Positions 1-42,349 of a DNA stretch of 42,349 nucleotides are shown here, one piece after another. Both the position numbers and the translations under genes were made by a program. Below the pieces are notes generated by a model. It made no database searches, had not been told where the DNA came from, and saw only the letters and a program-made list of their open reading frames with translations. Position 1 is the stretch's first letter; every line of letters starts with the position of its first letter. Source of the stretch: a virus; UHGV virus genome UHGV-1359500. One strand, 5' to 3'.

Positions 1-285
1 GGTGCTAAGGGCATTGCTAAAAAGGTAGCGTATCTTTTTGTGATCGCTGTAGGAATGGTAATTGATTATGTGATCATTCAGACGTCTGGTGTACTGGGAT
101 TTAACCTTCCAAATACCATGCTTTCCTTACTGGTTACGGTATGGTATATGCTGAATGAAGCATTGTCGATCACAGAAAATGCCGGACGCATGGGTGCGCC
201 GGTGCCGGAGTGGCTTATGAAGTACATAGCAGCACTGAAAAATAAGATTGATAGCAGTAGGGAAAATGTAGGTAGTGAAACTTAG
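1..285 (+). CDS. Holin, 3' portion (phage_holin_4_1 / TcdE-like); 5' end lies beyond the window start
   Basis: Frame 1 is open from base 1 with no start codon. The product has a hydrophobic segment followed by SITENAGRMGAPVPEWL, typical of the holin_4_1 family. The N-terminal half of the same family is encoded at 42146-42349 and joins in-frame. Confidence 0.75.
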   Translation, partial: GAKGIAKKVAYLFVIAVGMVIDYVIIQTSGVLGFNLPNTMLSLLVTVWYMLNEALSITENAGRMGAPVPEWLMKYIAALKNKIDSSRENVGSET

Positions 286-404
286 AATGGAGGTGATCCA
301 TACATCTCCCGCAGGCAGCCCGGGTTATGGCTGCCATTTGCGACGTCGCAACGGGCAGACGTAGTTCAGCCCTACATATTATTAAAGGAAAGAGGACAAA
401 AAAT

Positions 405-674
405 ATGGGAAGCAAGGAATTTATTACATTATGTAAAAAGCATGTGATGAATTATTTCAACGAGAATGCGGACAAGACTGATCAGAAACGAATTTGTGAA
501 GATGATATTTTTGTTGTTTGGTCCTGCAAGACACTTCAAAACCATAAAGCTTTGCTTAGCACTACTGTTTCAGACGGTATGTACTATGAATTGACCTATA
601 ACGGTGATAAGCGTGAGATGTACTTTGATGCTTATAAAAAGTGGCAGAACATCTGCTTTGAAGTAAAGGAGTGA
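405..674 (+). CDS. Hypothetical protein in lysis cassette (between holin and endolysin)
   Basis: ATG at 405 preceded by GGAAAGAGG. It is co-oriented with holin and endolysin, and there is a 4-nt gap before the endolysin RBS. Confidence 0.5.
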   Translation: MGSKEFITLCKKHVMNYFNENADKTDQKRICEDDIFVVWSCKTLQNHKALLSTTVSDGMYYELTYNGDKREMYFDAYKKWQNICFEVKE

Positions 675-678
675 TACC

Positions 679-1473
679 ATGAGAGACATTACCTTATGTC
701 ACCCGCGGCTCCAGCGTATCGCAGCCGCCTGGCTCAAAGCCTGCGCCGCCGAAGGCATTACCGTAGCCATTAGTGAGACTTTGCGTACTGCAGCAGAGCA
801 GGATGCCCTGTATGCCCAAGGGCGAACTAAACCGGGAAACATTGTAACCAATGCAAAAGGCAGTTCTTACAAGTCACAGCACCAGTGGGGAATTGCCTTT
901 GATTTTTATCTGAAAATGGATGTAGACGGAGACGGCAAGATCTCCGATGATGCTTACAATGACGGTAAAGGGTATTTTGAAAAAGCTGCAGAGATTGGCA
1001 AAAAGCTGGGACTTGCCTGGGGTGGAGACTGGTCCAGCATTGTAGATAAGCCACATTTGTATCTGCCCGACTGGGGAAGCACACCAACGCCACTTATCCA
1101 ACAGTTCGGAACTCCCGAACAGTTCATGAAGACTTGGGTACCAGAGCAGGTAAAGACCGACTGGCAGCAGGAAAATGGAGGCTGGCGCTTCTATTTAAAA
1201 GACGGCTCAGGAAAATATGTTTCTAATGATTGGTACAAGGATGGAGACAAATGGTACTGGTTTAACGGCGCCGGCATGATGGTCCATGACACTTGGTACC
1301 AGTACAAAGGCTCTTGGTATTACCTTGGCTCTGACGGTGCTATGCTTAAAGGCTTGCAGACCATAAATGGCAAGTGGTACTACCTGGATCAGGACGGTCG
1401 CATGGCAACTGAACCAGTAGTCCTTACTCCTGATCAGGACGGCGCCCTACATTATCCGGGGCTTGCAAAATAA
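679..1473 (+). CDS. Endolysin: peptidase M15 (VanY/L-Ala-D-Glu peptidase-like) N-domain plus C-terminal choline-binding-type (CW_binding_1) repeats
   Basis: The N-terminal region resembles M15/VanY-type peptidases. The C-terminus has aromatic-rich repeats (GWRFYLKDGSGKYVSNDWYKDGDKWYWFNGAGMMV..WYYLGSDGAM..WYYLDQDGRM). It sits directly after the holin. Confidence 0.8.
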   Translation: MRDITLCHPRLQRIAAAWLKACAAEGITVAISETLRTAAEQDALYAQGRTKPGNIVTNAKGSSYKSQHQWGIAFDFYLKMDVDGDGKISDDAYNDGKGYFEKAAEIGKKLGLAWGGDWSSIVDKPHLYLPDWGSTPTPLIQQFGTPEQFMKTWVPEQVKTDWQQENGGWRFYLKDGSGKYVSNDWYKDGDKWYWFNGAGMMVHDTWYQYKGSWYYLGSDGAMLKGLQTINGKWYYLDQDGRMATEPVVLTPDQDGALHYPGLAK

Positions 1474-1509
1474 TATAAATCCTCTTAAAAACTTTAGGTT
1501 CATTTTGCC

Positions 1510-1533
1510 CTATTGGTCACAATAAAGTCACAA
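1510..1533. repeat. 24-bp direct repeat copy 1 (CTATTGGTCACAATAAAGTCACAA); candidate att core or integrase arm site
   Basis: Exact 24/24 identity with 1719-1742. Lies 37 bp after the endolysin stop. Confidence 0.6.
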
Positions 1534-1630
1534 GCAAAAACAAGAAATCCAGTAAATACAAGGCTTTTTAATGATACAAACCTTAATGAATTTTAAAAAC
1601 TTTACTGTTTTGAAGTAAACGGAATTGAAT

Positions 1631-1668
1631 GGAAACCGCGTAAAAAGCAAGGTTTTATGCGGTTTTCC
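1631..1668. other. Long imperfect hairpin (GGAAACCGCGTAAAA...TTTTATGCGGTTTTCC) between the two 24-bp repeats
   Basis: About 15 bp of pairing with a 7-nt loop. No T-run follows on either strand, so it is not a canonical terminator. Possibly part of the att/integration region. Confidence 0.4.
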
Positions 1669-1718
1669 TCAATATCCGGTCTTTAGAACTCTTTAGAAAA
1701 AATAAGTATTCTTGGGGT

Positions 1719-1742
1719 CTATTGGTCACAATAAAGTCACAA
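1719..1742. repeat. 24-bp direct repeat copy 2; overlaps the last codons and stop of the integrase gene
   Basis: Exact copy of 1510-1533. An attP core overlapping the int 3' end is a common arrangement. Confidence 0.6.
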
Positions 1743-2871
1743 AACATTCTTTATCAATTTTTTCAATTTCTATTTTCAAATCTTTTAAATCACGGTGGCC
1801 GTAAACACGGTTTGTTACATCAGTACTAAAAGAATGTCCAAGCATGCGCTTTCGGTCATTCTCATTTACATGGCTATCTTCACAAAGTTTGGAAAAAGTG
1901 TGTCTGCAATCATGAGGAGTATGTTTTTCTATTCCAAGCTGCGCTAAAACCTGATACATGTTCTGCCTGAAAGCTGGGGCAGATTGTGATAGAAGGGTGC
2001 CATATAATTTGTACCGGTGCTGTACCAGTGAATAGATCGCAGAATGAATGGGGACGATTCTATTTTTTCCAGCCTTTGTTTTTATTCCACCTTCAAAATA
2101 TCCGTTTTCCAGGTCAATGTGTAATTTTCGTACTTCATTGATACGCCAGCCAGAATAACAGAGTATCAGAAGCAGTTCTACTACATCATTATCAGAATGA
2201 CACCATAAGGTCATCAAGTCTCGTGGTGTGAATGGGATACCATGTTCATCATCCTCATCTTTGTTTATCGTAAGATTACGACTATAATTTTTGTCTGAAA
2301 TATCCATATCAACAGCAAAGTCACACATCTGGCGAAAAAGATTTAAGATTAATTCAATGCTGCTGCGCTTCAGAGGACAGCTGTCAAGAACGGTTTGAAA
2401 ATCAATCGCTCTTAAAGAATTCCAGGGGCGGTCATGCAGAACAGCACTGTTTTTGTAAGCGGCACGCATGGAATCTTTGCTACTTTGTGAGAATGTGCTT
2501 CCTGCATGGTATTTGGAATCATAGAAGAGCTGATAAACATCCGCAAAGGTCTTAGGCTTCTCTGGTGGAACTACACCTTTGATCAGGCTGTAGTCCGCCA
2601 TGAGCTTCTGGGCCAGAGTATCCAGATCCTTTTCGTCTTCAGATAATACTTCCAGATCCTTTTCCATGCCAGGCTTATAAGTACCGGCTTTGTAGGCGGT
2701 CAGTATGATGAAGCCCTTCATCCAGTCATCAACGTAACAGAGGGCTGCAGGGCGGTCACCATCGATATTTGCAGGCGGATGGACTGCATATGGGTTCTTC
2801 CGGTTCTTTCCCAGGTAACGGATGGAGCCGTAGCCATTGGGAAGGCGGCTGTGCTTTTTTCTTCTTGGCAT
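1726..2871 (-). CDS. int: Tyrosine site-specific integrase (phage integrase family)
   Basis: C-terminal catalytic signature RHTFSK...MLGHS...VYGH (R..H..R/H..Y). Has an N-terminal SAM-like domain and an AGGAG RBS 9 nt upstream of the ATG. Lies next to the repressor module. Confidence 0.9.
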   Translation of the reverse strand: MPRRKKHSRLPNGYGSIRYLGKNRKNPYAVHPPANIDGDRPAALCYVDDWMKGFIILTAYKAGTYKPGMEKDLEVLSEDEKDLDTLAQKLMADYSLIKGVVPPEKPKTFADVYQLFYDSKYHAGSTFSQSSKDSMRAAYKNSAVLHDRPWNSLRAIDFQTVLDSCPLKRSSIELILNLFRQMCDFAVDMDISDKNYSRNLTINKDEDDEHGIPFTPRDLMTLWCHSDNDVVELLLILCYSGWRINEVRKLHIDLENGYFEGGIKTKAGKNRIVPIHSAIYSLVQHRYKLYGTLLSQSAPAFRQNMYQVLAQLGIEKHTPHDCRHTFSKLCEDSHVNENDRKRMLGHSFSTDVTNRVYGHRDLKDLKIEIEKIDKECFVTLL

Positions 2872-2893
2872 ATATCATTTCTCCTTTGATTGG

Positions 2894-2909
2894 ATTGCGA
2901 CGTCGCAAT
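2894..2909. promoter_or_regulatory. Perfect 16-bp palindrome ATTGCGACGTCGCAAT immediately 5' of the integrase RBS (member of a 4-copy motif family)
   Basis: Read directly from the sequence. Related copies are at 338-351, 15737-15750 and 24411-24424. Confidence 0.6.
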
Positions 2910-3085
2910 GGTGGATTCCTCTGTTTTGAGGTAAAAATGGGTACAAAAAAGACGCCCCTTGCGCAGACGCTCTGGAGATGATATAATTCAGGTGTTGAGA
3001 CTGATTTATATCATGCCGGGAGACTGGCAAGAGAAAATCTATGTAAGAGGCCGTTCCTGTTGGCGCAGGGGCGGTCTTTTACTAT

Positions 3086-3631
3086 TTAATTCAGTAAATC
3101 TGCAATGGTAATAGTTAAGTCTTTGTAGATGCCTACGGTAATTGGCTGCGTGAATGTATAAATAGTAGGCGCGGCATCTTCTTCATAGCGATATACAATA
3201 ACTCTTTCCTTTATTGGGTCTACGATCCAATACTCACGGACACCGGTATCAGAATAAAGAGCATTCTTTTTGCCGTAGTCCATTTTGCTGCTGGAAGGAG
3301 ATACAATCTCTATAATCAGATCAGGGGCTCCATTGCATCCTCGATCAGTGAGCTTATTTGGATCACAGATCACGGAAATATCTGGCTCTACCCAGTCTTT
3401 ATCATCGGCGTCAAGGTTGACAGCGAATGGGGCGGGGTATATTTGGCAGTTGCCATGGTTCTTCTTTATATATTCACGGATAGTTCCGGCCAGTTCCATA
3501 ACAAGCTGTTGGTGGATCCGGCTGGGTGGTGCCATGTCATACAGTTTTCCGTCAATGAGTTCGGCTCTTGTACCTTCTGGCAGGTTCCAGTAGTCTTCAG
3601 ATGTATACTGATCGTTTTTTAACAATGGCAT
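3086..3631 (-). CDS. Uma2-family (DUF820) putative restriction-endonuclease-like protein; moron between int and cI
   Basis: The N-terminal region (YTSEDYWNLPEGTRAELIDGKLYDMAPPSRIHQQL) and the size match Uma2 family proteins. Confidence 0.65.
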   Translation of the reverse strand: MPLLKNDQYTSEDYWNLPEGTRAELIDGKLYDMAPPSRIHQQLVMELAGTIREYIKKNHGNCQIYPAPFAVNLDADDKDWVEPDISVICDPNKLTDRGCNGAPDLIIEIVSPSSSKMDYGKKNALYSDTGVREYWIVDPIKERVIVYRYEEDAAPTIYTFTQPITVGIYKDLTITIADLLN

Positions 3632-3754
3632 GTGAACACTTCCTTTCTTTGCATATCTCTTTGTTTAAAGAAGATATAATGCATATTATTTTGCCGTATG
3701 CTATGATAATTTCAAAAGGTTTTTGTGCTATTCCCTTCGAAAGGCGGTGCTTTT

Positions 3755-3982
3755 ATGAATAAGCATACAATAGGTAACTTAGAAGCAAGGTTTTCATTTA
3801 CTGACCGAGACGGCCACCAGATAAGTGGTAGCTATGCCAAGGAAGACCTTGCTACATTGTTGGAGTATCTTGGAGACTATTTATGGGATATGCATCCTGT
3901 AAATGCAGCTCCGGATCCATGTGGTGGGATCGTGGATACTTTAAAACCAATTACTATAACGATTATGCGCCAAGAGTCCTAA
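3755..3982 (+). CDS. Hypothetical small protein
   Basis: ATG at 3755 with an upstream AAGGCGG. The stop lies in the loop of a strong hairpin/T-run terminator. Confidence 0.45.
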   Translation: MNKHTIGNLEARFSFTDRDGHQISGSYAKEDLATLLEYLGDYLWDMHPVNAAPDPCGGIVDTLKPITITIMRQES

Positions 3983-3998
3983 TCAGGGGCTCTTTTTA
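3973..3998 (+). terminator. Rho-independent terminator (AGAGTCC-taatca-GGGGCTCT + TTTTTAT)
   Basis: Hairpin followed by a T-run, seen directly in the sequence. Confidence 0.55.
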
Positions 3999-4003
3999 TA
4001 TTC

Positions 4004-4744
4004 TTATTTAACTTTTCCTATTACTTTTCCCATACAGACGATATTATCATCACTATGAATAGCAATATTTTTGAAATCTTTATTATGGGAGATTAATTCT
4101 TTTTCACCTAATTCTTTTATAAAAGCATTTCCGTTTATTACAAATACCCCGATATCACCTAATTGCATTTCGGCATCCTGGTTCACCAGGGCAATATCTT
4201 TATCAGAAAATTCAGGCTCCATACTCTGACCATTAACATCAATGGCAAAGTCGGCAGCGGCATATTCCGAGAGGTTCGGAAGTTCTATTTCATCTTCGGC
4301 TTCATTTCCAAGAATGAATATTCCAGATCCAGCAGAGACACCGGCACGGAAATAAGGAAGAACGATGATCTTGCTGTCTGGACGTGACTGGTATTCTACG
4401 ATAGTCGGAGCTGTAAGTGGGCCGTATTCTTTTATGCGGGCGGTTTCTGTATCTAGTATTAAATTTATGAGTTTTCGTCCGTAATCATCAAGGGCACGAT
4501 ATTTTTTTACCATATTAAATTCAGGAATAGTTATACCGTCATCAGGTACGATAGGTTGAAGAAAATAGGAAGCTCTTACCTTTAACGCACCGCAGATATA
4601 AGAAAGCATATCTAAATCTGGTTTGCTAACACCTTTTTCCCAATTACTAATAGTTGTATTTGTAGTACCCAGTATTTTGGCAAGTTCAGATTGTTTTAAA
4701 CCAGCATCGTTACGAGCTTGTTTTAGTTTTTCACCGAATGTCAT
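4004..4744 (-). CDS. cI: CI-like phage repressor: N-terminal XRE-family HTH plus C-terminal LexA/S24 peptidase autocleavage domain
   Basis: HTH region QSELAKILGTTNTTISNWEKG. The S24 region has the Ser motif (NGQSMEP) and a downstream Lys (FIKELG). The gene is divergent from cro. Confidence 0.9.
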   Translation of the reverse strand: MTFGEKLKQARNDAGLKQSELAKILGTTNTTISNWEKGVSKPDLDMLSYICGALKVRASYFLQPIVPDDGITIPEFNMVKKYRALDDYGRKLINLILDTETARIKEYGPLTAPTIVEYQSRPDSKIIVLPYFRAGVSAGSGIFILGNEAEDEIELPNLSEYAAADFAIDVNGQSMEPEFSDKDIALVNQDAEMQLGDIGVFVINGNAFIKELGEKELISHNKDFKNIAIHSDDNIVCMGKVIGKVK

Positions 4745-4836
4745 GTGTGTACCTCCTTATATGAGAATACTACAATATTATTTGGAAAATGTAAATAGGC
4801 ATTCCAATTATTTTGAAATTTATTTGGAGAAACATA

Positions 4837-4865
4837 TTGACATTCCAAGAAAATAGAATTAATAT
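4837..4865 (+). promoter_or_regulatory. Sigma-70-type promoter for cro (PR-like): TTGACA -35, 17-bp spacer, TAATAT -10
   Basis: Consensus-like hexamers with optimal spacing, upstream of the cro RBS. Confidence 0.6.
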
Positions 4866-4874
4866 AGCAATATA

Positions 4875-4891
4875 TTCCAAGATAATTGGAA
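4875..4891. promoter_or_regulatory. Palindromic operator TTCCAA-N5-TTGGAA between the cro promoter -10 and the RBS; related ATTCCAA half-sites at 4801-4807 and 4842-4848
   Basis: Perfect 6-5-6 inverted repeat, with the half-site reiterated three times in the cI-cro intergenic region. Confidence 0.5.
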
Positions 4892-4899
4892 ACGAGGTG

Positions 4900-5124
4900 A
4901 TGAAATTGAAAGAATGCTTGGAAATAAAAAAATACTTAGAGGAAAATGGAATTTCTCAGGCGCATGTAGGAAAAAGAGCGGGACTTAATCTAGCAAAGCT
5001 TAACCTGGCTTTAAATGGAAATCGAAAGCTTACTTTAGAAGAATATGCTCTGATTTGTGGTGTGCTTGGAGTTAATACAGATTTCTTCTTAAAGCCCAGA
5101 CTGCCAGATAAGGAGGTGAAGTAA
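4900..5124 (+). CDS. cro: Cro-like XRE-family HTH regulator
   Basis: ATG at 4900 with GAGGTG 5 nt upstream. HTH region ISQAHVGKRAGLNLAKLNLALNG. Divergent from cI. Confidence 0.8.
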   Translation: MKLKECLEIKKYLEENGISQAHVGKRAGLNLAKLNLALNGNRKLTLEEYALICGVLGVNTDFFLKPRLPDKEVK

Positions 5125-5424
5125 ATGGGAAAAAAAAAGAACCCACACTTTCCGGACTGGAAAATATGGATTCTCACTTCATTGGTAGTTAGTCAGATTC
5201 TGACGGCTGTTCAGATTCGTCAGGCGAATGAGGAGTTGTGGAAGGCTGTGATTCAGCAGGATGAGGCTCTGGTTCAGTTGGGGCAGGAGTTGGTTCAGCA
5301 GAAACAGGAACTGGTTCAACTTGGTCAGCGTTTGATTGAGCATCAACAGAACGACATTTTGCATAAGACGACATTGAATCAACTTCTGGAGAATTGGAAT
5401 CAGAATCCAACTTGTAGTAAATAG
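5125..5424 (+). CDS. Possible small membrane/coiled-coil protein; overlaps the antisense 370-aa ORF, so may be spurious
   Basis: Very strong SD (AAGGAGGTGA) and an ATG immediately after the cro stop. One predicted TM segment followed by an ELVQ-type heptad repeat. Most of it (5189-5424) is antisense to a longer ORF. Confidence 0.3.
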   Translation: MGKKKNPHFPDWKIWILTSLVVSQILTAVQIRQANEELWKAVIQQDEALVQLGQELVQQKQELVQLGQRLIEHQQNDILHKTTLNQLLENWNQNPTCSK

Positions 5425-6301
5425 CTTCCAATGTTTCAAGACCTTTTAAACAAGCTTCGTACTGTTTTTGCTGAATTTCAATAATCTCATCATTCTGCCG
5501 TATAGTGCGATCATTTTGCTCAATGATGGTTTTGTTTTGTTCAATGATGAGTTCGTTCTGCTGAATAAGTTTGGCATCATTTTCCATTTCTTCCTTGTGG
5601 TATTGCTCCTGCCAAGCGGCGGGAGAAAGGCTCATGATATATGAGGCAATCCAAAGTATTAAGGGAAATAAGATGGATCCAATTAAAAACTGAGTTTGTG
5701 CTGGTGATAATTTAATTATAGCTCCGCGATGGGTTGGTGGGTTTGATTTTTCATCATACTCAAAATCATTAGGAATCAGTTCTGCAGGAACTTCAACATA
5801 TTTTGGGGCTATCCGTATGGCATCGAGCGCTGAAATTAAAGGTTCAAAGCCGGCAGATAACTGAGCGTTAATATCAGCGGTGAACTGAAGCCCAAGTGAT
5901 TTGGTGATGGACGAAAACTCATCTCTGATGGCGACAGTGGCAGAAGATTGAATCAGATTCGCAAACTCTGTACCGTAAGTTTTGGAAAATGAATTGACCA
6001 GATCATGCAGTGGTGATTTAAAAGCATCAGCAATTAAACTGCTGTAAATATTCTGTTGCTGCCTGGCCATTTCGCTAATCGGAGAAGAGAAAAGCGTTCC
6101 GATTTTTTCGGATTGAACGCGAAACTGCTCAAAAGGAAGAACGGATTTCTCAAAGGCAGCAAGTGGCTGTGCAAAAGAGTGAAGAAGAGCCTGTTGCTGT
6201 GTAACAGTATCAATAAGTGGTGATGTGTAAAGCTTTTCTATTTGCTCTAACTGTGCATGAAATTGTTCAAAGGGAAATTTGAAATTGTCTTTTTTATTCA
6301 T
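5189..6301 (-). CDS. Hypothetical 370-aa protein: two tandem ~40-aa FEQF-motif repeats, one TM helix, coiled-coil with IIEQN repeats, Pro/Glu/Ser-rich acidic tail
   Basis: 1.1-kb open frame with GAGGAA 7 nt before the ATG. No family recognised. First gene of the antisense cargo island. Confidence 0.6.
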   Translation of the reverse strand: MNKKDNFKFPFEQFHAQLEQIEKLYTSPLIDTVTQQQALLHSFAQPLAAFEKSVLPFEQFRVQSEKIGTLFSSPISEMARQQQNIYSSLIADAFKSPLHDLVNSFSKTYGTEFANLIQSSATVAIRDEFSSITKSLGLQFTADINAQLSAGFEPLISALDAIRIAPKYVEVPAELIPNDFEYDEKSNPPTHRGAIIKLSPAQTQFLIGSILFPLILWIASYIMSLSPAAWQEQYHKEEMENDAKLIQQNELIIEQNKTIIEQNDRTIRQNDEIIEIQQKQYEACLKGLETLEAIYYKLDSDSNSPEVDSMSSYAKCRSVDAQSNADQVEPVPVSAEPTPAPTEPEPHPAESQPSTTPHSPDESEQPSESD

Positions 6302-6454
6302 GTAAATTCCTCAGCAATGGTTAAAAGTTCCATATCTATTTTACTGAGAATGAATTGGGAAAGCAATATTTTTATTTCGAAAAGTCAATAGCTTGAAATA
6401 GTTGCAGATTCGATGTTAAATCGAAGACCTATTGGAGAAGGAGGTGAGAGAAAA

Positions 6455-6610
6455 ATGAGAGATGCTGTTGCGTTTCTGCTTGGAATTGCCGCAGGAATTG
6501 CAGGGTACAGGGTTTACATTATTAACCTAATACATAGGTATCCCCATACTGCCTGCGATTACTGCAAATTTACGCATGAACAAAAGAAATTATGGTCATT
6601 TAAGAAGTGA
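6455..6610 (+). CDS. Small (51 aa) single-TM peptide
   Basis: AGGAGG 10 nt upstream of the ATG. Hydrophobic core AVAFLLGIAAGIAGYRVYII. Confidence 0.4.
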   Translation: MRDAVAFLLGIAAGIAGYRVYIINLIHRYPHTACDYCKFTHEQKKLWSFKK

Positions 6611-6707
6611 TTATTTTTTCTTCGGTGGCGGACATGTTTGGGACAGATGTGGATTACTTATTAATAGGTGCATCTGGTGTATTAGGTGAGAAAGGAGCGT
6701 GAGAAGA

Positions 6708-6860
6708 ATGGAATTATCGGAATGCATACGTCGGAAGTTAAAAAAGAATTGCCGATACAACGAGAAGTCATATCGGCTTTTGATCAGCGGTTTACTCGGT
6801 TGGAGCATATCATTATTGATGCTTACTATTCGATTACTGCAGTTTTATGTGTTTAATTAA
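6708..6860 (+). CDS. Small (50 aa) basic peptide with C-terminal TM segment
   Basis: AAAGGAG 9 nt upstream. Basic N-terminal region (RRKLKKNCRYNEKSYR) then hydrophobic LLISGLLGWSISLLMLTI. Confidence 0.35.
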   Translation: MELSECIRRKLKKNCRYNEKSYRLLISGLLGWSISLLMLTIRLLQFYVFN

Positions 6861-7224
6861 CCCTTTTAGCAAGATCACCAATTTGAGGATTATCGAAAGG
6901 ACGCTGGTTTTCATTGGAATCCGTTGTCTCAATGTATTCTGAGAAAGGAATCATTGGATTACGGCGAATGGTTTTGATAGGAGACTTGTCATAAATACAT
7001 GACTCAATGGTACTGATTTTAGGTTGTACATGAGTGATTATCCCAGTCCCTTTAACAAGTTCAAGGAAACCTAAGGATTCTTTTGTGTCAGGATCAAAGA
7101 TTTCTTCATTGCTTACTTCATAAATAAGATATTTTTGGCCTTCTGTGGCACCGTCATCAGATCCAATGTTAAGAACAAGTTTGTAATCATCAATTACATT
7201 CACAACTTTAATGGTCGTTTTCAT
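6853..7224 (-). CDS. Hypothetical 123-aa soluble protein; second gene of a two-gene antisense operon
   Basis: Overlaps the upstream gene by 17 nt (translational coupling). No family recognised; N-terminal beta-rich region VVNVIDDYKLVLNIGSDDG...GQKYLIYEV. Confidence 0.65.
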   Translation of the reverse strand: MKTTIKVVNVIDDYKLVLNIGSDDGATEGQKYLIYEVSNEEIFDPDTKESLGFLELVKGTGIITHVQPKISTIESCIYDKSPIKTIRRNPMIPFSEYIETTDSNENQRPFDNPQIGDLAKRVN

Positions 7225-7723
7225 AATTTACCTCCAGGTTTAAATTCGTTATGGTTTCAGCTGTTTCGATAGTTATAGTGGGTTTAATTATTATGGAACT
7301 CAAATGATTGGAAATGAGAGAAAAGTGATCCTCTTTCTTTTCATCGTTTGAGAATAAGATGATTTGGGCGAGGCCATTGTTGGTAATAGTCTCGACATAT
7401 CCATAAGTTATTAGTTCCTCATATCCATCAATATTCTCGAAAAATGAAACAACTGAATGATGACTTAAAAATGGACACGGTTTACAGAGGCAACGATTAT
7501 TAGTACATTTAACGATTTCAATAGTGTATGTAAGAGCAACTTGCCGCAAATCGTTATACAGTTTGTAGGAAAGCCAGGCGAAGAGAAAGGCTAGAAAAAC
7601 CACAATGATAAATGCAATATATGGAACACTATCGTGAGGGTTGAAGTAATACATTGCAAAGGCTGGAAGTAATGCTAAAGCAAAAGAAACATAATTGCTC
7701 CAGTCACAAAAATATTTTTTCAT
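7208..7723 (-). CDS. Hypothetical membrane protein (2 predicted TM helices) with Cys cluster C-x4-C-x-C-x2-C
   Basis: Start taken at the internal ATG (7723) preceded by GGTGGTGA. The longer upstream extension to 7882 lacks an RBS and overlaps a repeat. Confidence 0.6.
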   Translation of the reverse strand: MKKYFCDWSNYVSFALALLPAFAMYYFNPHDSVPYIAFIIVVFLAFLFAWLSYKLYNDLRQVALTYTIEIVKCTNNRCLCKPCPFLSHHSVVSFFENIDGYEELITYGYVETITNNGLAQIILFSNDEKKEDHFSLISNHLSSIIIKPTITIETAETITNLNLEVNYENDH

Positions 7724-7807
7724 GAAATCACCACCGTTTCTTATTGGTAAGTGTAAAAAGTATAACATACATAAAACAAAAATACCAGTGTATGGGATAG
7801 ATGGGGG

Positions 7808-7837
7808 TACCCATTGAGAAGCTGTTGGAGTAGGAGG
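7808..7837. repeat. 30-bp direct repeat copy 1 (TACCCATTGAGAAGCTGTTGGAGTAGGAGG)
   Basis: 30/30 identical to 8365-8394. Contains an orphan SD-like GGAGG. Confidence 0.7.
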
Positions 7838-7899
7838 CGAGGAAAACGAATAGAACAAATGGTGTAAAAGAACAAATTTCAAATCAAAAGTTGATTCAG

Positions 7900-7945
7900 A
7901 TATCTAATAAAATAGGTGACCTGGTTATTAGCAGCGGGCTGTCAT
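7900..7945 (-). terminator. Rho-independent terminator for the zinc-ribbon gene (stem CCTGGTTAT/ATAACCAGG, then a T-run on the minus strand)
   Basis: 9-bp perfect stem followed on the minus strand by CTATTTTATT. Confidence 0.5.
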
Positions 7946-8000
7946 ATAACCAGGCGAAAAAAGTTTTTGATATTACTTTAGAAGCATTAAATGATGTTCC

Positions 8001-8264
8001 CTATTCTTTAAGTCCTTGTATCGATGAATAGTGTTGTACTTCAAAAGAAAAACCTGTTTGCGGATAAATGAGTTCATCATCGTCGGAATAGCTTTCTGGG
8101 ACAAGACTAAGTTCTCTTATTCCGTTTAATATATGTGCAGAATATTCGGGTTTAACTTCGGAAGTGCAATTAGGACAAATAATTTTAGTGCAATTGATTG
8201 ATTCAGGTCGAAGTTCAAATTTGCACATGCACTTATGACATTTTATTTTGATTTTGAAATCCAT
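8001..8264 (-). CDS. Small zinc-ribbon protein (CxxC...CxxC)
   Basis: Start at the internal ATG (8264) with AGGAAGGAG upstream. Cys motif KCHKCMC...CPNC. Confidence 0.6.
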   Translation of the reverse strand: MDFKIKIKCHKCMCKFELRPESINCTKIICPNCTSEVKPEYSAHILNGIRELSLVPESYSDDDELIYPQTGFSFEVQHYSSIQGLKE

Positions 8265-8364
8265 GGGTAATTTCTCCTTCCTTTTGTACTCGGCGCTGCA
8301 ACGCTTGTATGGAAAGTATATCACTAGGGAGATAAGGAAAACAAGTATATTAACGGTTCTCATT

Positions 8365-8394
8365 TACCCATTGAGAAGCTGTTGGAGTAGGAGG
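8365..8394. repeat. 30-bp direct repeat copy 2; supplies the SD for the downstream Xis-like gene
   Basis: Exact copy of 7808-7837. Confidence 0.7.
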
Positions 8395-8401
8395 TGTTTA
8401 C

Positions 8402-8608
8402 ATGGAAAAACGATATCTTTCACCAGAAGATGCAGCTCCGTTTCTGGGACTGTCGGCAGCGGCCGTAAGAAAGTACATGCGTAATGGAAGCATGGATCTG
8501 GGAATGGTTTTAAGTCCTCAAAAGACGGGGACTAAGACCTGGCGGTACAAGATCTATCCGGAGAAGTTAAAGCAGATTACCGGATCCAGTGTGCCAGGAT
8601 ATGAATAG
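8402..8608 (+). CDS. Excisionase-like / MerR-type HTH DNA-binding protein
   Basis: HTH region LSPEDAAPFLGLSAAAVRKYMRNG. First gene of the plus-strand early operon. Confidence 0.55.
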   Translation: MEKRYLSPEDAAPFLGLSAAAVRKYMRNGSMDLGMVLSPQKTGTKTWRYKIYPEKLKQITGSSVPGYE

Positions 8609-8631
8609 AGCTTGGAAAGGAGAGAGAAGTA

Positions 8632-8817
8632 ATGGCAAAGATCAAGAACTATGACGGCCAGACCGGCATGGAGCTGTCCTATGTGGCAGTACAGGCAACC
8701 AGACCTAAGAAGAAAGCTGTGGACTGGGTAGGTATCACAGAGACATTTATAGCCGGTGGCATGTGGGTGATAGTCTTCATGATGCTTGGAGCTGCGCTTG
8801 CGGTCCAGGTGCTGTGA
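8632..8817 (+). CDS. Small membrane protein (61 aa)
   Basis: C-terminal TM segment; RBS GGAGAG. Confidence 0.45.
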   Translation: MAKIKNYDGQTGMELSYVAVQATRPKKKAVDWVGITETFIAGGMWVIVFMMLGAALAVQVL

Positions 8818-9026
8818 TGGCTGTGCGGAATGACCAGTGCGGTACCTGCATAAAGAAGAACCGGTGTATGGAGAGAAGCCGCTTACAGGCATGCAGAGGC
8901 TACATAAAAAAGGACCCAGGCAGCGGCAACTGCGGAAGGTCCGGTAACAAAAAAATTGTACACCCTCATTATACGGAGGGAGAAGGAGAAATGCAAGATG
9001 GTAAAAGCGAAGTTTGTAGTAGATAA
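8817..9026 (+). CDS. Small Cys-rich protein (69 aa)
   Basis: ATGA start/stop overlap with the upstream gene. Contains a CGTC motif among other cysteines. Confidence 0.4.
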   Translation: MAVRNDQCGTCIKKNRCMERSRLQACRGYIKKDPGSGNCGRSGNKKIVHPHYTEGEGEMQDGKSEVCSR

Positions 9027-9300
9027 CAGGGAAGCAGGAGAGACCGAGGACTGTGGTCTGATTGTAGCGATCGGTTTGGGAGAGATGAAAGAAGAGAACC
9101 AGTTTCAGTTAGCCGTAGTCGGCGGTAAAGGGTTAAGGGGTTCTATGATGGTACAAGGCTTAGCAGATGGCATAGCAGAAGCAATCAGCCGCATGACTGA
9201 TAATGATATGCAGGCAATCGCAATGCTGACAGCATTTATAGAAGAGACCGAGAGACGCTGCAAGAAAAAGATGTTGGAAAGGCTTACGAATGGTAACTAA
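8998..9300 (+). CDS. Hypothetical early protein (~100 aa)
   Basis: ATG at 8998 with GGAGAAGGAGAAA upstream. Confidence 0.5.
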   Translation: MVKAKFVVDNREAGETEDCGLIVAIGLGEMKEENQFQLAVVGGKGLRGSMMVQGLADGIAEAISRMTDNDMQAIAMLTAFIEETERRCKKKMLERLTNGN

Positions 9301-9943
9301 AAAGCTGTTTAATAGCCGGGAAGAGTGGCTGCAGGGGAGAAAGAACCACATAGGCGGTTCGGATGCGGCTGCCTGTGTGGGACTAAATCCTTATAAGGAT
9401 AACGTGCAACTCTGGGAAGAAAAGGTAGGACTGGTGCTTCCGGAAGACATTTCTGATAAGGATTATGTCCAGTATGGAACCGAAGCAGAGAAGTATCTTA
9501 GAGCATTGTTTATCCTGGATCATCCGGAATATAAAGTTTCCTATGATGAAAATAACATGTTCATCAATTCAAAATATCCCTGGATGCACGCTTCTCTGGA
9601 CGGAGAACTTCTGGACAGTACCGGACGACATGGGATCCTGGAGATCAAAACATCCAATATCCTGCGGTCTTCCCAGTGGGAGAAATGGAGAAAAGGGATC
9701 CCGGATAACTATTACTGCCAAGTCCTTCATTATCTGGCGGTAACAGAATATGACTTTGTAGTATTAAAAGCCCAGCTGAAGAGCTGGTATGGAGAAGAAA
9801 TGCGCCTTGAAACGATAGAACGATTTATAGAGCGCGAAGAGGTGGAAGATGATATCTGTTTTCTGGTAGATGCAGAACGCAGGCTTTGGAACTGTGTAGT
9901 TACAGGGACAAGCCCAAACAGAGTCCTTCCACCATTACAGTAA
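9290..9943 (+). CDS. YqaJ-like phage exonuclease (PD-(D/E)XK, lambda Exo-like)
   Basis: HIGGSDAAACVGLNPY...LWEEKVG...ASLDG...LEIKT pattern. Located upstream of RecT. Confidence 0.8.
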   Translation: MVTKKLFNSREEWLQGRKNHIGGSDAAACVGLNPYKDNVQLWEEKVGLVLPEDISDKDYVQYGTEAEKYLRALFILDHPEYKVSYDENNMFINSKYPWMHASLDGELLDSTGRHGILEIKTSNILRSSQWEKWRKGIPDNYYCQVLHYLAVTEYDFVVLKAQLKSWYGEEMRLETIERFIEREEVEDDICFLVDAERRLWNCVVTGTSPNRVLPPLQ

Positions 9944-9957
9944 AAAGGAGAACAGAC

Positions 9958-10854
9958 ATGTTGGAATTGAAAGTTTATAACCCGGAAGACAGCTTCTTAA
10001 AGCGGATCGAGTGGAATTATGAAGAACTTAAAAGCTATATAGAGCCTATTTCTGCGGAATATGCAGCATCTGTTTATACAGATGACATGATCAAAAAGGC
10101 TAAAGAAGACAGAATAAAGTTAAATAAGTTTAAAGATGCGTTGGAAGCAGAGAAATCCAGAGTACGCAAAAAGGTTATGGAGCCTTATGAGACCTTCCGT
10201 TTAGAAGTTGATGATCTTACAGCAATTATCAAAAAAGCGATCGATAACATTGACGGCCAGGTCAAAGGCTATGAAGAGCGCCTGCGTGAGGAAAAGACAA
10301 CCAAGGTCAGAGAGTTCTATGAGGATAACATCCATGACATTGGCAAGTATCTTCCGTTTGAACGTGTGATGCAGCCCAAATATGCCCTTGCTTCCACTAC
10401 TATGAAATCCATTAAGGAAGAGATCCTGGCGTTGATCCAGAAGGTAGATGAGGGACTGGCTATCTTAAATGAAGTGGACAGCCCTTATGCCGGTGATATG
10501 AAGAAAGTCTTTTTAGAGACTTATGATATCGGCGCCGCCATGGCAAAAAGAAACCAGTTAGAGGCAGAGGAGCAGAACCGCAGGCTTTACCAGGAAGAAC
10601 TGGCAAGAAGAAAGGCAGAGCAGGAAGCACAGAGAAAAGCTGCAGCTGAGAGGGTAATGGCAGCTGGAAGGCAGGAGGCGGTGCAGGCAGCTCCAGCAGA
10701 ACCGGTTAAGACAGAAGACCCGAAGATGGAGACCGTGGAAGAGCCGGTCAATGTGATCGATTTCCGGGTCTATGCCACCAGGGAGCAGCTGATGAAGTTA
10801 AAAGGATTCTTAAAAGAGAACGGCATCCGGTTTGAGCCGGTACCGAAACAGTAA
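9958..10854 (+). CDS. DUF1351-like phage protein (coiled-coil); commonly found between exonuclease and RecT
   Basis: ATG 9958 with AAGGAG upstream. Ala/Glu-rich coiled-coil C-terminus. Call rests on synteny. Confidence 0.55.
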   Translation: MLELKVYNPEDSFLKRIEWNYEELKSYIEPISAEYAASVYTDDMIKKAKEDRIKLNKFKDALEAEKSRVRKKVMEPYETFRLEVDDLTAIIKKAIDNIDGQVKGYEERLREEKTTKVREFYEDNIHDIGKYLPFERVMQPKYALASTTMKSIKEEILALIQKVDEGLAILNEVDSPYAGDMKKVFLETYDIGAAMAKRNQLEAEEQNRRLYQEELARRKAEQEAQRKAAAERVMAAGRQEAVQAAPAEPVKTEDPKMETVEEPVNVIDFRVYATREQLMKLKGFLKENGIRFEPVPKQ

Positions 10855-10869
10855 GAGGAGGACATAGAA

Positions 10870-11619
10870 ATGGCAGTAGCAAACAAATTAGTAAATAAGC
10901 CGGTACAGAAGGTAGAAACTACAAAGTACATGGCAAACGGTATGCAGGTAACACTTACACCTGGAACAGTAAAGAATTATCTGATCAGCGGGGATAAGGA
11001 CAGGGTATCTGATCAGGAAGTTGCGATGTTTATCAACCTGTGCCGCTTTACCGGTCTTAATCCATGGCTTCGTGAAGCGTACTGCATTAAGTACGGAAAT
11101 GAACCGGCAACTCTGGTAGTTGGAAAGGACGCATATTTCAAGAGGGCAGAAGCACATGCAAGTTATGACGGTATGGAAGCGGGTATCATTATCCAGAACG
11201 AAGAAACCGGAGAGATCAGTTACAGACAGGGAACGTTGAAGCTTTCTGGTGAAATATTAGTGGGAGGCTATGCAGAAGTATTCCGCAAAGACAGAAGTCA
11301 CAGTTTCCGCATGGAGGTTTCTTTTGATGAGTATGCAGGTAAGAAGAAAGACGGAAGCCTTAATTCGCAGTGGTCCAAGAAGCCTGCAACCATGATCCGG
11401 AAAGTTGCAGCAGTGCAGGCATTAAGGGAAGCCTTTCCACAGTCGTTTGCAGGCATGTATGTAGCAGAAGAAATGGGAACGGCAGAACCGGAATATGCTG
11501 CAGGAGATGTGATTGATCCGCAGACACAGCCGGTTATTGACCAAACAACGGATGCACAGCAGCCTGTTTCTTCAACACCACAGGTGCAGACGGATGCAGC
11601 GGATGATTTCTTCAGCTAA
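10870..11619 (+). CDS. recT: RecT-family ssDNA-annealing recombinase
   Basis: Contains PATMIRKVAAVQALREAFPQ and other RecT-like motifs. Confidence 0.85.
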   Translation: MAVANKLVNKPVQKVETTKYMANGMQVTLTPGTVKNYLISGDKDRVSDQEVAMFINLCRFTGLNPWLREAYCIKYGNEPATLVVGKDAYFKRAEAHASYDGMEAGIIIQNEETGEISYRQGTLKLSGEILVGGYAEVFRKDRSHSFRMEVSFDEYAGKKKDGSLNSQWSKKPATMIRKVAAVQALREAFPQSFAGMYVAEEMGTAEPEYAAGDVIDPQTQPVIDQTTDAQQPVSSTPQVQTDAADDFFS

Positions 11620-11649
11620 ATAGGTGAAATGAAAGGAGGTGATCAAGGC

Positions 11650-12072
11650 ATGGCGATAACATTTGACAGCATTGGAAATGGAGACCTGGCAGAAAAATTC
11701 AAGATTGCCCTGCAGCAGGTAGGGAAAAATATCATGAATCCCAACATGGATCCGGATGCAGCCAGAGAGATAACGGTCAATATCAAGTTTAAACCGGTAG
11801 GCCAGGGAACTCTTAACATAGACTACAATGTTAAACCGAAACTGGCCGGATTTAAAAAGGCAAAAACCGTGTTCCTGGTTGGACAGGATGTCCGAACAGG
11901 GCGTGTTGATATGTCCGAACCGGGAAGCAGACTTCCCCAGGTTGCTCCGGTACAGGAGATCCCACCGGCTGCATACGAGGATGTGACTGCAGGAAGAAGC
12001 GTGGATCCGGAAACCGGTGAGATATTTGAAGAGAAAAAAGGCCCTATTGATTTAAGAAGGATGCAGGCATGA
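11650..12072 (+). CDS. Hypothetical phage protein
   Basis: ORF with GGAGGTGA upstream. Confidence 0.5.
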   Translation: MAITFDSIGNGDLAEKFKIALQQVGKNIMNPNMDPDAAREITVNIKFKPVGQGTLNIDYNVKPKLAGFKKAKTVFLVGQDVRTGRVDMSEPGSRLPQVAPVQEIPPAAYEDVTAGRSVDPETGEIFEEKKGPIDLRRMQA

Positions 12073-12090
12073 GCCTGAGAAGGAGAAGAA

Positions 12091-12843
12091 ATGTTAGAAG
12101 GATTAAAAGGTACACTGGAGCATGTGGAAGAACTTGCCAGGGAAAATGCAAAAGCAGAAATAGTGGAGATCTGTGGCCATACATATGCCAACAAGACCTT
12201 GAAGAGATATGATACAGAAAATTATGCGGAACCGGTAAAGGCTGCCACCCTTTCAGCGCTGGCAGATTATATCGTAAACTGCAGGGATGAATTTACGAAG
12301 GGAGGAAAGATGATCATCCATGTGGTCAGCCCTACCAGAGTGAGACTGATGTCGGTTCTTGATGCGGAACGTAAGAGAGAAGTTTTATTTGAAGCGGAAG
12401 CACAGACTTCGGAGTTCCGTTTTAACCAGTGGTATGACCAGGAAACTTTTATGATCTGCCTGCAGGCCAATTTTGTCCCCACACCTGATCTGGATGCTGT
12501 GATCCGCCTTTCAGGAAACATTGAAAGAAAGAATGAGCAGACATATTCCGATGATGGACGTACCCAGGTGGCTACCATGACGGTAGGTGTGGCAAGTAAG
12601 GCAGATGCCATCGTACCGAATCCGGTCTCACTGGCACCTTACCGTACATTCCAGGAGATCGAACAGCCTGTCAGCCAGTTTGTATTCCGCATCGGTGACA
12701 AAGAAGTTCCGGCCTTTAAGCTGGTAGAGGCAGAGGGCGGACTTTGGAAGACAGAAGCTGTAAGGAAGATCAAGGATTATTTTGAACTTGTCCTGGCAGA
12801 ACAGGATATGGAACTCAGAAACCGCATTACTATCATCGGATAA
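12091..12843 (+). CDS. Hypothetical phage protein (250 aa)
   Basis: ORF with AAGGAG upstream; no family recognised. Confidence 0.55.
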   Translation: MLEGLKGTLEHVEELARENAKAEIVEICGHTYANKTLKRYDTENYAEPVKAATLSALADYIVNCRDEFTKGGKMIIHVVSPTRVRLMSVLDAERKREVLFEAEAQTSEFRFNQWYDQETFMICLQANFVPTPDLDAVIRLSGNIERKNEQTYSDDGRTQVATMTVGVASKADAIVPNPVSLAPYRTFQEIEQPVSQFVFRIGDKEVPAFKLVEAEGGLWKTEAVRKIKDYFELVLAEQDMELRNRITIIG

Positions 12844-12930
12844 TCCGTTGTATTTGAAAAAGCTTGTTTTATTACCTTGAAGGTCAGTTTTATATGTCAC
12901 GATATTAAATGACCAGAGGTGTTGTACCTG

Positions 12931-12976
12931 AAGGGGCGGACCATGAACTCAATTCGCTGACCGCCGCCCCTTTTTA
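12931..12976 (+). terminator. Strong rho-independent terminator (GGGGCGG...CCGCCCC + TTTTT)
   Basis: GC-rich 7-9 bp stem, then T5. Confidence 0.65.
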
Positions 12977-12983
12977 AAGAAAG

Positions 12984-13370
12984 ATGAGGATCGTTATGGG
13001 AAAATCACAACGGGAAAAAGGAAAGCGTGGAGAAAGAGAACTGGCCGGAAAGTTAAGAGACCATGGCTATGACTGCCGGAGAGGGCAGCAGTTCTGCGGT
13101 ACCAGCGGTGATGCGGATGTGATCGGTCTCCCAGGCATCCATATAGAATGTAAGAGAGTGGAACGGCTCAACCTCCAGGAAGCCATGGAACAGTCCAAAA
13201 GGGATGCCAGGACCGGAGAGAAGCCGTGTGTATTCCACCGCAGGGACCGGTCAGAATGGCTGGTCACTATGAGATTAGAAGACTGGATCCAGCTCTTCAG
13301 GGAATGGGAAGCTGGACAGCAGATAATGGAAGGAAAGGAAAATGCCAAGACAGCAGAAGCCAGGTCTTAG
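12984..13370 (+). CDS. Hjc/PD-(D/E)XK-type Holliday-junction resolvase-like endonuclease
   Basis: GKRGERELAGKL...GDADVIGLPGIHIECKRVE motif arrangement typical of archaeal-type Hjc resolvases. Confidence 0.55.
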   Translation: MRIVMGKSQREKGKRGERELAGKLRDHGYDCRRGQQFCGTSGDADVIGLPGIHIECKRVERLNLQEAMEQSKRDARTGEKPCVFHRRDRSEWLVTMRLEDWIQLFREWEAGQQIMEGKENAKTAEARS

Positions 13371-14262
13371 TTACTTTCCTCTTGATGTCGATTTTTTCAC
13401 GGATAATAAGATCCGGATCCTGCGCGCCAGGTTTGGCAATAACGGGATCGCGGTATATATCTATTTACTCTGCGAGATCTACAAAAAAGGCTACTACATG
13501 GAATGGAACGATGATTTTAAGTTCATCCTGGCAGCAGACCTGAATCTCTCAGATGGGTTCATAGAGCAGGTGTTGACATTCTTGCTTGAACGGTCACTAC
13601 TGGACAGCACACTTTTCAAGTCGGACACTATCCTCACCTCACCCGGAATACAGAAACGGTATCAGCTGGCAGTTAAGGAACGCGCCAAAAAGACACCGGT
13701 GGTAATAAAGGGTTTCTGGCTTTTGGAAGCGGATGAAACGGAACCCTTTATTAAAGTGAACCCTTCTTTTCATTCTTCCCGGAAAAATGAGGATAATTCC
13801 TGGAAGAATAACGATAATTCCCGGAAAAATGACATAAAGAAAAGTAAAGAAAAGAAAAGTAAAGAAAAAGAAATAAAAGTAAATAAAGAGAGTGGCGTTG
13901 CAGCAGAAGCAGCAACCATGTTTACTCCGGATTCTTTTGAGATGATCTGTGTAAATACCCTGATCCATTCCTGTCTGGAAGGATTCCCAGGATCCAGAGT
14001 TCCGGTAACGGATGAAGAAAAATCCCAGTGGTGTGTCCACATTGAAAGGATGCTCCGTATTGACCATAGGACACCAGAACAGATCCGTGCAGCATTAGAG
14101 TATGCAGTTACCAACCAGTTCTGGAAAGCGAATATCCGGAGTACCAAGAAGTTTCGGGAAAAGTTTGAAACTCTTTATATGCAGTCGCAGTCAGGAAGGA
14201 CAGCGGCAAGATCAGTTGATGATAAGGCAGAACGGCTCAGGAGGTGGGCGGAGAATGGATAA
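13342..14262 (+). CDS. Phage replisome organiser / replication initiator (DUF4373, Lin1244-like N-terminal domain)
   Basis: N-terminal YFPLDVDFFTDNKIRILRARFGNNGIAVYIYLLCEIYKKGYY. Lys-rich linker encoded by an iteron/A-rich DNA region. Confidence 0.8.
   Translation: MPRQQKPGLSYFPLDVDFFTDNKIRILRARFGNNGIAVYIYLLCEIYKKGYYMEWNDDFKFILAADLNLSDGFIEQVLTFLLERSLLDSTLFKSDTILTSPGIQKRYQLAVKERAKKTPVVIKGFWLLEADETEPFIKVNPSFHSSRKNEDNSWKNNDNSRKNDIKKSKEKKSKEKEIKVNKESGVAAEAATMFTPDSFEMICVNTLIHSCLEGFPGSRVPVTDEEKSQWCVHIERMLRIDHRTPEQIRAALEYAVTNQFWKANIRSTKKFREKFETLYMQSQSGRTAARSVDDKAERLRRWAENG
13776..13895. repeat. Putative origin of replication inside the replisome-organiser gene: 3 iterons TTCCYGGAARAAT at 21-bp spacing (13776, 13797, 13818), then an A-rich tract (13834-13895)
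   Basis: 15-bp exact repeat TTCCCGGAAAAATGA at 13776 and 13818, and GATAATTCCYGGAA at 13792 and 13814. Followed by AAAGAAAAGTAAAG reiterations. Confidence 0.55.
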
Positions 14263-14842
14263 AAGGGAGTTTGCAACACTGGCAGCTACTATGGAAGAGT
14301 ATTATGGCAGGAACCAGATCACAAAGAGCGCGGCATCTATGGATATCTGGTATGAACTGATCGGGGATATTCCCTATGAGCAGTGCAAGAACGCAGTAAG
14401 GCAGTTGATGGCTACGAGTAATTTCTTCCCTTCGGCAGCTGAGATCCGCAGGCTTTGTACCCAGATGGAGTATCCGGAAGTCTTAAGTACAGATGATGCC
14501 TGGGGAATGGTTTTGAAAGCAGTAAGGGCTTATGGGTACATGCAGGAAACAGCAGCCCTGGAAAGCCTGCCGGAACCATGCAGGACAGTGGTAAAGAACA
14601 TTGGATGGCAGAATATCTGCAGAAGTGAAAACATCATGGCAGAGCGTGCGTTCTTCCGTGACTCATATGGTCCTAAGATCCAGGAGATGAAGCGAGTAGA
14701 AGCGCTTCCGCCTGGGATCCGGCAGGAGAACAGACAGAGATTAGATGATAAGATCAGGATGGCAGCGGACAGGCTGCAGTTAGGTGGCGGTACAGATGGA
14801 GAAGAGGGAAGAAATGCAGGCGGCAGAACTGGCAAGGCATAG
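14255..14842 (+). CDS. Hypothetical replication-module protein (no Walker A)
   Basis: ATG 14255, overlapping the organiser stop. Call rests on synteny. Confidence 0.5.
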   Translation: MDKREFATLAATMEEYYGRNQITKSAASMDIWYELIGDIPYEQCKNAVRQLMATSNFFPSAAEIRRLCTQMEYPEVLSTDDAWGMVLKAVRAYGYMQETAALESLPEPCRTVVKNIGWQNICRSENIMAERAFFRDSYGPKIQEMKRVEALPPGIRQENRQRLDDKIRMAADRLQLGGGTDGEEGRNAGGRTGKA

Positions 14843-15062
14843 AGTGGACTATGGAGCCGGCGGGTATTATGCAAAGATCATGGACAAGGAGCAGATCATA
14901 GCCAGGAGAGCCTATATGAGGAGCATCTTACGTGTGAGCTTCTTCTGGTGCACGATGAGTAACGCACAGTTGGATAATATGAGGCTGTGCAAGGCAGGAG
15001 ATGACTTTATCGTGGAAGATACGGATAACCGGGAGTTTATCCTGCGGATCGACCGCAGATAG
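14814..15062 (+). CDS. Hypothetical small protein
   Basis: ATG 14814 with GGAG..GAGGGAAG upstream. Confidence 0.35.
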   Translation: MQAAELARHRVDYGAGGYYAKIMDKEQIIARRAYMRSILRVSFFWCTMSNAQLDNMRLCKAGDDFIVEDTDNREFILRIDRR

Positions 15063-15078
15063 AAAGGGGGAAAGGAAA

Positions 15079-16389
15079 ATGGAAGAGAATGTAACAGTCC
15101 CGGAAACTCCGGAAGTGGTAAAACATACAGACGCGGAGTGGTACCGGGATGTATCCCTGGAAGATGCAGAGGTATTTATCCGGTCCAACCTGCAGTCAGC
15201 CGTACGCAGTGTGATCGCAACGGGATTTTACCTGAAGCATATCAGGGACAATGAACTGTACCTGGAAGCAGGATATAAGAACATCAATGAGTATGCCATG
15301 GACAGGTTTGGTCTCAGTGCCTCTGCCACATCCAGATACATTACCAGGAACACAAGGTTTTCCAGGGGCGGTAACAGTCCGCTCATAGATGATAGGTTTA
15401 AGGACTTCAGCAAGAGTCAGCTTCAGGAGATGCTTGGCATGAGTGATGAGCAGCTGGAGCAGATCACACCGGATATGACCGTCCGGGAAATCCGGAGCAT
15501 GGCAAGACCGAAGGAAATACCTTACATAGAGATACCAGGGCAGACAGAGTTAAAAGATATACCTGGTGTTATGCCGGAAGAGAGGACGGAAAGCTTTGAA
15601 ACATCAACTGCGGATCTGTTTGGTATGGAAGAGGATGAGCCCAAAGCTGTTGAAAGTGTGGCTCAGCCGGCAGTAGGTAAGCCGATCAGTCAGGAAATAT
15701 CGATTACGGAGCTGGTGGAAGAGGAAGATGCGGAGATTGCGACATCGCAAATACTTCCGGAAGAAATTGCTACCAGTGAGCAACCAGAGAAGCATTACCC
15801 GGAAAACCTTGCAGAATGGGTTGAATATGAAGAGAAAATCGATGAAAGTTATAATTTCGGAGATCTTCCGGCTGCAAAAGAAGCTTTACTGAAACGTTTA
15901 GCAATGTTGCTTGTAAAACGAAGATTTACATATTTGTTTGGTGATGCTGAACGCATATCAGTAGAAAATGTAAGACGAAATCTGATAGAAGTTCAGAAAA
16001 CGGAGGCTCTGGATCTTGGAGAAGAAATAGAGGCAGCAGCTTGCGCAGGGCTCATTGAGTTTTATCGAGATACAGAAGATCTTGGTATATGCACTTATGA
16101 GCGGTTTACAACTCAGGTTAAGAAATGCATGGATAAAGAGATTGAAAAGAGAATTGCCAGTGCAGATGATGCTGACAAGGATTGGGAAAAGGCAGAGGAG
16201 AACAGCTTGCAGCCTATAGAGTATGACCTTCCAACCCTGAAAAACATGATCCAAAGCGATGAGGAAGCATTGGAGCAGATGCGGGATTATTGGATCCGAG
16301 ATCAGCCATACACATATGCCAAGTATTTTATGCGCATCCAGGCGCTTAAGTTACTAATGCAGACGCATGAACAGCAGGAGAGTTTATAG
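15079..16389 (+). CDS. ParB-HTH-like DNA-binding protein with long acidic C-terminal region (437 aa)
   Basis: The segment YKNINEYAMDRFGLSASATSRYI resembles the ParB/KorB HTH. The gene contains an internal copy of the TTGCGACATCGCAA palindrome (15737-15750). Confidence 0.45.
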   Translation: MEENVTVPETPEVVKHTDAEWYRDVSLEDAEVFIRSNLQSAVRSVIATGFYLKHIRDNELYLEAGYKNINEYAMDRFGLSASATSRYITRNTRFSRGGNSPLIDDRFKDFSKSQLQEMLGMSDEQLEQITPDMTVREIRSMARPKEIPYIEIPGQTELKDIPGVMPEERTESFETSTADLFGMEEDEPKAVESVAQPAVGKPISQEISITELVEEEDAEIATSQILPEEIATSEQPEKHYPENLAEWVEYEEKIDESYNFGDLPAAKEALLKRLAMLLVKRRFTYLFGDAERISVENVRRNLIEVQKTEALDLGEEIEAAACAGLIEFYRDTEDLGICTYERFTTQVKKCMDKEIEKRIASADDADKDWEKAEENSLQPIEYDLPTLKNMIQSDEEALEQMRDYWIRDQPYTYAKYFMRIQALKLLMQTHEQQESL

Positions 16390-16403
16390 AAAAGGGAAAG
16401 CTA

Positions 16404-16559
16404 ATGGATAAGATTGTAAAAACATTATATGCATGGATAATGCTTGCTTTAATTTGGATGGGACTAGAATTGTTGCTATATGGCGAGGTTCAGCATAGAA
16501 CAGTGGACGATATTATGTGGTTTCTGTTTTTACCGTTCATTTATATGGCGGTAAATTAA
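16404..16559 (+). CDS. Small membrane protein (51 aa)
   Basis: Two hydrophobic segments; weak RBS. Confidence 0.3.
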   Translation: MDKIVKTLYAWIMLALIWMGLELLLYGEVQHRTVDDIMWFLFLPFIYMAVN

Positions 16560-16574
16560 GATTTGGAGGATAAA

Positions 16575-16772
16575 ATGACACAAGAAGAAAAATATAAACT
16601 GGCATTATTTGCGGTAATTCGTAATAGTTCAGTAATGCCGCAGGGCATCAAACTCGGAAAAACTATGCACGAAATAAACACAATGACCATTGCAGTAATG
16701 GCAAATATTATGGAGTCATGTGATTTTGAAAAGTTGAAAGCAGCATATGAAGCTGGGAAAAACTGGAATTGA
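16575..16772 (+). CDS. Hypothetical small protein
   Basis: ATG 16575 with GGAGGA upstream. Confidence 0.45.
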   Translation: MTQEEKYKLALFAVIRNSSVMPQGIKLGKTMHEINTMTIAVMANIMESCDFEKLKAAYEAGKNWN

Positions 16773-24783: not shown

Positions 24784-26451
24784 ATGCGGCGGGGACCAAA
24801 GGTCACGACAGTTATGGTGAAGGGCAATCCGGCAGTGTTGGAGCATAGTGTCAGAGGCAGATTTAAAGGATTGACGGTGTATGGCAAATCCACGCAGGTG
24901 ACGACGACAGGGGCGCAGCTGTTTGAACCCATCAGTAATAAGTTAAACTTAAATGGAATCACGATCACTTTTGACGAAAACGGTGAAAAGATAGTGGTGT
25001 CAGGAACGTCAGAGCGATCACGAAAAATTCAAATCAGTAAGCCAATTCAAATGCAGGCTGGTGAAAAATATGTGTTGACTTTCGATGAAGTCCATTACTT
25101 TGAGAATGTATGGTTGCGAAGTAGTAATGGTGCCAGTTTTGGCTGGTTAGGAAAGAACACAAAAAATTGGGTTATAATAACTGTTCCAGATTCGATTGCC
25201 GAAAGAACTGATTGTGTAATGTATGCTTCTACTTTAGAGGGAAAAGCTTATAATTTCACGATAAATCATCTTATGCTTAATACAGGAAGTACCGCACTCC
25301 CGTGGGAACCGTACACCGGAGGAAAGCCGTCCCCATCACCGGATTACCCGCAGAAGATTCAGAGTGCTGGAGATGATGGTAGCATCGGCATAGAAGTACA
25401 CGGAAAGAATATTTTTGGTGGAAGATATTACTATGCAAACTACGCAAACAGTATATTGATAATTAATGGAAATAAGAAGGAGGAGGAAGTTAAGCTGCCG
25501 TATGCTCCGGAATATGAAAGCTTTGGAGTTTGCAAGACGATAAAATGCAAGAAAGGAAAAACTTATGTTATCTCCGTGACAAATCCGAACAAAAACGCAA
25601 CCATAGGTATGGCCGAATATGAAAACATAAAGAATGCGTCCGCATATACCAAAAATGTTGGATTTGCCAGAATGACAACTAAAACCAAACAACTATACAC
25701 CGCAAAGAGTGATGGAATCCTTGTATGCGGAATTGCGGGCACATGGACTGACGGAAAAACAACTGTGCATGAATGCACAGAATCAGAGCTATTGCAAGTG
25801 GAAGAAGCATCGGAAGCGACATCTTACGAACCATACCACACCCCACAGACACTTACCCTATCCACACAAAACGGTCTACCGGGCGTTCCGGTAAACCGTG
25901 GCGGAAATTACATTGATTCATCTGGTCAACAATGGATATGCGATGAGGTCAATCTGGAGCGGGGCGTGTATGTGCAGAGGATATACACCGTTGATGTTGC
26001 TGAATTAGAATATTCTGCTGAGACAATTTTGCAAACAGTAAAAAGGATTTTTTACAAAATATCGGTGCCATCTACAGGAGTAACCAATAAAGGATATTGT
26101 ACTCGCCTTACTTATTCGCCGAATTACTCAGCTGATAATCCGCATTTTTATATTAATGAGGAACGCATAGTTGTGTTTATACCGCTGGATACAACCATTA
26201 AACCAAAAGAGTATTTAGTCCAATATGTTCTTGCCACTCCCATCGAGACCCCACTATCAGATTCAGACATCGATGCTTATAAAGCTCTTCGTACCTATAA
26301 TGGCACAACCGTGGTTGAAGCTCCGTCTGGAGCTGGGCTGAGCGTATCTTATGGATGTGATCTGTTAGCAGCAGAAAAAGAAGTAAATGACAAATATGCC
26401 GGCTTAATGGCAGAAATGGAGGACTTAAATGAAAACAGCAAGACTGTGTAA
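24784..26451 (+). CDS. Large hypothetical beta-rich protein with a receptor-binding/tail-fibre-like junction motif (PSPSPDYPQKIQSAG...IEVHGKNIF); start uncertain (frame open from 24700)
   Basis: Long ORF. The motif, from memory, resembles the conserved region of Firmicutes phage RBP/tail-fibre proteins. No good RBS at any in-frame start. Confidence 0.55.
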   Translation: MRRGPKVTTVMVKGNPAVLEHSVRGRFKGLTVYGKSTQVTTTGAQLFEPISNKLNLNGITITFDENGEKIVVSGTSERSRKIQISKPIQMQAGEKYVLTFDEVHYFENVWLRSSNGASFGWLGKNTKNWVIITVPDSIAERTDCVMYASTLEGKAYNFTINHLMLNTGSTALPWEPYTGGKPSPSPDYPQKIQSAGDDGSIGIEVHGKNIFGGRYYYANYANSILIINGNKKEEEVKLPYAPEYESFGVCKTIKCKKGKTYVISVTNPNKNATIGMAEYENIKNASAYTKNVGFARMTTKTKQLYTAKSDGILVCGIAGTWTDGKTTVHECTESELLQVEEASEATSYEPYHTPQTLTLSTQNGLPGVPVNRGGNYIDSSGQQWICDEVNLERGVYVQRIYTVDVAELEYSAETILQTVKRIFYKISVPSTGVTNKGYCTRLTYSPNYSADNPHFYINEERIVVFIPLDTTIKPKEYLVQYVLATPIETPLSDSDIDAYKALRTYNGTTVVEAPSGAGLSVSYGCDLLAAEKEVNDKYAGLMAEMEDLNENSKTV

Positions 26452-26638
26452 ACTTTTAATTACGAACAACAGATATGAGTATGATGATATGTATGCGAAG
26501 CTGGATCTTTTTCTCATGCTTGGACGAATCACGGAAGATGAGTATGTGGAGTTGACGGGGATGCTGGTAAAGCCAGAGGAAGACGCAGAAGAAGAGAATG
26601 GAGAAACTATTGACGTGGATTCGACAGAAAAAGTGTGA
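26429..26638 (+). CDS. Small acidic protein (69 aa)
   Basis: ORF overlapping the upstream gene end. Confidence 0.4.
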   Translation: MKTARLCKLLITNNRYEYDDMYAKLDLFLMLGRITEDEYVELTGMLVKPEEDAEEENGETIDVDSTEKV

Positions 26639-26864
26639 GCATCTGTATTGGAAGCATTGGAGCCGGGCTTCCGGTTCTTATGGCGGTTATGTAAGACGGT
26701 GTACCAAATGTAATAAAATCAAGCAGTAAGCACGCAGGTAAAACCTGGGTGTTATTTTTATGCCCTGCCATAAGGCGTAAAACTGGGCGCTACTCTGCCG
26801 GGAGTATAACCGGACGATCCCAATACCCGGAGAGCGGGAATAAAAATCTATGGAGGAAAACGTA

Positions 26865-27470
26865 ATGGAATGGTTAAAAGCAATTTTAGAGAAGGCAGTA
26901 ATCACAGACGGCAGATTGGATGTTGATGCAACCATGAAGACTATTAATGCTGAGTTCCCGAAGCATGCAGTACCAAAGCAGGACTACAATGACAAGGTGA
27001 AAGAGCTGAGCACGGCTAATGATACGATCAAGGACCTGAAGAAAAACAATGCAGATAACGCGGATCTGCAGCAGAAGGTCAAAGCTTATGAAACTGAGGT
27101 GTCAGGTCTTAAAACTGCTGCAGAGAATACCAGGAAGGAATATGCCTTAAAAGACAAGCTGAAAGAGGCTGGTGCTACAGATGTAGATTACATCATCTAC
27201 AAGCATGGCGGTCTGGATAAGTTTGTCTTTGACAAAGACGGGGCTCCCGTTGGTCTGGACGATGTATTAAAGCCTATGAGAGAAGCTTCCCCGCATCTTT
27301 TTAAGAGTGCTGGAGGAGCAGGCGGATATAATCCGGCTGGTGGCAGTAATCCTCCTGGAAACAATCCATTCGCAAAAGAAACTTATAATCTGACGGAGCA
27401 GGGACGCCTGTTCAAGCAGAACCCGGAGCAGGCCAGACAGCTGGCAGCTGCAGCCGGAGTAAAGATCTAA
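26865..27470 (+). CDS. Scaffolding protein (coiled-coil; DUF4355-like)
   Basis: Coiled-coil Lys/Glu-rich protein directly upstream of the capsid gene. ATG 26865 with GGAGGA upstream. Confidence 0.7.
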   Translation: MEWLKAILEKAVITDGRLDVDATMKTINAEFPKHAVPKQDYNDKVKELSTANDTIKDLKKNNADNADLQQKVKAYETEVSGLKTAAENTRKEYALKDKLKEAGATDVDYIIYKHGGLDKFVFDKDGAPVGLDDVLKPMREASPHLFKSAGGAGGYNPAGGSNPPGNNPFAKETYNLTEQGRLFKQNPEQARQLAAAAGVKI

Positions 27471-27488
27471 GAAAGAGAGGAATTTTAA

Positions 27489-28493
27489 ATGGCAGGAACA
27501 ACTTTACAGGACGTAATCGTCCCGGAACTTTTTAACCCATATGTGATCAATCGCACAATGGAGTTATCCGCACTTGTACAGAGCGGAATTATCGTAAACA
27601 ATACTGAATTTGATGCCCTGGCTTCCCAGGCTTCTCCAATGGTCAATATGCCATTCTTTGAAGACCTGACCGGAGAGTCTGAGCAGGTCATTGAGGGAAC
27701 AGATCTTAATGACAACAAGATCACATCCAATAAGGACGTAGCAGTGATCATTCGTCGTGCTAAGATGTGGTCTGCAACCGATCTGTCTGCAGCACTGGCA
27801 GGAACCGATCCAATGATGGCGATTGCATCCCTGGTTGCCAGATTTTGGGAACGTGATATGCAGAAAGAACTAATCGCTATCCTTAAAGGTGTATTTGGTA
27901 CTGTACCGGCAGGAAGCAGCGGTGATCCGGCAGCTGAGACAAGACTGGAGACCAACATTCTGGATATTTCCGGATTAAGTGGAGCAAAAGCTAACTGGTC
28001 TGGTTCCGCTTTCATTGATGCAGAACAGAAACTGGGAGATGCGAAAGCACAGTTAACTGGTGTCTGCATGCACTCTGCGACAGAAGCATATCTGAAAAAA
28101 CAGAACCTGATTGAAACGGTACAGCCGTCTAATGATGTTGCATTCGGTCTTTATCAGGGCAAGCGCGTTATCGTAGATGATGGCTGTCCGGTAGCAGATG
28201 GTGTTTACACTACCTACCTTTTTGGTAACGGTGCCGTGGCTCTCGGCAATGGTAATCCGGCTGGTTTCGTACCAACTGAGACGGATCGCGCAAAGCGTAA
28301 GGGTTCCGGTGTTGATTATCTGATCAACCGTAAGACCATGATTCTTCATCCAAGAGGCATTGCATGGCAGAATGCTGAGGTAGCAAAGACTGAGGGACCG
28401 TCCAGAACTGAAGTGGCAATCCCAAAGAACTGGAAGCCAGTTTATGAGCCAAAGCAGATCCGTATCGTGGCATTCAAACACAAGCTGGGATAG
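27489..28493 (+). CDS. Major capsid protein
   Basis: 334-aa ORF following the scaffold; composition and size typical. Confidence 0.75.
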   Translation: MAGTTLQDVIVPELFNPYVINRTMELSALVQSGIIVNNTEFDALASQASPMVNMPFFEDLTGESEQVIEGTDLNDNKITSNKDVAVIIRRAKMWSATDLSAALAGTDPMMAIASLVARFWERDMQKELIAILKGVFGTVPAGSSGDPAAETRLETNILDISGLSGAKANWSGSAFIDAEQKLGDAKAQLTGVCMHSATEAYLKKQNLIETVQPSNDVAFGLYQGKRVIVDDGCPVADGVYTTYLFGNGAVALGNGNPAGFVPTETDRAKRKGSGVDYLINRKTMILHPRGIAWQNAEVAKTEGPSRTEVAIPKNWKPVYEPKQIRIVAFKHKLG

Positions 28494-28501
28494 GAGAAGC
28501 C

Positions 28502-28855
28502 ATGACAAAATCGGAGATGTTGATTGCGGTAAAAAACAATCTGAAACTGCAGGATGACACACGGGATCTTGACATCTCCGATGTCATCTTCAGTATTTGT
28601 GACTATTGCAATTTGAACCCAGACTGCCTTCCTGAATTGCTGGAACCAATTATCCGGAAAAAAGTCAAAGGGATCATTGATTATGAGGCAGTCAGAGGAA
28701 CCGGATACCAGCAGGATATATCAGCCATCAAAGAAGGCGATGGAAGTATTACCTATGCCACAGGCGGCAGTAACAGCCGGGATGGTATTTATGGTCTGAC
28801 TGATGCGGATAAAAGCAGTTTGCGCCGGTTTAGGAGGTTGAGAGGTTATGATTAA
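28502..28855 (+). CDS. Head-tail connector / gp6-like DNA-packaging protein
   Basis: N-terminal pattern MTKSEMLIAVKNNLKLQDDTRDLDISD. Confidence 0.6.
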   Translation: MTKSEMLIAVKNNLKLQDDTRDLDISDVIFSICDYCNLNPDCLPELLEPIIRKKVKGIIDYEAVRGTGYQQDISAIKEGDGSITYATGGSNSRDGIYGLTDADKSSLRRFRRLRGYD

Positions 28856-29186
28856 TCCATATGCTGTAATGTATGATGCGACCATGGATGTTTACCGGTA
28901 CCAGGATGCGACTGATACAGAGGGATTTAATTCTTCTGAAGAAAAATGCGTTGCATCTGGCATAAAATGCCGATATAGCATTTCCGGGCAGAGCCTTGCT
29001 GGAAGCCCGGTACCATCCCTGCAGGCGAGTAACCAGCTTTTCTGCGGACTGGAAACAGATATCCTGGAAGGTGACAAAGCTGTTGTTACGTTGAGAAATG
29101 GACAGCGGATAAAACTTCGAGTCGGAGAAGTACATCCTTACAGTTTTCAATATCAGTGCCGCGTGGAAAGGGATGAGAAAGCGTGA
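28848..29186 (+). CDS. Head closure / head-tail joining protein
   Basis: Synteny and size. Confidence 0.5.
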   Translation: MINPYAVMYDATMDVYRYQDATDTEGFNSSEEKCVASGIKCRYSISGQSLAGSPVPSLQASNQLFCGLETDILEGDKAVVTLRNGQRIKLRVGEVHPYSFQYQCRVERDEKA

Positions 29187-29605
29187 ACAGTTCAAATTAT
29201 CGGAGAAATAAAGCAGCCATAGATGCATTTCACAGGGAATTGTCGGCAGAGATGGGAGATCTCTCAGAAATTGATATCAAGCTTTTAAATCAGGCAGTGA
29301 ATGAAGGGGTGCGACATATCAAACAGAACACTCCAGTACAAACTGGACATTTGAGAAAGTCCTGGAGGTCAACTCCTGCAGTGAAAGGTCCTTCTGGGGT
29401 CAAAAAAGTTCTAGTTAATACAGCAAACTATTCTGAGTTTGTAAATTACGGACATAGAATTGTAAGCCGATCAGGAAAGACTACAGGATTTGTCAAAGGA
29501 AACTATATGCTCGAAAAAGGTGTTTCCTATATCGATAAACGTCTGACGGATCTGTTTGAAGCGGAAGTACTGAGGATCAGAAAGGAGCACGAGAGTGGGG
29601 ATTGA
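29183..29605 (+). CDS. HK97 gp10-family protein
   Basis: NTPVQTGHLRKSW motif. Confidence 0.6.
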   Translation: MNSSNYRRNKAAIDAFHRELSAEMGDLSEIDIKLLNQAVNEGVRHIKQNTPVQTGHLRKSWRSTPAVKGPSGVKKVLVNTANYSEFVNYGHRIVSRSGKTTGFVKGNYMLEKGVSYIDKRLTDLFEAEVLRIRKEHESGD

Positions 29606-30026
29606 TATTTTATACAAAGCGATTGCGGCAGAGTGCCGGTCCGTTGTTCCGGAACTTAAAAAGATCTGCAGGGATAACATACCTCAAAATGCGAATGCAC
29701 CGTTTATTTTGGTGCTCATTACTGATACGGATGAGAGACGGTGCCTTGCAAACCGGCAGCGTGTGAAACAGAGCTTTGATGTGCAATATTTTCCGGGTGG
29801 AGAAATCCAAAATTACAGAAAAGAATGTGAAAAAGTGAAACAGGAGATGCTTCGGGGCTTCGATGTGATCAGTGCCGATGGCATCTCTTTTTATGTGAAA
29901 GAGAAAAATGCAAATGTAACGGATGATGTTCTTCATTTTCTGTTCAGTGTTTCCTACGTTGAGTACAGGGAGCCTGTATGGTTGAAGATGGAAGAACTCG
30001 ACAAAAATATTGAAATGGAGGAATAA
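29595..30026 (+). CDS. Tail completion/terminator-like protein
   Basis: Synteny, upstream of the sheath gene. Confidence 0.45.
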   Translation: MGIDILYKAIAAECRSVVPELKKICRDNIPQNANAPFILVLITDTDERRCLANRQRVKQSFDVQYFPGGEIQNYRKECEKVKQEMLRGFDVISADGISFYVKEKNANVTDDVLHFLFSVSYVEYREPVWLKMEELDKNIEMEE

Positions 30027-30029
30027 GCA

Positions 30030-31079
30030 ATGGCAGGTATATGGGAAAGTCAGAACAAGGTAATTCCTGGAGCGTATATCAATATTCTGACGAATACACC
30101 GTTGAGTATTACCGCAGGAGATCGTGGAACAGTAGTGCTTGCGCAGGAATTATCTGTTGGTACTGATAATGAGATTTATGAGATCACAGTTAACAATGCA
30201 GCGTATCCGGATAACGCAACAGCAGCAGATAAAAAACTGGCTGGTCTTGCACTTCTGGGGGCAAAGACAGTGTTGCTGTATAAGCTTCCAGCTTCTCATA
30301 CGGATGAGCATGTAGAAGCAATGCTGACTGCGTTGAAAACAGTAGATTTTGATGTGCTGGTATATCCATATGCGAAGTCTGGCACTGGTTCATCAACTGC
30401 TCAGCAGACAATCGCAACATGGATTAAATCCATACAGGATGATGAAGGAAAGAATGTGACAGTGGTGCTGCCGAACTACACTGCAGATTCGGAATATGTT
30501 ATTAACAGTGTGCAGGGTGTTACACTTTCGGATGGTTCTAACCTGACTGCTTATGAAACTGCGGCGTGGATTGGTGGCATTACGGCCGGTGCCAGCGTCA
30601 CGAAATCCAATACGGGGCAGAAGTTTGTTGGTGCAATTGATGTAAGTCCGCGAATGACCAGATCGGAGCAGGAGACGGCGATCAAAGCTGGGAAATTCCT
30701 GCTGGATGTAGATCGCAGTCAGAATGTTACTGTAGTAGCAGATATCAATTCATTGACTACAACCAATCAGACAAAGAGCGATATTTTAAAACAGAACCGC
30801 TCCGTCCGGACTGCATGTGGTATTCGCAGTGACATACAGTCTGTTTGGGATGCCAATATCAAAGGCAAGTACAACAACAATGTAGATGGCCGGTCAATCT
30901 TTAAAGGAATGCTGGTTGAATATTTTACAGATCTTGAACGTCGTGGCGCTATCCAGAATTTTGACTCTGATGATGTGACGGTTGAAGCCGGTACAGCAAT
31001 CAATGCAGTCCTGGTTAACTGTGGAGTCCAGCTGGTAGGCAGCATGGAACTGGCCTATATCAATGTAAATCTGAGCTAA
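30030..31079 (+). CDS. Tail sheath protein (XkdK-like)
   Basis: Position before the tube protein; beta-rich 349-aa protein. Confidence 0.7.
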   Translation: MAGIWESQNKVIPGAYINILTNTPLSITAGDRGTVVLAQELSVGTDNEIYEITVNNAAYPDNATAADKKLAGLALLGAKTVLLYKLPASHTDEHVEAMLTALKTVDFDVLVYPYAKSGTGSSTAQQTIATWIKSIQDDEGKNVTVVLPNYTADSEYVINSVQGVTLSDGSNLTAYETAAWIGGITAGASVTKSNTGQKFVGAIDVSPRMTRSEQETAIKAGKFLLDVDRSQNVTVVADINSLTTTNQTKSDILKQNRSVRTACGIRSDIQSVWDANIKGKYNNNVDGRSIFKGMLVEYFTDLERRGAIQNFDSDDVTVEAGTAINAVLVNCGVQLVGSMELAYINVNLS

Positions 31080-31092
31080 GGAGGGAAATGCG

Positions 31093-31566
31093 ATGACAAA
31101 TTATACGAAACTTGATGATACACTTAGTGGTTCTGAAGGAAAGGGATTTATTACCCGTGGTGGACAGAACCGTGAAATGTTTGAGATTTCAAAAATCGAT
31201 GCACATGTCACTCTGTCTGTTACAGAGAAAAAACTTCTTGGCCACCGCATGAAGCAGCATAAAGTTACTGGAGCAACGGGTGAGGGATCCGGAACTTTTT
31301 ATTTCATGAATTCAGATGCATTGAAAGAATTCATCAGTTATAAGAAAAATGGTATTTATCCGGCATCTACCTTGCAGTTTACAAATGAGGATCCACAGTC
31401 TACTGTTGGCAGGCAAACGGTAACTTTATTCCATGTAATTTTAAAGACGATACCAGTCGCGTACTTGGAAGATGACAGTGAAGATCCAATTACTTTTGAT
31501 TCCGATTTTACCTTTGATGATTGTGATTGCCTGGAGGCATTTCAGCTTCCGGAAAATATGAGATAG
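31093..31566 (+). CDS. Tail tube protein (XkdM-like)
   Basis: ~157 aa, between sheath and chaperone. Confidence 0.7.
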   Translation: MTNYTKLDDTLSGSEGKGFITRGGQNREMFEISKIDAHVTLSVTEKKLLGHRMKQHKVTGATGEGSGTFYFMNSDALKEFISYKKNGIYPASTLQFTNEDPQSTVGRQTVTLFHVILKTIPVAYLEDDSEDPITFDSDFTFDDCDCLEAFQLPENMR

Positions 31567-31580
31567 GAGAAAGAATAGTT

Positions 31581-31997
31581 ATGGATGAAGTAAGAGATTT
31601 ATATGGTTTTTTACATCCGGAAGTTACTCCGGAAAAAGAAGTTTTTGTTTCTGATCGATTTAAGGAAAAAGATGGTAAGCCGATGCCATTTGTGATCCGC
31701 CCTCTGGAACAGGAGATTTGCGATAAGGTCCAGAGAACCTGTGTCAAGAGTGATAAAAAGGGCAATAGTGAATTTGATCGCTTTAAGTATGTGGATGAAA
31801 TCACGGCAGCTGCTATAGTTTTTCCAGATCTGAAGAACGTTGATCTGCAGAAAGCTTATGGAGTCCTGGGCGAGGTAAAGCTCCTGAAAAAGATGCTTTA
31901 TACCAATGAATATAATGCCCTGGTAGAAGCGGTTCAGGACTTGTCTGGTATGGATGATGATTTTAATGACCTGAAAGACGATGTAAAAAACGAATAA
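31581..31997 (+). CDS. Tail assembly chaperone (XkdN-like), 0-frame product
   Basis: Acidic ~138-aa protein upstream of the TMP. Slippery site at its 3' end. Confidence 0.7.
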   Translation: MDEVRDLYGFLHPEVTPEKEVFVSDRFKEKDGKPMPFVIRPLEQEICDKVQRTCVKSDKKGNSEFDRFKYVDEITAAAIVFPDLKNVDLQKAYGVLGEVKLLKKMLYTNEYNALVEAVQDLSGMDDDFNDLKDDVKNE

Positions 31998-32161
31998 AGC
32001 AAAGTGATCCGGAGTTTATCTTGGCGCACTTTGCGCTTCAGAAGTTACATATTCTCCCGAGAGAATTGGCTAACATGGATCCTCGGGAGAAAGCTTTTAT
32101 TGCTGCTAGTTGTGAACTGCGAGTAGAAGCTGAAAAGCGTGCTGCGAAAGGGGTGAAATAG
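31985..32161 (+). CDS. -1 frame extension of the tail assembly chaperone (programmed frameshift at A_AAA_AAC, 31985-31991); -1 frame open to 32161, abutting the TMP start
   Basis: Slippery heptamer in the correct phase. The -1 frame is open for 57 codons and ends 1 nt before the TMP ATG. Confidence 0.6.
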   Translation, partial: KKRIKQSDPEFILAHFALQKLHILPRELANMDPREKAFIAASCELRVEAEKRAAKGVK

Positions 32162-34063
32162 ATGGCTAGATTGAGAGCAACGATTGAACTTGCTACAAGC
32201 GGTTTCATATCTGGAATTAATAGGGTGTTGGGAGCTTCAGATCGGGCAGCTAAGTCTATAGAGAATGTCAGTACATCAGCTGATAAGGTAGAAACCAGCC
32301 TGGATAAAGCTGGGAAGAGTGGCAAGAAAGCTAAGGAAGGTTTCGAAAGTGCCGGTGAAGGCGCTGAAAAGGCCAGAAAAAAGGTTAAGGGCTTGGGAGA
32401 TGAAGTTGATAAAACAAAGACCAAGGCTGAGAAAGTAGCGGGAGTTCTTGGCAAGCTTTTTGCTATAAAAACAGCTATGGATGTAGGTGGAAAGCTATTA
32501 AATGCATCTGATAGTTACCTAAATGCAAATACCCGTCTGGGTTTGATTAATAAGGATGATGCCGGTAATATAATCAATCCCAATTTGCAGAATGATGTAT
32601 ATGCTTCAGCACAGCGCTCCAGGGCATCTTACGAGAGCACAGCGAATGGCGTTGCGAGTCTTGGGCTTAACGCGGCAAATGCCTTCAAAGATCAGAATGA
32701 ATTGATTGGGTTTGTTGAGTCCATCAATAAACAGTTTGCAATCGGTGGAACGGAAGCAAGTGCAGCTGCTGGAGCTATGACTCAGTTGACACAGGCCATG
32801 GGATCTGGAGCACTCCGTGGAGATGAACTGAATTCTGTCCTGGAGGCGGCACCGAGCATTGCCCGAAATATCGAGAAATATATGGGCTGGGCGGAAGGTT
32901 CCATCAAGTCGTATGCGGAAAAAGGTGCTTTATCGGCGGAAATCGTGAAGAATGCTCAGTTGGCGGCAATGAACGAAATTGACAGACAATTTAACTCTAT
33001 GCCATTAACCTGGTCACAACTATGGACACAGTCCATGAATGCAATTCAAAAGGCATCCGCGCCGTTACTGATGGCTTTAAACTGGATAGCCAATAACATG
33101 GATATCATCGGTCCGATCCTGTTGGGAATAGCAGCGGGATTGGCAGTATATGCAGCGTTTACTTACGGGGCTGCAGCGGCACAATGGGTGTTGAATGCGG
33201 CAACGGGGGTATGGAACGCTTTGTGCGCGATGAACCCAGCGGGGCTGATGGCAATTGGCTTTATTGTTTTGATAGCCATGCTGTATGCAGGAGTTGCAGC
33301 ATTCAACAAGCTGACAGGAGCGTCTGTAAGTGCAACCGGCATTATAGGTGCTGCATTTTATATTTTGGGAGCTTATATCTATAACTCATTCATTTATCCG
33401 TTATGGAATGGTTTTGCTATGCTTGCTAATTTTATCGGAAATGTTTTTCGGAGCCCAGTAGCAGCAGTTAAAGTGTTGTTTTTGGATATGGCTAATACCT
33501 GTATCAGTTATGTACTGAACATGGCCAGGGCTATTGAAAACATTATTAATAAAATACCAGGCGCTGCCGTGAATATTACTTCCGGATTAGACGGATTGAA
33601 AAATAAGATTGAATCAAAGACAAAAGCAATCAAAGATGAAAGTGGATGGAAAGAGTATGTGAAGCAGCCGGAGATAATGGATTATACTGCCACTGCGAGT
33701 AAAGGTTACGCTAAGGGTTCTGCGTTGGCTGGAAAGGTTTCTAATCTAATTAGTGGCGGTGGAATTGGTGGTATGGATTTCGGCAATATCCCTGCAGGAA
33801 CAGCCGGTAATCCAGCTACAGTAAAAGGTACAGGAAAGAATGGCAGCATGAATGTGAAACTGGAAGATGAGGATATTGATTATCTTCGTGAACTGGCTGA
33901 ACGTGATTATGTTGCCCGTATCGCGCAGAATACTCTGGCGCCTAACATCCAGGTTACTTTTACGGGAGATATCAAACAGGAAGTGGATTATGAAAAGATC
34001 GGCCCAGTGATCGCAGATATCCTGCAGGATGAAATTGATACAGCACCGGAGGGATTATACTAA
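32162..34063 (+). CDS. Tail tape measure protein
   Basis: Conserved TMP N-terminal domain (TQLTQAMGSGALRGDELNSVLEAAP). Gly/Ala-rich TM-like segments. Confidence 0.85.
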   Translation: MARLRATIELATSGFISGINRVLGASDRAAKSIENVSTSADKVETSLDKAGKSGKKAKEGFESAGEGAEKARKKVKGLGDEVDKTKTKAEKVAGVLGKLFAIKTAMDVGGKLLNASDSYLNANTRLGLINKDDAGNIINPNLQNDVYASAQRSRASYESTANGVASLGLNAANAFKDQNELIGFVESINKQFAIGGTEASAAAGAMTQLTQAMGSGALRGDELNSVLEAAPSIARNIEKYMGWAEGSIKSYAEKGALSAEIVKNAQLAAMNEIDRQFNSMPLTWSQLWTQSMNAIQKASAPLLMALNWIANNMDIIGPILLGIAAGLAVYAAFTYGAAAAQWVLNAATGVWNALCAMNPAGLMAIGFIVLIAMLYAGVAAFNKLTGASVSATGIIGAAFYILGAYIYNSFIYPLWNGFAMLANFIGNVFRSPVAAVKVLFLDMANTCISYVLNMARAIENIINKIPGAAVNITSGLDGLKNKIESKTKAIKDESGWKEYVKQPEIMDYTATASKGYAKGSALAGKVSNLISGGGIGGMDFGNIPAGTAGNPATVKGTGKNGSMNVKLEDEDIDYLRELAERDYVARIAQNTLAPNIQVTFTGDIKQEVDYEKIGPVIADILQDEIDTAPEGLY

Positions 34064-34731
34064 TGAGCTATGGCGTTTATTTTAAATATGATGGAGAACG
34101 TTATAAACTTCCGGTCAATCCGGAAGAGATAAAAAAGACACAGAAGCTGAATATTGAAAAATACCAGGTTCTTGGTTCTGGTGCGGTCAGTATTCCTACC
34201 TATGCAGATCTGTGGGAATACAGCTTTGAATGTGAATTGCCACATACAGAAGTCCATTACATGGAACCGGGCAGTTTTGCAGATCCAGACAGTTATATTC
34301 AGCTGTTGACCGATGCGCAAAAAAATAAAAGTCCCATTCGTCTGATCTACTCTAATGGGGAGACCGACGATGAATCCGTTAAGGTCCTGGTAGAAACCTG
34401 CAGTATTGTTGAGAAAGGGGGAGAGGAAGGAGATAAATACCTTTCTCTCTCTTTTATGCAGTATAAGGCACCTGGTAAAAAATATATGGCTGTACAGACA
34501 CCGACAGATACTGTAATGAAAGAACAGACACCACAGGAAACGCAGCCATCTAACCCGGCAGTGACACAGGGAAAGACTTATACAGTGAAATCAGGAGACT
34601 CCTTATGGAAGATCGCAAAGCAGTTTTATGGAAATGGTGCAGCTTACACTAAGATTGCAAGTGCAAATTCGGATAAGATCAAAAATCCAAATCTGATCTA
34701 TCCCGGACAGATCTTTAACATACCGGAATAA
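34063..34731 (+). CDS. XkdP-like tail protein with C-terminal LysM domain
   Basis: YTVKSGDSLWKIAKQFYGNG...IYPGQIFNIP. Confidence 0.8.
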   Translation: MSYGVYFKYDGERYKLPVNPEEIKKTQKLNIEKYQVLGSGAVSIPTYADLWEYSFECELPHTEVHYMEPGSFADPDSYIQLLTDAQKNKSPIRLIYSNGETDDESVKVLVETCSIVEKGGEEGDKYLSLSFMQYKAPGKKYMAVQTPTDTVMKEQTPQETQPSNPAVTQGKTYTVKSGDSLWKIAKQFYGNGAAYTKIASANSDKIKNPNLIYPGQIFNIPE

Positions 34732-34743
34732 GGAGATGATGCC

Positions 34744-42349: not shown

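Follow-up and report, generated by a model that had tools for sequence, protein, structure and literature searches.

Hotspots for morons and defence genes are known from prophages such as P2 and P4 and from the sie and abi genes of lactococcal and streptococcal lysogeny modules; variable, low-GC genes in lysogeny orientation occupy a fixed position there, with empty sites and alternative cargo in close relatives. Lysogen-type blocks of phage genome entry at the inner membrane include T4 Imm, P22 SieA, HK97 gp15 and lactococcal Sie2009, and sie genes classically sit by the repressor and integrase genes. In lambda RexAB and Kiwa KwaAB, one prophage-carried operon encodes a soluble protein together with a small membrane protein, and 2TM or TIR effectors are used in CBASS and Pycsar. 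Type II toxin-antitoxin (TA) modules are overlapping two-gene operons with a mobile, patchy spread, commonly with the antitoxin gene first, and many TA systems double as defences by abortive infection. FlgT and TsaP, which belong to periplasmic rings of flagella and pili, carry a beta-barrel of the type also seen in the crowns of F1/V1/FliI ATPases and in HerA.

The window analysed here, the whole 42,349-bp stretch of virus genome UHGV-1359500, comes from a temperate phage, apparently of a human-gut Clostridium (UMGS615). The interval between cro and the early genes spans 5125-8395 (Table 1). All ORFs, the two terminator-like hairpins and the exact 30-bp repeat were located where the original prediction had placed them, and profile searches agreed with it on the flanking CI-like repressor, cro and Xis-like genes. 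The Xis-like protein matched HTH_17 below threshold (E value, 0.0012; 19.5 bits, the cut-off being 27) and phrog_6058 at 2.4e-7, with excisionase PHROGs at weak E values. E, C, B and A are encoded on the minus strand, as are CI and the integrase. GC content was 0.32 to 0.42 over 4500-8500 compared with 0.45 to 0.50 rightward in the early operon, giving the cargo block a base composition unlike that of the phage backbone, as in morons. No block protein exceeded any family threshold in Pfam, NCBIfam or PADLOC profile searches, in keeping with the earlier statement that none belonged to a recognised family. PADLOC-DB v2.0.0 yielded zero matches for E, C, A and D1 and, for B, only Cmr5 (E value, 0.022). 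PHROG matches in the block were limited to families of unknown function (C to phrog_27728, 1.5e-8; A to phrog_15404, 9.5e-5), and an Rfam search of the region returned zero families.

Table 1. Features of the cro/xis interval and its flanks. Terminator-like hairpins are from a consensus scan only, and promoters were read from the sequence by eye.
Feature	Coordinates	Strand	Basis or details
CI-like S24/HTH repressor	4004-4744	-	Profile search of flanking genes
cro-type HTH gene (cro95), left anchor of hotspot	4837-5124	+	HTH_3 and HTH_26 matches
Terminator-like hairpin with T-run	5137-5175 (read 5175-5137)	-	14 nt after E stop; 17-pair stem, T8 tail
E, 370-aa single-pass membrane protein	5189-6301	-	ORF
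D1, 51-aa putative TM peptide	6455-6610	+	ORF, strong RBS GGAGGTGAG
cro72-type gene 3'-end relic, left boundary of B+C cassette	6618-6722	+	Sequence comparison
D2, 50-aa ORF with hydrophobic C terminus, doubtful gene	6708-6860	+	Metagenome gene callers
Terminator-like hairpin	6751-6777 (read 6777-6751)	-	76 nt after C stop; 11-pair stem, 5 GC pairs
C, 123-aa soluble beta-barrel protein	6853-7224	-	ORF
B, 171 aa from internal ATG	7208-7723	-	ORF
Putative B+C promoter, extended -10 TGtTATACT	7759-7767	-	36 nt upstream of B ATG; read from sequence
30-bp repeat copy 1, cro 3' relic plus GGAGG	7808-7837	+	Exact repeat
A, 87-aa zinc-ribbon protein, CxxC-x14-CxxC	8001-8264	-	ORF, RBS GGAAGGAG
Conserved promoter and leader of xis-side cargo slot	8275-8364	-	TTGTTT-18-TGaTATACT, -10 at 8320-8315; promoter inferred by reading
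30-bp repeat copy 2, cro 3' relic plus RBS of Xis-like gene	8365-8394	+	Exact repeat
Xis-like HTH_17 gene, right anchor of hotspot	8402-8608	+	Profile matches

Comparison with related phages, as the original prediction had proposed, indicated that the block genes are not conserved core: 27 IMG/VR contigs with a 97 to 100% identical xis lacked A, B, C, D1, D2 and E alike. L119 and L121 are empty sites in which a 63-aa cro directly abuts xis, and the junction, comprising the last codons of cro and the xis RBS, is the same 30-bp sequence that is repeated in the window. Some same-xis relatives carried other minus-strand cargo. L103 and L107 had a 231-aa protein at the same place that matched a PADLOC TIR effector model (1e-15), and a ThsB-TIR plus SLATT pair was alternative cargo in close relatives. 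Cargo at this position was therefore present, absent or replaced among close relatives, as morons are. These comparisons bear out the predicted variable cargo beside cro, and 5125-8395 is very probably a composite cargo hotspot at the cro/xis junction. It shares with the P2/P4 and lysogeny-module hotspots its low-GC, lysogeny-oriented genes at a fixed position, and differs from them in its cro/xis location, in its apparent stacking through recombination events that kept the cro 3' end and left serial relics, and in that no cargo protein falls in a described defence family.

The block had been taken for a single module. Instead, it consists of at least three independently assorting cassettes, E, B+C and A, whose boundaries, gene content and variability come directly from the comparison of relatives. 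B+C occurred without E in L006, L009, L010, L130 and L131, and with a DUF6173 gene in place of A in L007, L008 and L015. The long ORFs are co-oriented and clustered both in the window and in most contigs with identical proteins, as would be expected of one multigene system in which all three cassettes and the small peptides cooperate. Such a system is nevertheless highly improbable, given this independent assortment, the lack of a conserved third gene beside B+C, and the promoter-like and terminator-like elements and relic boundary that each part has of its own.

The 30-bp direct repeat is exact and much longer than chance would produce within 4 kb. Predicted to flank the module, it was present as described but brackets only the A cassette. 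Copy 1, which reads GVPIEKLLE followed by a stop, forms the junction of the B+C and A cassettes, and the conserved early operon begins at copy 2. Homology with L119, L123, L124 and L008 resumed exactly at 8365, and in L007, L008 and L015 the segment 7834-8364 was swapped for the DUF6173 gene, exactly between the repeat copies. Judged from these alignments, the repeat is a recombination relic of the cro 3' end and the xis RBS; the match to both in L119 and L121 ruled out a mobile-element or island boundary. The A protein gave a weak match to Zn_ribbon_20. Its slot promoter was unflagged by the consensus scan, and relatives with different cargo genes regained homology with the window at 8275, 8303 or 8328. 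At a guess, A is probably a small regulator.

In E, an N-terminal repeat-containing domain of ∼200 aa precedes a single TM helix and a coiled coil, and the tail is acidic and rich in Ser/Pro/Glu. Among 1.84 billion representatives, the family accounts for only 33 clusters; about 24 of these are full-length, and they share the architecture of TM helix plus acidic tail. Among the relatives compared, D1 tracked E, the two being present together or both missing, and cro95, E and D1 form one exchangeable block. In L006, L009 and L010, positions 4460-6617 of the window, covering the CI N terminus, cro95, E and D1, were swapped for a different CI N terminus and cro72. Phages of the cro72 immunity type were without E, and L007 carried a 48%-identical E variant. 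For E, our guess is a role in exclusion, probably as a surface or membrane protein. Nothing ties either E or the zinc-ribbon protein A to defence.

The relic at the left boundary of the B+C cassette was 92 to 94% identical to the cro72 3' end of L007 and L103, and homology of the window with L006 begins at 6618. Two N-terminal TM helices in B are followed by a C-terminal beta-barrel that has the fold of C; the positive-inside rule places both ends of B in the cytoplasm, with only ∼7 residues exposed outside the membrane. In C, the DPDTxESLG hairpin is invariant and the C-terminal strand PF-NP--GDLAK is conserved. The two genes overlap by 17 nt, and GGAGG lies 8 nt ahead of the C ATG. The putative promoter element upstream of B was unflagged by the consensus scan because its -35 is weak. 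D2 is convergent with C, with an overlap of 8 nt, and contains the B+C terminator hairpin. It was found in every phage here carrying B+C; B+C pairs elsewhere had no adjoining D2 counterpart.

B and C share one beta-barrel fold of the FlgT/HerA type. Profile similarity between the two was weak but in register, and both structural and profile similarity to the FlgT_C/TsaP-type fold (PF16538) were found, the predicted model of B being only moderately confident (pLDDT, 73; pTM, 0.48). Membership of C in the FlgT/TsaP functional family was rejected: C has no hydrophobic N terminus or signal peptide, and flagellar or pilus genes never adjoined it, its neighbours being phage, restriction-modification (R-M) or housekeeping genes. 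Unlike FlgT and TsaP, C is a stand-alone protein with the DPDTxESLG hairpin as an extra element, and unlike the F1/V1/FliI ATPases and HerA it has no ATPase domain attached.

Relatives of C were identified in at least 311 GTDB species genomes from more than 10 bacterial phyla plus archaea. A B homolog lay directly upstream of C in 52 of 80 genomic loci, the other 28 being without an HMM-detectable B, and in all 19 of the viral contigs carrying C. The B gene always came first in the operon, and no third conserved gene adjoined the pair across the 80 genomic and 19 viral loci. The Cys cluster, originally put forward as a feature of B, was limited to its closest relatives. In all likelihood, B+C is a genuine conserved two-gene system. 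Its order in the unrelated phages L139, L142 and L143 was B, C, HTH repressor, (Abi_2) and serine integrase, all co-oriented.

Elsewhere the pair was found among defence genes. The order in L042 was MTase_III (2.9e-190), B, C, REase_III (5.5e-175) and an SpbK-like TIR protein; the order Mod-B-C-Res in L050 was assigned by homology to L042 only. L049 carried PD-T7-3, MTase, B, C, PDC-S31 and bSEFIR, and L058 AbiJ_NTD4, MTase, B and C. A type I MTase (8.1e-136) adjoins B+C in L070, and a type IIG enzyme in the neighbour set (4.3e-190) is probably the 938-aa neighbour in L081. Other matches in the neighbour set were a type I specificity subunit, RmrA, AbiD, PDC-M38A/B and mad2/mad3. In L081 (and the truncated L098), a CAP12/Pycsar-TIR-like domain replaces the 2-TM part of B, with the CAP12-PCTIR_TIR match in L081 below the Pfam threshold (20.3 versus 24.7 bits). 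These are strong individual cases in unrelated genomes, and the association of B+C with defence islands is only partial because many other loci lie amid housekeeping genes, such as argH/hemD in Campylobacter, dnaE/SprT in Veillonella and cobN in cyanobacteria. The predicted defence cargo thus found partial backing in the repeated R-M and defence-island contexts of B+C, but not for E or A.

Such housekeeping surroundings could also indicate that the cassettes are lysogenic-conversion or phage-regulatory genes outside phage-phage conflict, for example ones with envelope or stress functions of benefit to the host, or ones that regulate early transcription from the antisense strand. Flagellar, pilus and cell-shape machines all make use of this generic barrel fold, E and A are without informative relatives, and convergent genes occupy 3.3 kb that rightward early transcription must traverse, so that early-gene timing could be altered by the insertions. 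This explanation appears unlikely, as B+C is repeatedly embedded tightly in type III R-M operons and defence islands, and the same slot holds TIR-effector-like genes in relatives. The complete absence of B+C from many otherwise near-identical phages argues against phage regulation in particular.

The genes of the membrane proteins B and E lie in lysogeny orientation next to immunity genes, and in unrelated phages B+C adjoins repressor and integrase genes, so that B+C, and perhaps E, could be superinfection-exclusion proteins that block entry of an incoming genome without killing the cell. It is only in genomic position that they resemble Sie proteins, however. Exclusion is an improbable role when so little of B lies outside the membrane and when B+C is also common outside prophages, within R-M operons and in archaea. 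The TIR-like enzymatic domain that takes the place of the TM part in one lineage is more in keeping with an effector than with a block of entry, and searches of PHROG, Pfam and PADLOC gave zero homology of B, C or E to the described Sie families (Sie2009, Ltp, SieA, Imm).

The compact overlapping operon and its patchy, horizontally spread distribution near other TA antidotes, integrases and R-M systems recall type II TA modules, and would suit an addiction pair of toxin B and neutraliser C that stabilises the prophage or R-M operon and has no direct anti-phage activity. That possibility is quite unlikely: the putative toxin gene, encoding a membrane protein, always comes first, there is no DNA-binding antitoxin domain for autoregulation, and no toxin or antitoxin family was matched. 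It also overlaps with an abortive-infection role for B+C, since many TA systems are such defences.

In pairing a small membrane protein with a soluble partner in one prophage-carried operon, B+C resembles RexAB and KwaAB, and the apparent alternation of 2-TM and TIR-like parts in one B lineage recalls the effectors of CBASS and Pycsar. PADLOC models of RexA/B, KwaA/B and CBASS/Pycsar effectors gave no sequence match for B+C, and B and C differ from these systems in being built on a FlgT/HAS-type beta-barrel that was unmatched by any defence model searched. Membership in CBASS or Pycsar was rejected, as no third gene was conserved beside the pair and the annotated loci had no cyclase or nucleotide-sensing domain.

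The explanation we favour, at a probability of roughly 0.5, is a hotspot of stacked cassettes in which B+C acts as an abortive-infection-type defence module. Ancestrally, xis would have directly followed cro, and successive recombination at the conserved cro 3' end and the xis RBS would have stacked three independent cassettes, each leaving one of the three cro 3' relics listed in Table 1. The E cassette (E and D1) would be linked to the cro95 immunity type, and the A cassette would sit in a slot where the promoter is conserved and the gene behind it is swapped. As the functional core, B+C would be expressed in the lysogen. B, with its 2-TM hairpin tethered to a beta-barrel in the cytoplasm, would be the effector, and C would be its interacting cytoplasmic beta-barrel partner, which would sense or gate. 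We infer that the two barrels, of the ring-forming FlgT/TsaP/F1-crown/HerA-HAS type, co-assemble under the membrane, and that a phage cue frees the TM hairpins of B to permeabilise the membrane, with a protective effect. On its own, an anti-phage function of B+C has slightly less than an even chance of being correct. Given how often the pair lies inside R-M operons and defence islands, its genomic context makes B+C a credible candidate for a new anti-phage system.

ORF calls and domain matches identified the window as a temperate phage or prophage, in which a block of ORFs, here called E, D1, D2, C, B, and A, separates cro from a Xis-like HTH_17 gene (xis). Genes for YqaJ, DUF1351, RecT, and structural proteins follow xis on the plus strand. 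The phage genome also carries a tRNA-Lys gene with the anticodon UUU (17567-17642, plus strand). A 100% identical locus was found in the genome of uncultured Clostridium sp. UMGS615, and a megablast search of 4000-9300 against INPHARED phages returned no match. The exact C protein occurred in 2542 index blocks of an assembly collection and the exact E protein in 685; the contigs read from this collection were metagenome assemblies, at least some of them labelled human gut.

Features of the cro-xis block and flanking backbone genes (window coordinates)
Feature	Coordinates	Strand	Description
Tyrosine integrase	1726-2871	-	Domain match
Uma2-family nuclease	3086-3631	-	PADLOC candidate family PDC-S03 (E value, 4.1e-47); phrog_16228 (6.8e-68)
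CI-like repressor	4004-4744	-	HTH+S24, domain match
cro	end at 5124		HTH, domain match
E	5189-6301	-	370-aa ORF
D1	6455-6610	+	51-aa putative small ORF
D2	6708-6860	+	50-aa putative small ORF
C	6853-7224	-	123-aa ORF
B	7208-7723	-	171-aa ORF
A	8001-8264	-	87-aa ORF, CxxC-x14-CxxC
xis	start at 8402		HTH_17, Xis-like, domain match

The ORFs, the terminator, and the 30-bp direct repeat of the original prediction were all present where it had placed them. The repeat is exact (copies at 7808-7837 and 8365-8394), and the GC content of the block is 0.32 to 0.42 versus 0.45 to 0.50 in the early operon. A scan identified terminator-like hairpins on the minus strand after E (5175-5137) and after C (6777-6751). 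The latter is possibly bidirectional and also lies in the path of early transcription running rightward from the cro promoter, which would have 3.3 kb of convergent cargo (5125-8401) to cross before xis; on the plus strand, no promoter close in front of xis was picked up by a consensus scan. That the ORFs lack a recognised family was borne out by profile searches, as Pfam, PADLOC, and NCBIfam gave no family at threshold for any block protein, and PHROG matches were to unknown-function families only. A search of the region against Rfam identified no family.

The region between cro and xis is a well-supported hotspot of variable cargo, as had been proposed, with relatives showing either empty sites or other cargo at the same place. 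Of 27 IMG/VR contigs carrying a 97 to 100% identical xis, none encoded A, B, C, D1, D2, or E. Two relatives (L119 and L121) carry a 63-aa cro followed directly by xis, and their junction, ...GGAG-TACCCATTGAGAAGCTGTTGGAGTAG-GAGGTGTTTACATG, is the 30-bp repeat of the window; its coding part reads ...GVPIEKLLE*, with the xis RBS following. Since junction and repeat are the same, both repeat copies and the segment at 6618-6722 are relics of cro 3′ ends, the last of these because it shares 92 to 94% identity with the 3′ ends of cro72, an alternative cro type. The relics were left by cassette addition through recombination at the cro/xis junction. Target-site duplication, att site, and transposon end were each rejected as origins of the repeat, which consists of the last codons of cro and the xis RBS; it brackets the A cassette only, whereas the original prediction had it flanking the module.

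In other relatives, homology to the window resumes at 8365, 8328, 8303, or 8275, from which it follows that a putative divergent promoter and leader (8275-8364) are conserved while the minus-strand gene behind them differs. Alternative genes in this slot encode a 212-aa membrane protein, proteins of 219, 158, and 154 aa, and an 83-aa zinc-ribbon protein. Two further relatives encode a 231-aa protein between cro and xis (L103, 2441-3136; L107, 1964-2659; both minus strand), with a match to a PADLOC TIR effector model (1e-15) and a weak one to nucleoside 2-deoxyribosyltransferase. The integrase side of relatives carries a ThsB-TIR and SLATT pair or a PemK-like fusion. The Uma2 nuclease gene marks this second cargo zone, occupied in relatives by a DUF4160 gene or the ThsB-TIR and SLATT pair. 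In the latter (L113, 1421-1840; L116, 1546-1998; both minus strand), a ThsB-type TIR protein (PF08937, 1.5e-16) and a SLATT/DUF4231 2-TM protein are encoded between the integrase and Uma2 genes by closely spaced genes, with a 60-aa opposite-strand ORF between them. The fusion, found in L104, L105, and L106 (e.g., L106, 132-890, minus strand), is 252 aa long and joins a PemK/MazF-like toxin domain (1.5e-9) at its N terminus to a coiled coil; its gene adjoins an ImmA/IrrE-HTH immunity pair. As a prophage cargo/defence hotspot, the locus is of an ordinary kind, though its recombination footprint is unusually clear.

The original prediction treated the block as one module, but contigs bearing an identical C or E showed that E, B+C, and A are replaced independently, and the block is a mosaic of separately exchanged parts. 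In three contigs (L006, L009, and L010), the cro72/CI252 immunity type has replaced cro95 and the N-terminal half of CI together with E and D1; D2, C, B, and A are retained. Three others (L007, L008, and L015) retained B and C and carried a DUF6173 gene in place of A; L007 also encodes a 48% identical variant of E. Breakpoint mapping placed the immunity/E exchange at 4460-6617 and the A/DUF6173 exchange at 7834-8364, precisely the interval that the two 30-bp repeat copies enclose. A patch of ∼245 bp comprising the cro 3′ end, the terminator, and the E tail (5100-5345 in the window, 11877-12150 in L007) is about 100% identical between the two, beside cro coding sequence of ∼80% identity and E proteins of 48% overall. 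Such a pattern points to a tract of recent recombination, or else to both strands being under strong constraint.

The E family is very small, with 33 clusters found at 50% identity in a set of 1.84 billion representatives. One architecture is common to its full-length members, consisting of a ∼180-aa N-terminal soluble domain, one TM helix, a coiled coil, and an acidic Ser/Pro/Glu tail ending in ...SESD, with a charge distribution that suggests an N-in, C-out topology. E is linked to cro95, the two genes being convergent with a common terminator; a surface or exclusion role for E is speculative. The slot adjoining xis, with its conserved promoter region, holds A, a small zinc-ribbon protein for which PHROG, PDB, and BLASTP comparisons revealed no significant relatives of known function. 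Homology between A and the zinc-ribbon protein of L103 was unsupported (BLASTP E value, 0.4), and sequence searches of E and A against PDB gave nothing informative. The reading frame of D2 contains the B+C terminator hairpin, and no D2 counterpart was found beside B+C pairs elsewhere.

Two additional ORFs were considered and judged unlikely to be genes. A 99-aa ORF (5125-5424, plus strand) starts right after the cro stop codon with a strong RBS (GGAGGTGA), runs antisense to the acidic tail of E, encodes a TM segment and a Leu/Gln coiled coil, and is intact in L007. Near-identity of the region in L007 would be compatible with a real gene in place of the E tail, but the ORF was judged a probable shadow ORF because the E tail and terminal motif are conserved at the protein level in diverged members and a terminator lies 3′ of the E stop codon. 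A 46-aa ORF (7891-8031, plus strand) has a TTG start, lies inside the A cassette, and partially overlaps the 3′ end of A on the opposite strand. Its reading as an HU/IHF-like fragment had no support, neither a convincing RBS nor PDB relatives were found, and it is probably noncoding.

By sequence comparison, B and C constitute a conserved two-gene system. Their reading frames overlap by 17 nt in the window, with GGAGG 8 nt upstream of the C ATG. With B and C concatenated as one query, the matches were relatives of B apart from P0008, which is actually C-like; a separate search with C yielded 47 homolog clusters. In the alignment of C, the hairpin motif DPDTxESLGxLE is invariant, and a strand at the C terminus, PF-NP--GDLAK, is conserved. 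Scanning one genome per GTDB species identified at least 311 C loci, in Firmicutes, Cyanobacteria, Melainabacteria, Alpha-, Beta-, and Gammaproteobacteria, Desulfobacterota, Myxococcota, Planctomycetota, Bacteroidota, Campylobacterota, and Cloacimonadota, and, among archaea, in Methanotrichaceae and Methanosarcinales. For 52 of the best 80 of these loci, the gene directly upstream of C, in the same orientation, was an HMM-confirmed B homolog; in several more, the partner has two TM segments but has diverged beyond reach of the HMM. The upstream B homologs are 160 to 200 aa long with two N-terminal TM segments, and the spacing to C ranges from an overlap of ∼50 nt to a gap of ∼200 nt, mostly within ∼25 nt. 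Likewise, each of the 19 IMG/VR contigs that encode a C relative (32 to 100% identity) had B upstream. Word-indexed search gave 8 B clusters versus 39 by profile search, none of the 39 containing a Pfam domain. No third gene was conserved with the pair across the genomic loci compared. The pair is not contained in PADLOC v2 (2023), and a literature search found no description of it.

The C model was confident (pLDDT, 88.8) and adopts a beta-barrel closest to MreC and TsaP; the C profile also matched TsaP by sequence (8.9e-6), and PF16538 (FlgT_C) was found in three C homologs. The B model had no significant match in a Foldseek search of BFVD. Conserved residues of B include E102 and G108. Judged from the models, the B and C barrels have the FlgT_C/TsaP/HAS-barrel fold, but they lie outside those functional families. 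C has no signal sequence, and the barrel of B is predicted to be cytoplasmic from the positive-inside rule, given an N-terminal KK, K/R residues after TM2, and an acidic 7-residue loop. B had been described as a 2-TM protein with a Cys cluster; the TM segments stand, but the cluster is missing outside the nearest Clostridia relatives and was rejected as a metal site characteristic of the family.

Several B+C loci lie among defence genes. In L042 (Gastranaerophilales), the order is MTase_III (2.9e-190), B, C, REase_III (5.5e-175), and an SpbK-like TIR protein gene, with intergenic gaps of 0 to 3 nt; the same Mod-B-C-Res order in L050 was assigned by homology to L042. These are two Gastranaerophilales/Melainabacteria genomes with B+C between mod and res of a type III R-M operon (L042, 2985-8871; L050, 2840-7958). 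L049 (Christensenellaceae) has the order PD-T7-3 (6.7e-119), MTase, B, C, PDC-S31/DUF2971, and bSEFIR (2.4e-75); L058 has AbiJ_NTD4/DUF7014, MTase, B, and C; and a type I MTase gene (8.1e-136) adjoins B+C in L070. Neighbor matches elsewhere, pooled over loci in output that gives no locus per match, included RmrA, AbiD, PDC-M38A/B, mad2/mad3, a type I specificity subunit, and a type IIG enzyme (4.3e-190). The type IIG match probably belongs to a 938-aa protein encoded immediately upstream of B+C in L081. In L139, L142, and L143, three unrelated serine-integrase phages, the order is B, C, HTH repressor, and integrase genes, all co-oriented; in L139, B+C is directly upstream of the repressor gene and an Abi_2 (AbiD-like) gene (7162-8121; 8.9e-47) lies between repressor and integrase genes. 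In L081 (3963-4958), a Cloacimonadota genome, and L098 (77-514), a Methanosarcinales MAG in which the gene is truncated by the contig end, a B-type barrel is fused to another N-terminal domain instead of the 2-TM hairpin, which from sequence suggests an effector swap; this domain has a subthreshold CAP12/Pycsar TIR match (E value, 5.9e-4).

These defence contexts are individual loci; against them, many B+C loci lie amid housekeeping genes (argH/hemD, dnaE/SprT, and cobN), and the association with defence genes is partial. We place the probability of such a function at roughly 45%; superinfection exclusion, a toxin-antitoxin-like addiction role, and an unrelated function share the remainder. 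Beyond the architecture, fold, operon conservation, and contexts observed, we infer for the anti-phage reading a B-C interaction, oligomerization, a trigger, and a phenotype, as in an abortive infection-type module. B would be the effector, its membrane hairpin held by the cytoplasmic barrel, and C a sensing or gating partner. The two barrels could co-assemble, like the same fold in F1 crowns, HerA, FlgT, and TsaP rings, until a phage cue frees B and the membrane is permeabilized. By analogy, the pair may work like RexAB and Kiwa, which are two-component membrane abortive infection systems. The 2TM/TIR effector alternation of CBASS/Pycsar is similar, but B+C lacks a cyclase or nucleotide sensor in the loci annotated, and every homology-based test of membership in known systems failed.

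A wider proposal is held more tentatively. B+C could represent a broad new anti-phage system of bacteria and archaea, built from two paralogous FlgT/HAS-type barrels, one tethered to a swappable effector (2-TM or TIR-like) and the other free with the DPDTxESLG hairpin. Its gated assembly under the membrane would respond to infection with permeabilization, or with NAD-type toxicity in TIR-like variants; it would often sit within R-M operons, adding a second line of defence, and temperate phages would carry it in their lysogeny modules.

B+C has an unusually wide host range that takes in gut Clostridia as well as cyanobacteria, proteobacteria, and methanogens. If the pair protects against phages, it would be a compact two-gene system with a fold unmatched by any defence model searched here, and its mod-B-C-res nesting in type III R-M would offer a ready case for co-regulation of defence layers. 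The locus itself gives a concrete view of how cargo builds up and is shuffled in temperate phages of gut Firmicutes, by recombination at a retained cro 3′ end that leaves serial relics and by a slot in which the promoter is fixed and the gene changes, the latter a possible source for mining more candidate defence genes.
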